Shown here: positions 1 through 64,000 of the stretch, in pieces
How the letters are laid out: every line of letters begins with the position of its first letter
How positions within the stretch are numbered: the first letter of the stretch is position 1
Source of the DNA: Pseudomonadota bacterium
GTDB lineage: Bacteria > Pseudomonadota > Alphaproteobacteria > Rickettsiales > UBA8987
Reading direction: 5' to 3'
DNA length: 64,000 nucleotides
Assembly: GCA_048498735.1 (NCBI GenBank)
Contig: JBEHXK010000008.1
Coordinates: forward strand, 2,604 to 66,603
Notes under the pieces: model-generated
What the model was told of the DNA's origin: nothing
What the model saw: the letters and a program-made list of their open reading frames with translations, nothing else
The model's database searches: none
Position numbers and translations under genes: made by a program

Positions 1-79
1 CAATCATTACGAATGCCAGTAATGTCGCAACGACAAGAAATATTAATACCGGGAGATATTCATTGATTGAAAATTCCAT
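1..79 (-). CDS. nuoA: NADH-quinone oxidoreductase subunit A, 5' end only (runs off the window)
   Basis: Not in ORF track. Minus-strand ATG at 79 reads MEFSINEYLPVLIFLVVATLLAFVMI, matching the alphaproteobacterial NuoA 'EYLPILIF' N-terminal TM helix. Confidence 0.75.
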   Translation of the reverse strand, partial: MEFSINEYLPVLIFLVVATLLAFVMI

Positions 80-103
80 AAGCCATACATAAATTACGTG
101 CGT

Positions 104-132
104 AAACTATTTATAGCTGCTATAAAAGTCAA
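104..132 (-). promoter_or_regulatory. Putative sigma70 promoter of nuoA; its spacer is a perfect palindrome
   Basis: Minus strand reads TTGACT-N17-TAGTTT. Spacer 110-126 is TTTATAGC-t-GCTATAAA. Confidence 0.5.
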
Positions 133-135
133 GGA

Positions 136-165
136 TTGACATTGATATTTGATCGAATTCATTAT
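136..165 (+). promoter_or_regulatory. Putative sigma70 promoter of chpT
   Basis: TTGACA(136-141)-N18-CATTAT, back-to-back with the nuoA promoter. Confidence 0.4.
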
Positions 166-176
166 TATATATTTAT

Positions 177-851
177 ATGATGCAAAATATTTCCCCAGTT
201 AGAATGTCCGAACTATTGCTTACGCGCTTCACGCACGACATAGCAGGTCCGGTGAGCGCCGTTTCCAACGGGCTCGACTTCCTTATGAATGATGCAAAAA
301 ATTCTGATGACCCAGGTGCAATAGAAATAAAAAACCAGGCGGTCGATCTTGTTGAAGAAAGTGCGATGCAATCGCTTGCGCGGCTGCAGGCATATAGGAT
401 CGCTTATGGCGTGGTTTATACTGACAGCGCGGAAACTCAAGTTAAAGAAGTTACCGATATAATGAAAAGGTTTTTTAATAAGTCACAAGTAGAGCTGCGT
501 TTTAACCCTTCCCTGCCCGATTCGATCTCGGCCATTAAAAGACGCATTCTTGTTGGCATGATATTAACAGTTTCGCGCATATTGATTTATGGCGGAAAAA
601 TAAGCATATCATTGGCTGGTGCGGCGAAGAATACTATAGTTGTTAGAGCTGGCGCTGATAAATATAAAGAACCAACTTCAATCCATGACATATTCATGGA
701 TACTACAACTAACGAGCCGGATGTTGAAACAGTGCCTTATTTCTTTATTCGCGAGACGGCGCGCAAACATAATATTAATCTCAATTTTAAATATGGTGAA
801 GAAAACACCAGCAAATTCGTTGAATTTACCGCTGAATTTGCGGCTGCGTAA
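177..851 (+). CDS. chpT: Histidine phosphotransferase ChpT (CckA-ChpT-CtrA relay)
   Basis: ELLLTRFTHDIAGPVSAVSNGLDFL matches the ChpT HDxxxPxxAxxNGLE H-box; RLQAYRIAYG motif; 224 aa. Confidence 0.88.
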   Translation: MMQNISPVRMSELLLTRFTHDIAGPVSAVSNGLDFLMNDAKNSDDPGAIEIKNQAVDLVEESAMQSLARLQAYRIAYGVVYTDSAETQVKEVTDIMKRFFNKSQVELRFNPSLPDSISAIKRRILVGMILTVSRILIYGGKISISLAGAAKNTIVVRAGADKYKEPTSIHDIFMDTTTNEPDVETVPYFFIRETARKHNINLNFKYGEENTSKFVEFTAEFAAA

Positions 852-1468
852 TGAAAAGATTATCTCCATCTGCGATTATAGCGACCTTCTTTGGGATAGG
901 TAAAATCCCATTTATGCCAGGGACGTTTGGCAGTTTGGCTGCCATAATATTAGTAGGTTTGCTGTTTTATCAGCCTCATTTTGTATATATTAACGGCACA
1001 AAATATTTCGAAATGGGCGCTATATTGATCAGCCCGAACTATATAATTTACATATTATCTTTCGCAGCGGTGATAAGTTATATTGTCGGCGTTTGGGCGG
1101 CGGAAAAATATTCTAAGGCCATTGGTAAGGATGACCCCTCCTCAGTTGTTATTGATGAAGTGGCGGGCATATTCACAGCTTGTGCTTTGGTTTCAATAGG
1201 ATATGCGGCATTGCTAATGATCGACGAAAAAGAATTCATACTATATCTCATTATTTCATACTATTTCTTTCCGGTAATTTTTATACTTTTCCGGCTGTTT
1301 GATATTATAAAGCCATGGCATATTGGCAGGCTTGATAGGAATTTTTCTGGTGGTTTTGGAATTATGATAGATGATATAGTCGCAGGAGTTTATTCTGCTA
1401 TTGCATTTTATATTATCTTTTTTGCTTTAAAATATTTTGGGATCTTAAATTCTCTGATCAAAGTGTGA
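851..1468 (+). CDS. pgpA: Phosphatidylglycerophosphatase A
   Basis: PGTFGS, DPSSVVIDEVAG, FRLFDIIKP and GIMIDDIVAG motifs. Confidence 0.93.
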   Translation: MKRLSPSAIIATFFGIGKIPFMPGTFGSLAAIILVGLLFYQPHFVYINGTKYFEMGAILISPNYIIYILSFAAVISYIVGVWAAEKYSKAIGKDDPSSVVIDEVAGIFTACALVSIGYAALLMIDEKEFILYLIISYYFFPVIFILFRLFDIIKPWHIGRLDRNFSGGFGIMIDDIVAGVYSAIAFYIIFFALKYFGILNSLIKV

Positions 1469-1470
1469 AA

Positions 1471-1486
1471 TGTTTCACAGGAAACA
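1471..1486. promoter_or_regulatory. parS-like ParB-binding palindrome (may also act as a hairpin between convergent genes)
   Basis: TGTTTCACAGGAAACA matches the consensus TGTTTCACGTGAAACA at 14/16 and nearly fills the 19-nt gap between pgpA and coaBC. Confidence 0.55.
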
Positions 1487-1487
1487 T

Positions 1488-2723
1488 TTATACTGAGCGT
1501 AAGAATTTTTTCTGATTTTTATTTAAATAGCCATCGATCATGCTGACAATTTTTTCAGCAATTTCTTCTTTAGGTTTATTCTCTAAGCACTCTTGTTTAT
1601 CTTTGGTGATAATACAAACGCTGTTATTATCAGAATCAAAAACCTTATCTTTTATAACATCATTGGCAATTATCCAATCACAGCCCTTGCGCTCCATTTT
1701 AACAAGCGCGTTCTCGATCAAATGTTCAGTTTCAGCAGCAAAGCCTATAACTAATGCCGGTCTGTTTTTACTAGGTTTTGAAAGCTCATATAATATATCG
1801 GGGTTTTCCAGAAGTGATAATATTTGGATCTGATTATCCTGGGTTTTCTTTATCTTTCTTTCAGAGGGTTTTTCGGGTTTCCAATCCGCAACTGCAGCTG
1901 CACAAATGGCAATATCAACCGGCAGCAACTTCATGCAGGAATCAAGCATTTCCTGCGCTGATTCAACCGGAATAAAATTTACGTTTTCAGGTACTGGCAA
2001 GTTAGTGGGGCCAGAAACCAGATAAACTTCAGCGCCCGCACGGGCTAAAGCGCTTGCCACAGCATGACCTTGTTTGCCTGAAGAATAATTAGAGATATAG
2101 CGTATAGGATCAATATTCTCACGAGTAGGGCCGCTGGTAACCAAGCACTTCATGCCTTTCAAATTTGCCTGGCTGGCTTTAGGAGTTTTTTTGCCAAAAT
2201 AATTTTTTAGATATTGGATTATATCATCAGGCTCGGCCATCTTGCCCAAACCTTCTTCGCCACAGGCAAGCTTACCGGAGACGGGCTCAATGAATTCAAC
2301 CTTATCTTTTTTGAGCTGTTCAATATTGCGTTTAGTTGCCGGGTGCTCATACATTTTTGTATTCATTGCCGGTACTACGATAACAGGTTTATCAGAGGCT
2401 ATATAGATTGTAGAAGCCAGATCGTCACACAGGCCATTTGCCATTTTTGCCAGGAAATTTGCAGAAGCAGGTGCCACTAAAACAAGATCATTCTTACGGG
2501 AAAGATCAATGTGGGCCATGCCGGTTTCATCAGAAACGGAGAAATCATTCTCATAAACTTTATTGCCGGAAAGATAGGCCAGGGCAGGGGCCGCAACAAA
2601 TTGTGATGCAGATTTTGTAAGCACGCAGGTTATATCAAAATCGGCTTCTTTGCCGCGCCTGATAAGATCAGGAATTTTTATCGCTGCAATGCTGCCTGTA
2701 ACTATGAGTAAAATCTTTTTCAT
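1488..2723 (-). CDS. coaBC: Bifunctional phosphopantothenoylcysteine decarboxylase/synthase
   Basis: TGSIAA, PAMNTKM, LACGEEG, TSGPTRENIDPIRYISNYSSGKQG and GFAAET motifs. Confidence 0.96.
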   Translation of the reverse strand: MKKILLIVTGSIAAIKIPDLIRRGKEADFDITCVLTKSASQFVAAPALAYLSGNKVYENDFSVSDETGMAHIDLSRKNDLVLVAPASANFLAKMANGLCDDLASTIYIASDKPVIVVPAMNTKMYEHPATKRNIEQLKKDKVEFIEPVSGKLACGEEGLGKMAEPDDIIQYLKNYFGKKTPKASQANLKGMKCLVTSGPTRENIDPIRYISNYSSGKQGHAVASALARAGAEVYLVSGPTNLPVPENVNFIPVESAQEMLDSCMKLLPVDIAICAAAVADWKPEKPSERKIKKTQDNQIQILSLLENPDILYELSKPSKNRPALVIGFAAETEHLIENALVKMERKGCDWIIANDVIKDKVFDSDNNSVCIITKDKQECLENKPKEEIAEKIVSMIDGYLNKNQKKFLRSV

Positions 2724-4261
2724 ACGTGGAATTTAATGATCCCTAACAGGATCAATATAGTCAATAAAATGGCAGTAATAAAGCCTTTCCAGAAATTACT
2801 TTCTTCAATATTACCGTTACGCTTTTCCAGCGATGAAGAATAGGTAACAAAACCTTTGGAAGTAACGATCTTTTCAAGTTGTTTTGAGGATTCATTTATA
2901 CTTTTAACAGATTGAATTAATTGAGAAAAACCCTCTTGGAGCTTAGCTTTAGGGCCAAGGTTTTCCTCGCCCCATTCCTGCACCAGATCGCGCGATAGGG
3001 CCCAGAAATTGATATTAGGATTAAGCTTTCGACCTATGCCTTCTGCCATCATCATGGTTTTTTGAAGCAATAATAATTGCGGTTGAGCTTCCATTTTGAA
3101 CTGTTCAGTTATCTTTAATAGCCTTTGCAGGAGCTTGGCGATCGAGATCTGGTTTTGTGGAAGATCGAAGATTGGTTCACCCACGGCACGGCAGGCCTGT
3201 GCGAATAATTCGCGCGACTGATCAGCCGGAATAAAGCCGGCATCAAAATGTATATCCGCAACTTTTTTATAATCACGGTTCAAGAAACCATTTAGCATTT
3301 CAGCAAGGAATATCCTGTTTTTGCGGTCAATGCGGCCCATGATACCAAAGTCGAAAACGCAGATCTGGCCCTTATCGTTGACCAGCATATTGCCAGGGTG
3401 CATATCTGCGTGGAAGAACCCATCGCGCAGGGCCTGTTTCAGGAATATATCAGCACATTTGCGGAGTAAATCATCAACATTATGGCCAGCATCTTGCAGT
3501 TTTCTGATGTCATCAATGCGAATTCCGGTGAATTTTTCAGCCACCAGAACGCGCGAAGAGGTCAGCTGCCAGTATATTTTTGGAACTTTTAGCTCAGTAT
3601 CATCTTTGAAATTTTTTGCGAGTTCGTCTGCGGCTGCAGCCTCATAGAGCAGATCCATCTCGATCTTGGAAATACTAGCAACCATATTGACCATATGGCG
3701 CAGTTTTAGCCTTATAAACCTTGGAAATTTGCGGTTTATAATACCTGAAAGCCAGAAGAGCAGATTAATATCTTTGAAGAAACGCTCTTCAATATTAGGG
3801 CGCAGAATTTTAACAGCGACCTCATTGCTGGCAAGGTCGGTTGCGAAATGTACCTGTGAAATGGAAGCGGCGGCGGCAGGTTCACCAAAGGTACGGAAAA
3901 CTTCTGATATTTTCTTACCAAGTTCGCGCTCAACTATTTGTTTTGCAATTGCGGTAGGGAAGGGCGGCAGCCTATCCTGCAACATTGATAAATCCTGGGC
4001 AACTCTATCACCTATGAGATCAGGCCTAACTGATAAAGCTTGGCCCAATTTAATGAAAGCAGGGCCTAATTCCTGGAAAACCTGGGCTAATTTCTGGCTA
4101 TCTGACATTAAATATGAAGATTTAACCGGTTTTGGAGCCAGAAAATAACCAAAAAACACGATAAATCTATAATATGAACTGTTTTTCAGGAAGAAATAGC
4201 ATCTATATCTCGAAAAGGTACGATAAATTTGCAGGAATCTCTTTGTGTGTCTCAGGGCCAT
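2720..4261 (-). CDS. ubiB: Ubiquinone biosynthesis kinase-like protein UbiB
   Basis: LGPAFIKLGQALSVRPD, AAASISQVH, FFHADMHPGN and DFGIMG motifs; next to ubiE. Confidence 0.95.
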   Translation of the reverse strand: MALRHTKRFLQIYRTFSRYRCYFFLKNSSYYRFIVFFGYFLAPKPVKSSYLMSDSQKLAQVFQELGPAFIKLGQALSVRPDLIGDRVAQDLSMLQDRLPPFPTAIAKQIVERELGKKISEVFRTFGEPAAAASISQVHFATDLASNEVAVKILRPNIEERFFKDINLLFWLSGIINRKFPRFIRLKLRHMVNMVASISKIEMDLLYEAAAADELAKNFKDDTELKVPKIYWQLTSSRVLVAEKFTGIRIDDIRKLQDAGHNVDDLLRKCADIFLKQALRDGFFHADMHPGNMLVNDKGQICVFDFGIMGRIDRKNRIFLAEMLNGFLNRDYKKVADIHFDAGFIPADQSRELFAQACRAVGEPIFDLPQNQISIAKLLQRLLKITEQFKMEAQPQLLLLQKTMMMAEGIGRKLNPNINFWALSRDLVQEWGEENLGPKAKLQEGFSQLIQSVKSINESSKQLEKIVTSKGFVTYSSSLEKRNGNIEESNFWKGFITAILLTILILLGIIKFHV

Positions 4262-5031
4262 TATATCTTAAACCCCGTATGAATTGCCACAATTCCTGCA
4301 GATAGTTTTCTATAATTTACATTGGCCATACCGGCATTTTCTATCATGGTTTTAAAATCCGGAGCTTTTGGAAAGAGATAGATACTTTCTGCCAGATAAC
4401 GATATGAATCTGCATCCTGAGCGATCAATTGCCCCATGAACGGGATGATATTGAAGGAATATTTATGGTATAATTTCGAAAGAATTTCATTATCTACATT
4501 AGAAAATTCCAGGCAAATAAACTTGCCACCCGGCTTTAACACTCGGTTTATTTCTTTAAGTGCGGCAGGGATATTGGTGACGTTCCTAATGCCAAAAGCA
4601 ATAGAAACATAATCAAAGCTATTGTCAGGAAAGGGAATTTCTTCGGCATTGATGATCTTAAAATCAATATTTGCAGGGATATTTCTATCTATTGAACGCG
4701 CCTTGGCAACTTTCAGCATTTCTTCATTAATATCCGATGTTACACATGAAACATTAACATTTTTCTCTTTCGCGCGATTCAGGAAAGCAAAAGATATATC
4801 GCCCGTGCCGGCAGCAAGATCAAGCAGTTTATAACCTTGGTGCGGCTGCATTTCAGAAAGCATGGATTTTTTCCATAAACGGTGCATGCCGCCGCTCATG
4901 ACATCATTCATGATATCATACTTGGAAGCGACGCTGTTAAACACGCCTTTAACCAGACCGGTTTTTACAGACGCATCAACCTGCTTGAAGCCAAAATTTA
5001 CTTTATTGTCAGCCATTACTTTATTTTTCAT
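4261..5031 (-). CDS. ubiE: Ubiquinone/menaquinone C-methyltransferase (start uncertain: 5016, 5031 or 5052)
   Basis: VASKYDIMNDVMSGGMHRLWK, LDLAAGTGD, AFGIRNV and YRYLAESI motifs. Confidence 0.95.
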   Translation of the reverse strand: MKNKVMADNKVNFGFKQVDASVKTGLVKGVFNSVASKYDIMNDVMSGGMHRLWKKSMLSEMQPHQGYKLLDLAAGTGDISFAFLNRAKEKNVNVSCVTSDINEEMLKVAKARSIDRNIPANIDFKIINAEEIPFPDNSFDYVSIAFGIRNVTNIPAALKEINRVLKPGGKFICLEFSNVDNEILSKLYHKYSFNIIPFMGQLIAQDADSYRYLAESIYLFPKAPDFKTMIENAGMANVNYRKLSAGIVAIHTGFKI

Positions 5032-5078
5032 GAAGGAGATTCTATATAGCATTTAGTTATATTGAATCAAAGAAAATT

Positions 5079-5903
5079 ATGCCTGAACTTCCAGAGGTTG
5101 AAACGGTTAAAAGAGGCTTGGAAAAGCAAATCCTGAATAAGGAAATAAAGGATGTTTTTATCAGCGGAAAAAAGCTGCGATTTCCTTATCCGGAAAAACT
5201 TAAAGAAAAAATAACAAATAAGAAAATAGATTCATTAGATAGAAGATCAAAATATCTTCTCCTAAACCTTACCAACAATCAGATTTTGGTAATTCATTTA
5301 GGGATGAGTGGGAAGGTTTTGTACAAAGAAAGACTGGCTAAAAACTTTGAAAAACACGATCATCTGGCAGTAACTTTTACCGATAATTCACAAATAATAT
5401 TTAACGACGCAAGGCGTTTTGGCCTGGTTGCTCTTGTTGATAAAAAAGAACTCGAAACCCATCAGCTGTTCAAAGATTTGGGCATTGAACCATTAGATAA
5501 AAAATTTAATGGAAAATATCTTTCAGAAGTTTTTAAAAATAAAAAACAACCCGTGAAACAAGCTTTGATGGATGCAAGAAATCTGGTGGGTGTGGGAAAT
5601 ATTTATGCCAGTGAATCATTATTCGAAAGCGGCATAAACCCTAAAATAGAAGCTGGTAAAGTAAAGCTGGTAAAGCTCAACGCATTGGCAGAAAATATAA
5701 AAACAGTTTTGCAAAAAGCTATAAGATCCGGCGGTTCAACGCTTAGAGATTATGTTAGAAGCGATGGTGATGTTGGCTATTTTCAGCATCAGTTCAAAGT
5801 ATATGGCAGGGAAAAACAGCCTTGCGTAAAATGTAAGACTGGCATAAAACGAATCGTCCAGCAGGGAAGAAGCAGTTTCTATTGTCCGACCTGCCAAAAA
5901 TAA
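5079..5903 (+). CDS. mutM: Formamidopyrimidine-DNA glycosylase
   Basis: MPELPEVET start, HLGMSG, GVGNIYASE, C-terminal CxxC...CxxCQ zinc finger. Confidence 0.97.
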   Translation: MPELPEVETVKRGLEKQILNKEIKDVFISGKKLRFPYPEKLKEKITNKKIDSLDRRSKYLLLNLTNNQILVIHLGMSGKVLYKERLAKNFEKHDHLAVTFTDNSQIIFNDARRFGLVALVDKKELETHQLFKDLGIEPLDKKFNGKYLSEVFKNKKQPVKQALMDARNLVGVGNIYASESLFESGINPKIEAGKVKLVKLNALAENIKTVLQKAIRSGGSTLRDYVRSDGDVGYFQHQFKVYGREKQPCVKCKTGIKRIVQQGRSSFYCPTCQK

Positions 5904-5916
5904 AGCAAAGAAAGAT

Positions 5917-6306
5917 ATGATAAAGAAACTTATAGCCATAGTAATCGCAACTTCACTTTTAACATCATGTATGCTTGCACATCGCATCACAGAAACTGTT
6001 AAAGAGCCATTTTATGCCGGGCACTTACCAAACATTCCCGAAGTTCCTATACCGCGCCATTTCGTTGTAGATAACACAACACTTTCATCTTTTGATTCTC
6101 AGGAAGGAAGAATAGCCGAAGCGCGTGCACAAGGGTTCGCAAGCGTTGATGATGTGAAAGATTTTTATGATGATGTTCTATCATCAAAAGGCTGGAGTAA
6201 AATTGGCGAAGGAACTTACGCTAAGAATGGCGAATTGCTGACAATAACAGTTGCACACGGAAACACACTGACAGAAATCAGATACAAATTGAGGCCTTAC
6301 AGATAG
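5917..6306 (+). CDS. Small uncharacterised lipoprotein
   Basis: Lipobox LLTSC after a hydrophobic stretch. FDSQEGRI..FY..L..GW resembles an alphaproteobacterial hypothetical family (from recall). Confidence 0.7.
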   Translation: MIKKLIAIVIATSLLTSCMLAHRITETVKEPFYAGHLPNIPEVPIPRHFVVDNTTLSSFDSQEGRIAEARAQGFASVDDVKDFYDDVLSSKGWSKIGEGTYAKNGELLTITVAHGNTLTEIRYKLRPYR

Positions 6307-6311
6307 ACTGA

Positions 6312-7289
<978 letters not shown>

Positions 7290-7364
7290 TTATAATATAG
7301 ATATTATTTATTGCAAGAATATCTAATTGATGCTATCCGAAAATCAACCAACGATAGGAAAAAA

Positions 7365-8387
7365 ATGAAGAATCTTAAATTGTTTAAAGCGATAGTAGCC
7401 GTTTCAGCAGTGATGTTGTTCTCGAATAATGCGGCAGCAAGGGATCAGATCAGGATCGTTGGCTCTTCAACAGTTTATCCTTTTGCAACAGTGGTTGCGG
7501 AAGAATTTGGCACAAAAACCGATTTCAGAACGCCTATAGTTGAATCAACAGGCACTGGTGGTGGTTTTAAATTATTCTGTGGTGGTGTTGGTGAGCAATA
7601 TCCGGATATTGAAGATGCATCCAGAAAAATTAAAGATTCAGAAGTGCAATTATGCAAAGCAAATGGTGTGAACAAAATAATCGAACTTGAGATCGGTTAT
7701 GACGGTATCACTTTCGCAAATTCGATCAGCGGCAATAAATATGCGCTGACCAAGAAAGATATATTCCTGGCGCTTGCTAGAAAAGTTCCGGTTGATGGCA
7801 AACTTGTAGATAACCCATACAAGAATTGGAATGATATCGATAAGGGCCTGCCGGCAACGAAAATTGAAGTTTATGGCCCACCACCAACTTCAGGTACGCG
7901 TGATGCGTTCGCAGAGATCATTCTTGATGGTGTTTGCACTAACATGGCAGAATTCAAGGCTGCTTATACAAATGAAGATGTGCTGAAAAAACAATGTCAG
8001 CAGATCAGGGAAGATGGTGCTTATATTGAATCTGGTGAAAATGATAACCTGATCGTGCAGAAGCTGAAGAACAACAAAGATGCGATCGGCATTTTCGGTT
8101 ACAGCTATCTTGACCAGAATGGTGCAACAATTCAGGGCAGCACTATTGATGGCGTGGCACCAACATTTGAAAATATAACATCAGGCCAATATGGCGTTTC
8201 AAGGCTGCTTTATGTTTATGCTAAGGGTGAGCACCTGCCACTTGTTAACGGCATGAAGGAATATTTGAAAGAGTTTGAATCAGAAGAAGCGATTGGTGAT
8301 GAAGGCTATTTGCCAGCAAAAGGTCTGATTCCGCTTAAGAAAGATGCTCGTGAAGCTCAGCGCAAAAAACTTGCTGAAATAAAATAA
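7365..8387 (+). CDS. pstS: Phosphate ABC transporter substrate-binding protein; no pstCAB nearby
   Basis: Signal peptide then RDQIRIVGSSTVYPF, ESTGTGGG and GPPPTSGTRDAF. ATG 7365 preferred over TTG 7311. Confidence 0.92.
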   Translation: MKNLKLFKAIVAVSAVMLFSNNAAARDQIRIVGSSTVYPFATVVAEEFGTKTDFRTPIVESTGTGGGFKLFCGGVGEQYPDIEDASRKIKDSEVQLCKANGVNKIIELEIGYDGITFANSISGNKYALTKKDIFLALARKVPVDGKLVDNPYKNWNDIDKGLPATKIEVYGPPPTSGTRDAFAEIILDGVCTNMAEFKAAYTNEDVLKKQCQQIREDGAYIESGENDNLIVQKLKNNKDAIGIFGYSYLDQNGATIQGSTIDGVAPTFENITSGQYGVSRLLYVYAKGEHLPLVNGMKEYLKEFESEEAIGDEGYLPAKGLIPLKKDAREAQRKKLAEIK

Positions 8388-8942
8388 TTAGTCGTTATCA
8401 GCGCGCTTTTTAGCTTTCTCAAGCTTGCGCATGATAACATCGCGCTTCATTTTTGAAACATGCTCAACGAAGGTGATGCCGTTCAGGTGGTCTATTTCAT
8501 GTTGGACGCATACAGCAGCAAGATCATCAAACCGTAATTCGCGTTCTTTGCCATCATAATCAAGGAAGCGTACTTTTACTGACTTAGGCCTTTCTACTTC
8601 AGCAAACTGTGCCGGAAACGAAAGACAACCCTCTTCAAACACAAATTTTTCATCTGATTCCCAAACAATCTCAGGATTGATAAGAAATAACGGATCTGGC
8701 TCAGCATCAGGGTTGTGAGTGCCATCATAACGTATCGAACCCTGGGCGATATCCATGACAAGAATTCTTTTATGCTCACCCACCTGAACTGCAGCAAGGC
8801 CAAGCCCGTTGCTGGCATACATGGTTTCAAGCATATCATCCAAGAATTTACGGAGCTCGGCATTTATATCAGAAGGTTTTACCTCTTTAGATACTTTTTT
8901 AAGCCTAGGGTCTGGCGCTATGACTAAAGGTAATACGGCCAT
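8388..8942 (-). CDS. def: Peptide deformylase
   Basis: GLGLAAVQVG, EGCLS and QHEIDHLNG motifs; start taken at MAVLPL (8942). Confidence 0.96.
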   Translation of the reverse strand: MAVLPLVIAPDPRLKKVSKEVKPSDINAELRKFLDDMLETMYASNGLGLAAVQVGEHKRILVMDIAQGSIRYDGTHNPDAEPDPLFLINPEIVWESDEKFVFEEGCLSFPAQFAEVERPKSVKVRFLDYDGKERELRFDDLAAVCVQHEIDHLNGITFVEHVSKMKRDVIMRKLEKAKKRADND

Positions 8943-8943
8943 G

Positions 8944-11160
8944 CTATTCAAACTTATTGTTACGGGAAATGCCGGTAGGCGCGGCGCGACCTTTTGCCGC
9001 ACGTTTTGCTACCCATGATTTCAGATCAGAAATATTTGATTCCTTAGAACCATTTTTTATCGCCAGGCCTTCAGAAAGATTAAAGACCTTTATATCAGTC
9101 AGATTGCCATCTTTGAATTTCTGCAAGGTTACACCCTGGCCTCTTTTCAGGTTAGGAACCTCGGCAACGGCAAATACCAGCATTAATCTATTGTCACCGA
9201 TTGTAGCGACGTGAGAGCCAGTAACTTTAACATATTTCAGGGCAGTTTCCCCGACATGGATGTTCAATACCTGACGGCCGGATTTTGTCTGGGCAAGAAT
9301 ATCAGAAGCATTAACAACAAATCCACGCCCCTTGCTTGAAGCGACAAGATATTTGGCAGCCTCATCATAAATATCCAAACCGAGAACATCTTCATCTTCT
9401 TTGAGTTCCAGAGATAAGCGTATCGGATCACCAAAACCTTTTCCGCCCGCTATCTTATCGGCGTTCAAAGTATAAACCTTGCCGCTGGTCGAGAAGAACA
9501 GGATTTTATCGGTTGTAAGTGCTTTAAGAATGAATTTTTCTTTATCGCCATCTTTATATTTTACAGAATCAACATCAAGATTATGGCCTTTAAAGGCGCG
9601 GATCCAGCCCTGCTCAGACATTACAATTGTTACAGGTTCTTTTTCGATGAAGGCATCAAGTGAAATAACAGCGGTTTTAAGTTCTTTATTAACAATGCTG
9701 GTTTTGCGTTTGCCAAGAGGGGTTTTCTTGCCGAAAGTGGTTTGAACAAGTTTGATACCGTTCGCTACTTCTTTCTTTAAAACCTTCTCATCAGAAAGAA
9801 GTTCTTCAAGCTCTTTTTTCTCGGCGAGCAATGCCTGATTTTCGCGGCGGATCTCCATTTCTTCAAGTTTGCGAAGAGAGCGTAACCTTGTATTTAATAT
9901 AGCTTCTGCCTGATTTTTTGTGAGTGAGAATTTCTTCATCATCACTTCTGCCGGCTCATCTTCCTCACGGATTATTTTGATGATCTTATCCAGGTTCAGA
10001 TATACGACCAGTAACCCGCCTAATATCTCTAAACGGTTTTCAATCTTGCCTAAGCGGAACTTGGTTCTTCTAGTGATGACTTCCTTGTTGTGCTCGATGA
10101 AAGCTGAAAGAACCTCTTTCAAATTCATTACTTTTGGCAGGCCATTTTTATCAAGTGCATTCAGGTTCAGGCCATATTTGATCTCAAGATCGCATGAGCG
10201 GAAGAGTGATTCCATCAAAATCTCAGGATCAATATTCCTAGTTTTAGGTTCAAGAATGATGCGGATGGTTTCAGCAGATTCATCGCGTATATTGCCAAGC
10301 AGTGGAGTTTTTTTATTCTCAAGATTCTCAGCCATTCTTTCAAGCAGGCGCGATTTCTGAACCTGATAAGGAATTTCTGTAACAACGATCTGGAACTGAT
10401 TATGTGAAAGCTCTTCGGTCTTCCATTTTGCACGAAGCCTGAAAGAGCCGCGACCCGTTTCATATGCATTCTTAATTGCAGATTTTGATTCGATCAAAAT
10501 ACCGCCGGTCGGGAAATCTGGGCCTTGGATAAATTCAAGCAGCTCATCAACTGTACTTGAAGGTTTTTTAAGAAGCTGCAATGCAGCGTCACAAATTTCT
10601 TCCACATTATGCGGTGGGATCGAAGTGGCCATACCAACAGCGATACCTTCACTGCCATTTGCAAGCAGGTTAGGGAAGAATGCCGGAAGAACTACAGGCT
10701 CTTCATCCTGGTTGTCATAAGTAGGGCGGAAATCAACAGTATCTTTATCGATATCTTTAAGCATGAAGCTTGCAACTTCTGTCAGGCGCGCTTCGGTATA
10801 ACGCATTGCAGCTGCGTTATCACCATCGATCGAACCAAAGTTACCCTGGCCATCAACCAGTGGATAGCGTACTGAAAAATTCTGCGCCAGGCGAACAAGG
10901 GCATCATAAACGGCAACATCACCATGCGGGTGGTATTTACCAATCACATCACCAACAACGCGGGCACATTTTTTGAAACCAGAATCAGGATCAAGCTTTA
11001 ACAAATACATTGCCCAGAGCAGGCGGCGGTGAACAGGTTTCAAGCCATCGCGGGCATCAGGCAGAGAGCGGGAGGTGATGGTGGAAAGGGCATAAGCGAG
11101 ATATTTCTCACTCAGCACTTCCTTGAAGTTGATAATCTCTATTTTGTCCTGCTTCGCCAT
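8944..11160 (-). CDS. parC: DNA topoisomerase IV subunit A
   Basis: DGLKPVHRR, FKKCARVVGDVIGKYHPHGD and AAMRYTEARL motifs; 738 aa with no GyrA box. Confidence 0.94.
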   Translation of the reverse strand: MAKQDKIEIINFKEVLSEKYLAYALSTITSRSLPDARDGLKPVHRRLLWAMYLLKLDPDSGFKKCARVVGDVIGKYHPHGDVAVYDALVRLAQNFSVRYPLVDGQGNFGSIDGDNAAAMRYTEARLTEVASFMLKDIDKDTVDFRPTYDNQDEEPVVLPAFFPNLLANGSEGIAVGMATSIPPHNVEEICDAALQLLKKPSSTVDELLEFIQGPDFPTGGILIESKSAIKNAYETGRGSFRLRAKWKTEELSHNQFQIVVTEIPYQVQKSRLLERMAENLENKKTPLLGNIRDESAETIRIILEPKTRNIDPEILMESLFRSCDLEIKYGLNLNALDKNGLPKVMNLKEVLSAFIEHNKEVITRRTKFRLGKIENRLEILGGLLVVYLNLDKIIKIIREEDEPAEVMMKKFSLTKNQAEAILNTRLRSLRKLEEMEIRRENQALLAEKKELEELLSDEKVLKKEVANGIKLVQTTFGKKTPLGKRKTSIVNKELKTAVISLDAFIEKEPVTIVMSEQGWIRAFKGHNLDVDSVKYKDGDKEKFILKALTTDKILFFSTSGKVYTLNADKIAGGKGFGDPIRLSLELKEDEDVLGLDIYDEAAKYLVASSKGRGFVVNASDILAQTKSGRQVLNIHVGETALKYVKVTGSHVATIGDNRLMLVFAVAEVPNLKRGQGVTLQKFKDGNLTDIKVFNLSEGLAIKNGSKESNISDLKSWVAKRAAKGRAAPTGISRNNKFE

Positions 11161-11896
11161 TCAAACTTGCCATTCTTAATAACTCATTGCGGAACTGAAT
11201 GCAGGCAGAAGGAATTTTCGCCAGGCTTTCCGCAAAGAAATGTTTGGCGAGAAAATATCGGGTAATTTCAAGGCCGTCAATAACTTCCTGCATTGAGTTA
11301 GGCAGATTTTCAGCCGTTTCGAAAGGCTCCAGGAAAAATTTAGGTATCGAGAACAGGCGATTTTTATAAGGCTCGCCTACATCTTTTGCTACTGCCGATC
11401 CGGTTTTAGGGGAGATATAGCTTATATTATCATTGCTTCCCGAAACGGCGCAGCGCGTAAGATCAAAGCCGAAACCGCACTTTTCAAGGATATAAAGTTC
11501 AAGCATTACATAATTTTCCATCCATGAAGGCGAATCCAGATTTTCCATATAATCGATATATTTCTGATAGATATCTGCAGAATATTCACGCTCAGGAATA
11601 AGGGCATCGATCAGTGAGGAAAGTGATGAGATGCTTAAAATCTTCTGATATTCACCGAAATTAAGCAGCGTATAAGCTTTTTCCAGCGTTGGCACTATCA
11701 TGCCAAGATGATCGGAAAGTCGGGCGTTCCATGAGAAGTGTATAAGGTTTCCAGCCTGCAACATGGAGATATTTTTCTGTACGCCTTTCACCAGACCTTT
11801 TATCGGCCCGTGATTTTCGCTCAATATCTTAACGATCAGTGACGAATCACCGAATTTATAGACCGATAGAACTATGCCCTGATCTTCAATTTTCAT
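11108..11896 (-). CDS. recO: DNA repair protein RecO
   Basis: N-terminal OB fold, WNARLSDHLG, GFGFDLTRCAVSG and YISPKTGSAV. Confidence 0.92.
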   Translation of the reverse strand: MKIEDQGIVLSVYKFGDSSLIVKILSENHGPIKGLVKGVQKNISMLQAGNLIHFSWNARLSDHLGMIVPTLEKAYTLLNFGEYQKILSISSLSSLIDALIPEREYSADIYQKYIDYMENLDSPSWMENYVMLELYILEKCGFGFDLTRCAVSGSNDNISYISPKTGSAVAKDVGEPYKNRLFSIPKFFLEPFETAENLPNSMQEVIDGLEITRYFLAKHFFAESLAKIPSACIQFRNELLRMASLNGEAGQNRDYQLQGSAE

Positions 11897-13077
11897 AGAT
11901 TGGTATAATTAATATCAAAAATTTTCCGATATTGGTTGAATGCATATCTATCAGTCATTCCAGCAAGGAAATCAACGATAGAAACAGCTACCTCATTAGC
12001 ATTTTTCAAGTTGCGCGACCATTGCGGAGGTAGCGCTGCCGGATTTGCCAGATAAAAATCAAACAGCTCTGCGACCACACGTTTAGCTTTGCTGGTCATC
12101 ATCAGAACTTTGTAATTCCTATACATTTTCTCAAAAAGGAATTTGCGGACTATCAGAATTTTTTTGGCAAAATCATCAGAGAACTTAACGATCTGCTGAT
12201 CGGCATTACGCACATCATCAACGGTTTTTATATTAAGCTTTCTCAAGTTGGAATTGGTTTCAGTGAGTATATCTACGATCATATATTTGATGAACTGGTT
12301 TCTCACTTCATTGATCAGAACCAAGTCCTCAACATCAGGATTTTTCGCTTTAACATTTTCTATTTCTTCCGAAATGATAGGCAGGCCTTTTAAGTCATCA
12401 AGCGTGAAAAGTTTCGCCCGCAAGCCATCTTCAATATCATGACTATTATAGGCTATGTCATCACAGATTGCTGCAACCTGAGCCTCCAGGCTTGCATAGG
12501 TTGAAAGTTTGAGATCATGAGTTTTATTATATTCCTCCAATGCGCGTGGAACATTTTTCACCGGGCCATTATGTTTGGCAATTCCTTCCAGGGTTTCCCA
12601 GGAAAGATTTAACCCATCAAAGGCACTGTATTTTTTCTCAAGCTTGGTAAGAATACGAATGGTTTGAGCGTTGTGATCGAAGCCGCCATATTCTTTCATG
12701 CAATCTTTCAAAGCATCTTCACCCGCATGACCGAAAGGAGAGTGACCCATATCATGCGCGAGCGAGATACCTTCGCAAAGATCTTCATCCAGATGCAAAA
12801 TGCGGGCGATAGAACGTGCAAGTTGCGAAACTTCCAAACTGTGGGTGAGGCGAGAGCGGTAGTGATCGCCTTCATTATAGATGAAAACTTGCGTTTTATA
12901 TTCAAGGCGACGGAAGGCCGTTGAGTGAATTATCCTATCCTTGTCACGCTGAAATTCAGAGCGGCTGGAGGAAAAATCCTCCTTATGCAAACGCCCATGC
13001 GATTTGCTGGAAAAACACGCATATGAAGCGAGATAGAAATTATTATGTGGCTCTAATATAAGATTTTGGTTATTCAT
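11893..13077 (-). CDS. dgt: dGTP triphosphohydrolase-like HD protein
   Basis: FQRDKDRIIHSTAFRRL, RLTHSLEV, AHDMGHSPFGHAGE and AGMTDRYA motifs. Confidence 0.95.
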   Translation of the reverse strand: MNNQNLILEPHNNFYLASYACFSSKSHGRLHKEDFSSSRSEFQRDKDRIIHSTAFRRLEYKTQVFIYNEGDHYRSRLTHSLEVSQLARSIARILHLDEDLCEGISLAHDMGHSPFGHAGEDALKDCMKEYGGFDHNAQTIRILTKLEKKYSAFDGLNLSWETLEGIAKHNGPVKNVPRALEEYNKTHDLKLSTYASLEAQVAAICDDIAYNSHDIEDGLRAKLFTLDDLKGLPIISEEIENVKAKNPDVEDLVLINEVRNQFIKYMIVDILTETNSNLRKLNIKTVDDVRNADQQIVKFSDDFAKKILIVRKFLFEKMYRNYKVLMMTSKAKRVVAELFDFYLANPAALPPQWSRNLKNANEVAVSIVDFLAGMTDRYAFNQYRKIFDINYTNL

Positions 13078-13134
13078 AGGTAAACCCTGGTTAGAGTTAT
13101 ATTAATACAGGCAAAACCTTTTAAACAGCGATAA

Positions 13135-13422
13135 ATGACCAATATTGGCCTGCAAAATATCATTATATATCTGGCTGTAATAAATCTGCTCACATATTTC
13201 ATTTTCTGGCAGGATAAAAGACGCGCCATCAATGGTGGTTGGAGAACATCAGAAGGCACATTGCTGCTATTTTGCCTTTTTGGTGGAACGGTTGCCGCAT
13301 ATTTTGCTAAAAAGAAATTCAGGCATAAAACCAAGAAGAAAAGTTTTGTATGGAGATATAGGCTTGTTGCCACACTGCAAGCGATGGCACTTGTATACTT
13401 CTTGTTATATAAATTCTTCTAG
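13135..13422 (+). CDS. DUF1294 family small membrane protein
   Basis: DKRRA..GGWRTSEGTL..GG...FRHKTKK signature. Confidence 0.88.
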   Translation: MTNIGLQNIIIYLAVINLLTYFIFWQDKRRAINGGWRTSEGTLLLFCLFGGTVAAYFAKKKFRHKTKKKSFVWRYRLVATLQAMALVYFLLYKFF

Positions 13423-16151
13423 GCGACTTCTGCTTTTTCACCAAGAGTGACATCTATCTTTAGTTCTGAGCTATCATTGAAGGAAAGCATTTCTGCCGAA
13501 GTAACATTCAGAAGATCTCTCTCAAATAAATTAACAAGCTGCTGAGTTTCTTTCGGTGCATTCACCTGAATATTTTTTACCGGATATTTGACCGATACGT
13601 TTGCATCTGCCTTAACTTTTCGTACCTCATTTAGAATTGCTACAAGCAGTTCGCCGGCTGATTCGGCCTCTTCATTAACAGTGTAATCAGAAGTGGATGG
13701 CCATGAATTTTGTGCATGAACTGATTTGATCTTCTCGAATTTATTATCAAGAATATGGCTGTAAAGCTCTTCAGTTATATGCGGCATAACAGGTGCAAAT
13801 AGGCGTAAGATAGCATCCAGGGAATGATATATTGTGTGAATGGCCGAAAAGCGTTTCTGTTTATTTTCAGGGCTTTCATCGTAATAACGGCCCTTTACAG
13901 CTTCAAGATAGTTATCGCAGAAAACATTCCAGAAAAAATCCTCAACTATTGCGCGCGCAGAAGAATATTCATAATTCTCGAATTCTTCAGTCGCTTTTTT
14001 AACCGTTTTCGCCAGGCGCGAGATAACCCATTTATCAAGCGGTTCGGTGATGATATTTTTTGCTATATCATCTTTTGCCGAAACAGGTTCTTTTTCGATC
14101 AGCGGTAAAAATATTGCCGCAAATTTTGTAGCGTTCCAAAGTTTGTTGGCAAGTTTACGGCCGATCTTCAGAACGTCACGTGAGAAGGCAGTATCCATAC
14201 CAAGCTTTGAAGTTGAACTCCAATAGCGCACAACATCAGCAGAATTTTCGGCGATTATTTCATTTGGCGTAACAACATTACCTTTAGATTTACTCATCTT
14301 GGTTTTATCTTCCGCCAGACACCAGCCGGAGATCATCAGGTTTTTCCACGGAATGGAATCTTCATGCAGATATGCTTTCACGATAGTGTAGAACGCCCAG
14401 GTGCGAATGATCTCGTGTGCCTGCGGACGCAGATCAGCCGGGAAAAGTTTCTGGTGGCGATTATAATCAACTGCAAATTCTTTATTTATCGCTTTGCTTG
14501 AAAGTTGCGGTGAAACTGATGATGTCGCCCAAGTGTCCATAACATCAGCTTCGGGAAATAAAAGATATACATTCCCATCTGAGATTCTTTTTGCATAAAT
14601 ACTTGGAGCTGGGTTTGAATTTTGAACTAAACTTACCCCTGCTTTAAACTGAGGAAAATCTAATTTCTCAAAACCCAAAGGTAAAATATTTGTATCAAGC
14701 GGATTAAGAGGTAATTGACTTATATCAGCTACAATAATTTCTTCATTACCCCAAAGTTCAGTGCGAACAGGAAGTCCTGTAACAGGATCGCATTCAGATT
14801 TATACGCATACCAAACAGGAAATGGAACACCGAAATAACGCTGACGGGAAATGCACCAATCCCACGAAAGCCCATCGATCCATTGCTCGATGCGATGATG
14901 CATGAATTCCGGGCGCCACACGCATTCAGCGGCTTTTTTCTTTAAGCCCTCTTTGTGATCAATAACTTTTACGAACCATTGATAAGTTGGGATTAATTCC
15001 AGAGGTGAGCCAGAACGTTCAGCGCATTTTACATTATGTTTGATTGGCTTTTTCTCTTTCGCAGTTAGGTCATTCTGCTCCAAGAGTTCTATGGATTTCA
15101 TTTTCGCAGAAAGTTTTTTATCCTGATGATCAGTTTTTACATTCTCAAGATTTTGAAATATTTCTTTTGTCTTAGCTGCATCTAAACAAGGCCAGTTATC
15201 AAAATCAGTTTGCCCGATTCTGAGTTTGCCGAATTTATCAATGATGATACGCAGTTCAAGATTATGTTTACGCTGCCAGAAGATATCGGTTTCATCACCG
15301 AAGGTACAGCACATCACAACGCCAGTGCCTTTTTCCTTATCAACCTTATCATCGCCGATTATTGGGACGATTGCGTTAAATAAAGGTGTTACAGCCTTTT
15401 TACCTTTATATTTTGCCAGATCATCCGGGTGAACAACCAAGGCTACGCACGCTGCCAGAAGTTCCGGGCGAGTTGTCATGATCTCAACTTTTTCTAGACC
15501 TTCCCACTTAGTATTTTTGATATCAGCATTTTCATCGATCAGGCCGAACCAGATAAAATTCTCAAAACTATCAAGTTCCTTTTCTTCGACTTCTGCCTGG
15601 GCGATCGCAGTTTGATCTATCGGGTCCCAGAACATAGGTTGCAGTTTGCGATATACCTCATTCTTTTTATACAGATCTAAAAATGAAAGCTGTGAAATGC
15701 GACGTGATTCATCAGAGATGGTATGATATTCCTGATTCCAATCCACGGAAAGGGCAATAGACTCGAAAAGTGAACGGAAATCTTTACGTGCTTGGTCAGT
15801 TACCTCTTCACACATTTTGATGAATTCTTCGCGTGAATGCAGATGTGCTTTAGTCTTTTTGGTTTTTTCAACTAAACGTTCTGTAGGCAGGCCATTATCA
15901 TCAAAACCCATAGGGTAGAAAACGTTTTTGCCGGTCATACGCTGGAAGCGAGCGATGAAATCCGCCTGGGTATAGCTGAATATATGGCCCATATGAAGAT
16001 GGCCGGAAACTGTTGGAGGAGGAGTGTCGATCACGAAGGATTTATCGCGTGCGATATTTTCATTCCAGTTATAAACGCCAGATTCAAACCAGAGTTTCTG
16101 CCACTTCTTTTCAACTTCGGCAGCGTTATAATTTTGAGGTAATTCTTTCAT
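13419..16151 (-). CDS. valS: Valine--tRNA ligase, type 2 (archaeal/Rickettsiales-like)
   Basis: DTPPPTVSGHLHMGH, GFDDNGLPTE, RPQAHEIIRTWAFYT and KMSKSKGN motifs. Confidence 0.96.
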   Translation of the reverse strand: MKELPQNYNAAEVEKKWQKLWFESGVYNWNENIARDKSFVIDTPPPTVSGHLHMGHIFSYTQADFIARFQRMTGKNVFYPMGFDDNGLPTERLVEKTKKTKAHLHSREEFIKMCEEVTDQARKDFRSLFESIALSVDWNQEYHTISDESRRISQLSFLDLYKKNEVYRKLQPMFWDPIDQTAIAQAEVEEKELDSFENFIWFGLIDENADIKNTKWEGLEKVEIMTTRPELLAACVALVVHPDDLAKYKGKKAVTPLFNAIVPIIGDDKVDKEKGTGVVMCCTFGDETDIFWQRKHNLELRIIIDKFGKLRIGQTDFDNWPCLDAAKTKEIFQNLENVKTDHQDKKLSAKMKSIELLEQNDLTAKEKKPIKHNVKCAERSGSPLELIPTYQWFVKVIDHKEGLKKKAAECVWRPEFMHHRIEQWIDGLSWDWCISRQRYFGVPFPVWYAYKSECDPVTGLPVRTELWGNEEIIVADISQLPLNPLDTNILPLGFEKLDFPQFKAGVSLVQNSNPAPSIYAKRISDGNVYLLFPEADVMDTWATSSVSPQLSSKAINKEFAVDYNRHQKLFPADLRPQAHEIIRTWAFYTIVKAYLHEDSIPWKNLMISGWCLAEDKTKMSKSKGNVVTPNEIIAENSADVVRYWSSTSKLGMDTAFSRDVLKIGRKLANKLWNATKFAAIFLPLIEKEPVSAKDDIAKNIITEPLDKWVISRLAKTVKKATEEFENYEYSSARAIVEDFFWNVFCDNYLEAVKGRYYDESPENKQKRFSAIHTIYHSLDAILRLFAPVMPHITEELYSHILDNKFEKIKSVHAQNSWPSTSDYTVNEEAESAGELLVAILNEVRKVKADANVSVKYPVKNIQVNAPKETQQLVNLFERDLLNVTSAEMLSFNDSSELKIDVTLGEKAEVA

Positions 16152-16160
16152 ATCCAATTG

Positions 16161-16736
16161 CTAATGATTCAGCAAAATATCTTTATAAATTAAAAAGCCA
16201 ACAAAAAGTGTAACGCAAAGCGTACAAAATGTGGCAAAAAGCCTATCTGCTATAGTATCATTATCAGGTGCGCCATAAAAGGTGCTTTTAATGAAATAAT
16301 CCCAACTGCCGCGGCCAGGGCCCATGAGCAGGATGGTGCCAAGCATCAGCGCCCAGACAATATGTTCAGGCGATTGGTCATAGGTGAATTGGATCACAGC
16401 TGTCATAACAAGTAAGGCGAGGGCGCTAAAACGCCCCGCTAAACCAAGAATAAGCAGGGTGGAAAATACAGTTTCAACAAAAGTGCCGCTATAGGCGCAT
16501 ATTTCAGGTGTGAGGAATTTGTGGCCAAAGATCTTTATTTTATCGGCAGTTTGATATTCATCGCGAAACAGATCAATGGCGTTATCAATATTAAAGAGTT
16601 TGGTCAGTCCGGATTTCCAGAAAACCAGCCCCACATATATACGCAAGCCAATAAGTGAAAGCGGTGAGAGAAAATCAAGAATGGCGATTTTTATGTTGTA
16701 AGCTTTTAGAAGAAAATTTTTATTTAATATCCTCAT
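16161..16736 (-). CDS. DoxX family membrane protein
   Basis: R..G.VFWKSGLTK...LFRDEY, LILGLAGRFSA and GPG..S.D motifs. Confidence 0.85.
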   Translation of the reverse strand: MRILNKNFLLKAYNIKIAILDFLSPLSLIGLRIYVGLVFWKSGLTKLFNIDNAIDLFRDEYQTADKIKIFGHKFLTPEICAYSGTFVETVFSTLLILGLAGRFSALALLVMTAVIQFTYDQSPEHIVWALMLGTILLMGPGRGSWDYFIKSTFYGAPDNDTIADRLFATFCTLCVTLFVGFLIYKDILLNH

Positions 16737-16738
16737 GC

Positions 16739-17767
16739 TTAACTCCTGAATAATTTATTAGGCGAAAATGCATCGCGTGCAGCTTCACCTGTGAATACTA
16801 GCAAAGATAATATCAAACCCACAGTAAAGAAGCCTGTCAGCCCTAACCAGGGAGCCTGCATATTAGCTTTCGCTTGTGATAAGATCTCACCGAGTGATGG
16901 TGAGCCGGCAGGTAAACCCAGGCCAAGAAAATCAAGCGAGGTGAGTGTGGTTATGGCGCCGCTTATAACAAAAGGAAGAAATGTTACGGTTGAAATGAGT
17001 GAGTTGGGAAGAATATGACGCAGCATTATTCTTCCCTCACTGACGCCCAGGCTTTTTGCCGCCATAACATAATCAAAATTACGAACTTTTAAAACCTCTG
17101 CTCGCACTAAGCCAACCAGACTCATCCAGCTGAAAAGAAGTGTGAACAGAAGCAAGATCCAGAAATTAGGCTCGATTATACTTGAAAGAATTATCAGCAA
17201 AAACAGAGTTGGCACTGAGCCCCATATCTCAATCACTCGTTGGAAAGTTATATCTATCAAGCCGCCGAAATATCCTTGTATTAATCCTGCAAAAATTCCA
17301 ACGACAGAACTTACTATTGCAAGCACAAGACCAAAAACTACAGATATCCTGAAGCCATAAATTACGCGTGCAAGCACATCACGACCCCGGTCATCAGTGC
17401 CCAGGAGGTTTTCCCAATTAGGTTTTGCAGGATGATTTTCAGTCCGCGCAAAATTGATCGAGCGATAATCAAACTTTATAAGCGGCCAGACCATCCAACC
17501 GTTTTTATGTATTTCATCACTAATGAACTGATCACGATAATCTGCCTCAGTATCGAATGAGCCGCCAAAAGTTGTTTCGGGATAACTTTTAATAAAAGGA
17601 AAATATAAAGAATGATTATAAGAAATTACCAAAGGGCGATCATTGGCGAGTAATTCCGCAAAAAGGCTGATAACAAATAAAATCAGGAATATTATCAGCG
17701 AGTAGTATCCACGTTTGTTGGCCTTAAAATTTTTCCATCTTCTTTTATTAAGGGCAGAGATTTTCAT
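16739..17767 (-). CDS. yejE: Peptide ABC transporter permease, YejE/OppC-like
   Basis: FKANKRGYYSL, ANDRPL, LGTDDRGRDVLARVIYGFR and SLDFLGLGLP motifs. Confidence 0.88.
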   Translation of the reverse strand: MKISALNKRRWKNFKANKRGYYSLIIFLILFVISLFAELLANDRPLVISYNHSLYFPFIKSYPETTFGGSFDTEADYRDQFISDEIHKNGWMVWPLIKFDYRSINFARTENHPAKPNWENLLGTDDRGRDVLARVIYGFRISVVFGLVLAIVSSVVGIFAGLIQGYFGGLIDITFQRVIEIWGSVPTLFLLIILSSIIEPNFWILLLFTLLFSWMSLVGLVRAEVLKVRNFDYVMAAKSLGVSEGRIMLRHILPNSLISTVTFLPFVISGAITTLTSLDFLGLGLPAGSPSLGEILSQAKANMQAPWLGLTGFFTVGLILSLLVFTGEAARDAFSPNKLFRS

Positions 17768-18336
17768 AGAAGATTTTGTGCCCTTACAGCAGCGAGATAT
17801 TTATAACCGGTATAAAGCGTTAAGCCCGCAGCCACCCAGAATAAAATACAGCCAAGATAATAAATTATATTCGTGAAAACTGTAGGTTGTGCGATTATAC
17901 CTGAGGTTAATAAAAGCAGCGTTACAGATGCAAGCTGGGCAGTGGTTTTCCACTTTGCAAGATTAGTGACCGGCATTTCAAGATCAGAAGTTTTTCCAAG
18001 ATATTCACGCATGCCAGAGATAAAAATCTCGCGGCAGATAATAGCAATTGCGGGAAGCACCAACCAGCTTTCTTCAGTGATTATCAAACATAAACAGGAA
18101 GTTACGATCAGTTTATCGGCAATTGGATCGAGCATGGCGCCAAGCCTGGAAGTAACATTCCATTTTCTGGAAAGATAACCATCGAAAAAATCACTTATTG
18201 CTGCGATGAGAAATAATGCTGCCGTGATGATTCTCACATCGCCTTTTTCCAGATAAAATGATATAATCAGGATAGGGATCAAAATAATCCTGAAAATTGT
18301 AAGCCAATTAGGGATTTTATCCTTAAGATTTTGCAT
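17764..18336 (-). CDS. pgsA: CDP-diacylglycerol--glycerol-3-phosphate 3-phosphatidyltransferase
   Basis: PNWLTIFR, DFFDGYLSR..G..LDPIADK and KWKTTAQ motifs. Confidence 0.95.
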   Translation of the reverse strand: MQNLKDKIPNWLTIFRIILIPILIISFYLEKGDVRIITAALFLIAAISDFFDGYLSRKWNVTSRLGAMLDPIADKLIVTSCLCLIITEESWLVLPAIAIICREIFISGMREYLGKTSDLEMPVTNLAKWKTTAQLASVTLLLLTSGIIAQPTVFTNIIYYLGCILFWVAAGLTLYTGYKYLAAVRAQNLL

Positions 18337-18353
18337 AAAATTTTCCGTTTTTA

Positions 18354-18381
18354 CTGGATTTCCTTCAAGTTTTACCTATAT
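18354..18381 (+). promoter_or_regulatory. Possible RpoH-type promoter for tim44-mltA
   Basis: CTGG-N17-CCTATAT, one mismatch from the alphaproteobacterial RpoH consensus CTTG-N17-CCTATAT. Confidence 0.35.
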
Positions 18382-18414
18382 TCTAAATATAACGATAAAT
18401 CAAAAATATAATTC

Positions 18415-19095
18415 ATGAGCGCAAGTTACGGAGATATTTTATTTTTTGCCCTGGTGGTAGTGTATCTGGGGTTTAAGCTGTTTTCTGTTCTGGGCAGGAA
18501 AAATGATGAGGATAATCAGATTGATCCGAGCAAGTTTGTTGTTTCCAGTCTGCCGAATAACATTGAAAAGAAAGAATTAAATATGCCCAAGGCGGTTCGT
18601 ATACAGGAACAGCCGGTGCAGAATAATCTGGATAAATTCAGTTTCGTGGATGATTCAGTTAAACAAAATATCAAAGATATAATTGCCAAAGATCCAAGCT
18701 TTTCATTGGATAATTTTATTGAAGGTGCAAAAATCGCATTTGAAATGCTTCTGAAGGCGCATTCTGAAGGCGATAAAAAAACTCTGAAAAATCTTTTATC
18801 CGATGGACTTTATGATCATTTGGAAAAAGATATTGATAAACTGGCTCAGGAAAAACACATCAGCAACAAATCGCTAGTGGCATTTGAAAAGATAGAAATC
18901 GATAGGGCTGATATAAGCAACAATGTTATAACGATGGGATTAAAATTCCTGACCGAACAGATTTCATCCTTGCGTGATGAGAATGGTAAGGTTGTAGAAG
19001 GTGATCCTAAGGCTATCATAGTTGTTGAGGATAATTGGGTTTTTGAACGCAATGTGAAATCTTCAAGCCCGAACTGGACAATCGTTTCATTGTAA
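18415..19095 (+). CDS. Tim44/TimA family membrane protein
   Basis: N-terminal TM then L.SVLGRK, F..GAK.AFE, G.VVEGD and D.W.FER motifs; upstream of mltA as usual in Alphaproteobacteria. Confidence 0.9.
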   Translation: MSASYGDILFFALVVVYLGFKLFSVLGRKNDEDNQIDPSKFVVSSLPNNIEKKELNMPKAVRIQEQPVQNNLDKFSFVDDSVKQNIKDIIAKDPSFSLDNFIEGAKIAFEMLLKAHSEGDKKTLKNLLSDGLYDHLEKDIDKLAQEKHISNKSLVAFEKIEIDRADISNNVITMGLKFLTEQISSLRDENGKVVEGDPKAIIVVEDNWVFERNVKSSSPNWTIVSL

Positions 19096-19099
19096 TTTC

Positions 19100-20152
19100 A
19101 TGATGATCAGAAATTTTATCTTCCTGTCGCTGTTATTATTGCTGACATCATGTTTTGCTGGTCCGAAACAGAATCTGCAATTAAAGAAATATAATTACGC
19201 CGCACTTAAAGGTTGGAATGAGGCCAATGTTAGGCCTGGTTTCGCAGCATTCAGAAAAAGCTGTGCTGTAATATCCGGTGATAAAACACGGGCGAATAAA
19301 TTATTTTCAGCTAATGAAACAAATTGGAAAGATGTTTGCAGAAAATCATATCAGGCAAAATCCGGCAGTAGCTTTTTTGAGGGGAATTTCACGCCTTACC
19401 TGGTGACATATAATGGCAATAGCAGGGGGAAATTTACCGGTTATTATAAAACGGAAATAGCAGCCTCGTTAAATAAAACATCAGTTTACAAATATCCTAT
19501 ATACAGAACACCTGACGATCCAAAACTTTTGAATTTGAGCCGTCGTGAAATTGAAAATGGTGCGTTGAATGGTAAGCATTTAGAGATCGCTTACGCTAAA
19601 AGTGCAGCAGAACTATTCTTCATGCACATACAGGGTTCTGGGATTTTAAGACTTCCTGACGGCACTAAAGAGAAAGTTAATTTTGCCGCTAAGAATAACA
19701 AAGATTATACCGGTATTGGCAGTTATATGCTGCAAAACCATATGATTCAGCACGGCAGTGCTGAGGAAATAAAAGACTGGTTAGAAAAACACCCTGTAAG
19801 TGCCAGATCGGTCATGAATATGAACGATAGATATGTTTTCTTTACCCTGACAAAAGCAAATACTTATGGCAGCCTGGGTGTAGAATTGACAGACCAGGCA
19901 ACGCTTGCAGTTGACCCGACATATATACCGCTTGGCGTTCCATTATGGCTGCAAACGAGCATTCCGGAGCAGGGTGGATTTAACCGCCTAATGAATGCGC
20001 AGGATACCGGTTCAGCAATTAAAGGGCCGATAAGAGGCGATGTTTATTTTGGTGAAGGTGAGTGGGCTGCACATACCGCAAGTGGTATGAATAATGACGG
20101 CAGCTATTTTATGTTGCTACCAAAAAATATTAATCCAGATTCTTATTTTTAA
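19100..20152 (+). CDS. mltA: Membrane-bound lytic murein transglycosylase A
   Basis: Lipobox LLTSC; FTGYY, IQGSG, AVDP..IPLG and AQDTGSAIKGPIRGD motifs. Confidence 0.94.
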   Translation: MMIRNFIFLSLLLLLTSCFAGPKQNLQLKKYNYAALKGWNEANVRPGFAAFRKSCAVISGDKTRANKLFSANETNWKDVCRKSYQAKSGSSFFEGNFTPYLVTYNGNSRGKFTGYYKTEIAASLNKTSVYKYPIYRTPDDPKLLNLSRREIENGALNGKHLEIAYAKSAAELFFMHIQGSGILRLPDGTKEKVNFAAKNNKDYTGIGSYMLQNHMIQHGSAEEIKDWLEKHPVSARSVMNMNDRYVFFTLTKANTYGSLGVELTDQATLAVDPTYIPLGVPLWLQTSIPEQGGFNRLMNAQDTGSAIKGPIRGDVYFGEGEWAAHTASGMNNDGSYFMLLPKNINPDSYF

Positions 20153-21194
20153 GAATTATCAGACTATCAGGCCCAAGTTTTCTTGTTTCAGTAATATTGA
20201 AATTATTTTCAGGCAATTCGGTCAGGTTTAAATCTGATATTGCAGACAATGAATTCCCGCCCAAAAATTTTGCAGCATAAAATATATGAATTTCATCGAT
20301 AAGATTGGCTTCTAAAAAGCTTGCCAACACTTTACTTCCGCCCTCAATAAGAATTCTTTCATGTCCTTTTTCAGCAAGAGTTCTCAATATAAAATTAAGA
20401 TCAAGGCCATTGTTTGTTGTTGGCGTTTCAATGATTTCTGCACCTTGCAAGTTACGATTTTTACTAGAAAAAATTAAGGTATTGCCAGTAGATTCATCTA
20501 ATATTTTTGCATTCTCCGGTATGCGATTTTTTGAATCCAAAACTATTTTTGTAAGTTTTTTCCCCAAACCATCTAAGCGGCATGAAAGTTGAGGGTTATC
20601 AGTTAAGATAGTATTTATACCCACCAATATTCCATCAACTTTGCTTCTTAGCATCTGGCCGTAATTACGCGCTATTTCTGAAGTTATATATTGGCTTTTG
20701 CCATTGCTTAGTGCGATCTTTCCATCTGCAGAAGCGCCTATTTTAGCAATTATATAGGGGCGATTTTTCTGCACTGTATAAAAGAATGGCCGATTAATTT
20801 CCATCGCCTCTTTAGAGCAAATATTTTCTGTAACTTCTATTCCTGCGGCTTTCAACTTCTCTATCCCACCCGCAGCTTTAGGGTTTATATCGCGGTTAGC
20901 TATTACAACTCGCTTTATGCCCGCTTTAATTACTGCTTCTGAACATGGTGGCGTTCTGCCATAATGATTGCAAGGCTCCAGAGTTACATATATGATTGCC
21001 CCCTTAGCATCACTTCCAGCTTGCTGGATCACTTGAGGCTCTGCATGAATGCCCTTTTGCGAAGTATGTGCAATTGATATAACGCGATTATTTTTTACAA
21101 GAACAGCACCAACACTTGGTTTAGGAAAGGTTTTTCCAACGCCTGCTTTTGCAGCCGCAATTGCGATTTGCATGAAGCGTATATCGTTATTCAC
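20130..21194 (-). CDS. ribD: Riboflavin biosynthesis deaminase/reductase
   Basis: HAE, TLEPCNHYGRTPPC, S.DGKIA and IEGG motifs. Confidence 0.95.
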   Translation of the reverse strand: MNNDIRFMQIAIAAAKAGVGKTFPKPSVGAVLVKNNRVISIAHTSQKGIHAEPQVIQQAGSDAKGAIIYVTLEPCNHYGRTPPCSEAVIKAGIKRVVIANRDINPKAAGGIEKLKAAGIEVTENICSKEAMEINRPFFYTVQKNRPYIIAKIGASADGKIALSNGKSQYITSEIARNYGQMLRSKVDGILVGINTILTDNPQLSCRLDGLGKKLTKIVLDSKNRIPENAKILDESTGNTLIFSSKNRNLQGAEIIETPTTNNGLDLNFILRTLAEKGHERILIEGGSKVLASFLEANLIDEIHIFYAAKFLGGNSLSAISDLNLTELPENNFNITETRKLGPDSLIILKNKNLD

Positions 21195-21649
21195 TAAACT
21201 TTCTTCTTAATTGTATTAACGAATTCTTCGAAATCTTTTGTGTCCGAGAAATCTTTATAGACTGAAGCGAAGCGGATATAAGCAACCTTATCAAGCTTTG
21301 AAAGTTCGCTCATAACCTCATTACCGATAGTTACGGCTTCAATCTCAGCTTCACCAGATTTTTCCAGTTTGCTGACAATTTTATCCACTACAGCTTCGAT
21401 CTGATCTTCACTTACAGGACGTTTACGGGTTGAAAGAATTATCGAGCGGCTGATCTTTTCACGATCAAAAGGTTTTTTCTCACCATTTCTTTTAAGAACG
21501 GTAAGTTCGCGCAATTGTACGCGTTCAAAAGTGGTGAAACGGGAATCGCATTTGGGGCAATATCTGCGTCTTCTGATGTATGAACTATCATCAGAAGGTC
21601 TGGAATCTTTCACCTGGGTATCAACAAAACCGCAAAACGGACATTTCAT
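21194..21649 (-). CDS. nrdR: Transcriptional repressor NrdR
   Basis: MKCPFC..VKDSR..RRRRYC..C..RFTTFE and AYIRFASVY motifs. Confidence 0.97.
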
Positions 21650-21682
21650 TTCAAGCTTCTATATTTCAGAGACAAAGATAAA

Positions 21683-22996
21683 CTAAAATGCGACGCTGTA
21701 AATAGGGAAGCTTTTGCAAAGCACTTCAACTTCCTTACGAACTTTCTGTTCAACGGCAGCATTATCTTCAGGGTTTTTCGCAAGCCCATCAAGAACATCG
21801 CCGATCAGATTGCCAATCTTTTCAAACTCTTTTTCCTTAAAGCCGCGTGTAGTGCCGGCAGGAGTGCCAAGCCTTACGCCAGATGTAACGAAAGGAGGTT
21901 GCGGATCAAACGGGATAGCGTTCTTATTGCAGGTAAGGCCTGCGCGCTCTAAACTTTCCTCGGTTGCTTTACCGGTTAGATTTTTAGGACGAAGATCAAC
22001 CAGAACTATGTGGTTATCAGTGCCGCCGGAAACGATATCAACACCACGTGCGATCAGAGTTTTCGCTAAGATACGAGCATTAGTAACCACTTGAGCAGCA
22101 TATTGTTTGAATTCAGGTTGCAGATCTTCAAGGAATGCAGTTGCCTTACCAGCTATAACATGCACAAGCGGGCCACCTTGAATGCCAGGGAAGATCGCTG
22201 AATTGATCGCATTACCAAGGAGGATATCTTTACCAGCCTGGGTTTTGCCAATGACCTTATCAGGGAAATTAGAAACGATGATACCGCCACGTGGGCCACG
22301 AAGAGTTTTATGAGTTGTTGATGTAACAACATCAGCGTAAGGCACTGGTGAAGGATAAACACCACCAGCAATAAGGCCAGCGATGTGCGCCATATCAACC
22401 ATGAAATAAGCGCCAACTTCATCAGCGATCTCACGGAATTTTTTCCAATCTACAATGCGGGAATAAGCGGAGAACCCAGCGATTATAAGTTTTGGTTTGT
22501 GTTCGCGTGCAAGTTTTGCAATCTCTTCATAATCAAGCAGACCATCTTCTTTTTTTACACCATATTGAACAGCTTTGAACCATTTGCCTGACTGGTTAGG
22601 TGCGGCACCATGTGTTAAGTGGCCACCTGCAGAAAGTGCCTGACCAAGAATTGTATCACCTGGTTTTATAAGCGTATTGAAAATTGCCTGATTGGCCTGA
22701 GAGCCTGAATTAGGCTGCACGTTCGCATATTTAGCGCCGAATAATTTGCATACGCGGTCTATTGCCAGCTGCTCAACTTTATCAGCGAATTCGCAACCAC
22801 CATAATATCTTTTACCAGGATAACCTTCAGCGTATTTATTAGTAAAAACCGAACCCTGAGCTGACATAACAGCGCGGCTGGTTATATTTTCAGAAGCTAT
22901 AAGTTCGATCTGATTCTGCTGGCGATCAAGTTCACCTTCGATCGCGTTGAATAATTCTTTATCAGTTTCCTGAATGGTTGATTTGAAGAAAGACAT
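21683..22996 (-). CDS. glyA: Serine hydroxymethyltransferase
   Basis: [21 protein letters not shown] and [13 protein letters not shown] motifs. Confidence 0.98.
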
Positions 22997-23051
22997 TTTA
23001 AACCCTTAATTGATTAGCTGGCTTGCGTTTTAAAGGGTAAAATAGATTTGT

Positions 23052-23483
23052 TCAACAGGATAATTTCTTGACCCTGGCCTCATGCCTGCCGCCTTCAAAA
23101 GAAGTGCTTAGGAAGATATCCAGAAGTTTGGTGGCGGTCTTTGTATCTATCAGCCGGGCGCCAAATACGGCAATATTAGCATCATTATGCTGGCGGGATA
23201 ATTTCGCAGTTTCTTCATTATATAAAATCACTGCACGGGCAGCCGGGTTCCTGTTTGCTGCAATGGAAATGCCAACGCCCGAGCCACATATAAGCACACC
23301 TTTTTCTGCTTTTTTATCCGCAATATCTTTCGCAAGGGCAATACCAAAATCAGGATAATCAACGGAAGCTTCAGAGTTCGTACCAAGATCAATGACCTGG
23401 TATTTATCCTGTAAGTGAGCTTTAAGTTCTTCCTTCAATTTAAAGCCTGCATGATCAGAGGCTATAAGTATTTTTTCCGGCAT
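23052..23483 (-). CDS. rpiB: Ribose-5-phosphate isomerase B
   Basis: SDHAG, SVDYPD, CGSGVG, RQHNDAN and FEGGRH motifs. Confidence 0.96.
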   Translation of the reverse strand: MPEKILIASDHAGFKLKEELKAHLQDKYQVIDLGTNSEASVDYPDFGIALAKDIADKKAEKGVLICGSGVGISIAANRNPAARAVILYNEETAKLSRQHNDANIAVFGARLIDTKTATKLLDIFLSTSFEGGRHEARVKKLSC

Positions 23484-23484
23484 A

Positions 23485-24384
23485 TTAGCAATTTGTTCCT
23501 TCGGTACAATCTAACCAATCTTTGGTTTTGTAAATTAAAACATCATCAAAATAACTGGTTGTTGTATTAACTTTTGCATCGGTGTTTCTTGGAACATCAT
23601 AAAAGATATTATCGTTATTTGAATTGGAAACTTCATATGTTCCACCAGCACCAAATGTCGAGGTTTTATAAACACCCCTAGGATTATATGAGCGATAACC
23701 GTTTGCACCATGGCTTAACACAAGAAAAGCAGCACAGTCATTAATAACCACATTATAGAATGATGGAGCCTGGGTAGCAAAACAATCTCTGACCCTATAA
23801 GCAGTGTTTGCAGGTGGGCCATTATAAGCGTTATATTCAGCTGCGCTAGGTGCCCTTGTAAGCAGAGAATTATTGCCGCTATCTTCTACTCTTATATTTA
23901 TAGTTGGGGCAGTTGGGGTGCCTGTAGCAAGATTAGAACTGGTTGCCGCAGCATATCCCGTGGGAATGGTCATTACAGTATTTACAGAATATGTGAACTT
24001 ATTGCCCCAGGCATCAAACATATATTCTGGCGGTATGCCAAGCGAAATAACAGGAACAGCGCCCGAAGAAATGACAATATTACCAGAAGAATAGGTATTA
24101 TCAGCGCTAGAGCATGAATTGGGAAGTACGGGTATTCCCGTGCCAAAATTGGCGTTGTCCAGAAGAATAGTGGATGATGCAGGACAAGGTAAATGGCCGT
24201 TAGCGGATTTATAAACTTTCAAAGCCTCTGCAATAAACTGTAAGCGTTTCTGGGTGACATCATATTTGTCAGCAACATCTTTTTTGCCCAATATATTCAC
24301 TGCAACTGAGGCAAATATAGATACAATCAGTATAACAACTGAAAGCTCTATAAGACTGAAACCATATAATTTTTTATTTTGCAT
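23485..24384 (-). CDS. Prepilin-type (type IV pilin/pseudopilin-like) protein 3
   Basis: KKLYG|FSLIEL class III signal; LPCP, DAWGNKF, SHGANG and FDD motifs; 6 Cys. Confidence 0.85.
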   Translation of the reverse strand: MQNKKLYGFSLIELSVVILIVSIFASVAVNILGKKDVADKYDVTQKRLQFIAEALKVYKSANGHLPCPASSTILLDNANFGTGIPVLPNSCSSADNTYSSGNIVISSGAVPVISLGIPPEYMFDAWGNKFTYSVNTVMTIPTGYAAATSSNLATGTPTAPTINIRVEDSGNNSLLTRAPSAAEYNAYNGPPANTAYRVRDCFATQAPSFYNVVINDCAAFLVLSHGANGYRSYNPRGVYKTSTFGAGGTYEVSNSNNDNIFYDVPRNTDAKVNTTTSYFDDVLIYKTKDWLDCTEGTNC

Positions 24385-25087
24385 AATTCATCAAATGAGA
24401 ATTTTTTATTTGGTCAAAGCTCCAGAAATATATCAGATCATCAAACGTTCTAAAAGGTATAGACATCATAAAATTATTTGTATTACCGGCATTTAATTTT
24501 TCCTGATTTGAAGCCGTGCCCGGAACCGCTCTTTGCCCACCACCAACTGCAGGGTATGATCCATAACCATTTTCACCTGCGCTTAATAACATAACAACAA
24601 CCGGTCTGCTTTCAACAACCTGGAGGTTATCATTAAAATTTAAAATGTTTATTCCTGCAGCCGGTGCAGCATTCAATCCATTAGCGGCTGCAACAGGAGT
24701 TGCAATGGCATATATGAATCTATTTCCCCAGGCATCGACAGATAAAGCTGGCGGCACACCAAGGCTTGAAACAGGAAGCATGCCCCGCGACATGTTGGCG
24801 CCGGTATAGTTGGCACTTGTACATGTGCCTGAGTAATTACCTATGCCATAGTTACCATCTGAAACGCGTAATGTGCCATCAGCAGGGCAGGGCAGATTAT
24901 TGTTCCTGAGGGCATATTGCTTTATATAGCTCATTACCAACTGCATTCTCAGCTGGGTCTGCTCATATCGGCTTTGCGAGGTATATTCACGATATACAAG
25001 CAGGCCGCTTCCTATGGCAATGGAAACGATCACAAGAACGATCGCAAGTTCAATTAGAGAAAAACCTTTCCTGTTTTGTTTCATCAT
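24374..25087 (-). CDS. Prepilin-type (type IV pilin/pseudopilin-like) protein 2
   Basis: RKG|FSLIEL signal; LPCP, DAWGNRF, SAGENG and FDD motifs. Confidence 0.85.
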   Translation of the reverse strand: MMKQNRKGFSLIELAIVLVIVSIAIGSGLLVYREYTSQSRYEQTQLRMQLVMSYIKQYALRNNNLPCPADGTLRVSDGNYGIGNYSGTCTSANYTGANMSRGMLPVSSLGVPPALSVDAWGNRFIYAIATPVAAANGLNAAPAAGINILNFNDNLQVVESRPVVVMLLSAGENGYGSYPAVGGGQRAVPGTASNQEKLNAGNTNNFMMSIPFRTFDDLIYFWSFDQIKNSHLMNYAK

Positions 25088-25848
25088 TGATTTATATATT
25101 TTGGCAGGTCTGTTACTTTTTTAATAAGCATTATATCATCAAACCCAACATTTGGGGTTGCCTGAATAAATGTTGCATTTAAATTGCTGTTCTCGATTTC
25201 ATCAGCGTTAGGTGAATCCTGGCCAACTATAGGCGGAGTAGCTGTGGGGTCATCATAACGATACCGATATTTAACCCCTTGATCATTAAAGCCACCATAT
25301 CGATTTTCTCCATGGCTTATGAGTATATAAGCGATATTCTGGCCGGCAGCTACATTTGCACCACCACCACGCGTTCTTATGGTATAGCTGTTACCAAAAT
25401 TAGAGGCTGAATTAATATAGTTGGCCGTTGATACATAATCTTGAGTAATGATAAAATCAAAATGCATATCCCACGCATCAAGATCATCTTTGGCATTAAG
25501 ACCAAGAGTTATGATAGGAACTGCACCCAACACATAAATAGGGCCTGCAGACAGAGCATCTACGGTAGAACAGGTGTTTGTGGTTGGAACGGTGCTTAAG
25601 CCTGAATTAACATCAGATGTTGCTATCTTCAGTGAGGAAGGACATGGCAGATGGCCATATTGGGCAACATATTTATCTATAGCTGCTTCAATTATTTCCA
25701 TTTTTTGTTTGGTCTCATAGATCTTAACGGCATCAATCCTGGCTTTGCTGGTTGAGATGATCATGCCAAGCAGGATAGAAATTATAACAATCACAAGCGC
25801 CATCTCCAGAAGGGAAAAGCCTGAATTGTTATGATCTGCTTTATTCAT
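25084..25848 (-). CDS. Prepilin-type (type IV pilin/pseudopilin-like) protein 1
   Basis: SG|FSLLEM signal; LPCP, DAW, SHGEN and FDD motifs. Confidence 0.85.
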   Translation of the reverse strand: MNKADHNNSGFSLLEMALVIVIISILLGMIISTSKARIDAVKIYETKQKMEIIEAAIDKYVAQYGHLPCPSSLKIATSDVNSGLSTVPTTNTCSTVDALSAGPIYVLGAVPIITLGLNAKDDLDAWDMHFDFIITQDYVSTANYINSASNFGNSYTIRTRGGGANVAAGQNIAYILISHGENRYGGFNDQGVKYRYRYDDPTATPPIVGQDSPNADEIENSNLNATFIQATPNVGFDDIMLIKKVTDLPKYINQ

Positions 25849-26321
25849 TAACGACCTATTACATTATCAAGATATTTTATATCAAGATCTTGCAAACCGC
25901 TATAACTGTTTAAAATAACACCATCTTTCGAGATCAGGACAAGAACCGGTATGGCTTCAAACCCAAAGGCATGTAAAAGATCAGAATTGGGGTCGTTATA
26001 AACCCCTAAATTACTGATATTGGTGGATTGCATGTAATTCTTGATATCATCCTCGCCGGTGTCATCAATAGAGACAGGGATTATTTCGAAATTATCTAAA
26101 TTTGCGTGTAATTTTTTAAGTATAGAAAGGGCGGGCATCTGTTGCTTGCAATATGGGCACCAAGTTGCCCAAAACATAAGCAAAACCGTTTTGCCCTTAA
26201 AATCAGAAAGTTTGTAGGTTTTGCCAGAACCGTGGAACTCAACATCCTGCCAATAATCTGCTTTTGCTTCTAATGAAAAACAGAAAACTGTCAGGAATAA
26301 AATAATGAATAATTTACGCAT
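25848..26321 (-). CDS. Exported TlpA/ResA-family thiol-disulfide oxidoreductase
   Basis: Signal peptide ending AKA|D; LSDFKGK, FWATWCPYC and cis-Pro 'AIP' motifs. Confidence 0.88.
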   Translation of the reverse strand: MRKLFIILFLTVFCFSLEAKADYWQDVEFHGSGKTYKLSDFKGKTVLLMFWATWCPYCKQQMPALSILKKLHANLDNFEIIPVSIDDTGEDDIKNYMQSTNISNLGVYNDPNSDLLHAFGFEAIPVLVLISKDGVILNSYSGLQDLDIKYLDNVIGR

Positions 26322-26327
26322 CAAATA

Positions 26328-26654
26328 TTACTTCTTTTCTTCAAGAATCTGCTTTGCGGCTATAATATCGAATTCAGAATTTTTAATGCGGACTTCAGTT
26401 TCTTTAAGCTCAACGCCGGCTTTTTCAGCATCCTGTATGATCTTGTTTATAACAGCGCCAGGCTTTTTATCATCTATGCCGTAATTTACTATTTCCAAGG
26501 CATATTTAAGAGACTCCTCATCACCAAAACCGATTCTTTCAGCCGCCCATAATCCTAATAATTTACGACGTCTTGAGGTTATTTTGAACCTTACCTCTTC
26601 ATCATATGCAAAGCGGTTTTCATGGGCTCTTTCTCTTTCTTCAAACATAGTCAT
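26328..26654 (-). CDS. DUF1476 protein (F1Fo-ATPase inhibitor zeta subunit family)
   Basis: MTMFEERERAHENRFAYDEEVRFK..RRRKLLGLWAA. Start at 26654 avoids the overlap with purC. Confidence 0.88.
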   Translation of the reverse strand: MTMFEERERAHENRFAYDEEVRFKITSRRRKLLGLWAAERIGFGDEESLKYALEIVNYGIDDKKPGAVINKIIQDAEKAGVELKETEVRIKNSEFDIIAAKQILEEKK

Positions 26655-26742
26655 AGATTTCTCACAAATAAATTGATTTAATGGGTTTTTACCTATAGAT
26701 ATATCATAAATTTTATTCCTCAATAAATCAAACTGAGAATCA

Positions 26743-27531
26743 ATGCCGAAAAAGAAATTGACCAAAAAACTTATCTACGAAGGAAAATCCAAAATATTAT
26801 ATGAAGGCACCGAACCGGGCACCATAATTCAATATTTTAAAGATGATGCCACCGCTTTCAATGGCGAAAAACATGAAATTCTTTCTGGAAAAGGTGTTCT
26901 AAACAATAGGATATCTGAATATGTAATGCAAAAACTGGAAGATATTGGCATTCATACGCATTTCATTAAGCGCCTTAATATGCGTGAACAACTGGTTAAA
27001 GCGTGTGAAATGATCCCGATTGAGATTCTTGTAAGAAACGTTTCTGCGGGCACTTTATGCAGAAGGTTTGGCATTGAAGAGGGTATCAATTTTTATCGTC
27101 CTGTTATTGAGATGTGTTTAAAAAGTGACAAATTGGGTGACCCATTTGTTACAGAAGAACATATTGAAGTTTTTGGATGGGCAGCGCCGGAAGAAATTGA
27201 AGCGATGAAAAATATCGCAATCAGAGTGAATGATTTCCTGAGCGGTGTTTTCCATGCTGTAGGCATAAAACTGGTTGATATGAAAATCGAATTCGGTCGT
27301 ATTTACGATGAGAACGGCAATCTATATCTGCTTGTTGCTGATGAGATCAGCCCGGATTCATGCCGTTTGTGGGATATCCAGACAGGAAATATTCTGGATA
27401 AAGACAGATTCCGTAAAAATCTAGGTGGCCTTCAGGATGCGTATCGTGAAGTTGCGAAAAGACTTGGCGTAATTCATGATTCGGAAATGAATGTTGTTGA
27501 TATACACGAATTAAGGAATGAGGATAAATAA
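26743..27531 (+). CDS. purC: SAICAR synthetase
   Basis: [36 protein letters not shown] and DKDRFR motifs. Confidence 0.97.
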
Positions 27532-27773
27532 TGAAGGCGAGAGTATTCATAACTTTAAAAAATGGCGTGCTTGACCCGCAAGGTAAAGCCATCCAGGGTA
27601 GCCTGGAAAACCTTGGTTTTCATGGCATTAAAGCGGTGAGACAAGGCAAACTGATTGAAATTGCATTAGATGAAAAAGATAAAAATAAAGCTTCAGAAAA
27701 GCTTGATAATATCTGCAAAAATCTTCTGGCAAATACTGTAATTGAAAATTACGAATACGAAATAAAAGAGTAA
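27531..27773 (+). CDS. purS: FGAM synthase subunit PurS
   Basis: LKNGVLDPQGKA, VRQGK and LLANTVIE motifs. Confidence 0.96.
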   Translation: MKARVFITLKNGVLDPQGKAIQGSLENLGFHGIKAVRQGKLIEIALDEKDKNKASEKLDNICKNLLANTVIENYEYEIKE

Positions 27774-27776
27774 TTC

Positions 27777-28460
27777 ATGAAAGCGGGCGTAGTTGTATTT
27801 CCTGGTTCGAATTGTGACCGTGATATGAAAGCGGCGCTTGAAGCTGTCGGCGCTGAAGTTACAATGCTTTGGCATAAAGAAACATCTATTCCCAAACTTG
27901 ATCTAATTGCGCTACCAGGTGGCTTTTCTTATGGTGATTATTTGCGTTGCGGTTCAATGGCGGCACACTCTAACCTGATGAAGGAAATAAAATCATTTGC
28001 AGATAAAGGCGGATATGTTCTTGGTGTTTGTAATGGTTTTCAGATATTAACAGAGGCGCAGATGCTTCCTGGCGTTCTAATGCGCAATAAGAACCTGAAA
28101 TTCATTTGCCGTGATGTTTTCCTGAAGCCTGAAAATGTTGAGACCAGCTTCACCAGCAAATATAAAGAAAAAAAATTAATAAAAGTTTCTATAGCACATG
28201 CTGATGGAAATTATTTCCTTCAAGATGATGAATTGAAAGCACTTAATGATAATGACCAGGTTGCATTCAGTTATGTTAATAAAGATGGCATTATTGATGA
28301 TGAATCAAACGTAAATGGTTCAGTTTCAAATATTGCCGGTGTTTTCAATAAGAAGAAAAATGTTCTTGGCCTTATGCCTCACCCGGAACGTCATTGCGAT
28401 TATGCAACTGGCGGCATTGATGGCAGGCTGCTTTTTGAAAGCCTGTTAAATTCTATATAA
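27777..28460 (+). CDS. purQ: FGAM synthase glutaminase subunit PurQ
   Basis: FPGSNCD, PGGFSYGDYLR, GVCNGFQ and MPHPER motifs. Confidence 0.97.
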   Translation: MKAGVVVFPGSNCDRDMKAALEAVGAEVTMLWHKETSIPKLDLIALPGGFSYGDYLRCGSMAAHSNLMKEIKSFADKGGYVLGVCNGFQILTEAQMLPGVLMRNKNLKFICRDVFLKPENVETSFTSKYKEKKLIKVSIAHADGNYFLQDDELKALNDNDQVAFSYVNKDGIIDDESNVNGSVSNIAGVFNKKKNVLGLMPHPERHCDYATGGIDGRLLFESLLNSI

Positions 28461-28464
28461 TTAA

Positions 28465-29187
28465 TTAACCTTCGATCGATTTCAGGAATGCGCGCTCAAG
28501 CGAGTTGATGCCCATTTTCTCTTTAAAGCCAACAGGTGTGCCGTAATATATTATTTTTGTATTGTGCAGAATGGCGATCTTGTCGCAGATCTCATCAATA
28601 TCAGAAAGAATATGAGAGCTGAAGAATATGGTGTTTTCTGTATTGCTGCGGACATAATCAATAAGTGCATCTTTCAAAGCGATACGTGCGCTCGGGTCCA
28701 AACCGCTCATAGGCTCATCAAGCATTATAAAAGGTGAGCCGACAAGTAATGAAGAAAGCAGGCCTAATTTCTGGCCCATACCCTTTGAATAGCTTGAAAC
28801 GCGATTTTTAAGCACATCAGGATCAAGCCTTAGAATACGAGCAAGGCGCACAGCATCAGGCTTGTGAAATGGTTTGTTATAATAAGAGCAGGTAAGCCTT
28901 AAGAATTCTTCACCTTTTAGAAAAATTGATGGCTGGAATTTCTCAGGCAGGAAGGAAAGGTTGGTTCTGGCATCTTTATTTTTAACATTTTCACCGTAGA
29001 TATTCGCATCACCTGAATCAGGATCAAGCAGGCCAAGGATGATCTTGATCATGGTGGTTTTGCCAACGCCATTTAGGCCTATAAGGCCAAATATTTCACC
29101 CTGGTTTACATCAAGCGAGATATTATCAAGAACAAGGTGATCTTTGAATTGTTTAGTAAGGTTTTTTATCTCAAGTGGTTTTGTCAT
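28465..29187 (-). CDS. ABC transporter ATP-binding protein (ABC-2 exporter type); no permease nearby
   Basis: GLNGVGKT, YSKGMGQK, LDEPMSGLD and SSHIL motifs. Confidence 0.9.
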   Translation of the reverse strand: MTKPLEIKNLTKQFKDHLVLDNISLDVNQGEIFGLIGLNGVGKTTMIKIILGLLDPDSGDANIYGENVKNKDARTNLSFLPEKFQPSIFLKGEEFLRLTCSYYNKPFHKPDAVRLARILRLDPDVLKNRVSSYSKGMGQKLGLLSSLLVGSPFIMLDEPMSGLDPSARIALKDALIDYVRSNTENTIFFSSHILSDIDEICDKIAILHNTKIIYYGTPVGFKEKMGINSLERAFLKSIEG

Positions 29188-29771
29188 TTCTGTAATAATC
29201 TTTCAATATATCTTGCTAATAAATCTATCTCTAAATTAACTCTGGAGCCAATCTCAAGCAGATGTAAATTTGTTTTTTCTAAAGTGTGCGGAATGATATT
29301 AACTTCAAATATATCATTTTCAACTTTATTTACTGTTAAAGAAACTCCGTTCAAAGTTACCGAACCTTTCGCGGCAATATATTTTTTATAGCTTAAAGGG
29401 AGCTTAAATTTTAGCTGCCAATTACCATCGATAATTTTTTTATCAACCACCTCAGCAATGGTATCAACATGGCCGGTAACTATATGGCCGCCAAGCTCGG
29501 CGCCAATTTTCATCGCCTGCTCAAGGTTGATCTGATCGCCCTTTTTAATGTTAGTGAAGTTGGCTATATCTAAAGTTTCCGGTGAAAGATCAAACTCAAC
29601 AAAAGGCTTATTCTTTTTCACAACCGTTAAACAGCAGCCATTACATGATATTGAAGCGCCCATATCTATTTTATCAATGTCATATGAGGTTTTAAGGGTT
29701 AGCCTGATGGAATCAGAAGATCTTTTAACCTCTTCAACAATGCCAATATCTGTAATTATTCCGGTGAACAT
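29184..29771 (-). CDS. ribE: Riboflavin synthase (alpha chain)
   Basis: MFTGII start; SISCNGCCLTV, GGHIVTGHVD and KGSVTLNGVSLTV motifs. Confidence 0.95.
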   Translation of the reverse strand: MFTGIITDIGIVEEVKRSSDSIRLTLKTSYDIDKIDMGASISCNGCCLTVVKKNKPFVEFDLSPETLDIANFTNIKKGDQINLEQAMKIGAELGGHIVTGHVDTIAEVVDKKIIDGNWQLKFKLPLSYKKYIAAKGSVTLNGVSLTVNKVENDIFEVNIIPHTLEKTNLHLLEIGSRVNLEIDLLARYIERLLQK

Positions 29772-30874
29772 TAATTCCTTTTTTCAAAATCAATTCTTGG
29801 ATCAACGATGACATATATAACATCGCCCAGAAGATTCAAGAAAAGACCCAATATAGTGAAAACAAAGAGAGAGCCGAAGATAACCGGATAGTCACGTGAA
29901 ATGGTTGCCTCAAATGAAAGAAGGCCTAGGCCATCAAGCGAGAAGATGACTTCAATTAAAAATGCTCCAGTGAACAGAATGCCAATAAAAGCTGAAGGAA
30001 AACCCGCAATTACAATTAGCATCGCATTTCTGAAAACATGCTTGTAAAGAACCCTTTTCTCGTTACAGCCTTTGGCATGTGCCGTTATGACATATTGCTT
30101 TGAGACCTCTTCCATGAAAGAATTCTTACATAACATTGTAAGGCTTGCAAAGCCGCCCATCACCATCGCGGTTATAGGTAAGGTCATGTGCCACAGATAA
30201 TCTAATATTTGTCTATACCAGGGCAGAGAATCAAAATTATTGGAAACAATTCCTTTCAGAGGAAACAGGCTGACAAAACTTCCTCCGGCGAAAAGAACTA
30301 TAAGGAAAATACCAAATAGAAATGAGGGAATGGCATAAGCGATTACTATTATGAAACTGGTTGCCACATCGAACTGACTGCCATCACGTACAGCTTTCCT
30401 GATGCCTAAAGGAATAGAGATCAAATAGGTTAGAAGGGTTGTCCACAAACCCAACGAGATTGAAACGGGAAGTTTATCTTTTATCAGTTCGAATACATTT
30501 TTATCTTTATAAAAAGAATTATCAAAATGAAACGTGATCAGTTTTTTCATCATTATCCAGAAGCGTTCAGCAACAGGTTTGTCAAAACCATACATTATTT
30601 CTATTTTTTTCAGAATTTCAGGATCAATCCCCTGGGCACCACGATATTTTACAGATGTATTAGAAGCTTCCAGTTTGGTATTCGCGCCACTAACAAAATC
30701 ACCGCCGGCGGAAGTATATCTGTCGTTAAACCCTTGTTGCATACCTTTTATTTTGGCAATGGCCTGTTCAACCGGCCCACCTGGTGCTGCCTGAATAATG
30801 GCAAAATTTATTAGCATCACACCAAAAAGTGTTGGAAAGATAAGCAAAAATCTTTTAAAAATATATTTTAGCAT
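29771..30874 (-). CDS. yejB: Peptide ABC transporter permease, YejB-like
   Basis: [33 protein letters not shown] and VDPRIDFE motifs. Confidence 0.9.
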
Positions 30875-30903
30875 TATTAGATAGATTAAACAGAATTTGC
30901 GTC

Positions 30904-32331
30904 ATGAAAAAGTCTTTTCCATTACTCGCCTCTATAATTCTGATAGCAATATTCATATTACTTTTCAATCTATCACTTCCAAGAATAGAAAACTACATAG
31001 TTCGCAATAAGATCCAGAAGCAGGCTGCAGCTATCGGCGATGCTTTTATCTCCAGCATGACAGGTCAGGAAGAGCAGATATTTGCAAACCTGCCATGCAG
31101 GACAAGTTCTGTATGTCCTACACTAACAGGTATAAGTGCAAAATTTGACAGTGCCTCAAAGAGTTTTTCTGTTACCAGGGCATTACTGCTCTCTGACCGG
31201 GGAGAGGAAGTGTTTTCCGGAAGAAAGCTTGATGATAAATATATAAATCTTGTTGCGATAGCCCGTGACGGCTCGAAGGCATACCTAATGGAGAGATCAA
31301 ACGATAATAACAATCTTAACGAAAAGATAATTGTAGTATCAAAACTTTCTACACCAACCGAAGCTGATAAAGCCAAATATGTGCTTATTTTAACCGATAA
31401 GCAAAAAGTTGATATGCTGCTTTATCGCTATATATTTGCAGCGCTTACATTCCTGCCGGTATTTGTTATTCTTGTTATTTTCATCAGGCAATATACCTCT
31501 TCGACCGAAAGCGAAACCAGACTTACATCGGAAAACCTGGATTATGTTAAGCAGATCGATGATCTGAAGAAAGAAAACGTGCAGCAATCACAATTCCTGG
31601 CAAATTTTACCCATGAACTGCGAACACCTCTTAATTCGATAATAGGTTTTTCAGGACTGCTGAAAGATCAAACCCTTGGCCCGCTTGGGAATGGTGAATA
31701 TGTAAAATATGCCAATGATATTAATAACTCCGGCATACATCTTTTAAGCCTTATCAACGATATTCTGGATTATTCAAAATCAGAAGTGGGTAAGCTGAAA
31801 GTCAATATCACCGAAGTTGATATCGTTAAGGTTATAAAACAATCTCTTTCAATTGTTTCTCCAAGAGCAAGTGAATCCAAGGTTGATCTGTTGCAAAGCT
31901 TTTCCAACGATTATTATATTGTTCGTCTTGATCCTAAACGTTTGAAACAGATAATTCTGAATCTTCTTTCCAACTCTGTGAAATTTACACCTGAGGGAGG
32001 AAACGTAGCTGTTACGGTATATACTGACCTTAAAGGGGAAAAAGTTTCTATCGAAGTAAAAGATACCGGTGTTGGCATTGCCGAAAAAGATATACCAACA
32101 GTAATGTCATTATTCGGGCAGGTTGAAACTGATCTTAACCGTAAATATGAGGGCACAGGAATTGGCCTGCCGTTTGCAAAGAAGCTTACCCAACTTATGG
32201 GCGGCACGTTTGATCTGCAGTCTCAGGTTGGTGTTGGTACAAAAATTACGCTCACGTTTATCTACGATAAAAAACTCAATGCCGAATACGCTGAATTATT
32301 CAATAAAACGCCGGTGGAGCCTCAGCAGTAA
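30904..32331 (+). CDS. Membrane sensor histidine kinase, PleC/DivJ-like
   Basis: Two TMs; LANFTHELRTPLNSIIGFS, Y..DINNSG.HLLSLINDILD, NLLSNSVKFT and GTGIGL motifs. Confidence 0.88.
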   Translation: MKKSFPLLASIILIAIFILLFNLSLPRIENYIVRNKIQKQAAAIGDAFISSMTGQEEQIFANLPCRTSSVCPTLTGISAKFDSASKSFSVTRALLLSDRGEEVFSGRKLDDKYINLVAIARDGSKAYLMERSNDNNNLNEKIIVVSKLSTPTEADKAKYVLILTDKQKVDMLLYRYIFAALTFLPVFVILVIFIRQYTSSTESETRLTSENLDYVKQIDDLKKENVQQSQFLANFTHELRTPLNSIIGFSGLLKDQTLGPLGNGEYVKYANDINNSGIHLLSLINDILDYSKSEVGKLKVNITEVDIVKVIKQSLSIVSPRASESKVDLLQSFSNDYYIVRLDPKRLKQIILNLLSNSVKFTPEGGNVAVTVYTDLKGEKVSIEVKDTGVGIAEKDIPTVMSLFGQVETDLNRKYEGTGIGLPFAKKLTQLMGGTFDLQSQVGVGTKITLTFIYDKKLNAEYAELFNKTPVEPQQ

Positions 32332-32412
32332 AAAATATCAACATGATGTTTGATATTTGAGAATATTTGGTTAGATTTAAATAAAGTTAAAAAGTTAATT
32401 TGAAAAAATAAA

Positions 32413-33345
32413 ATGGCAATCAACTCAGAACAAAAACAAGAATTAGATAATTTAAGAACACTTTCCTTCAAAACAAAACGCGCTACAGTTCCAGCATTGG
32501 AAGAAATTTTATTTGAACCGATTCAGGTTCTTGATCACGGCTTTGTGCGCGTGGTTGATTATTTCGGTGATGATTCAGCGATCGTACAGGCGGCCCGCGT
32601 TTCTTATGGAAAAGGCACTAAGCAGGTGAACCAGGATAAAGGTTTGATAAACTATCTGATGCGCCACTGGCATACAACACCATTTGAAATGTGTGAGATA
32701 AAATTCCATATAAAACTTCCGATGTTTATTGCGCGTCAATGGATCCGCCATAGAACTGCAAATGTGAATGAATATTCTGCACGCTATTCGATCATGGATA
32801 AGGAATTTTATGTTCCTAAGCCAGAACATCTTGCACCACAATCAAAACAGAACCATCAGGGAAGAAGTGACCAGCCACTTGAAGGAAAAGAAGCTGCGAG
32901 GGTATTGGATATATTAAAGGGCGATTCGCTTCAATGTTATGATCACTATGAAGAAATGCTAAATTCAGATCAGCTGGGTAACATTAAAGATGAGAATAAT
33001 TTGGGTTTGGCACGTGAACTTGCGCGTATGAACCTAACTCTTAATTATTATACACAATGGTATTGGAAAATTGATCTTCACAATCTGTTCCACTTCCTGA
33101 TGTTGCGTGCTGATCCGCATGCGCAATATGAGATACGCGCTTATGCTGATGTTATGCTTGATATCGTAAAACGCTGGGTTCCTTTCGCATATGATGCTTT
33201 CATGGAATATAAAATGCATGGTGCGCATGTTTCGCGCACTGGCATGGAAGTGCTTAAGAGAATGATCGCGGGTGAGAAGATCACTCAGGAATCTTCAGGT
33301 ATGACTAAGCGCGAATGGGAAGAACTTACAGCAAAACTTAAATAG
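32413..33345 (+). CDS. thyX: FAD-dependent thymidylate synthase
   Basis: [31 protein letters not shown] and HAQYEIR motifs. Confidence 0.97.
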
Positions 33346-34573
33346 TTTTCTTTGCCAGGCCCAATAACTCACGTTTTTCATTTTCACTTAGGAATGTAGC
33401 GGCATTTATTCTGTTCCACAGGCTTTCTGTTCTGGGTGTTAGGGCAGAAATGGTTTCAGTGTCATAAGAAATGAACAGATTATCACTGCGTTTATACATT
33501 GGCACCAGCCAGCGATTTAAAGCATCACAAAGATCATCCATTAATGGAAGAATTGTTTGCTCCCAAAGAGCAAGACGTGCTTCTGATAGGTTGCTATAAG
33601 TATTATCTCCAGGAATGCCGAGAAGTTGCGGTGGTACGCCAAAGGCCAGTGAAATTTCACGCGCACTCATATTTTTACATTCCAGATAATCCATATCTTT
33701 ATGTGAAAGACTCATTTCCTTCCAGTCCAATCCACCTTCAAGGATTATTGGCCTACCGGCATTATCATAGCCACTATATTGTTCTTCAATTTGATTGCGA
33801 ATGCGTGAAAATTGTTCTTCTGTTAACCTTCCCACGCCGCCTTCAGAAGCCGGTTTAACAACCAAGGCTCCACTTGGTTTTGCACCATTTTGTAATAGTG
33901 CCTGATTCCATTTCGCTGCCTGATTATGTTGATCTATACTGTATGCCGCTGCTTCGATCGGCGATAGACCAAAATGATCATTAAGCGGATGGAAATTCTT
34001 GCAATGAAGTATTGCCGATTTTCCTGAGATCTTATCAACCGGATATTTGATCTCCTTATTATTTATCGAATAGAGATAATTATTAACATAACCATCTTTA
34101 TCGGTTGAAATACTTATCCTGTCGGGGCGTAAAGTATAGAGTTCACGTGGTGTTCCATCGGCAGAATTGATTGAGAGAATAAAACTATTTCCGCTGATAA
34201 GTTTATACGAAATTACTGATTCAAAGAATAATGAACCATTAGTAAGCGGGTTTGGGTAATTTAAAATATCGATTATCGGGTGTTTTTTAACGAGGTTTTT
34301 TTCATTGGAGGTAACATTATATAATTTCCAATCGATCGAAGCGACCAACTTGGAAACATAAGAAATGCACTTATAGGCGATAACATTTTTTGTATAGGCT
34401 TCGTCAGCAAATTTTGTATAATTTCTGCTCATCCATACAGGTTTTACGGGTTCATGAAAGTAAGTCTGATAGCCTATTTCACGCGCAAGCTGATCGTAAA
34501 GACCGTTATTTTTGACAGTTTTTGATCTGCCAAATAAATTGAAATTTTTGACACCGCTTTTTTTCTTACCCAT
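33338..34573 (-). CDS. HK97-family portal protein, RcGTA g3-like
   Basis: [65 protein letters not shown] and EKRELLG motifs. Confidence 0.94.
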
Positions 34574-34605
34574 TTTTACCTCGTATAAGTTGTAATAATT
34601 TCTAA

Positions 34606-34639
34606 ATTATAAGTTGAGAAAAACCTGTCCGGAAGTGCA
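34606..34639 (-). promoter_or_regulatory. Putative GTA-specific promoter of the portal gene
   Basis: Minus strand TGCAC-TTCCGG-N17-TATAAT; same architecture as 38503-38536. Confidence 0.6.
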
Positions 34640-34658
34640 TGAAATGCAAAAACAGTTC

Positions 34659-34686
34659 TTGCTTGCTTTAAAATCCCTATTATTAT
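34659..34686 (+). promoter_or_regulatory. Putative sigma70 promoter of recA
   Basis: TTGCTT-N16-TATTAT, 28 nt before the recA ATG. Confidence 0.4.
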
Positions 34687-34714
34687 TGACTCAACTTGAA
34701 TCTCAGAGGGTTTT

Positions 34715-35728
34715 ATGGATAAGAAAAAAGCACTAGAATCTGCACTTAGTCAGATTGAAAAAGCATATGGTAAAGGCTCAGTAATGAAACTGGGCGATAA
34801 AGAAATCGTTAAAGTTGAAGCAATATCTACTGGTTCATTGGGTCTTGATATGGCCCTTGGAGTAGGTGGTGTTCCAAGAGGAAGGGTGATCGAAATATTT
34901 GGCCCTGAATCTTCTGGTAAAACTACCTTAACGCTGCACATTGTTGCAGAAGCTCAGAAAAAAGGCGGTAATTGCGCATTCATAGATGCGGAACACGCAC
35001 TTGATTCAGTATATGCCAGCAAACTTGGCGTTAAGATTGATGATCTGGTCGTTTCTCAGCCGGATACTGGTGAACAGGCTTTAGAAATAGCAGATACATT
35101 AGTTCGTTCCGGCGCATTTGACGTTATCGTTGTAGATTCTGTTGCTGCACTTGTACCTAAAGCGGAGATCGAAGGCGAAATGGGCGATGCACAAATGGGT
35201 GCACAAGCAAGGTTAATGAGTCAGGCGCTTCGTAAGCTTACCGGTTCAATTTCTAAAACTAACTGCACTGTTATTTTCATCAACCAGATCCGTCAGAAAA
35301 TTGGCGTGATGTTTGGTAACCCTGAAACAACGACAGGCGGTAATGCGCTTAAATTCTATGCCTCTGTTCGTTTGGATATCAGAAGAATTGGTGCAATTAA
35401 GGATAAAGAAGAGGTTATAGGTAACCAGACGCGTGTTAAAGTTGTTAAGAACAAAGTTGCCCCTCCTTTCAGACAGGTGGATTTCGAGATCATCTATGGC
35501 GAAGGTATCAGCAGACTTGGTGAAACAATTGATATGGGCGTTAATGCCAATATCATTGAAAAATCAGGCTCATGGTTCACTTATGGCGCACAGCGCATTG
35601 GCCAGGGTAAGGAAAACGCAAAACAGTTCCTGAAGGAAAACCCTGCAATTGCTGAAGAGATCGAAGCTAAGATCAGGGCGACCCTTCCTGCTGGCGGCGC
35701 GACCGTTGGTGGCGAAGATGCAGCTTAA
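34715..35728 (+). CDS. recA: Recombinase A
   Basis: [33 protein letters not shown] and [12 protein letters not shown] motifs. Confidence 0.99.
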
Positions 35729-35765
35729 AAGCTTGCAAAATTAGCTTTTCTTCTCATAAAATTTG

Positions 35766-35810
35766 CAATATTAACAGCCCTGCTGCTATAACAGCAGGGT
35801 AATAATATTG
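35766..35810 (+). other. Stem-loop between recA and alaS, no U-tract
   Basis: CAATATTA-acag-CCCTGCTG-ctataa-CAGCAGGG-taa-TAATATTG: two stacked 8-bp stems. Confidence 0.65.
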
Positions 35811-35818
35811 GTATTTAA

Positions 35819-38488
35819 ATGTCGACAACTCCTAGAACACTCAGCGAGGTTAGAAAAAGCTTTCTGGAATTTTTCCGTTCCAAAGGGCATGAGATAGTTC
35901 CATCAGCACCACTACTTCCTCATAATGACCCAACGCTAATGTTCACCAATGCCGGCATGGTTCCATTCAAGAACGTTTTTGTAGGCAAGGAAGAATTAAA
36001 AGGCAAATCAAGCGGTAAAGTTGTTAAAGCTGCTTCGGTACAGAAATGCGTTCGCGCCGGCGGCAAGCATAATGACCTTGATAATGTTGGCTATACTGCA
36101 CGCCACCATACTTTCTTTGAGATGCTTGGTAATTTCAGCTTTGGTGATTATTTCAAAGAACATGCGATTCAGTATGCATGGGAATATCTGACAAAAGTTC
36201 TGAACCTCCCGGAAGAAAAACTTCTGGTTACGGTTTATCATAATGATGATGATGCTTTCAATATTTGGAAGAAAGTTGCAAAACTTCCTGATGAAAAGAT
36301 CATTCGCATAACTTCAGATGATAATTTTTGGGCGATGGGTGATACCGGCCCATGCGGACCTTGCAGCGAGATATTCTATGATCACGGCCCTTCTATAGCA
36401 GGTGGCCCTCCAGGCTCACCTGAACAGGATGGTGATAGGTTCATTGAAATATGGAACCTGGTTTTCATGCAATTTGAAAAGCATGAAGATGGTTCGCGCA
36501 CGAACCTGCCAAAACCATGTATTGATACAGGTATGGGCCTGGAACGTATCACAACGATTATGCAGAATGTGCACGATAATTATGAGATAGATATATTTAA
36601 AAACCTGATAGCGGCATCGAAGGAAATTTCAAAACGTGAAGGGGAGAAATATGAAGTTTCTCATCGCGTTATCGCGGATCATTTACGTTCATCATGTTTC
36701 CTGATCGCAGACGGTATTTTACCTTCAAACGAGGGCAGGGGCTATGTATTGCGTCGTATAATGCGCCGTGCAATGCGCCATTGCCATATATTAGACCCTA
36801 AACACACATGGTTTTATAAAATGATCCCTGCGCTGATAGAAAATATGGGCGCTGCCTATCCAGAGCTGCAACGTGCGGAAAGCCTGCTTACACAAACATT
36901 AAAAAGCGAAGAAGAAAAATTTCGTGAAACTCTTGATAACGGCCTGAAAATATTAGAAGGCGAGTTGAAAGGAGTTAAATCTGGCGGAGAATTGAAAGGT
37001 GAGATAGCCTTTAAACTATATGATACATATGGTTTCCCGCTAGATCTGACGCAGGATATTCTACGCAGCAAAAATATCAAAGTTGATATTAAAGGCTTTG
37101 ATGAAGCGATGGAAAAACAGCGCGAACAGGCGCGTGCTAACTGGGCTGGTAGTGGCGAACAATCTGCTGGCGAATTATGGTTAAATATTGCGAAGAAAAA
37201 TCCTAGCACTGAATTCACTGGTTATACCACACTTAAATCACGCGCTGAGATCGCAAGCATTGTAGTTGGTGATAAAGAAATTAATAAGGCACCTGTTGGT
37301 GAAGCAGCTATCATAACCAACCAGACACCATTCTATGCAGAATCGGGTGGTCAGGCTGGTGATACAGGCATTATATATTCTGATAAATTTAAATTTGAAG
37401 TGGTAACAACGAAGAAATTTGGCGGATTATTTGTTCATTTTGGTAAAATTATTTCAGGCGAAGCATCAGTTGGTGATGATGTTAATTTAGAAGTTAATGG
37501 CCAAAGGCGCGATGCACTGAAAAGAAACCACTCCGCAACGCATATATTACATGCAGTTTTGCGTAGAAAACTTGGTGATCACATCAGCCAGAAAGGTTCA
37601 TTGGTTGAGGCTGACTATTTGCGTTTTGATTTTTCTAATCAGAAAGCGGTTTCGAAAGAACAACTTGCTGAAATAGAGAGAGAAGTTAATCAAATAATCA
37701 TCCAAAACAGTGAAAGCACAACTCGCGTTATGCCTATAAAACAGGCGATGGAGAGCGGTGCGGTTGCTTTATTCGGTGAGAAATATGGAGATGAGGTTCG
37801 TGTAGTTTCTATGGGCCTGGAACAGGATAATGATAAGAAATATTCAATAGAATTTTGTGGTGGAACACACGTTAGCCGTACTGGTGATATAGGATTGTTT
37901 AAAATCACGAAAGAGCTTGCGGTTGCTTCCGGCGTTAGAAGAATTGAAGCAGTTACAGGTAATAAAGCGGTTGAATATATCCAGGGCAGAGAAGGAATTA
38001 TATCTTCAGTACAGGATAGGTTAAAAACTTCTCCGGAAGATTTTGATAACAGAATATCCGGCCTGATGAATGAGAAGAAAAATCTTGAAGGGCAGATATC
38101 TGACTTGAAAAAGAAGCTTGTGATGGGCGGTGAGGCTGGAAAATCTTCATCTGGAGTTGCTGCTGAGAATATAAATGGCGTTGCATTCATTGGCCAGAAA
38201 CTTGCTGGAATTGAGCCTAAAGATCTTCGCGGCCTGATTGATTCATATAAAAAACAGAATGAGAATTCTGTAATCGTTCTGATTTCTGATAATGAAGGCA
38301 AAGCATCTATCGCTGCGGGCGTATCGGAAAAACTGATAAATAAATTCAGCGCAGTTGAGTTAGTAAAAAAATCTTCAGAAATAATGGGCGGTAAAGGCGG
38401 CGGCGGCAGGCCAGATTTTGCTCAGGGTGGTGCGCCTTCCAGCATTAATGCTGAACAGGCTTTCGCAGAGATAAAAAAATTATTTTAA
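35819..38488 (+). CDS. alaS: Alanine--tRNA ligase
   Basis: FTNAGM, RHHTFFEMLGNFSFGDYFK, NHSATH, CGGTHV and GGKGGG motifs. Confidence 0.98.
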   Translation: MSTTPRTLSEVRKSFLEFFRSKGHEIVPSAPLLPHNDPTLMFTNAGMVPFKNVFVGKEELKGKSSGKVVKAASVQKCVRAGGKHNDLDNVGYTARHHTFFEMLGNFSFGDYFKEHAIQYAWEYLTKVLNLPEEKLLVTVYHNDDDAFNIWKKVAKLPDEKIIRITSDDNFWAMGDTGPCGPCSEIFYDHGPSIAGGPPGSPEQDGDRFIEIWNLVFMQFEKHEDGSRTNLPKPCIDTGMGLERITTIMQNVHDNYEIDIFKNLIAASKEISKREGEKYEVSHRVIADHLRSSCFLIADGILPSNEGRGYVLRRIMRRAMRHCHILDPKHTWFYKMIPALIENMGAAYPELQRAESLLTQTLKSEEEKFRETLDNGLKILEGELKGVKSGGELKGEIAFKLYDTYGFPLDLTQDILRSKNIKVDIKGFDEAMEKQREQARANWAGSGEQSAGELWLNIAKKNPSTEFTGYTTLKSRAEIASIVVGDKEINKAPVGEAAIITNQTPFYAESGGQAGDTGIIYSDKFKFEVVTTKKFGGLFVHFGKIISGEASVGDDVNLEVNGQRRDALKRNHSATHILHAVLRRKLGDHISQKGSLVEADYLRFDFSNQKAVSKEQLAEIEREVNQIIIQNSESTTRVMPIKQAMESGAVALFGEKYGDEVRVVSMGLEQDNDKKYSIEFCGGTHVSRTGDIGLFKITKELAVASGVRRIEAVTGNKAVEYIQGREGIISSVQDRLKTSPEDFDNRISGLMNEKKNLEGQISDLKKKLVMGGEAGKSSSGVAAENINGVAFIGQKLAGIEPKDLRGLIDSYKKQNENSVIVLISDNEGKASIAAGVSEKLINKFSAVELVKKSSEIMGGKGGGGRPDFAQGGAPSSINAEQAFAEIKKLF

Positions 38489-38502
38489 ATTTTTTTGCCC
38501 GG

Positions 38503-38536
38503 TGTACTTCCGGGTAAATACATCGCGGCGTAATCT
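38503..38536 (+). promoter_or_regulatory. Putative GTA-specific promoter of the protease-capsid-baseplate operon
   Basis: TGTAC-TTCCGG-N17-TAATCT; same architecture as the portal promoter. Confidence 0.6.
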
Positions 38537-38566
38537 TAGATCAAGCAATCAAGCTTGGATAAGATT

Positions 38567-39103
38567 ATGGATAGAAAAACCTCAGAGTTCGCACTCAATA
38601 TAAAATCACTTAATGAAGAAGGCTATTTTGCGGGTTATGCCAGTGTTTTTAATGTTGAAGATAATCATGGCGACGTAATTCTTACAGGTGCTTTCGGCAA
38701 TTCATTAATAAAGAACCGTTTTGGCAAAGATATTAAACTTTTGTGGCAGCACAAAAGCGATGAGCCGATCGGTATCTTTACAAAAATGTTTGAAGATGAG
38801 CACGGCTTATACGTTGAAGGTAAGCTTTTACTTGATATCCAGCGGGCTAAGGAAGCCTATGCACTTTTGGTTAATGGCGGCCTGAAAGGCTTAAGCATTG
38901 GTTTCATTGTTAAAGACTATGAAATTAATGATAAGGGGGTCAGGCTTATATACGAGGCCGACCTATGGGAAATAAGCCTTGTAACCTTTCCGGCAAATAC
39001 TCATGCAACCGTTACTGAAGTTAAAGCACATGAACTTCAGTCCAATGATCTATCTGATCTTGAAAGCTCAATTCAGAAGGCAATCGCCACTCTGATAAAT
39101 TAA
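38567..39103 (+). CDS. HK97-family prohead protease, RcGTA g4-like
   Basis: GYASVF, LLWQH (His), PIG, GLSIGF (Ser) and LWEISLVTFPA motifs. ATG 38567 preferred over TTG 38555. Confidence 0.94.
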   Translation: MDRKTSEFALNIKSLNEEGYFAGYASVFNVEDNHGDVILTGAFGNSLIKNRFGKDIKLLWQHKSDEPIGIFTKMFEDEHGLYVEGKLLLDIQRAKEAYALLVNGGLKGLSIGFIVKDYEINDKGVRLIYEADLWEISLVTFPANTHATVTEVKAHELQSNDLSDLESSIQKAIATLIN

Positions 39104-39121
39104 TAATAAGGAAAAATAAAA

Positions 39122-40321
39122 ATGACAATTTCTACAATAAATCAAAAAGTCGATAAACTCGGCAATGCGTGGGAAGAATTTAAAAAACTCAATGATCGCA
39201 GATTGCAGGAGATCGAGCACAAAGGTTCATCTGATGTTTTGACGGTTGAACATTTAAATCGCATTGGTTCTGCACTAGACGGATATAAATCACGCCTGGA
39301 TTCGCTTGAAACTGCTTATAATCGCCCCGAATTCAGCAGTGCGGATTATAACCAAAATGCAACCGCAGAAGTAATTGCCGAACATAAGAACGCTTTCCTG
39401 AACTATATCCGTAAAGGTGTTGAAGGTGATCTGGCGTTCTTAGAGCAAAAAGCACTTTCTAATGGCAGTGATGTTGATGGTGGTTATCTAGTTACCCCTA
39501 AACTATATGAAAATATGGCTCAGAAGATATTTGAAACATCTCCTATGAGACAACTTGCATCTGTTATGACAATGTCTACTGACACATTTGATGTTATCCA
39601 GGATATGGATACACCTGGTGTAGGCTGGTCAGCTTCTGAAACAGCAGTTGTTTCAGAATCTACAACTCCTCAGATTTCAAAAGTATCAATCGATGCATAT
39701 GAAGTTGTAGCACAACCTAAAGCCACACAAAAACTTATCGATGATGCGACTATTGATATCGAACAATGGATGACAGAAAAACTTGTGGATGCTTTCTCGC
39801 GACTAGAAAACACAGCATTTGTTTCTGGTGATGGTTCTGGTAAGCCAAAAGGTATTCTATCATATACAGCAGGTACTGGCGCAGGGCAGATCGAGCAAAT
39901 TCTATCTGGTACATCAGCAGTAGTTACTGCAGATGGTCTGATAAAATTATATTATGCACTAAAAGATGAATATGCTCGCAAGGCCACATTCTTAATGAAC
40001 CGCGCTACAGTTCAGGCTGTTAGATTACTTAAAGATACAACCAACCAATATATATGGAACCCCGGCCTGGCAGTTGGCACTCCAGATACATTGATGGGCG
40101 TTCCAGTAATGCTTGCAACAGATATTCCTGTTCCTGCAGCAGCATCACTTTCAGTTGCGGTGGGTGATTTTAAACGTGCTTATCAGATCGTTGACAGGCA
40201 CGGCGTTAGAATTCTGAGAGATCCATACACGGAAAAACCATTTGTTAAATTCTACACTACAAAACGTGTAGGCGGTCAGGTGGTAAACTTCGAAGCCGTA
40301 AAAATCCTTAAACTATCTTAA
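39122..40321 (+). CDS. HK97-fold major capsid protein, RcGTA g5-like
   Basis: DGGYLV, SPMRQLA, P.ATQKLIDD, F..GDG.GKPKG, GDF..AY and LRDPY..KPFV.FY.TKRVGG motifs. Confidence 0.95.
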   Translation: MTISTINQKVDKLGNAWEEFKKLNDRRLQEIEHKGSSDVLTVEHLNRIGSALDGYKSRLDSLETAYNRPEFSSADYNQNATAEVIAEHKNAFLNYIRKGVEGDLAFLEQKALSNGSDVDGGYLVTPKLYENMAQKIFETSPMRQLASVMTMSTDTFDVIQDMDTPGVGWSASETAVVSESTTPQISKVSIDAYEVVAQPKATQKLIDDATIDIEQWMTEKLVDAFSRLENTAFVSGDGSGKPKGILSYTAGTGAGQIEQILSGTSAVVTADGLIKLYYALKDEYARKATFLMNRATVQAVRLLKDTTNQYIWNPGLAVGTPDTLMGVPVMLATDIPVPAAASLSVAVGDFKRAYQIVDRHGVRILRDPYTEKPFVKFYTTKRVGGQVVNFEAVKILKLS

Positions 40322-40332
40322 TTAATAACAGG

Positions 40333-40362
40333 TTTGCGGATCTGGAAAGCCAGGTTCGCAGA
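40333..40362 (+). other. GC-rich hairpin after the capsid gene (stabiliser/attenuator-like, no U-tract)
   Basis: TTTGCGGATCTGG-aaag-CCAGGTTCGCAGA forms a 13-bp stem including G-U pairs. Confidence 0.65.
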
Positions 40363-40379
40363 TCACAATAATTAAAAAA

Positions 40380-40919
40380 ATGAAACCTCCTGTTATAGAA
40401 ATATTTCAGGCGCCATCGGTTGAGCCGGTATCGCTTGATGAAGCAAAAACCTATCTGCGTATAGATGGTGAGAATGAAGACGATCTGATAAACAGCATGA
40501 TTTCTGCGGCACGTATAACGACAGAAAAATATATTGGTCTTTCGATCATTTCTCAAAAGATCAAACTTTCATATGACGAATGTGTTCCAACGGAAATCAT
40601 TCTGCCTTATGGGCCCGTTACTGCCATCGATTCAGTTACCATTATTGATACTGATGAAAATGATAATCTGCTTGATAATTCAAATTATTATTTGAGTGCG
40701 GGTAAGGTAAGTCTGATTTTCAATCAGCAGCCATATGGTCGCAGAACGGAAATAATATACAGCACAGGCCTAGCAACAGATGAAAGTGATGTTCCAGCAA
40801 TTCTGAAACAGGGCTTATTTGCACATATCGCAGGGCTTTATGAAAGAAAGGATGCTTCGGCTGCAATGAGTTCGGCATCTATATCGCTTTATAATTTTTA
40901 TCGCAATGTAAGGATATAA
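40380..40919 (+). CDS. Head-tail connector/adaptor, RcGTA g6-like
   Basis: P.VEPVSLDEAKTYLRID..EDDLI..I.AAR...E, VP..LKQ...IA.LYE.K and C-terminal YR.VRI motifs. Confidence 0.9.
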   Translation: MKPPVIEIFQAPSVEPVSLDEAKTYLRIDGENEDDLINSMISAARITTEKYIGLSIISQKIKLSYDECVPTEIILPYGPVTAIDSVTIIDTDENDNLLDNSNYYLSAGKVSLIFNQQPYGRRTEIIYSTGLATDESDVPAILKQGLFAHIAGLYERKDASAAMSSASISLYNFYRNVRI

Positions 40920-40920
40920 C

Positions 40921-41523
40921 ATGACCTCATTCCATGATGTTAGATTTCCTGCGGATATATCATTTAAAGCCAAGGGTGGGCCAGAATTTAAAACCGATAT
41001 AGTTACACTTTCGAGCGGTCAGGAGAAACGCAATATTTCCTGGGAATCTGCACGCCACAGATACATTCTCGATTATAAGGATATATCATCGGCACAGGCT
41101 AAACAGATAAATGAATTCTTCATGGCGAGAAGAGGTCGGGCCTATGGTTTCAGATATAAAGACTGGAATGATTATACTGCCAAGAACCAGCTTATAGGCA
41201 CAGGTGATGGCACAACGAAACAATTTCAATTAGTAAAAAATTATGGTGAAGAAAATTTTAGCTTTCAAAGAAGAATTAGACGACCGGTTAGCGGGAATGT
41301 GGTTCTTTATATTAATTCTACCCAGCAACAGAACAACTTTTCTGTCGATTATAGCACTGGAATTATCAATTTTAATACAGCTCCTACCCTACATCTTCCA
41401 ATAACCGCCAGCTTTGAATTTGATGTGCCCGTCAGGTTCAATACAGACCTGCTTGAAAGCGATGTGGAGAATTTCTCAAAAACCAGCACACGCAAAATAG
41501 AATTAATAGAAGTTAAGAATTAA
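40921..41523 (+). CDS. GTA baseplate/distal-tail protein, RcGTA g12-like (DUF2460)
   Basis: FHDVRFP, GGPEF.T, SG.E.RN..W, FF.ARRG...GFR.KD, GDG....FQL.K.Y and FEFDVPVRF motifs. Confidence 0.93.
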   Translation: MTSFHDVRFPADISFKAKGGPEFKTDIVTLSSGQEKRNISWESARHRYILDYKDISSAQAKQINEFFMARRGRAYGFRYKDWNDYTAKNQLIGTGDGTTKQFQLVKNYGEENFSFQRRIRRPVSGNVVLYINSTQQQNNFSVDYSTGIINFNTAPTLHLPITASFEFDVPVRFNTDLLESDVENFSKTSTRKIELIEVKN

Positions 41524-41526
41524 GCC

Positions 41527-42360
41527 ATGAAACAGATATCAGATAATCTGCAGGCTCACCTGCAATCGGAAGTGACCACGCTTACATTCTGCTGGAAGAT
41601 CACGCTTTCCGATAGCAGCGTACTTGGTTTCACATCACATGATGATAATATAATTTTTGATGGGGTTTCATATATAAGCAGATCCGGCTTTACCCTGGAT
41701 CAATATGCAGGAGATCTGCCGCAAAACGGTAATAGCCTTGAAATACTAGGTATTATTGATTCAGATTTTTTTAACGAGGTTGATATAAGATCAGGCCGCT
41801 TTGATAATGCGGAAGTGGAAATATTCGCATTGAATTATGTTTCACCTACTGATGGTAAAGTGATTTTAAAGAAAGGGATAATTTCAGAGATCACAAATAC
41901 TGGAGATGGTTTTGCAGTAAATATAAAAGGCATCAGTGACAGACTAAATAAAACGCTCACACAATGTTACTCACCCTTATGCCGTGCCAAATTTGGTGAT
42001 GATAAATGTAAGATAGATGCAGCATCATATACTTATACCGGTACAGTCACTAATGTAACGGACGAACGTAATTTTGCCGATACATCCCGTACAGAACAGA
42101 ACGGATATTTCAATAAAGGCATAATAAAATTCACATCAGGTTCTAATGCCGGTTTCTCGACAGAAATTAAGATATCAGCAGGTTCCGCGCTGACATTATC
42201 GATACCTTTTCCGAACAAAATAAATATCGGTGATGCCTATCAGATAACCGCCGGATGCGACAAAAGTTTCCCCACATGCATCTCAAAATTTTCCAACTCA
42301 ATTAATTTTCGTGGCGAACCAGACATTCCGGGAATTAATAAAATTTTCAAGGTCAGCTGA
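41527..42360 (+). CDS. GTA baseplate hub protein, RcGTA g13-like (DUF2163)
   Basis: TT...CW....D....GFT.HD, GRFDNAEV, CRAKFGD.KC and GCDK...TC..KF.N..NFRGEP.IPG motifs. Confidence 0.93.
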   Translation: MKQISDNLQAHLQSEVTTLTFCWKITLSDSSVLGFTSHDDNIIFDGVSYISRSGFTLDQYAGDLPQNGNSLEILGIIDSDFFNEVDIRSGRFDNAEVEIFALNYVSPTDGKVILKKGIISEITNTGDGFAVNIKGISDRLNKTLTQCYSPLCRAKFGDDKCKIDAASYTYTGTVTNVTDERNFADTSRTEQNGYFNKGIIKFTSGSNAGFSTEIKISAGSALTLSIPFPNKINIGDAYQITAGCDKSFPTCISKFSNSINFRGEPDIPGINKIFKVS

Positions 42361-42806
42361 TGGATTTGCGAGAACAAATAATAGCCAAAGCGCGTGAATG
42401 GCTTGATACGCCTTTTGTTCATCAAGGGTGCAAAAAGGGCAAAGGCTGTGATTGCTTAGGTCTTATTCTTGGTGTTGGCGAAGAGCTTGGAATAAAATTC
42501 AATGGTATTCCACTGAAGAGATATGCACCTGCCAATTACAGCAGAACGCCAAACGGTTTATTGTTGAAGCAAAGATTAGATGCGCTGCTCAAAAAGAAAG
42601 AGAAAAAAGATATAAAACCCGGTGATATATTTTTGATGAATTTTGGGAGCAACCCACAACATCTGGGTTTTTTCAGTAATTATGAAAATGATTCCGCAGC
42701 CCTTGGTTTAATTCATTGTTATTCGCAGACCGGCAAAGTGGTTGAGCATAGGCTCACAAAATTCTGGCATGAGAAAATCGAGCAAGTTTATTCAATTACG
42801 GATTAG
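42360..42806 (+). CDS. NlpC/P60 cell-wall peptidase, RcGTA g14-like
   Basis: AREWLDTPF.HQG, GCDCLGL (Cys), PGD, HLG and IH: catalytic residues present. Confidence 0.92.
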   Translation: MDLREQIIAKAREWLDTPFVHQGCKKGKGCDCLGLILGVGEELGIKFNGIPLKRYAPANYSRTPNGLLLKQRLDALLKKKEKKDIKPGDIFLMNFGSNPQHLGFFSNYENDSAALGLIHCYSQTGKVVEHRLTKFWHEKIEQVYSITD

Positions 42807-42808
42807 TT

Positions 42809-45800
42809 ATGGCAACAGCAATTATCACAAGCGCAGCAGGAAATCTAACATCGTCGGTAACCAGAAGTTTGGGAATTAACTCTATTCCTTTCGCAGGCAG
42901 TGCATTGTCGAGCATACTTAATAGTCAGGTGAGGTCGCTTGGTACGCAGCTTGGTAATGAAATAGATTCAGCCCTTTCTGATGAAGTTATAAATAAAATT
43001 AAAGGGCCAAGACTAACGGATCTGACAGTTCAAACCTCAACCTATGGTGATGTTATACCACTGGTTTTTGGCAGGATAAAACTTTCAGGAAATGTGATCT
43101 GGGCATCAGATATAAAAGAAATAGGTGTTACTAACACTATAAATGGCGGAGGGAAGGGCGGCAGCGTTGCTGCGCCTAAAACAACTCAAACCCAATATCA
43201 ATATAAAGTAACATTTGCAGTTGCCCTGTGTGAAGGAGAAATTACAGGCATTGAAAGAGTGTGGGCGGATAATGACTTGATAAACTTAAGCGACTATTGC
43301 ACTTCATATACTTTATATAAAGGTGATGAAAGCCAGATGCCTGATACAATAATAGAATCATATGAAGGTATTGGAAATGTACCGGCATACAGAGGTATGG
43401 CCTATATTGTGTTTGAGGATTTTGATCTTAATTCGTTTGGTAATCGTATTCCAAATTTGGCATTTGAAGTTAACCGCACATTGAAAGGTAGTTTTAGTGG
43501 CACCGGTTCAGCAGAAGACTTAGTAACTGCAATAACCTTGATTCCTGGCTCAGGAGAATTTGTGTATGACACGATTGTGCAGAAGAAAATATATGGTGTG
43601 GTGGTTAATGATACATTTATCCAGCGCGGTGGCAGCGATATTATAAATATGAATAACGCCAGCAATAAGGCGGATGTTCTGGTTTCACTCGATATGCTGC
43701 AGGAAACCTTTCCCAATCTGGAATGGGTTTCGATAGTTTGTGCATGGTTTGCCGATTCACTTGATGCGAATGCAGCAACAATTAAGCCCGGTGTTGAATA
43801 TAAAGAAAACACCACCACAACACCTGATGTCTGGAGTGTTGGGGGTTATGATCGCGATACGGCAAAGCAGATAACCGTGGTTGATGGCAGCGCAATATAT
43901 GGAGGCACACCAAATGATCAATCTATCATAAGGCTGATAGATGAACTAAAGAGCCGCGGCTTGAAAGTTATGTTCTATCCGATGTTGTTTGTGGATAATA
44001 CCGATAAACCTTGGCGCGGACACATCACAACTTCTCCAGCGAATATTCCAAACTTTTTTACAAAAACCTATGGTTATAATGATTTCATTTTGCACTATGC
44101 CAATCTGGTAAAAAATAAAGCCGATGCATTTATCATAGGTTCAGAATTAAAAGGCCTTACCCAAGTGCAGGATGGGTCAAATAATTTCCCTGCAGTTGCA
44201 CAATTGGTCAGCCTTGCGGGCTCAGTTAAAAGCACCATGGGTTCTTACACAAAAATCACATATGCCGCAGATTGGAGTGAATATCATTCAGTTAATGGTT
44301 GGTATAATATGGATGGTTTGTGGGCGAGCAGCAATATAGATATGATCGGCATTGATGCTTATTTCCCGCTGACCAATCGTCCGCAGAATGGTATATATGA
44401 TGTTCAGGAAGTGATTGATGGCTGGACCAGTGGCGAGGGATATGACTATTATTATAATTACCCTGATCGGATTACGCAGAACACACTTGGCGTCGCCTAT
44501 GCATGGAAAAATATAGCATGGTGGTGGGGCAATCATCATACTAATCCAAATTCGGTGCAAACTTCATGGGTGCCGCAATCAAAGAAAATCTGGTTTACGG
44601 AATTCGGCTTTCCTTCTGTGGATGGTGCTACTAACCAACCTAATGTATTCTACAATCCGGAATCAACTGAAAGTGCGCTACCATATTTTTCTGAAGGCTA
44701 TAATGATTTTTCTGCACAGCGTTTGGGTATAGAGGCTACACTGTTAAAATGGCAGAACTCTAATATGATTGAAGAAAAATTCTTATGGACATGGGATGCA
44801 AGGCCATACCCATTCTGGCCGGATTTACTCGATGTATGGAGTGATGGCAGCGTATGGAGCAAAGGCCATTGGGTGAATGGTAAATTAGGCCAGGCAGACT
44901 TAGGTGCCGTTGTTAAGGAAATTTCAACCCGCTCTAATATTGAAGGAGATATAATTGATATTTCATGCCTGCAGCAGAATGTTGATGGATTTATTTTAAA
45001 CACAAGAATATCGGGTGCAAAGGCCATAGAGAAACTAAAAGATGCATATTTTTTTAATGGTTGCGAAATCGATGAGGATTTAAGATTCATTACCAGTGGC
45101 AGAGAGAGTGAGCTGGCAATTTCGGAAGATGACCTTGCGGATATTGGTAAGCAGAAACTGGTAATAAATTATATTTCTGTAACCTATCTGCCATCACATA
45201 TGGATGTGAACTTCATAAAGCGCGACAATAATTATGGAATTGGCACAACAAGCAATTCACGCGATAGTATCTCCATAAAACAGATATATGAATGTAATTT
45301 CCCACTAGTAATAGATGAGCAAAAAGCAAAATCTATTGCAGAGATATCAGTTGCTGAGAACTGGCTGGCACGGAAATTATATAAGTTTTATTTGCCGCTG
45401 AAATATATCACTTTGGATATTGGTGATTTAATAAGCCTTTCGCTTAATAACGGAAATATCGAAAAACTACGCGTGGGAAAGATAATATATAATAAGAATT
45501 ACCTAACTATCACAGGCAAGGGTTTTGATTCATCCATATATGAAATGAGAAGTAAGCAGGATTATGAGCCTGGCAATAATGTTGAGACCTCCTCGCTACA
45601 GACAGAAACGGTGGTTGAATTTTTAGACCTTCCAGCACTTTCTGAATCTGATATTGATCCGGGCACTATAAGAATTGCAGCTTGCGGGAGAAATTCTAAC
45701 TGGCATGGTGCAGAAATATTTTATTCTTTCTCCGATAATTTCCAATCGCTAACACGGATAGAAACCCCTTCAGTAATGGGAAATGCCATTGATACATTAC

Positions 45801-46522
45801 CGGATGGAAATCCATTTATATTCGATGAGAACACGGAAATAGAAATTTATCTTTTAAATGGTGAACTGACATCGGTCACTCAAGATGAAGTGATAAATGG
45901 AAGTAACCTGGCGATTATTGGCGATGAAATAATTCAATTTAGCGAAGCTGAGTTTATTGAGGAAAATCGTTATATGATAAAAGGATTATTACGCGGGCGC
46001 TATGGGACGGAAGATAAAACAAGCACGCATGTTGCGGGCGAAAGATTTATTCTGCTCGACCAGAATATAGTGCGGGTTGAATTACCAAAAACATTTATAA
46101 ATTCGGATATAAATTTTAAGGCAGTTACTTTTGGCCAGAATATAAATGATGTAGATGCTGAAAATTTTCACTATAGGGCGAATAACCTTATACCACTTTC
46201 GCCGGTTTATGTAACTGCAAGCAAAGATGGCAGTGGTGATATAAACATTTCCTGGGAGAGAAGATCGCGCGAATTTTCAGGTTGGCATGATTATGTGGAT
46301 ATACCGCTGGCAGAAGGGGCGGAAAAATATGTGCTCAATATTCTGGATGGGTCTAATAATGTAATCAGGACTATTCAGCCCACTGATCAATATTATATCT
46401 ATTTGAATTCTGAGCAGATTTCAGATTTTGGCGGTGCGGTTACCAGTTTAAATATAGAACTCTGCCAATTCTCGCAGGTAATGGGTAATGGTATTGAAAA
46501 ACAAGCGAATTTCAGCTTATAG
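42809..46522 (+). CDS. GTA 'megatron' baseplate/host-specificity protein, RcGTA g15-like, with TIM-barrel glycoside-hydrolase-like domain
   Basis: GPRL.DL, GNVIWA, PAYRG.AY.VFE, FGNRIP, LIPGSGEFVY, GGTP.D, IGSE, YAADWSEY, WFTEFG, WTWDARPYP, GHW.NG and LLRG..GTE motifs; 1237 aa. Confidence 0.94.
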   Translation: MATAIITSAAGNLTSSVTRSLGINSIPFAGSALSSILNSQVRSLGTQLGNEIDSALSDEVINKIKGPRLTDLTVQTSTYGDVIPLVFGRIKLSGNVIWASDIKEIGVTNTINGGGKGGSVAAPKTTQTQYQYKVTFAVALCEGEITGIERVWADNDLINLSDYCTSYTLYKGDESQMPDTIIESYEGIGNVPAYRGMAYIVFEDFDLNSFGNRIPNLAFEVNRTLKGSFSGTGSAEDLVTAITLIPGSGEFVYDTIVQKKIYGVVVNDTFIQRGGSDIINMNNASNKADVLVSLDMLQETFPNLEWVSIVCAWFADSLDANAATIKPGVEYKENTTTTPDVWSVGGYDRDTAKQITVVDGSAIYGGTPNDQSIIRLIDELKSRGLKVMFYPMLFVDNTDKPWRGHITTSPANIPNFFTKTYGYNDFILHYANLVKNKADAFIIGSELKGLTQVQDGSNNFPAVAQLVSLAGSVKSTMGSYTKITYAADWSEYHSVNGWYNMDGLWASSNIDMIGIDAYFPLTNRPQNGIYDVQEVIDGWTSGEGYDYYYNYPDRITQNTLGVAYAWKNIAWWWGNHHTNPNSVQTSWVPQSKKIWFTEFGFPSVDGATNQPNVFYNPESTESALPYFSEGYNDFSAQRLGIEATLLKWQNSNMIEEKFLWTWDARPYPFWPDLLDVWSDGSVWSKGHWVNGKLGQADLGAVVKEISTRSNIEGDIIDISCLQQNVDGFILNTRISGAKAIEKLKDAYFFNGCEIDEDLRFITSGRESELAISEDDLADIGKQKLVINYISVTYLPSHMDVNFIKRDNNYGIGTTSNSRDSISIKQIYECNFPLVIDEQKAKSIAEISVAENWLARKLYKFYLPLKYITLDIGDLISLSLNNGNIEKLRVGKIIYNKNYLTITGKGFDSSIYEMRSKQDYEPGNNVETSSLQTETVVEFLDLPALSESDIDPGTIRIAACGRNSNWHGAEIFYSFSDNFQSLTRIETPSVMGNAIDTLPDGNPFIFDENTEIEIYLLNGELTSVTQDEVINGSNLAIIGDEIIQFSEAEFIEENRYMIKGLLRGRYGTEDKTSTHVAGERFILLDQNIVRVELPKTFINSDINFKAVTFGQNINDVDAENFHYRANNLIPLSPVYVTASKDGSGDINISWERRSREFSGWHDYVDIPLAEGAEKYVLNILDGSNNVIRTIQPTDQYYIYLNSEQISDFGGAVTSLNIELCQFSQVMGNGIEKQANFSL

Positions 46523-46542
46523 CTTTATGTGCCAGTAAAGGC

Positions 46543-46570
46543 TTGACAGGCCGGGTTATTTATATATGTT
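46543..46570 (+). promoter_or_regulatory. Putative sigma70 promoter of rpmJ
   Basis: TTGACA-N16-TATGTT. Confidence 0.45.
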
Positions 46571-46595
46571 TGGCCTTCCAAAATTAAGAGATTTT

Positions 46596-46721
46596 ATGAA
46601 AGTTGTTAATTCACTTAAATCCGCAAAACTTCGCGATAAGAACTGCCGCATCGTGCGCAGGAAAGGCAGGGTTTATGTTATCAATAAGAAAAACCCTAAG
46701 CTAAAAGCTCGCCAAGGCTAA
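46596..46721 (+). CDS. rpmJ: 50S ribosomal protein L36, type B (no zinc ribbon)
   Basis: Below the ORF track size cut-off. Translates as [41 protein letters not shown]. Confidence 0.96.
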
Positions 46722-46727
46722 TTAGTA

Positions 46728-47723
46728 TTATTTTACGGTCAGATTAAGTATCTCATAAAGGAATTTCTCTCCTTTATCTTTTATTATCTTGTCCTTGAGC
46801 GATTGTGCTGCCTGTTTTCCAAGGGCATGTCCATCTTCTGAACTTTTTTCAATTTGATATAAATTATTACCTGCTTCATCCGAGATCTCAGCTTTCAGGA
46901 TAATATTTCCTCCCGAAATTTCTGCGTAAGCACCAATAACAGTATGGCAATTGCCGCCAAGTTCATAAAGAAATTCTCTTTCAACAATAGTGATTCTTTC
47001 AGTTGGCGCATGGTTTATTTGGCGAAGCAGATCAAAACAATTTTTATTATCAGCGCGACATTCAACACCAATAGTCCCTTGGCCTGCTGCCGGCAGCATT
47101 TCATCATATGACAGTTTGAAATAAAACAGATCGGAAAGATCAAGATTGTCACCACTTCTGATTATTGCAGATTCTGCCATAAGAATTGCATCATAGGCGA
47201 GTGGTTTATGTTCGGTCCAAACATGCATTCCCTTCAACTTTGCAATTCTGGTTTGAACGTTGCCGCGCAGGTTCTTAACGATAAGTTCAGGGTTTGAGCG
47301 TAGTAATGCAGCTTTCCTGCGCGCGGATACTGTTCCAACAACATAACCTGCCGGTAGCTCTTTGAGATTTTTAAAAGTTTTATCTTTTAGAATGATTACG
47401 TCCGCTGCCGATTCCCTTTTTAGGAAAGCTGCGAAGACTAATTCTTCTTCCCGCATATTGCCGGCAACATCTTTCATCGAATGAACGGCAATATCAATTT
47501 CGCCGCGTTTCAAGGCTTTCTGTATTTCGCTGGTGAAAGCGCTTTTGCCATCTTCAAAAATATCACGTAGAGGTTTATGATGAACCTGATCTCCCTTGGT
47601 GTTCATACCAACGATTTGGAAATCTATATCTGGATTTTTTTCTTTGAGTTTTTTGATAACAAGATCTGTCTGCGTGAGTGCAAGACTACTTTTGCGCGTG
47701 CCAACTTTAATTGTTTTTGCCAT
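46728..47723 (-). CDS. hemC: Hydroxymethylbilane synthase
   Basis: GTRKS.LA..Q, T.GD, DIAVHSMKD, RGNVQTR, PAAGQG and GGNC motifs. Confidence 0.94.
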   Translation of the reverse strand: MAKTIKVGTRKSSLALTQTDLVIKKLKEKNPDIDFQIVGMNTKGDQVHHKPLRDIFEDGKSAFTSEIQKALKRGEIDIAVHSMKDVAGNMREEELVFAAFLKRESAADVIILKDKTFKNLKELPAGYVVGTVSARRKAALLRSNPELIVKNLRGNVQTRIAKLKGMHVWTEHKPLAYDAILMAESAIIRSGDNLDLSDLFYFKLSYDEMLPAAGQGTIGVECRADNKNCFDLLRQINHAPTERITIVEREFLYELGGNCHTVIGAYAEISGGNIILKAEISDEAGNNLYQIEKSSEDGHALGKQAAQSLKDKIIKDKGEKFLYEILNLTVK

Positions 47724-47763
47724 TAAGAAAATGATAGAATGAAAATTAGATTAAGACAAATTT

Positions 47764-48075
47764 TTAGATCGACATCCTGATGATATCCTGGAAGGCGCTG
47801 ACCAATCTGTCACGTATAGCAATAACAGTTCTTAAACTGGTTTCTGCATTTGCAACTGCTACAGCTAAGTCTTCAGTGCTTACTTCACCGGTTACAGATT
47901 TTTTACCGGCTGTTTCCGCAGTTTTTAATTTATCAAAAGTATTGCCAAGTGCGGCTTCAACCATTTCAGTGAAGCTTGAGCCATCAGTGCCTTCAGCATC
48001 TTCAGTATAGTTTCCCTGAAGCTGTGCCATTTTATTATAGGCGGATAATGCATCTAATGTTTTAAGGTCTGCCAT
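47764..48075 (-). CDS. fliE: Flagellar hook-basal body protein FliE
   Basis: SF.EM...AE.S...IAIRDRLV.AFQDIIRM.I C-terminus; follows flgC. Confidence 0.92.
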   Translation of the reverse strand: MADLKTLDALSAYNKMAQLQGNYTEDAEGTDGSSFTEMVEAALGNTFDKLKTAETAGKKSVTGEVSTEDLAVAVANAETSLRTVIAIRDRLVSAFQDIIRMSI

Positions 48076-48092
48076 GAATATAGTTTCCCTTT

Positions 48093-48557
48093 TTATCGCA
48101 TTAAATCAAGTGCTCTTTGCTGTATCTGTTTTGTATTTTCAATCGCGCTGATATTTGCCTCATAACTTCTTTGCGCTTCGCGAAGATCCATAGACTCAAG
48201 AGCAGGATCAACATTAGGATATTTCACATAGCCCTGTGCATCAGCTGCAGGATGATTTGGTTGATACATAAGTTTGAAATCAGAATTATCAAAATCAGTT
48301 TTTCTAACCTGAACCAGATTGGCGCCGGTTTTTGGATCTTTTGTTTCTTCAAAAAACACTAACTTTCTGCGATATGGAATATCTGTTGGGCTGATACCTG
48401 TTGTGTTAGCGTTGGCGATATTTTCAGTGACTATACGAATTCTTTGACTTTGCGCCTGCATGGCAGAGGCAGAAGTGCTTAATGAATCATCCAGCGGTCC
48501 TGCAAGAGCTGCAACCGGAAAAAGTAATGAGATGAGAATGTATATTCTTTTAAGCAT
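48093..48557 (-). CDS. flgC: Flagellar rod protein FlgC with a signal-peptide-like N-terminal extension
   Basis: SAM.AQS.R....ENIANA, PYRRK, YQP.HPAAD..GYV.YPNV and EAQRSYEAN motifs, plus an extra N-terminal MLKRIYILISLLFPVAALA. Confidence 0.93.
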   Translation of the reverse strand: MLKRIYILISLLFPVAALAGPLDDSLSTSASAMQAQSQRIRIVTENIANANTTGISPTDIPYRRKLVFFEETKDPKTGANLVQVRKTDFDNSDFKLMYQPNHPAADAQGYVKYPNVDPALESMDLREAQRSYEANISAIENTKQIQQRALDLMR

Positions 48558-48928
48558 TAGCTGTTACTGCTATTTCCAAGAGCATCGCTGATCAGTGCCA
48601 TGATCTTTTTATATGTCGCCGATGCAGTGGTGAAGTCAGTATTATTTTTTGCCAGTTCAACCGCTTCCATATCAAGCTGAACAGTATCTTTTGTTTCCAC
48701 CACAGGATTTTCCTGCGAAGAATTTAAACCTTTAATGTGGTTAGCGTGAGTTGTTTCCAGAGTCACCATTGAGGATTGAACCATGGAAGCAAAATCCGGC
48801 TGGTTGATATCCTTACGCATATAGTTTGGAGTGTTCGCATTGGCGATATTCTCTGAAAGCACCTTCTGGCGTTCAGTATCATATTTCATTTTTGTGGCAA
48901 GCATGCCAAGTAAAGATGTATCAGCCAT
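48557..48928 (-). CDS. flgB: Flagellar rod protein FlgB (divergent)
   Basis: RQKVLSENIANANTPNY..KD, T...HI and V.LD.E......N motifs; precedes flgC. Confidence 0.88.
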   Translation of the reverse strand: MADTSLLGMLATKMKYDTERQKVLSENIANANTPNYMRKDINQPDFASMVQSSMVTLETTHANHIKGLNSSQENPVVETKDTVQLDMEAVELAKNNTDFTTASATYKKIMALISDALGNSSNS

Positions 48929-48972
48929 AACCAAATCTTATCTATAAATTGCCTTCAATCAAGCCGCAGGCC

Positions 48973-49428
48973 TCATTTATGATAGGATTTACCCTCTATG
49001 ATCATATGGCTGCGGTATAATTGTTCTATAAGCAATAACCTTGCCAACATATGGGGATAAGTAAATTTACCTAAAGATATTATAAGATTGGCGGATTTTC
49101 TCATATTTTCGCTTAGGCCTGCAGCGCCACCGATTATAAAAGCGATATTACCGGTCTGGTTGGATGCAATTTTTGCAAGCTGTCCGGCAAATTCTGGTGA
49201 GGTCATTAATTTGCCGGTTTCATCCAATATGATCTTATAATAACCCTCTGGAATTTTTGATAAAAACAGCTTTTCTTCTTCCAGTTTTACCACATCAGGG
49301 TTTTTATTTTTACCACCATCAAGCTCAATAATATTTATCTTCCAGGGCAGACGTTTAACATATTCTGATATAAGAGATTTTATATTAGAATCGTTAAGTT
49401 TTCCTATGGCAATGATGGTTATTTTCAT
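48973..49428 (-). CDS. rlmH: 23S rRNA pseudouridine-1915 N3-methyltransferase
   Basis: MKITIIAIGK, LDE.GK..TS..FA, FIIGG..G and PH..R..L.EQLYR motifs; ends YHK; ATGA overlap with tolB. Confidence 0.95.
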   Translation of the reverse strand: MKITIIAIGKLNDSNIKSLISEYVKRLPWKINIIELDGGKNKNPDVVKLEEEKLFLSKIPEGYYKIILDETGKLMTSPEFAGQLAKIASNQTGNIAFIIGGAAGLSENMRKSANLIISLGKFTYPHMLARLLLIEQLYRSHMIIEGKSYHK

Positions 49429-50747
49429 TGTTTGGAAAGAAGCGGACTCCACGCTGGATCAGAAGCATCAGTTTCGGTCGGGATCTTCATCAGATTATAA
49501 CCGGTTATATCAACGCTATAAATATAGCTATGTTCTGGTTGTGAACCGCTACCAGGCGTTGTGCGGGTAAATATTATCACCCTGCCATTCGGGCTCCATG
49601 TCGGGCCTTCATCCAGATAGCTTTCAGTAAGTAGTCTTTCACCACTGCCATCCGGTTTCATCACGCCTATATAGAATTTGCCGCCAAGTTGTTTGGTAAA
49701 TGCCACCAAGTCGCCGCGTGGGGACCACACAGGCGTTGTATAGCGGCCGCTGCCATGACTTATTCTCTGTACATTGCCACCATCGCTATCCATTACATAA
49801 ATCTGTTGAGTGCCTTCACGATCAGAGTTAAAGGCAACTTTTTTATCATCAGGTGAGAATGAAGGCGATGTATCGATCGCAGGATTGCTGGTTATTTTGC
49901 TGGCGCGGTGCGAGCCGAGATCCATAACATAAATATCACTATTACCTTCAACAGAAACGGAGAATATTGCCTTGTTGCCATCATTTGAAAAACGTGGTGC
50001 GAAGCTCATGCCAGGCAATTGACCTATGATCTGTTCATTTCCAGTCGAAAGGTCATATATATTAACCGAAGGCTGGCGGGTTCTATATGATAGATAGATC
50101 AAACGCTGCATATTAGGATTAAAGCGCGGTGTAAGCACCAGGCTGCGACCTGAGGTCAGGAACATATTATTGGCACCATCTTGGTCCATGATCGCCAGGC
50201 GCTTTACTCTGCGGCGAAGATCGCCGGTTTCAGCAACATAGACAATGCGTGTATCAAAATAACCTTTTTCGCCGGTCAGATATTCATAGATATCATCAGC
50301 TATCAGGTGAGAAATCCTTCTCCAGCCTTGGCTCGAAGCCTTGAAAGATTTTGCCAATGTCTGTTTGCCGGAAACAATGTCCCACAAGCGATATTGCACT
50401 TTAACGGAATCCCCTTCAACAGTGATCTGCCCGGAAAGAAGGGCCTGTGCCCTTAAATTTTTCCAGCTTGGAAAATCAGGAACGGTATCTATACCACTAA
50501 TCTTTTGTATATATGCGTTTTTGTTAATAACGGTAAAAAGGCCGGAGCGACTAAGGTCATTATTAATTACTTCGGTGATCCTTGAGCCAAGATTTGCAGA
50601 TGTCTGGTCGGTGCCAACGAAGTCAGGCAGGGCAATACGAACAGGTTCTGAGCTGCCTTGGGTGATATCTATTTTCAGCACGGCATGGCTTTGCGCCGGG
50701 AAAATTAGCAGGATAGTTAAAAAAAACAGGGTTTTTGCAATTTTCAT
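49425..50747 (-). CDS. tolB: Tol-Pal periplasmic beta-propeller TolB
   Basis: Signal peptide; DL.RSGLF, LTGEKGYFDTRI, LAIMDQDGAN, P.WSP repeats and ASDPAWSP. Confidence 0.96.
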   Translation of the reverse strand: MKIAKTLFFLTILLIFPAQSHAVLKIDITQGSSEPVRIALPDFVGTDQTSANLGSRITEVINNDLSRSGLFTVINKNAYIQKISGIDTVPDFPSWKNLRAQALLSGQITVEGDSVKVQYRLWDIVSGKQTLAKSFKASSQGWRRISHLIADDIYEYLTGEKGYFDTRIVYVAETGDLRRRVKRLAIMDQDGANNMFLTSGRSLVLTPRFNPNMQRLIYLSYRTRQPSVNIYDLSTGNEQIIGQLPGMSFAPRFSNDGNKAIFSVSVEGNSDIYVMDLGSHRASKITSNPAIDTSPSFSPDDKKVAFNSDREGTQQIYVMDSDGGNVQRISHGSGRYTTPVWSPRGDLVAFTKQLGGKFYIGVMKPDGSGERLLTESYLDEGPTWSPNGRVIIFTRTTPGSGSQPEHSYIYSVDITGYNLMKIPTETDASDPAWSPLLSKQ

Positions 50748-50863
50748 AGTGATTTTTCTGACAGATTTTCTATAAAGTTTCCGCGCCTATCTTATAAAGG
50801 CGAAATATAAAAAAACAATATTTTGTAAAATTTATAACCTGTTTAGATAATTTTTATAGTTAA

Positions 50864-51973
50864 ATGAGCCTTAGCCGCAAAGATGAAGAGAAGATTTTAT
50901 CGCCTGAATTTCTTGATGAAATTAAAAGGGTGAGGGAGCAGCGTGGCATTTCTATCGAAGAAATCGCTGAGCGAATAAACATTAAAGCTTCATATATCAA
51001 AGCCATTGAAGAGGGTGATCTGGCAAGGCTTCCTGGCGGGATATATAATAAAGCCTACATAAAAAGTGTTTCAGAATTTCTAGGCATCAATATGAAGCCT
51101 TATGAGAGGAGTGTTGAAGCTGATGAGTTCATTAAAGACCGTGAAGTTCGTATTGAGCTTGGCCGCCCGACAAATGCAAGTATACCAACTAAATCTATAA
51201 TAATTGGCTGTATTTTCGTTATATTTGTTCTCTATTCATTGTTTTATGGCCCGCGTGTTTCTAAGAAAGAACAGGTCAATAACGCCATAGAAAACTATAC
51301 AGAAACCCAGAACAAAAAAGCTGAAGAGCAGATGAAGGCGACGCAAGATCCGCAGCAGCAACTTGCTATACAAACCGATCTTCAGGCAAAAGTTGGTGAT
51401 CCGCAAAATCTTATAAAACAGATCCCGCAAGTTTCTCCAATACAGAGAGATACACAGGATTATGTTGGTAAAGAATTGGTAATAACATTATTAGCCACTG
51501 CAAAAAATAAGGTGTTGGTGAAAGATCTTTATGGTCGTGTGATCATAAATAAGGAAATGGACCCAAGTGAAGCAGCGATGATAAATGGCTCTTCACAGTA
51601 TTACCTAATGACGGATAATATAAATACGCTTGATATATATCTTGATGGTGTTCAGATAAAAGATGTCAATAAATTACAAAAAAACGGAACTGCATATCTT
51701 CTGAAAGCTGATGATATGACAAACGTGGCTGAAGCACAGCCCTATGAAGGTGTGAAGCCACAGAACCAAAATCCAAATGCTGTTGTTCCACAAGCTGCTA
51801 ATATTGATAGTACAAAACAGCCTGCAGCTTCTGCGGCTTCTGTGACAACGAACATAGTAACTCCTGCAACCGCAGCGCCTGTTACGCCTGCAGCATCACC
51901 TGTAGCTATAAAAGCTCCGGCTAATACAAATGCAAATAATCCGCAAAATAACGCAAAAAGTTCAGGTAGGTAA
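50864..51973 (+). CDS. rodZ: RodZ-like HTH membrane protein with an Ala/Pro/Asn-rich tail
   Basis: HTH segment '[16 protein letters not shown]', a single TM, and position upstream of ispG-hisS. Confidence 0.8.
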
Positions 51974-53150
51974 CGTATATATCGGTGGAGGTGAGCCGGT
52001 TGTCGTTCAATCCATGACCAACACTGATACGGCAGATGCCGCGGCCACTGCCGCGCAGATAAAAGAGCTTTGGCAGGCCGGCTCTGAAATAGTTCGTATC
52101 ACTGTTAATAATGAAGAATCTGCAAGAGCAGTTCCTCAAATAAAAGAAATTCTATTAAAGGATAATTGCCCGGCACCGATGGTTGGTGATTTCCATTATA
52201 ATGGTCACCGTCTTCTTACAGATTTTCCTGACTGCGCAAAGGCGCTCGATAAATATCGCATAAATCCAGGAAATGTTGGATTTGGAAAAAAGAAAGATGC
52301 TCAATTTGAAGTGATGGTAGAAAAGGCGATAGAATATAACAAGCCTGTGCGTATTGGTGTTAACTGGGGTAGTTTGGATCAGGAAGTTGTTGTTAAGATG
52401 ATGGATGAAAACACCCGTTCGGCAAAACCTAAAAGCGCTGATGATATAATGAAGGAAGCGCTGATTGAATCAGCATTGATCAGTGCAAAAAAAGCCGAAG
52501 AGATTGGACTCGGTTCGGATAAAATAGTTATTTCTGCAAAAGTCAGTCGCGTTCAACATTTGATAGATGTCTATTCGGAACTTTCAAAACGCAGTAACTA
52601 TGCACTTCATTTAGGTTTAACTGAAGCTGGTATGGGAAATAAAGGCGTGGTTGCGACAACTGCTGCTTTAAGTTTTTTACTTAATAATGGAATAGGCGAT
52701 ACAATTCGCGCTTCACTGACTCCACGCCCAGGGGAAAGCAGAACGGTTGAGGTCAAAACCTGTCAGGAAATTTTGCAGACTCTTGGTTTGCGTTCATTCA
52801 CGCCACAAGTAACTGCATGCCCGGGTTGTGGGCGCACTACCAGCACTTTCTTCCAGGAGTTGGCAGAAAAAATCCAATTATTTTTGGCAAATTCTATGCC
52901 TGCATGGAAAGAGAAATATGCTGGTGTAGAAACGCTTAATGTCGCTGTGATGGGTTGTATTGTTAATGGGCCGGGTGAGAGTAAACATGCGGACATAGGT
53001 ATATCACTTCCTGGTACTGGTGAATCGCCAGTGGCACCTGTATTTATTGATGGAAAAAAAGTTCATACATTACGTGGTGATAAAATAGCTGAAGAATTTG
53101 AAATAATCGTGATAGATTACATTAACAATCGTTTTGGCAAGGCAGCATAA
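51930..53150 (+). CDS. ispG: HMBPP synthase (MEP pathway)
   Basis: [36 protein letters not shown] and [10 protein letters not shown] motifs. Confidence 0.97.
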
Positions 53151-53151
53151 T

Positions 53152-54372
53152 ATGAGCAAATTCCAACCAGTCAGGGGAACACAAGATATTTTTGGTGAGG
53201 CTGCAGTTGATTATCATCGCGTTCTTGGCATTGCCGGCAAGCTGGCAAATATTTATAATTACCAGAATATTCAACTGCCTATTTTTGAATCGACTGATGT
53301 TTTTGCCCGCACGCTTGGCGATGAAAGCGATATAGTTTCAAAGGAGATGTATAGTTTTGAAACCAAGGGCGGTGAGCAAATTACTTTACGCCCTGAATTT
53401 ACAGCAGGTGTGGTAAGGGCATTTATTTCAAATGGGATGCAACAGAATCTGCCATTGAAACTTTTTTCTTATGGCCCGGTGTTCCGATATGAAAGGCCGC
53501 AGAAAGGCAGATATCGTCAATTTCATCAGATTAATTTTGAATCATTAGGTGTAAAAGATTTTCATGCAGATGCAGAGATAATAATTCTTGCATCACAAAT
53601 ACTTTCAGAATTAGGAATTAAAGAAGGTGTGAAATTAAATATTAACTCATTGGGCGATAAAGAATCTCGCGAGGAATATACAAAATCTTTAGTTAAATAT
53701 TTTAGTGAACACGAATCAAAATTATCAGAGGACAGCAAACGCCGCCTGCGGAAAAATCCATTGAGAATATTAGATTCTAAGGATGAGGGTGATAGGGCTG
53801 TAATTGCCAATGCACCTTTAATGAGTGAGTTCTGGAACGAGGAATCAAAAAAATTCTTCTATGGAGTTTTAGAAAATATAAAAACAATTCCTTTTGAAGT
53901 TGTGATCAATCCAAAAATAGTTCGTGGACTGGATTACTATAACCATACTGTTTTTGAATTTATTTCTGAAAGCGGTGAGCTGGGTAGTCAGAACACTATT
54001 CTTGCTGGCGGTAGATACGATGGATTGATCGAACAAATGGGTGGTGTTGCAACGCCTGCAGTTGGCTTTGCAGCTGGTATTGAGAGATTAATGCTTTCAT
54101 TGCCTAAAAACGAAAATGAAAAAAATCTTATTGCTGTTATATCGGATTTTTCAGACAAGGCTCTGAGTGCTGCAACAGAATTAAGAAAAAATAATATTGC
54201 TACAGAAATTATTTCCACTGGTAATTTTAAAAAGAAAGTGCAAAAAGCAGATAAGCTTTCTGCATCTCATATTCTTTTTGTTTTTGAAGATGGTTATGAG
54301 TTAAAAAATATGAAAACCACTGAGCAGAAAAAAATTACTATTAACGAGTTGATAAATGAGTTTCGAAAATAA
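53152..54372 (+). CDS. hisS: Histidine--tRNA ligase
   Basis: [38 protein letters not shown] and GGRYD motifs; ATG at 53152. Confidence 0.97.
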
Positions 54373-55423
54373 ACTGGATTCAATCCTATCCAAACATAAG
54401 CAAATAGGCGATAAGCTTTCGAATCCAGATGGTCTGGACTCCAAGGATTTTGGGCGTTTATCCAAAGAATATTCAGACTTAACCAACGTGGTTAATGTTA
54501 TTGAAGAATATAAAAGCACCCAGAAAACATTAAATGATTCTGCTGAATTAATGAATGATCCTGAAATGAAAGCTCTGGCAGAAGAAGAATATTTTGAAGC
54601 AAAGAAGAATCTTCCGGAACTTGAAAAAAAGATAAAACTTGCACTCATTCCAAAAGATGAAGCAGATGAAAAGAACGTTATTCTTGAAATACGTGCAGGT
54701 ACGGGTGGTGAAGAGGCAGCACTTTTTGCGGATGATCTTTTAAATATGTATCAACGCTATGCGCAGAATCAGGGTTGGAAATTTGAGATATTGGAACACT
54801 CACCGAGCGACACGGGCGGTAGCCGTGAGGTAATATGCAATATTACGGGTAACAGCGTTTATGCAAAATTAAAATTCGAATCAGGCGTGCATAGGGTTCA
54901 GCGCGTTCCTACAACTGAAAATCAGGGCAGAGTACATACATCTGCAGCAACAGTTGCAGTTCTTCCAGAAGCTGAAGAAGTTGATATTAAGATCGAAGAA
55001 AAGGATCTGAGAATTGACGTATATCGCTCGTCAGGTCCGGGTGGGCAATCAGTGAACACTACAGATTCTGCAGTTCGTATAACGCACATACCAACTAACA
55101 CGGTTGTTGCATGCCAGGATGAGAAATCTCAGCATAAAAATAAAGCTAAAGCGATGAAAATTTTGAAATCGCGTATTTATGAAAATATTCGTCATCAGCA
55201 GGAAATGGAAAGATCTGCAGCACGTAAAACGCAAGTTGGAAGCGGAGATAGATCAGAGCGCATAAGAACCTATAATTTTCCGCAAAGCCGTGTTACTGAT
55301 CACAGGATTAATCTGACAACTTATAATATTGATAAGGTTGTGGGTGCAGGTGAGATAGAAGATTTTATCGAAGCGCTGATAGCGGACGATCAGGCACAAA
55401 AGCTTTCCCAGGAAACGGAGTAG
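54356..55423 (+). CDS. prfA: Peptide chain release factor 1
   Basis: [21 protein letters not shown] (PxT), GPGGQ and RTYNFPQ motifs. Confidence 0.97.
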
Positions 55424-55426
55424 ATC

Positions 55427-56311
55427 GTGAGCAATCAGGATCCTAAATACCTAAAATATGTATGGAAAGATGCTGCTTTGCGCCTGAGAACCGTCGGGAT
55501 AAAAACTTCTCTACTTGACTCCAGGCTTTTACTGCAGGAAGTTTTAGGGATTAACTATGAGCAGCTTCTGGTTTCTGCAACGCGTATAGTAACAGATGAA
55601 GAGCTGGTGAAATTTGATTCGTTACTTGCGCGCCGTGTCAGACGTGAGCCTATATCGAAGATATTAGGCCGTAAGGATTTCTGGAAATATACATTTAAAA
55701 CTACGCCTGATACACTAGATCCAAGGCCCGAAAGTGAAACGCTTATCGAATCGGTTTTAAATGAATATAAAGACCATAATCGGGATTTGAAGATATTAGA
55801 TCTTGGTGCGGGAACCGGATGCCTTTCAATTACATTGCTGAAAGAATATCCAAATGCCAGTGCATTGGGTGTTGATATATCGATCGAAGCACTAAAAATT
55901 GCAGGCGAGAATGCTCAAAATCTTGAAGTTGCTGACCGTATAAATTTTATTAAAGGCAACTGGACTCAAGGCATTGAAGAAAAATTTGATATTATAATCT
56001 CTAACCCGCCTTACATAAAAACCCGCCAGATAGATTATCTTTCGGATGAAGTAAGGCTGTATGACCCGCGAACAGCTCTGGACGGTGGTATTGATGGTTT
56101 AGATGCGTATAAGGAAATATTTGACCAGGTTGAGCATGTAATGAACAGCCATACCCGTATTTTTATAGAAATTGGTAAATGGCAGGAAGAAGACATAATC
56201 AATCTGATCAAGGAAAAAGGTTTTGAGATCCACGAAGTTAGAAAAGATATTTTAGGGATCCCTAGAGTGATATGCTTCAATAAGCCATATCTGAAAGTGG
56301 TAAAACACTAA
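55427..56311 (+). CDS. prmC: Release factor glutamine methyltransferase
   Basis: EP...I.G...FW, PRPESE, LDLGAGTG, SNPPYI and ALDGG.DGL motifs; GTG start. Confidence 0.95.
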   Translation: MSNQDPKYLKYVWKDAALRLRTVGIKTSLLDSRLLLQEVLGINYEQLLVSATRIVTDEELVKFDSLLARRVRREPISKILGRKDFWKYTFKTTPDTLDPRPESETLIESVLNEYKDHNRDLKILDLGAGTGCLSITLLKEYPNASALGVDISIEALKIAGENAQNLEVADRINFIKGNWTQGIEEKFDIIISNPPYIKTRQIDYLSDEVRLYDPRTALDGGIDGLDAYKEIFDQVEHVMNSHTRIFIEIGKWQEEDIINLIKEKGFEIHEVRKDILGIPRVICFNKPYLKVVKH

Positions 56312-57270
56312 TTGCCGTAATACGATTTATACCATTCAATAAAATTACTTAAGCCGGCTTCTATTGAGGTTGTTGGCTGAAAGCCCAGATCTTTCTGGCT
56401 TTCGCTGATATCAGCATAAGTCTGATAAACATCACCTTTCTGCATAGGCTCATTTTCGATAATAGCTTTTTTGCCTATAAGATTTTCTAACGTTGAAACA
56501 AAATATTTCACATCAACAGGTTTATTATTACCAAGATTATATACTTTATGAAATTGCGGCTTTTTGCCCATGCAGGCAATTATTCCAGAAATTATATCAT
56601 CTATATAAGTAAAATCCCTTTTCAGATTCCCTGAATTGAAAAGCTTTATTGGCTTGCCAGCCATTATGTTTTTAGTGAAAGAAAAATATGCCATGTCGGG
56701 TCTGCCATAAGGACCATACACGGTGAAAAACCTTAATCCTATAGAGGGTATTTTAAAGGTGTTTGCGTAATAATGGCCGATCAATTCACAAGATTTTTTT
56801 GTGGCGGCGTAAAGTGAAACCGGTTTATCGGTTTCATTATCAATGGCAAAAGGTGTTTTATCGCTATTGCCGTAAACTGAGCTGGAGCTTGCATAAAGTA
56901 AGTTTTGCAATTCAGGTAAAAAGTTTTTTGCCGCTTCAAATATTACCGTCTGCCCAGTTACATTGCTCTGTATATAAGCAAAAGGATTTTCCAGGCTATA
57001 TCTGACACCAGCCTGGGCCGCCAGATGTATGATGGTTTTAATTTTATTATGTTTTTTAAATATTTCAGAGATTTTTTCGTAATCTGAGATATCGGCCTGG
57101 TAGAAGGTGAAATTATTCTGATCTTTTAGGATAGAAAGGCGTGAATGTTTTAAAGAGGTATCGTAATAATCATTAATGCTATCAATACCGATTACTTCAT
57201 GACCCCGTTGCAATAAGGTGTTAGTAAGGTGAAAACCTATAAATCCTGCGGCACCCGTAACTACTATCAT
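56308..57270 (-). CDS. NAD-dependent epimerase, UDP-glucuronate 4-epimerase-like
   Basis: TGAAGFIG, HLAAQAGVRYS, YASSSSVYG, YAATK and FFTVYGPYGRPDMA motifs. Confidence 0.9.
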   Translation of the reverse strand: MIVVTGAAGFIGFHLTNTLLQRGHEVIGIDSINDYYDTSLKHSRLSILKDQNNFTFYQADISDYEKISEIFKKHNKIKTIIHLAAQAGVRYSLENPFAYIQSNVTGQTVIFEAAKNFLPELQNLLYASSSSVYGNSDKTPFAIDNETDKPVSLYAATKKSCELIGHYYANTFKIPSIGLRFFTVYGPYGRPDMAYFSFTKNIMAGKPIKLFNSGNLKRDFTYIDDIISGIIACMGKKPQFHKVYNLGNNKPVDVKYFVSTLENLIGKKAIIENEPMQKGDVYQTYADISESQKDLGFQPTTSIEAGLSNFIEWYKSYYGN

Positions 57271-58793
57271 TCAGAATAACCATCTACATAAACGCCTTCG
57301 AAATTACCGAAGCGGGTTGTGTTCTTATCAAAGAACAGGCGCACGTTACCTATTGGGCCGTTACGGTTCTTCGAGATCAAGATATCAGATACGTTATCGA
57401 TCTTAGACATGGTTTCCTGCCATCTTTGCATTGCTTCCATATCATCGTCAGAAGGTTTTTCCCTTTCCTTATAATAAGCCTCACGATAGATGAACATTAC
57501 GATATCGGCATCTTGTTCGATCGAGCCAGATTCACGAAGATCAGATAATTGCGGGCGCTTATCAGGGCGTTGTTCAACCTGCCTTGAAAGCTGAGATAGA
57601 GCAATTACAGGAATATCAAGTTCCTTTGCGATTGCTTTCAAGCCCATAGTGATCTCTGAGATCTCCTGTACGCGGCTTGCTTCAGATTTTTTCTCTACAC
57701 CACGAATAAGCTGAAGATAATCTATGACCAACATTGAAAGTTCATGCCTTCTCTTTAAACGGCGCGCTCTGGTGCGTATAGCAGAAATTGAAAGTGCCGG
57801 AGTATCATCAATGAACATCGGCAGGCCCTGCAACTCAGATGATGCATCAAGAAGTTTGCGGAATTCATCATTATGTGGTGATTTATTTAATTTTCCGCGC
57901 CTGATATTTGCAGCATTGATATCAGTTTTCATAGAAAGCATACGGGTTGCCAACTGTTCTGCAGACATCTCTAACGAAATAACGCCAACAGAACCAAGTT
58001 TTGGCTCTTCAGCAGATTGAGGGTTTAATTTATATTCTTCCAGCTGCTTCTCATATTCAGTTTTTAGGTATTTTGCTGCGTTGAATGCAAAATTGATCGC
58101 AAGTGCAGTTTTACCCATAGAAGGACGTGCCGCGAGAATTATCAAATCAGATTTGTTGAAACCACCAAGCAGCGCATCAATATCTTTAAAAGAACTTTGT
58201 ATGCCGCTGATCGCACCATCGCGCTTTGAAGCCAGATCTGCAACTCTTATGGCAGTTTGAAGGGAGTTCCTGATTGGTGTAAAGTTCGTGTCAGAATAGC
58301 CTGTGCTTGCCAGGTTGAACAACATGCCCTCAGGCTTTTCAATCTGTGATGAGGCATTTTTCTCACCAGTGGAGTTATAGGCATCTTCTAAAAGTTCTTC
58401 ACCGATATTAATAAGTGAGCGACTTATGTGAAGGTTATAAACTATCCAGGCATAATCACGCACATTGATTATACCGCCTGCGAGACCTGTCAGTCGTAAT
58501 AAATAATTTGCACCGCCCGCTTCTTCCATTGCAGGATCATTGCTGAAGTGGTTTTTAAGAGTGACCGGATTTGCAATTATACCTTTTTCATAAAGGCCGG
58601 TAATTGCCTGATAGATTTTCTGGTGTAACGGTTCGTAAAAATGGTCCGCCAGAAGAAAATCAGCCACTTTGTTTATAGATTCGTTATTATTGAGAATTGC
58701 ACCAACAATGAACTGTTCGGCCTCAATATTATAAGGTGGTTTTTTGCTATCAACTGCGGTTTTTAATGCAACGATCTTTTTCTCAGCTTCCAT
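57267..58793 (-). CDS. dnaB: Replicative DNA helicase
   Basis: P.NIEAEQ, AARPSMGKT, SLEMSAEQL, IDYLQL and LSDLRESGSIEQDAD motifs; no intein. Confidence 0.97.
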   Translation of the reverse strand: MEAEKKIVALKTAVDSKKPPYNIEAEQFIVGAILNNNESINKVADFLLADHFYEPLHQKIYQAITGLYEKGIIANPVTLKNHFSNDPAMEEAGGANYLLRLTGLAGGIINVRDYAWIVYNLHISRSLINIGEELLEDAYNSTGEKNASSQIEKPEGMLFNLASTGYSDTNFTPIRNSLQTAIRVADLASKRDGAISGIQSSFKDIDALLGGFNKSDLIILAARPSMGKTALAINFAFNAAKYLKTEYEKQLEEYKLNPQSAEEPKLGSVGVISLEMSAEQLATRMLSMKTDINAANIRRGKLNKSPHNDEFRKLLDASSELQGLPMFIDDTPALSISAIRTRARRLKRRHELSMLVIDYLQLIRGVEKKSEASRVQEISEITMGLKAIAKELDIPVIALSQLSRQVEQRPDKRPQLSDLRESGSIEQDADIVMFIYREAYYKEREKPSDDDMEAMQRWQETMSKIDNVSDILISKNRNGPIGNVRLFFDKNTTRFGNFEGVYVDGYSE

Positions 58794-58858
58794 AGAAAAT
58801 ATGATTGGGAGATCAATAATAATATTATTAATCCCATTAGCAAGAAGCTAATTTATAA

Positions 58859-59479
58859 TTAGGCAGCCGGTTGTTCTTCAGTAGCAGATTCAGCAGAAGC
58901 TTCTTGAGCAGGTTTTGCTTCAGCTTCAGCTTTTTGAGGTTCAGCTTTTGTGCTAACAGATCTAAGATCGGAGTTAGCGGTAGTAAGCTGGATTTCACCA
59001 GATTTGAATTTCTTGGAAGATTCTTCAGCCTCACCTTCAGAACGTGCAACGTTCATATAGATTGAGCTGAATACGCCTTCACCAAGATCGATATCAATTT
59101 CATAGATACCGATGAACTTGATTGAATAGTTAAGGATAACTTGTTTACGAGTTATATCGCTGCCAAGTTTTTTAAGCTCATCAGCGATCTCATTAGAATG
59201 AACAGCGCCATAAAGCCTGCCATCATCACCAGCCTGTTTAATGATATTGATGATTTTACCTTTGATTTTAGAAGATAATTTGTTTGCAACTTCCTCTTTC
59301 TTTTTGCTTTCTTCAAGAAGCTCAGCTTTCCTTGCATCAAAATCAGCAATATTAGCTTTAGTAGCCTGCACAGCTTTACCATTTGGGATCAAATAGTTAC
59401 GTGCGAAACCATTTTTCACATCAATAACTTCACCAACTTGGCCAAGTTTCTTATATTTTTCTAATAAAATGACTTTCAT
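58859..59479 (-). CDS. rplI: 50S ribosomal protein L9
   Basis: MKVILLE..LG..G....VKNGFARNYLIP and G.LYG motifs; acidic C-terminal tail. Confidence 0.97.
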   Translation of the reverse strand: MKVILLEKYKKLGQVGEVIDVKNGFARNYLIPNGKAVQATKANIADFDARKAELLEESKKKEEVANKLSSKIKGKIINIIKQAGDDGRLYGAVHSNEIADELKKLGSDITRKQVILNYSIKFIGIYEIDIDLGEGVFSSIYMNVARSEGEAEESSKKFKSGEIQLTTANSDLRSVSTKAEPQKAEAEAKPAQEASAESATEEQPAA

Positions 59480-59499
59480 GACTTAAATCGCTTACTTAA

Positions 59500-59775
59500 T
59501 TAGTTGCTAACGAAAGGAATAAGGGCGATCATGCGTGCATTTTTAATAGCTTTCGCAAGTTCCCTTTGTTTTTTAGCGCTTACCGAAGTAATGCGCGAAG
59601 GAAGTATTTTACCTCTTTCAGAGATGAACTGTTTCAAAAGAGGAATGTTTTTATAATCGATCTTAGGAGCATTCTCACCAGAGAAAGGGCATTTTCTGAC
59701 CTTTCTAGAGAAAACCTGAGGTAACATAGCAGGATTTGCTATGTATTTCGATTCTTTGTTATTTTGATAAGCCAT
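59500..59775 (-). CDS. rpsR: 30S ribosomal protein S18
   Basis: [32 protein letters not shown] motif. Confidence 0.97.
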
Positions 59776-59794
59776 TGTCTTGATACTCCAAATA

Positions 59795-60106
59795 TTATTC
59801 TAATTCAGTAGGTTCTTTAGAAATTTTTTCAACTTTAACAGTAAGGTCTCTAAGAACATCTTCGCTGATACGTAGTTTACGACGCAGTTCAGAGATCACA
59901 GCAGGTTTTGCCTCATATCCATAATGGACATAATGACCTTTTTTGCTTTTATTGATTTTGTAACCAAGGTCTCTTAAACCCCAGAATTCTTTTTTCGCGA
60001 TTTTACCGCCAGAAGTTATCACTTCTTCAAAGTTCGCAGCCACCTTCTCAACATCGCCGTGAGCAAGGTCTGGTCTGAATATTATTGTAGTCTCGTATAG
60101 TGCCAT
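59795..60106 (-). CDS. rpsF: 30S ribosomal protein S6
   Basis: MALYE...I.RPD and E.WG.R.L.Y.I.K..KGHY motifs. Confidence 0.96.
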
Positions 60107-60174
60107 AAATTCAACATTAGTAGTTTAAGGAAGGCGGATAATACATATCTAAAAGCCATTTGCAACAAATATTT

Positions 60175-60203
60175 TTGACATATTTGGCCAATTAGCGCAT
60201 AAT
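60175..60203 (+). promoter_or_regulatory. Near-consensus sigma70 promoter of the DUF2336-like gene
   Basis: TTGACA-N17-CATAAT. A divergent TTGCAA-N16-TATTAT (60165-60138) could serve rpsF. Confidence 0.6.
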
Positions 60204-60250
60204 GCGCGGAACTTATTGAAATAGCCAGAAAAGAGCCCTAAAATACGCAT

Positions 60251-61441
60251 ATGTCTGATAAATTAAGCCAAAGTGATGTCGATCTTCTTACAAAGGGCAA
60301 AAACCTTGAGTCTAAAGTAGAAGTTATCAATAAAATATCAACCCAATATAGGGCAGGTGCTTTTTCAGGGAAAGAGCAAGGCCTTGCCGAGGAAATATTC
60401 CGCCTACTTATAAGATATGCTGAAATAGGGGTTAGGAAATCGATCGCCGAAAACCTTATGAGCGCAGATCAAATGCCAAGAGATATAATTCTTTCCCTTG
60501 CTAAAGACATTGATGATGTTTCAAGGCCTATATTAGAATTTTCAGAACTTCTTACTGATGATGATCTGATAGATATTGTATCAACAGGTGATACAAAGGC
60601 TCAGGTTGCCGTTGCACAGAGAAATTCGCTTTCAGAATCAGTTTCTGAAGCGTTGGTTAATACTGAAAAAGGTGAAGTGGTCACCAGCCTGTTGAATAAT
60701 GCCTCGGCACAAATCGCAGAAAAAAGTCTTATAAAGGTAATCGATTCTTTCTCTAATAAAGAAGAGGTCATAGAAGCTCTTGTGACCCGCGGTTCTATAC
60801 CTTCAATATTAGTAGTGGAACTTACCAAAAAAGTTTCATCAGTTATTCAATCAAAGCTTGAGAAGAAATATAACTGCTCATTCGAGAAGATAAGCACATT
60901 ATTTGCAGAAAGTGGTGAAATAGCTGCCTTCCGTTTCGGCAATATGAAGATATTCGGCAATGATCTGCTTGAACTGATAAATATGCTAGAAGCTAACGAT
61001 CAGCTGGAGCAGGCCCTTGATCCTATTCACGGTAAGCTAACATTCATATTGAATGATCTTGAGCCGATTGGTCAGTTTGTTCCCATCTCTGCTATTGCTT
61101 TGGGTAATAAAACCATGTTTGAGATCTGCATGTCCCGTATAGCAGGAGTAAAATACCATAATATTGAAAAGCTGGTTTCTAACCTGGATTCAGGCCTAAA
61201 AGCGCTTTACGAGAAAGCTGCACTTCCTGAACCTTTATTTGATGCGGTGAAATTTGCTATAGAAGTTATTGATGAGATTGACCAGAAAGCCAAAGAAAAA
61301 GGCACTTTCAGGGCGCGTGAAAATCTGCATGAGTATATAAAACAGCTGATTAATAAGTCAGAAGGCAAAAAAATCCGCAATCTTTCCAGCTTTATTTCAA
61401 TTGTCAGAAGGCATATTGAAAGGCAGCAGGGCGAGTGGTAG
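60251..61441 (+). CDS. DUF2336-like alphaproteobacterial protein
   Basis: VR..IAE.L......P......LA.D...V..PIL.FS..L.D.DL..I and A.R..LS..VS..L....LL.N..A pattern. Confidence 0.8.
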   Translation: MSDKLSQSDVDLLTKGKNLESKVEVINKISTQYRAGAFSGKEQGLAEEIFRLLIRYAEIGVRKSIAENLMSADQMPRDIILSLAKDIDDVSRPILEFSELLTDDDLIDIVSTGDTKAQVAVAQRNSLSESVSEALVNTEKGEVVTSLLNNASAQIAEKSLIKVIDSFSNKEEVIEALVTRGSIPSILVVELTKKVSSVIQSKLEKKYNCSFEKISTLFAESGEIAAFRFGNMKIFGNDLLELINMLEANDQLEQALDPIHGKLTFILNDLEPIGQFVPISAIALGNKTMFEICMSRIAGVKYHNIEKLVSNLDSGLKALYEKAALPEPLFDAVKFAIEVIDEIDQKAKEKGTFRARENLHEYIKQLINKSEGKKIRNLSSFISIVRRHIERQQGEW

Positions 61442-61489
61442 AAGTAGCTTTTTCTTCACAATTCCAAATTATATATTATAAGCCAGTTC

Positions 61490-64000
61490 ATGAGCAAACA
61501 GAAACATTATCCTGAAACTACAAGCAATCCGGATTTCCCGAATATAGAAAAGAAACTTTTGGGTTATTGGAAAGAGAATCGCGTTTTTGAAAGATCAATT
61601 GAAAATCTTCCTGTCGGGGAAAACGAATTCAGTTTTTTTGATGGGCCTCCTTTCGCAAACGGCCTGCCCCATTATGGTCACCTTCTTACCTCATGCGTGA
61701 AAGATATTTTTGCGCGGTATCAAACTATGAAAGGTCGTCGTACTGAACGTGTGTTCGGATGGGATTGCCACGGTCTTCCTGCTGAGATGGAAGTTGAGAA
61801 GGAACTTGGCATTCATGGCCAGGCTGCAATTGAGGAATATGGCATTGGCAAATTCAATGATGCCTGCCGTACTTCAGTGATGAAATATACTTCCGAGTGG
61901 GAATATTATGTTAATCGCCTTGGCCGCTGGGTCGATTTCAAGAATGGCTATAAAACCATGGATCGCAACTATATGGAATCGGTCATATGGGCGTTCAAAC
62001 AATTGCATGAAAAAGGGCTGATCTATGAAGGCCATAAAGTTATGCCATATTCATGGGCATGTGAAACTCCGCTTTCAAACTTCGAAACCAGACTTGATAA
62101 TTCTTACCGCGAAAAGGTGAGCAAATCAGCAATTGTTGCTTTTGAATTGGAAGAATTACCAGAAGTATTAAAAAATTATAATGAGATTGCATCAAACTCA
62201 AAAGAAATGAAGTCTGTTAAAAAATTCTTCATTCTTGCTTGGACTACTACTCCTTGGACTTTACCATCTAATTTAGCTTTGGCTGTATCGAAACACGTAA
62301 AATATAATATATATATAGATAAAGAAGCGGCTTACATCGTTTCTGAAAAATATATAAGAAATAATAAGTTAGAAGGGCTAAACCACGAAGGTGCTTTATT
62401 ACATGGATCAGAACTTTTGGGCCTAAAATACAAACCATTATTCCCATTCTTTGCGAATGATAAACGCGGTGGAAAAAATGCCTTCACAATATTGGAAGGT
62501 GACTTTGTTTCTGATGAAGATGGCACGGGCGTTGTGCATATTGCACCTGGTTTTGGTGAGGATGACCAGCGCGTTGCACTCGCGAACGGTATATGCCTGC
62601 CGGATAATGGCGGTATAGTTTGCCCAGTTGATGAGGCTGGCAAATTTACGCATGAAATTTATGATATAAAATATCCGCAAACGGGTCGTACTTTAACATT
62701 GCAGCATTTGAATGTTGTGCAGGATACAAATAAAAACGCTGATGAACCTTATAAGCAAGATCAGCTTAAGAAGTATGGTCTGGCTAATCTGCGCATAATC
62801 GATTTTCTTAAAGAAAATAATTCACTGATAAAGCAGGAAGATTATATCCATAATTACCCACATTGCTGGCGTACGGATACTCCACTAATATATAAAGCAG
62901 TGCCGAGCTGGTATTTGAAAGTTACGGCATTTAAAGAGCGCATGGTTCAGTTGAATCATGAAAATATAAACTGGATACCAGAACATATTCGTGATGGTCA
63001 GTTCGGCAAATGGCTTGAAAATGCACATGACTGGGCAATATCCCGTAACCGTTTCTGGGGTTCACCTATACCTATCTGGCGCAGCACCAATCCAAAAAAC
63101 AAAAAGCTTTATGTATTTGGTTCAATAAAAGAACTAGAAGAATTCTTTGGCACAAAAGTTGATGATCTGCATCGCCCATTCATCGATTCGCTAACAAAGC
63201 CTGATCCAGAAGATAATAATCATACTATAAAACGCGTATCGGAAGTTCTGGATTGCTGGTTCGAATCAGGTTCAATGCCATTTGCGGAGATACATTATCC
63301 GTTTGAGAATAAGGATAAATTCGAAAATCGTTTCCCTGCTGATTTTATCGTTGAATATGTGGCACAAACTCGTGGATGGTTCTATACGTTGATGGTTCTT
63401 TCAACTGCACTCTTTGATAATGTGCCGTTCAAAAACTGCATCTGTCACGGCGTGATATTGGACGAGAATTCACAGAAACTTTCTAAACGCCTGCGTAATT
63501 ATCCTGATCCGAAAGAAGTATTCGACCAGTATGGTGCGGATGCAATGCGTTGGATGATGGTTGCATCACCGGTGATGATGGGCGGTGAACTTAATATTTC
63601 TAAAGATGGCAGCGATATACGTGATGCTGTTCGTTTAGTCATGAAACCGATCTGGAATGCATATCACTTCTTCAGCCTATATGCGAATAGTGATGGTGTT
63701 AAGGCAGAGGAAAAATTCAACTCAGAAAATCTGATCGATAGATATATACTATCAAAACTTGGTTCGGCTGTTGAGCAGATAGAAAAATCATTCAATCAAT
63801 ATTTCACCAGTACGGCCTGCAAAGCAGTTGCTGACTTCTTTGAAGTGCTGAATAACTGGTACATCCGCCGTAGCCGCGAACGCTTCTGGGGTGATGAAAA
63901 GAATGCCGATAAAGTTTCTGCTTATAACACACTTTATACATGTCTGGTGACAATATGCCGCGCTGCTGCACCACTTGCACCTTTCTTGTTTGAAGAAGTC
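61490..64000 (+). CDS. ileS: Isoleucine--tRNA ligase, type 2, 5' part (runs off the window)
   Basis: Absent from the ORF track because there is no stop. Manual translation from ATG 61490 gives DGPPFANGLPHYGH, GWDCHGLP, WTTTPWTLPSN, ISRNRFWG, QTRGWFY and KLSKR. Confidence 0.96.
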   Translation, partial: MSKQKHYPETTSNPDFPNIEKKLLGYWKENRVFERSIENLPVGENEFSFFDGPPFANGLPHYGHLLTSCVKDIFARYQTMKGRRTERVFGWDCHGLPAEMEVEKELGIHGQAAIEEYGIGKFNDACRTSVMKYTSEWEYYVNRLGRWVDFKNGYKTMDRNYMESVIWAFKQLHEKGLIYEGHKVMPYSWACETPLSNFETRLDNSYREKVSKSAIVAFELEELPEVLKNYNEIASNSKEMKSVKKFFILAWTTTPWTLPSNLALAVSKHVKYNIYIDKEAAYIVSEKYIRNNKLEGLNHEGALLHGSELLGLKYKPLFPFFANDKRGGKNAFTILEGDFVSDEDGTGVVHIAPGFGEDDQRVALANGICLPDNGGIVCPVDEAGKFTHEIYDIKYPQTGRTLTLQHLNVVQDTNKNADEPYKQDQLKKYGLANLRIIDFLKENNSLIKQEDYIHNYPHCWRTDTPLIYKAVPSWYLKVTAFKERMVQLNHENINWIPEHIRDGQFGKWLENAHDWAISRNRFWGSPIPIWRSTNPKNKKLYVFGSIKELEEFFGTKVDDLHRPFIDSLTKPDPEDNNHTIKRVSEVLDCWFESGSMPFAEIHYPFENKDKFENRFPADFIVEYVAQTRGWFYTLMVLSTALFDNVPFKNCICHGVILDENSQKLSKRLRNYPDPKEVFDQYGADAMRWMMVASPVMMGGELNISKDGSDIRDAVRLVMKPIWNAYHFFSLYANSDGVKAEEKFNSENLIDRYILSKLGSAVEQIEKSFNQYFTSTACKAVADFFEVLNNWYIRRSRERFWGDEKNADKVSAYNTLYTCLVTICRAAAPLAPFLFEEV

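Follow-up and report, generated by a model that had tools for sequence, protein, structure and literature searches.

The GTA of Rhodobacter capsulatus (RcGTA) is encoded at several loci, comprising a head-tail cluster, fibres and lysis genes, which are co-activated by one dedicated factor, GafA, working at the GTA promoter. GafA binds a 50-bp probe that contains the -10 element and the start site, and no DNA consensus is given in the available text of the reports (PMC6363796, PMC9638019). In the GafY/GafZ/IHF system of Caulobacter crescentus, GTA promoters combine a degenerate -35 element with a usable -10, a factor recruits the housekeeping polymerase, and the activator is common to about 18 accessory promoters (PMC11150451). 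The Caulobacter gtaT promoter has AATCAT at -35 and TATCTTT at -10, with a GafZ palindrome in between, and the authors state in the available part of their account that a GafY motif could not be derived by MEME (PMC11150451).

Rickettsiales and Holosporaceae possess reduced GTA gene sets, in which the head, portal and terminase genes are kept, sometimes along with those for the distal tail, the hub and the megatron, and the tail tube is missing. Each genome has several clusters of these genes, which are reported to be under purifying selection (George et al. 2022, PMC9254644). Neither "promoter" nor "GafA" occurs in the available text of that study, which thus does not address regulation.

Here, we describe a box shared by the GTA genes of a 1.77 Mb genome from the Rickettsiales, starting from a 64,000-nucleotide stretch of one contig (hereafter, the window). 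The gene set resembles the reduced GTAs outlined in the available text of PMC9254644; compared with that study, the shared box and the inclusion of a lysis cassette and a fibre operon as co-signalled units are new. RcGTA homologues in this genome include the GTA holin family (PF11351), DUF2793 and g12-g15. In contrast to RcGTA, there is a defined box at -35, the structural genes are distributed over at least four units, the tail-tube genes are missing, and no DUF6456/GafA homologue was detected. As in Caulobacter, a degenerate -35 is combined with a usable sigma-70-type -10, at both the GTA head cluster and the accessory loci; unlike in Caulobacter, where gtaT as described in the available text has no CTTCCGG box, no DUF6456 protein and no Bac_DnaA_C-like protein other than DnaA were found.

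GTA genes and boxes around recA and alaS

Pfam searches identified the terminase, portal, protease, capsid and adaptor genes, as well as the distal tail, hub, peptidase, megatron, fibre, GTA holin and endolysin. Terminase_6N had no match genome-wide, TerL matching Terminase_6C only. Equivalents of g7-g9 (Phage_HCP, Tail_completion_gp17, Phage_tail_2) had no match in the genome, in a search that covered these three families. Judged by these families, the GTA is a dispersed system of the RcGTA type that apparently lacks tail-tube genes. The genes in the window that follow the boxes described below are:

33338..34573, minus strand: GTA portal gene (411 aa), standing alone and reading away from recA (Pfam Phage_portal, E 1.3e-84)
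38567..39103, plus strand: prohead protease (Pfam Peptidase_S78, E 3.8e-32)
39122..40321, plus strand: major capsid protein (Pfam Phage_capsid, E 4e-79)
40380..40919, plus strand: head-tail adaptor, g6-like (Pfam Phage_connect_1, E 4.1e-09; PHROG head-tail adaptor, E 2.2e-20)
40921..46522, plus strand: distal tail/baseplate genes (Pfam), namely DUF2460 (g12-like), hub (g13-like; Phage_phiJL001_Gp84_N/BR0599), NlpC/P60 (g14-like; NLPC_P60) and GTA_TIM megatron (g15-like)

The ORF that follows the portal gene (32413-33345) is on the opposite strand. In the protease block, the DUF2460 gene begins within 2 nt of the adaptor gene, and a terminator-like hairpin (46540-46552) lies 3' of the last gene.

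The two blocks are preceded by similar sites, located 3.9 kb apart on the two flanks of an inserted recA-alaS pair. Direct reading of both strands bears out the original observation of a common 11-mer, a 17-nt spacer and a -10 element at each site, with gaps of 55 nt (portal) and 53 nt (protease) between the 11-mer and the ATG. At the portal (minus strand), TGCACTTCCGG (34639-34629) is followed by N17, TATAAT (34611-34606) and the ATG at 34573; at the protease (plus strand), TGTACTTCCGG (38503-38513) is followed by N17, TAATCT (38531-38536) and the ATG at 38567, where the ORF listing opens the same frame at TTG 38555. The individual elements are:

34646..34652, minus strand: TTTTTGC of the portal site, a weak form of the class's upstream A/T tract (low upstream-block score, 7.7 bits, leave-one-out)
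34629..34636, minus strand: ACTTCCGG box at the -35 position of the putative portal promoter, the exact core of the genome-wide class, kept as (C)CCTTCCGG before portal orthologues
34606..34611, minus strand: -10 hexamer TATAAT of the portal, 17 nt 3' of the box (block score 8.5 bits, leave-one-out)
38473..38496, plus strand: A/T tract of the protease site (A-run, then T-run) at the UP-element position (upstream block and box 22.3 bits, leave-one-out)
38498..38514, plus strand: hairpin CCCGG-TGTACTT-CCGGG overlapping the protease box (read directly)
38506..38513, plus strand: ACTTCCGG box at the -35 position of the putative promoter of the protease-to-g15 operon (read directly; orthologous boxes in relatives)
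38531..38536, plus strand: -10 hexamer TAATCT of the protease, 17 nt 3' of the box (read directly)

From the position of the -10 hexamers, transcription is predicted to start near 34599 for the portal and near 38543 for the protease operon. The protease A/T tract begins within the final codons of alaS, the stop codon of which ends at 38488. TTTTTGC and TTAGA had also been pointed out as common features, and both are present at the two sites: TTTTTGC lies 6 nt 5' of the portal 11-mer (34652-34646) and 4 nt 5' of the protease 11-mer (38492-38498), and TTAGA overlaps or follows both -10 hexamers. Neither is a general feature of the promoter class, in which other members differ in sequence at these places, the T-run being part of a wider A/T tract that is common to it.

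The box across the genome and among relatives

The full pattern as first proposed, TGYACTTCCGG-N17-TAnnnT, matches the genome only at the two window sites, and the bare 11-mer occurs five times. Within the window, three matches to the 11-mer with at most one mismatch, two of them exact, were found against 1.00 expected, a count of three or more being reached in 5 of 100 shuffles. The 11-mer, although real at both sites, is over-specified for the class, to which the TGY prefix does not generally belong; the functional core is shorter, running from an A/T tract across a gap of about 10 nt to ACTTCCG(G) and, after a further 17 nt, to TAnnAT. The spacer between box and -10 is 17 nt, with a range of 16-18 across the class, and in five of eight protein-coding units the first ORF begins 53-63 nt downstream, counted from the box's A.

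This core is rare. ACTTCCGG-N17-TAnnnT is found eight times in the genome, compared with 0.6 expected (20 first-order Markov simulations, maximum 2) and a single match to the reversed pattern, and 8 of the 12 exact ACTTCCGG-N16-18-TAnnnT sites lie outside ORF calls, which span about 93% of the genome. A position-weight scan yielded 13 sites above 20 bits, the maximum in the reversed-genome control being 18.9; these are 10 seed sites, each scored when left out of the matrix, and three further sites (C9:25934, C5:54577 and C9:21518). Scored by the matrix only, the portal site (16.2 bits when left out) and the holin site (13.8) fall within the control range, and their membership rests on conservation in relatives. 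Contrary to what a motif common before unrelated genes would show, ACTTCCG lies on the sense strand in the upstream 200 nt of only 22 of 1656 ORF calls (crude longest-ORF calls), among which are all six phage-like transcription units.

The genome scan placed the box before the terminase pair, the tail-fibre operon and the holin-endolysin cassette in addition to the two window sites. The protein-coding units outside the window that carry it upstream include:

C9:21518: TerS-like ORF (135 aa) and TerL (Terminase_6C, E 1.3e-13)
C5:54577: 129-aa paralogue of the TerS-like ORF
C1:1746: tail-fibre operon, with DUF2793 (E 6.7e-24), a PHROG tail-fibre protein and a phage ORF
C10:40895: GTA_holin_3TM (PF11351) and Phage_lysozyme endolysin cassette, with TTTAAT as the -10
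C5:69318: 71-aa coiled-coil/membrane protein

The box is also present before a pair of genes for ornithine decarboxylase (ODC) and deoxyhypusine synthase (PF01916, E 5.4e-50), at no fewer than six sRNA-like loci and at one orphan site. The box stands before every phage-like unit, but given the sRNA-like loci and the polyamine operon, the regulon is not purely a GTA one.

Conservation among relatives, the other expectation attached to the motif, was observed as well. In the form (C)CCTTCCGG, the box is retained upstream of the genes for portal, protease, TerS, fibre and holin in several families of the order; G061, which belongs to another family, has it before both portal and protease, and in congeners it likewise stands before orthologues of the genes for the fibre, the holin and the 71-aa protein. 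Of 25 genomes, 15 have CTTCCG before the portal in the sense orientation and none has it there in the antisense orientation. The corresponding sense and antisense counts are 17 and 6 of 27 before TerL (-800 to -200; full pattern, 12 and 1) and 9 and 2 of 26 before the protease block (full pattern, 6 and 1). Among 8-mers in the windows upstream of TerL, CCCTTCCG is the most frequent (10 of 27). CTTCCG is missing from 10 of the 25 portal windows and 10 of the 27 TerL windows, and, the relatives being kin, none of these counts are independent. Taken together, the genome scan, the rarity before unrelated genes and the conservation support the reading of the box as a GTA regulon signal.

The putative promoter class and its possible reader

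We consider it likely that the window sites belong to one factor-dependent promoter class that marks the regulon of a dispersed, RcGTA-type GTA without tail-tube genes. In this scheme, RNA polymerase with the housekeeping sigma would read the -10, the A/T tract would occupy the UP-element position, and the box would take the place of the -35 hexamer. The box matches the sigma-70 consensus TTGACA at two of six positions, which is why we propose that a dedicated factor is needed; the pointer to an activator is this non-canonical -35 by itself. Such a factor could either bind at -35 as an activator or substitute for sigma region 4. In phage middle and late promoters of the T4 MotA/AsiA type, an activator box replaces the -35 and the sigma-70 -10 is kept. 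The architecture here, with a box at about -30 to -35 and a TAnnnT -10, would be analogous, the box sequence itself being unrelated.

Three known promoter types were considered, and none fitted. A consensus scan for canonical sigma-70 promoters (33000-47000) lists neither window site; CTTGACA is enriched in intergenic DNA (14 against 1.6 expected), which indicates that the canonical type is in use elsewhere in the genome. For RpoH (sigma-32) promoters, the comparison was with the genome's own heat-shock genes dnaK, dnaJ, groES and lon, located by short protein motifs; the first three have CTTG-N19-20-TATATA, as opposed to CTTCCG(G) and TAnnAT in the box class, and lon has CCTTTAC upstream of TATATT. 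As for ECF sigma promoters, one of the two ECF proteins of the genome, used as the query, had no match at E 1e-8 in G001, G007, G011, G013 and G016, in three of which (G001, G007 and G013) GTA genes are preceded by the box.

The activators described for other GTAs were also sought. DUF6456 of GafA and GafZ (PF20057) had no match at E 0.1 in this genome, which scored 100% complete, whereas the Caulobacter control was matched; weak matches above the cut-off were obtained in 4 of 41 relatives, and tblastn of five such proteins against this genome gave a best E value of only 0.19. A search for the DnaA-domain-IV-like N-terminal HTH of GafY and GafA (PF08299, E 1) found DnaA alone, at a sensitivity that a very divergent homologue might escape.

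That an alternative or sigma-like factor instead reads the box as its -35 element, through variant use of RpoH or a sigma-region-4-like protein, appears unlikely to us, even though the box fills the exact -35 position at a fixed 17-nt spacing and its CTT lies 24 nt before the -10, close to the 23-24 nt of the heat-shock promoters. Rhodobacter GafA, which has a sigma-like C-terminal region, has been discussed, in the available text, as a possible alternative sigma (PMC6363796). Against such a factor, most -10 elements of the class have A at position 5, as in sigma-70 promoters, where the four heat-shock promoters have T, and models of sigma-70 regions 2 and 4 match only RpoD, RpoH and the two ECF-type genes. 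No box was found upstream of either ECF gene, and the box precedes GTA genes in the three relatives mentioned above in which the ECF query was unmatched.

Somewhat less probable still is a broader regulator, for instance of growth phase or stress, with the GTA as one target set. The composition of the class invites this idea, since 9-11 of about 17 genomic sites are not phage-like (six sRNA-like loci of two families, the orphan, the ODC and deoxyhypusine synthase pair and two antisense sites); moreover, three paralogous noncoding loci carry the box in G107, and G023 has six pattern matches, against none in the control, with no portal, capsid or TerL detected by three queries. However, no ribosomal, tRNA, rRNA or heat-shock gene has a site in front of it, the members that persist from genus to genus are the GTA units, and the ODC site is weaker or missing in congeners. 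The two interpretable G023 sites, too, precede phage-head-associated genes, one encoding a MuF-like protein and the other a toxin-like protein that shares a conserved N-terminal region with Colicin_E5-bearing proteins of congeners.

Chance likeness, or a relic of the portal/protease split with the plus-strand motif as an alaS terminator hairpin, is very improbable, the genome-wide scan and the comparison with relatives having already contradicted it: the sites do flank the inserted pair, the one-mismatch count in the window is not unusual, and the plus-strand box lies in a hairpin of 5 bp, 10 nt past the stop codon of alaS, yet an identical box and spacing precede unlinked GTA units on five other contigs, the box is kept in other genera and families, and the hairpin has no T tail, was not called by the terminator scan and is absent at other class members.

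Implications for scattered GTAs

Under the preferred reading, of a factor-dependent GTA regulon, one factor would switch on the terminase, portal, head, baseplate, fibre and lysis genes together despite their location on six contigs. The distribution of the box suggests that the scattered GTA pieces may still be switched on together by one regulator. Whether reduced, scattered GTAs of the Rickettsiales kind still work is a question that, in function and control alike, the available text of PMC9254644 leaves open. A cis-signal that all units share, including lysis, and that is retained in different genera speaks for coordinated control, and it makes the question testable, providing a mutable site and a bait for the factor. 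Given that the available accounts of the GafA and GafY systems offer no DNA consensus, this would be a rare GTA regulon readable from sequence alone, and the box could be used to predict regulon members order-wide and to follow GTA induction in metatranscriptomes.

More tentatively, and with less confidence than for the regulon in this genome, we entertain the possibility that (C)CCTTCCGG at -35 is a "GTA box" of the whole order, recognised by a factor with no relation to GafA and GafYZ. Its regulon, in bacteria labelled as Rickettsiales, would comprise the scattered tube-less GTA, the lysis cassette, polyamine synthesis and multi-copy sRNAs and, in relatives, polymorphic toxins (one with Colicin_E5) and MuF-like head proteins. 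If so, the reduced GTAs would be working particles under tight control rather than decaying relics; short tails and a cargo of protein are conceivable for these particles.

A composite promoter-like pattern in the window and the genome

Direct rereading of the window returned both promoter-like sites as originally predicted, with the same boxes, spacers, -10 elements and strands. We use "box" for the ACTTCCG(G) core at the -35 position, with a 17-nt spacer, a TAnnAT -10 and an A/T tract about 10 nt upstream. The sites and the surrounding genes, the latter identified with Pfam, are as follows.

33338-34573, minus strand: portal gene (ATG at 34573)
34639-34629, minus strand: portal site, TGCACTTCCGG, then 17 nt and TATAAT at 34611-34606
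34715-35728: recA, between portal and protease
35819-38488: alaS, between portal and protease
38503-38513, plus strand: protease site, TGTACTTCCGG, then 17 nt and TAATCT at 38531-38536
38567 (protease ATG) to 46522: protease, capsid, adaptor, DUF2460, hub, NlpC/P60 and GTA_TIM megatron genes, in this order

Portal and recA are divergent and lie 141 nt apart (34574-34714); by eye, the DNA upstream of portal in the related genomes G001-G003 likewise reaches a recA-like start on the opposite strand. The plus-strand box sits within a local hairpin that lacks a T tail.

By itself, the 11-mer does not stand out within the window: it has three matches with at most one mismatch, and 5 of 100 shuffles gave the same. 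The full TGYAC-TTCCGG-N17-TAnnnT pattern is confined to the two window sites in the whole 1.77 Mb source genome (G000). A broader class emerges from the 397 CTTCCGG copies of this genome, 24 of which fall outside the (crude) ORF calls. About 10 of these 24 have a wider layout in common: CTTCCGG is preceded by an A and followed, after a 17-nt spacer, by TAnnAT, and an A-run and then a T-run extend to about 10 nt upstream. The pattern ACTTCCGG-N17-TAnnnT occurs 8 times in the genome, compared to a mean of 0.6 (maximum 2) in 20 Markov simulations and a single copy of its reversed form. Three features noted in the original prediction, namely the TGY prefix, TTTTTGC in its exact form and TTAGA, are not common to the members of this class.

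A two-block weight matrix was derived from 12 seed sites; it was shaped by the choice of seeds, although each seed was scored leave-one-out and the reversed genome served as the control. Ten seeds exceeded 20 bits leave-one-out, with the portal site at 16.2 and one orphan site at 16.6, and the top non-seed matches were C9:25934 (29.6 bits; contig:position in G000), C5:54577 (22.8) and C9:21518 (22.1), against a reversed-genome maximum of 18.9, so that 13 sites lie above the control. The box does not surface in a comparison of k-mer enrichment between intergenic and coding DNA, and TTCCGG is frequent within genes (1537 copies); specificity is a property of the composite pattern only.

Predicted transcription units downstream of the box

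A genome scan of the kind proposed with the original prediction places the box in front of terminase, portal, head and baseplate, fibre and lysis units. Outside the window, the sites before these and other protein-coding units are the following.

C9:21518: before a 135-aa TerS-like ORF (C9:21580-21987) and TerL (C9:21996-23411; Terminase_6C, E 1.3e-13)
C5:54577: before a stand-alone 129-aa ORF (C5:54739-55128), a paralogue of the 135-aa ORF
C1:1746: before DUF2793, a PHROG tail-fibre protein and a phage ORF
C5:69318: before a 71-aa coiled-coil protein with a C-terminal membrane helix
C10:40895: ACTTCCGG-N17-TTTAAT before GTA_holin_3TM (C10:41009), followed by a Phage_lysozyme endolysin

The holin site was reached via relatives, starting from a box-bearing 149-aa protein of G001 and G003, whose homologue is encoded at C10:41009. 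ACTTCCG is found within 200 nt upstream of only 22 of the 1656 ORF calls, including all 6 phage-like units. In five units (fibre, portal, protease, TerS-like and 71-aa) the ORF starts 53-63 nt past the A of the box.

The label "TerS-like" reflects the position before TerL and weak leads from ESM Atlas and NCBIfam, where the nearest clusters of the 135-aa ORF are viral hypothetical (0.91) and T5 small-terminase (0.86). The stand-alone 129-aa copy might have evolved from a small terminase into a regulator; a stand-alone 223-aa ORF with a box in G002 (locus L169) is weakly similar to the 129/135-aa pair. Terminase_6N had no match genome-wide in G000, and either the ATPase half of TerL is divergent or it was lost to the first-look search filter.

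The putative regulon is not exclusively a GTA regulon. The box before ornithine decarboxylase (ODC) and a deoxyhypusine-synthase-family gene (C1:17554-19953) scores 24.3 bits leave-one-out. In G003 and G002, the ODC orthologue has a box-like element some 190 nt upstream, with a poorer -10, and none was found at this position in G001 or G017. Polyamine supply for DNA packaging would be a speculative explanation. Further members of the class are the following.

C1:195572: orphan site
C2:63225(+), C12:22500(-), C18:7891(-): noncoding family of three, behind the box
C1:198833(-), C3:143561(+), C7:30888(-): second noncoding family of three, behind the box

Both families consist of paralogous copies of about 180-230 nt with no conserved ORF, ending in a short GGCGCC-centred hairpin that occurs 7 times genome-wide, 6 of them in these two families. 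Downstream of the C7:30888 copy is a 747-aa ORF, purL-like by eye. At gathering thresholds, Rfam gave no match for 12 loci, which places these sRNA-like loci outside every curated family; at E ≤1, the sole match among 7 loci was STnc510, whose 19.3 bits are at chance level (gathering score, 80). ARAGORN found 0 genes in the same 12 loci, and thus the orphan promoters drive no tRNAs. A blastn search of 20 relatives with both families returned matches in G000 alone, a result that is not readable as absence.

A third sRNA family, comprising C9:25934(-) and C9:27377(-), was considered and rejected: the copies are the 5' ends of Reprolysin-like genes, tandem paralogues with 37% identity that carry the box antisense in their first codons; each gene also has an extended -10 of its own, on the plus strand. 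These two sites may be antisense promoters, which the score of C9:25934 as a non-seed makes possible, or chance sites preserved through gene duplication; as members of the class they are doubtful.

Promoter type and candidate regulators

A sigma-70 consensus scan called neither window site and found no well-placed alternative; canonical CTTGACA is enriched in the intergenic DNA of G000. The sigma genes of this genome encode RpoD, RpoH and two ECF-type factors. The promoters of dnaK, dnaJ and groES have the form CTTG-N19-20-TATATA (heat-shock loci, including lon, at C9:48713, C2:112337, C2:42875-43349 and C3:110308), and that of lon is looser, with CCTTTAC upstream of TATATT; together, they probably represent the RpoH class of G000. 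The box class resembles these heat-shock promoters in geometry and differs from them in both the -35 and the -10. At groES, ACTTCC is present 8 nt upstream of CTTGAA. The ECF query had no match in several relatives, among them G001, G007 and G013, which bear the box before GTA genes.

Co-regulated multi-locus GTA genomes with dedicated activators are already known in Rhodobacter and Caulobacter. According to excerpts of the source papers, DUF6456 corresponds to GafA/GafZ (PMC9638019), Caulobacter GafY assists RpoD at a degenerate -35, with no GafY motif derivable (PMC11150451), and Rhodobacter GafA binds a probe containing the -10 and the start site (PMC6363796). DUF6456 had no match in G000. 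Weak DUF6456 proteins are present in four relatives, and these had no match in G000 by tblastn. Two of the DUF6456 proteins, at L175 (G004) and L179 (G014), are near-identical, including the upstream DNA, despite coming from different genera of the family, which points to a mobile element common to both rather than to a GTA regulator resident in these genomes. The DnaA C-terminal model (Bac_DnaA_C) matched only DnaA in G000, and the search as a whole (DUF6456, Bac_DnaA_C, Sigma70_r2/r4/r4_2 and the ECF distribution in relatives) yielded no candidate regulator. The sigma-70-type -10 leads us to favour a putative factor that would cooperate with the housekeeping sigma.

The box (CCTTCCGG, CTTCCGG) does not appear in listings and passages of the literature on GTA promoters and regulons, GafA, Rickettsiales GTAs and alphaproteobacterial promoters; the supplements of PMC11150451, PMC6363796 and PMC9638019 (GafY ChIP-seq targets, promoter alignments) could hold motifs. 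Among the matches listed for CCTTCCGG together with "promoter", most concern human TERT/ETS.

Conservation of the box among relatives

Among 40 relatives from the same order, portal is present in 32, capsid in 31 and TerL in 37 (portal in 33 of 41 genomes with G000 included). Of the 25 usable windows before portal, 15 have CTTCCG in the sense orientation and 0 have it in antisense; the corresponding counts are 17/27 versus 6/27 for TerL, in windows ahead of the small ORF (full pattern, 12 versus 1), and 9/26 versus 2/26 before the protease block (full pattern, 6 versus 1). These strand counts, which come from kin and are not independent, show that the box anticipated as a GTA signal is kept before orthologous GTA blocks. 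In an unbiased 8-mer count of the windows upstream of TerL, CCCTTCCG ranks first (10/27). The flanks are too diverged for alignment; box, spacing and orientation are retained. Congeners also have the box before the fibre, holin and 71-aa orthologues, and some GTA-bearing relatives have none in the windows searched.

An order-wide scan found at least one match to the pattern in 59 of 121 genomes, with uneven enrichment over the control (7 vs 0 in G003, 5 vs 5 in G050, 5 vs 3 in G052). We inspected 18 of these sites. In G061, from another family, 2 of 4 lie before portal and protease; the 6 in G023 comprise two in front of toxin-like and MuF-like ORFs, two terminator hairpins and two ambiguous cases; and in G114, none of 4 is convincing. 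Three of the 4 sites in G107, also from another family, belong to paralogous noncoding loci (L198, L199 and L200) with no convincing ORF, a triplet behind the box that is reminiscent of the sRNA-like loci present in multiple copies in G000.

The box also lies about 6 nt before the ATG at L118 (G001), L125 and L131 (G002), L159 (G003) and L186 (G023). The encoded proteins have a common N-terminal region and variable C-termini, one of which matches Colicin_E5. Small MuF-like head-morphogenesis proteins follow the box at L129 (G003) and L187 (G023). G000 has no homologue of either group. These arrangements raise the possibility of toxin cargo linked to the putative GTA regulon.

Scattered, tail-tube-less GTA sets have been described in Rickettsiales and Holosporaceae, and their regulation has not, in the excerpts of PMC9254644. 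In the window, at most 2 nt separate the adaptor gene (g6-like) from the DUF2460 gene (g12-like) that comes after it (40380-41523), and Phage_HCP, Tail_completion_gp17 and Phage_tail_2 had no match anywhere in G000. The same adjacency is found in G002, G003, G005, G008, G011, G016 and G017 (L052-L059), seven genomes where Phage_tail_2 was not found, apart from a weak match in G016. This looks like a subclade with a tail-tube-less GTA that retains baseplate, fibre and lysis genes. Within the order, the box of the protease block is present where this block lies apart from portal (G002, G003, G005, G017 and others) and was not seen where the GTA cluster is contiguous. The divergent portal/protease split, with about 4-5 kb between the two, is common to G002, G003 and G017, which argues that both putative promoters have been retained since before these genera diverged.

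Follow-up and report, generated by a model that had tools for sequence, protein, structure and literature searches.

In the Rhodobacter capsulatus GTA (RcGTA), the stopper, the terminator, the tail tube and the distal tail protein are paralogs, each forming a hexameric ring, and these rings are stacked, according to the parts of Bardy et al. 2020 (PMC7296036) drawn on here. The same parts describe the contact between adaptor and stopper, the gate formed by the megatron iris, particles that lack the tape measure, and the resemblance of this tape measure to the P22 needle. Reduced gene sets of this type are known from Rickettsiales, which keep the capsid and portal as well as the distal tail, the hub and the megatron, other parts of the tail being absent, as presented in the sections of George et al. 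2022 (PMC9254644) used for this comparison. In these sections, Rickettsiales GTA genes have dN/dS values below 1, the reduced structure is already discussed, ideas of repurposing and of a storage compartment are raised, and it is asked whether such cut-down sets still build anything and in what form.

The window studied here, i.e. the whole stretch of 64,000 nucleotides that was analysed, comes from an uncultured bacterium of a putative Rickettsiales lineage. It contains one operon (38555-46522, + strand) with the gene order g4-g5-g6-g12-g13-g14-g15, as given in the preliminary description and borne out by the ORF listing and by Pfam and NCBIfam scans. The genes of the operon, together with the portal and terminase genes of the same genome (G000), are as follows:

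33338-34573, - strand: g3, portal, 411 aa (PF04860, E 4.1e-85; the sole portal match in the genome)
38555-39103, + strand: g4, HK97-type prohead serine protease (PF04586, E 3.8e-32; TIGR01543, E 5.6e-37)
39122-40321, + strand: g5, HK97-fold major capsid protein, 399 aa (PF05065, E 4e-79; TIGR01554, E 6.4e-106)
40380-40919, + strand: g6, head-tail adaptor, 179 aa (TIGR02215, E 2.1e-24; phrog_442 head-tail adaptor, E 2.2e-20)
40921-41523, + strand: g12, Rcc01695-family distal tail protein (Dit ring), 200 aa (PF09343, E 8.6e-71)
41527-42360, + strand: g13, baseplate hub, 277 aa (TIGR02218, E 8.1e-71; PF09931 and PF09356)
42360-42806, + strand: g14, NlpC/P60-type cell-wall peptidase, 148 aa (PF00877, E 6.3e-5, barely past the cut-off; TIGR02219, E 1.7e-15, under the cut-off)
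42809-46522, + strand: g15, megatron, 1237 aa (NF048004, 1083.9 bits, model positions 21-1297 of 1299)
G000:C9:21996-23411, on another contig than the operon: large terminase

The operon had been described as starting at ATG 38567; this codon exists and is the likely start of g4, but the ORF itself reaches back to a TTG at 38555. The conserved C-terminal segment of g6 is still present in the family alignment. The g15 product carries the GTA TIM-barrel, Phage-tail_3 and Rcc01698 C-terminal domains (PF13547, PF13550, PF23666), with the motifs IGSE (residue 443) and WFTEFG (residue 595). The protease, NlpC/P60 and g15 glutamate motifs noted earlier are all present, and the residues concerned are invariant in the family alignments: H66 and S114 of g4 (16 out of 16 sequences), C32, H101 and H119 of g14 (15 out of 15), and E446 and E598 of g15 (12 out of 12). 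These are the putative catalytic residues. The baseplate set g12-g15 is recognized by PF09343, TIGR02218, PF00877 and NF048004 and by a PDB match to Rcc01695.

The head and packaging set (terminase, portal, protease, capsid and adaptor) is present as well, with the terminase and portal not contiguous with the operon. The earlier inventory of head genes was correct for g4-g6 but overlooked the portal in the window and the large terminase on another contig. The portal gene diverges from recA; between it and g4 lie recA (34715-35728, + strand) and alaS (35819-38488, + strand), an arrangement also found in G002 and G003. The genome holds one capsid, one portal and one terminase gene, and the terminase was found in 17 of the 18 family genomes. 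The ORFs adjoining it, including a 135-aa small-terminase candidate, had no Pfam match and a single weak match to a PHROG of unknown function, and they are not conserved beside the terminase in five relatives. The operon has recA, alaS, thyX, hemC and flagellar rod genes as neighbours, with synteny kept within the genus; it is a chromosomal, vertically inherited locus devoid of integrase and replication genes.

At the junction of g6 and g12 (40917-40923, + strand) the sequence reads ...AGG ATA TAA c ATG ACC...: the g6 stop codon TAA (40917-40919) is followed by one base and then by the g12 ATG at 40921, with an AAGGA motif a few bases upstream of this ATG. The 1-nt spacing reported before was thus read again in the raw sequence, and it leaves no room for g7-g11 at the locus. 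When positions 40301-41000 were searched by tblastn with the g7-g11 proteins of a relative, only noise was obtained (best E 0.11), so no remnant of g7-g11 is left there, in agreement with the preliminary description. These observations point to the junction being the scar of a g7-g11 deletion.

The same genes were then looked for in the whole genome, which is a draft of 20 contigs with an estimated completeness of 100%. Genome-wide searches with PF06199, PF05521, PF11367 and PF10145 revealed neither stopper, terminator and tail tube nor tape measure, and lineage HMMs of g7 (60 members), g8 (53 members) and g9 (24 members) gave zero matches at E<=10. The HMMs of the tape measure and the chaperone were built from two members each, both kinds of protein being fast-evolving. 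With g7-g11 proteins from four relatives as phmmer queries, no tail gene came up, and 47 ORFs of a second tail-module type had g12 as their sole match. Searches with PF11836, PF09550 and PF20441 were also negative; they add little, since these differ from the families matched by the g8, g10 and terminase of this lineage. Two phmmer matches to relatives' ORFs were discarded as false leads, one being a HEAT-repeat protein (C2:99130-99876) and the other an aminopeptidase P-like protein (C2:77022-78794). A tube-family match in G016 was likewise set aside: it lies on an 8.3-kb contig with a different phage-like module, of which G000 has no homolog. RcGTA-type neck and tail genes g7-g11 were therefore absent from the searches of the whole genome, and the suggestion that they lie elsewhere in it is rejected as far as Pfam, lineage HMMs and relatives' proteins can see.

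The direct g6/g12 junction occurs in 8 of the 18 family genomes, which span four genera. In the seven further family genomes the gap measures 2-15 bp, except for 96 bp in the broken locus of G017, and reading frames are intact in seven of the eight junction genomes. These eight form one clade in the tree of g4+g5+g6 (support 99/100) and also in that of g4+g5 alone (SH-aLRT 100), and their nearest neighbours include G010, with a full g6-g12 set. Since the junction genomes are a single clade whose nearest neighbours include a full-tail genome, the data point to g7-g11 having been deleted once, long ago. The tree of g12+g13 has the same internal topology as the head-gene tree, and this congruence indicates that both modules were co-inherited. 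GTA protein trees were used because the RecA tree of 17 family genomes was poorly resolved, with 11 of its 14 inner branches open. Intermediate layouts exist: g6-g7-g8-g12 in G009 and G007, and, in a distant lineage, g6-g7-g12 at 4 of 80 loci.

The dN/dS values of the pair G011-G016 were 0.125 for g4, 0.09 for g5, 0.11 for g6, 0.24 for g12 and 0.20 for g13, with 0.03 for recA. The preliminary description had proposed such a comparison across relatives; it yielded 0.09-0.24 in one usable pair, but with NG86 dS was uncomputable or saturated (above 1.2) in 9 of 10 genome pairs (dN 0.2-0.6), so that the estimate comes from G011-G016 only. All seven ORFs (about 2,600 codons) are open in seven genomes at nucleotide identities of 63% and 58% (37-42% divergence), whereas random substitution at 5% divergence left all seven open in none of 1000 replicates. 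Judging from these substitution patterns, the genes of the operon evolve under purifying selection.

This constraint is not uniform. Conserved columns in the junction clade versus other relatives number 36 versus 58 in g6, 65 versus 90 in g12, 70 versus 105 in g13 and 334 versus 437 in g15, while those of the head proteins are unchanged (75 versus 78 in g4, 233 versus 240 in g5). In the junction clade, constraint on the adaptor and baseplate thus looks relaxed and looser than on the head. Only one fixed difference separates g6 of the junction clade from that of tailed relatives, which gives no sign of remodelling for a new partner. On the g12 model from AlphaFold, two fixed differences, N49E and K55I, fall just before the core helix, and this site may tentatively correspond to the tube-contacting loop of RcGTA; the placement is tentative because the model has a mean pLDDT of 68.6, with about 50-65 in the ring domain. 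A complex prediction with two copies of g6 and one g12 gave a score of 0.00 without controls and weighs neither for nor against binding. The g12 alignment also showed that the GGP motif, conserved elsewhere, has been lost from G011 and G016. G017 has a truncated g6, a stop within g12 and a split g15; in G001, all that remains beside alaS is a g4 remnant of 26 residues and two fragments of g15, the stretch from g5 through most of g15 being lost. These two members of the clade have, by the state of their genes, lost function.

Taken together, these features suggest a vertically inherited, selection-maintained, cut-down RcGTA-type agent that would build a stub-tailed particle, a reading to which we give an even chance. 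One ancestral deletion removed the stopper, terminator, tube, chaperone and tape measure (g7-g11) and abutted g6 on g12, and the operon, the portal and the distant terminase have since been passed down through four genera. Their products would still make an HK97-type head that packages DNA. On this head, the adaptor ring would carry a very short tail, made of a g12 hexamer capped by a hub/megatron trimer, with the g14 peptidase inside it and the megatron iris as the remaining DNA gate. By analogy, such a tail would be a podovirus-like stub in place of the siphovirus tail. As the RcGTA rings are paralogous, hexameric and stacking, a short-tail particle is structurally conceivable, and a head docked directly onto the baseplate, as proposed in the preliminary description, is plausible. 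The observation on which that proposal was built is thus confirmed and its interpretation partly supported. A broader version, which we hold possible rather than probable, is that a siphovirus-type GTA became a working short-tailed particle by stepwise and repeated ring deletion in separate alphaproteobacterial lineages, the distal ring sitting on the adaptor in place of the stopper, and the DNA being held by the megatron iris alone. The trimming series would run from the full tail through g6-g7-g8-g12 and g6-g7-g12 to g6-g12.

The two modules might both be used, but not as one particle. The capsid, portal and adaptor would then form a tail-less container or a DNA-packaging head, g12-g15, with their glycosidase and peptidase, would act in cell-wall remodelling, adhesion or lysis, and the shared operon would merely be left over from the deletion. 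The fully constrained head next to a relaxed adaptor and baseplate, and the dN/dS of g12 and g13 above that of g4-g6, are in line with this; in most Rickettsiales loci surveyed, moreover, the head/neck genes are not linked to g12-g15 within 6-8 kb, and repurposing and storage figure among the ideas in the consulted parts of George et al. 2022 (PMC9254644). We nevertheless consider it rather unlikely, as the head and baseplate trees are congruent, the modules are retained together in seven of the eight junction genomes, the decayed G001 and G017 are damaged or missing on both sides, and no role outside a tail is known for g12, a ring protein. The operon could also be a slowly decaying relic of an agent put out of action by the deletion, its genes surviving through inertia or weak selection and disappearing from one lineage after another. 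G017, broken in three genes, and G001, deleted or rearranged, fit such a course, as do the relaxed baseplate constraint and the GGP motif gone from two g12 proteins. The clade-wide old layout, the seven ORFs open at 37-42% divergence, the dN/dS of 0.09-0.24 and the invariant catalytic-type residues all run against it, and so do the small genomes of the family (1.3-2.3 Mb); small genomes usually purge useless DNA. A relic is therefore improbable, and this refutation named in the preliminary description fails: selection is purifying overall, although the adaptor and baseplate are looser than the head, and G017 and G001 have decayed.

Even less probable is an ordinary tailed agent with a neck and tube from non-homologous or extremely diverged genes, or from genes in the gaps between the 20 contigs of the draft. 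Tape measures and chaperones are hard to detect (g10 and g11 of G010 have no Pfam match, and the two HMMs are small), and coiled-coil ORFs of 151 and 198 aa without a family match occupy the tail slot in G007 and G004. However, the genome is estimated to be complete, the related loci that were searched readily yielded g7, g8 and g9 (60, 53 and 24 ORFs), which are absent from G000 and all genomes of the same genus, the genome has no second phage-like element, and the terminase-adjacent ORFs are not conserved in five relatives.

The clade carrying the direct g6/g12 junction is a compact test case, with one 8-kb operon, a portal and a terminase and no other phage genes in the genome. Its value lies in close full-tail relatives and natural intermediates, with which the passage from a long-tailed to a short-tailed particle by ring deletion can be addressed. 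A working particle would be a minimal machine for DNA delivery; otherwise the clade would show for how long selection can keep parts of a machine that no longer runs.

In podovirus-like phages such as P22 and T7, a 12-fold adaptor bears a 6-fold ring and a tip that is plugged and carries enzymes, and there is neither tube nor tape measure. The likeness of the proposed particle would be architectural, with no known homology to the nozzle or needle proteins of these phages. RcGTA shares with this locus the gene order and families of g3-g6 and g12-g15, including a full-length megatron; g12 aligns end to end with the Rcc01695 chain 6tba_6B (E 4.7e-47), and the g6 family profile matches the adaptor Rcc01688 (6tba_2A, E 2.6e-10). 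Unlike RcGTA, the locus lacks g7, g8, g9, g10, g10.1 and g11, its portal is inverted and split from the cluster by recA-alaS, its terminase is on another contig, and the N-terminal region of the junction-clade megatron has an extra segment of roughly 15-20 residues.

The closest match is with the reduced Rickettsiales/Holosporaceae sets, as far as the consulted parts of George et al. 2022 (PMC9254644) describe them. In both cases the tube is missing whereas capsid, portal, adaptor, distal tail, hub and megatron have been retained, the terminase lies away from the cluster, there is no prophage context, and dN/dS stays below 1, the genes on the tail side being under weaker constraint than the head, the dN/dS part of this weaker constraint coming here from one unsaturated pair only. 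The possibility of a distinct new architecture, raised in the preliminary description, was therefore overstated. In contrast to those sets as described there, both modules are joined here in a contiguous operon whose g6 and g12 lie 1 nt apart, stopper and terminator are missing too, the hosts are MAGs from the environment that carry flagellar genes and are not known endosymbionts, and the present state is traced, on the gene trees, to one deletion common to four genera. The gene-content pattern was thus already known for Rickettsiales, and in the present clade it has been passed on intact through four genera.

The 1.77-Mb host genome (20 contigs, completeness estimate 100%) has environmental MAGs named Rickettsiales bacterium or Alphaproteobacteria bacterium as its closest named relatives. 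ORF listing and family scans of the window confirmed seven closely packed plus-strand genes in the order g4-g5-g6-g12-g13-g14-g15 (RcGTA numbering), flanked by the housekeeping genes thyX, hemC, fliE/flgC/flgB, rlmH and tolB. A portal and a large terminase, both overlooked in the preliminary description, complete the set:

38555-39103, + strand: g4, prohead protease
39122-40321, + strand: g5, HK97 capsid
40380-40919, + strand: g6, adaptor
40921-41523, + strand: g12, distal tail protein
41527-42360, + strand: g13, hub
42360-42806, + strand: g14, NlpC/P60 peptidase
42809-46522, + strand: g15, megatron
33338-34573, - strand: portal, on the far side of recA and alaS
contig C9: large terminase, 471 aa

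In the raw sequence a single base separates the g6 stop from the g12 start, and tblastn with a relative's g7-g11 (stopper, terminator, tail tube, chaperone and tape measure) as query found no remnant of these genes at the junction, exactly as the preliminary description had read it. The protein motifs named there were also found, and 12-16 family homologs show no variation at the putative catalytic residues. Between 33000 and 47000, promoter-like and terminator-like sites showed no excess over shuffled sequence. Within 33338-38488, the portal gene runs opposite to the remaining cluster genes, with recA and alaS lying in between; a housekeeping pair is therefore caught inside the GTA locus. This layout is shared by G002, G003 and G017, which are genomes of the same family, while recA alone adjoins g4 in G011 and G016. 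Just downstream of the cluster, fliE, flgC and flgB (47764-48934) mark this Rickettsiales lineage as probably motile.

The junction could belong to an ordinary split GTA, with its tail genes elsewhere in the genome. Pfam models for tail tube (PF06199), stopper (PF05521), terminator (PF11367) and a common tape-measure family (PF10145) gave no match in the whole genome. Relative G010 of the same family carries a complete g6-g7-g8-g9-g10-g11-g12 run. Its proteins, together with 88 related loci, were used to build lineage-specific HMMs (60 members for g7, 53 for g8, 24 for g9, and only 2 each for g10 and g11). Searched against all stop-to-stop ORFs of the genome, they returned nothing at E<=10, nor did phmmer searches of the genome with g7-g11 proteins of four relatives. 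When 47 ORFs of a second, divergent tail-module type, present in other genomes, were used as queries, the sole target was g12. The genome has a single capsid, a single portal and a single terminase, so that a tail could not be supplied by another phage-like element. For g7-g9 the split arrangement is therefore rejected, whereas for chaperone and tape measure, which evolve fast, an unlinked location is no more than unlikely.

Among 18 family genomes (the window's own, G000, and G001 to G017), matches were found in 17 for terminase (PF17289), the sole exception being only 73% complete, in 16 for g12 (PF09343), in seven for the stopper (PF05521) and in four for the tail tube (PF06199). The weak PF06199 matches are due to a second phage-like module of different type (L179 on G016:C73, and L180-L182), which is found repeatedly among genomes of the order. 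Its genes run from a large protein of 633-756 aa through three small ORFs of connector size, a divergent tube (130 aa), an ORF of chaperone size and one of tape-measure size (569-633 aa) to a g12 homolog.

Locus-by-locus annotation revealed a graded series of tail gene sets. G010 has the full tail, G009 has g6-g7-g8-g12 with a gap of 94 bp, and in G007 585 bp separate g6-g7-g8 from g12. Head and baseplate modules are split in G004, G006 and G012, and the direct g6-g12 junction occurs in eight genomes of four genera (G000, G002, G003, G005, G008, G011, G016 and G017). These eight form one clade in the g4+g5+g6 tree (99/100) and on g4+g5 alone (SH-aLRT 100), with G010 and G004 as nearest neighbours at a weak support of 83. 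The g12+g13 tree has the same internal topology as the head-gene tree. The simplest history is one g7-g11 deletion in the ancestor of the clade, after which the two modules were passed on together by vertical descent.

Several relatives show further peculiarities. G006 carries a g14-like NlpC/P60 peptidase gene directly 3' of the stopper gene in its head module (L139:11033-11467) and a second g14 within its separate g12-g15 module (L140). In G010, a RelB/YafQ toxin-antitoxin pair lies between terminase and portal of the full cluster (L042:18352-19021). The tube-less relatives G007 (L137:3322-3777, 151 aa) and G004 (L138:10340-10936, 198 aa) have Glu/Gln/Ala-rich, probably coiled-coil ORFs without family match in the slot that separates neck genes from baseplate; these may encode tape-measure or needle proteins in miniature.

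The survey was widened to the 80 closest capsid loci, with one genome per species. The direct junction occurred in two, both already counted as family members. Four loci of a distant alphaproteobacterial lineage (L116, L120, L122 and L130; capsid identity 41-44%) have the order g6-g7-g12-g13-g14-g15, with the stopper followed directly by the distal tail protein, an independent tail truncation. Several loci have g6-g7-g8, a short gap and then g12, and in most Rickettsiales loci g12 is missing within 6-8 kb of g6-g7-g8(-g9). Tail trimming is therefore recurrent, with the junction clade as its end point.

The operon might also be a relic under relaxed selection. The seven genes of G000 share 63.4% nucleotide identity with G002 and 57.6% with G011 with every frame open, while after 5% simulated random substitutions all seven ORFs stayed open in 0 of 1000 replicates (mean 16 premature stops). 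Ten genome pairs were tested for dN/dS, nine of them saturated at synonymous sites; the usable pair, G011-G016, gave 0.09 for g5, 0.11 for g6, 0.125 for g4, 0.20 for g13 and 0.24 for g12, with 0.03 for recA. Other results point towards a relic. In G017, g6 is cut C-terminally, g12 contains a stop and g15 is split; G001, of the window's genus, keeps portal-recA-alaS but has g4 reduced to a 26-residue remnant and g15 in two fragments, one inverted. Strongly conserved columns are also fewer in the clade than in other relatives for g6 (36 vs 58), g12 (65 vs 90), g13 (70 vs 105), g14 (42 vs 51) and g15 (334 vs 437), and unchanged for g4 (75 vs 78) and g5 (233 vs 240). Because the ORFs remain open despite divergence and dN/dS is low, relaxed selection fails as an explanation for most of the clade. 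In G001, the g15 fragments abut head to head near 16369, beside an alaS that is divided between two frames (L172:15700-17000); this locus is either a real deletion/inversion or loss, or a misassembly or assembly chimera.

Fixed differences between the clade and other relatives are few. They are most numerous in g12, with five (G16K, Q36K, N49E, K55I and Y85F) among 49 columns conserved in both sets; g6 has one among 26, so there is no clear sign of adaptor remodelling for a new partner. The predicted g12 model has low confidence in the ring domain.

Bardy et al. (2020, PMC7296036) reported that in RcGTA hexamers of a common fold, formed by stopper, terminator, tube and distal tail protein, are stacked in series, and that each stopper subunit contacts the adaptor loops of two adjacent adaptors. 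DNA is retained by the tape measure and an iris of megatron N-termini, and particles without tape measure exist. These features make it structurally conceivable that g12 ring and hub/megatron tip would sit straight on the head adaptor, in a particle resembling a short-tailed phage. The tail-less docked particle of the preliminary description would be a reasonable reading; the chances that a working short-tailed particle is made overall seem evenly balanced, and the bolder reading, in which rings were lost step by step and the g12 ring took over the stopper's position, is somewhat less likely than not. Within the megatron N-terminal region (42809-43100), junction-clade members have about 15-20 additional residues, which include a conserved G-[IL]-x-x-I-P motif and are absent in tailed relatives. 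This segment falls in the counterpart of the RcGTA iris/penetration domain and could relate to DNA gating without a tape measure.

According to George et al. (2022, PMC9254644), Rickettsiales broadly keep capsid/portal and distal tail/hub/megatron genes with other tail parts missing, the terminase can be encoded apart from the other genes of the cluster, dN/dS values lie below 1 with higher ones in tail-side genes, and a reduced or repurposed structure is possible; small clusters in Rickettsiales were described by Shakya et al. (2017). A search of titles and abstracts found no other paper on tail-gene loss from GTA clusters, and no description of a contiguous g6/g12 junction or stepwise series was met in the text passages of the GTA literature that the analysis covered. 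The observation in the preliminary description was real, but its distinct architecture was overstated, such reduced sets being already present in George et al. The locus is best filed as a member of the known reduced Rickettsiales-type GTA, to which the present analysis adds a single, dated deletion, maintenance across the clade and naturally occurring intermediates.
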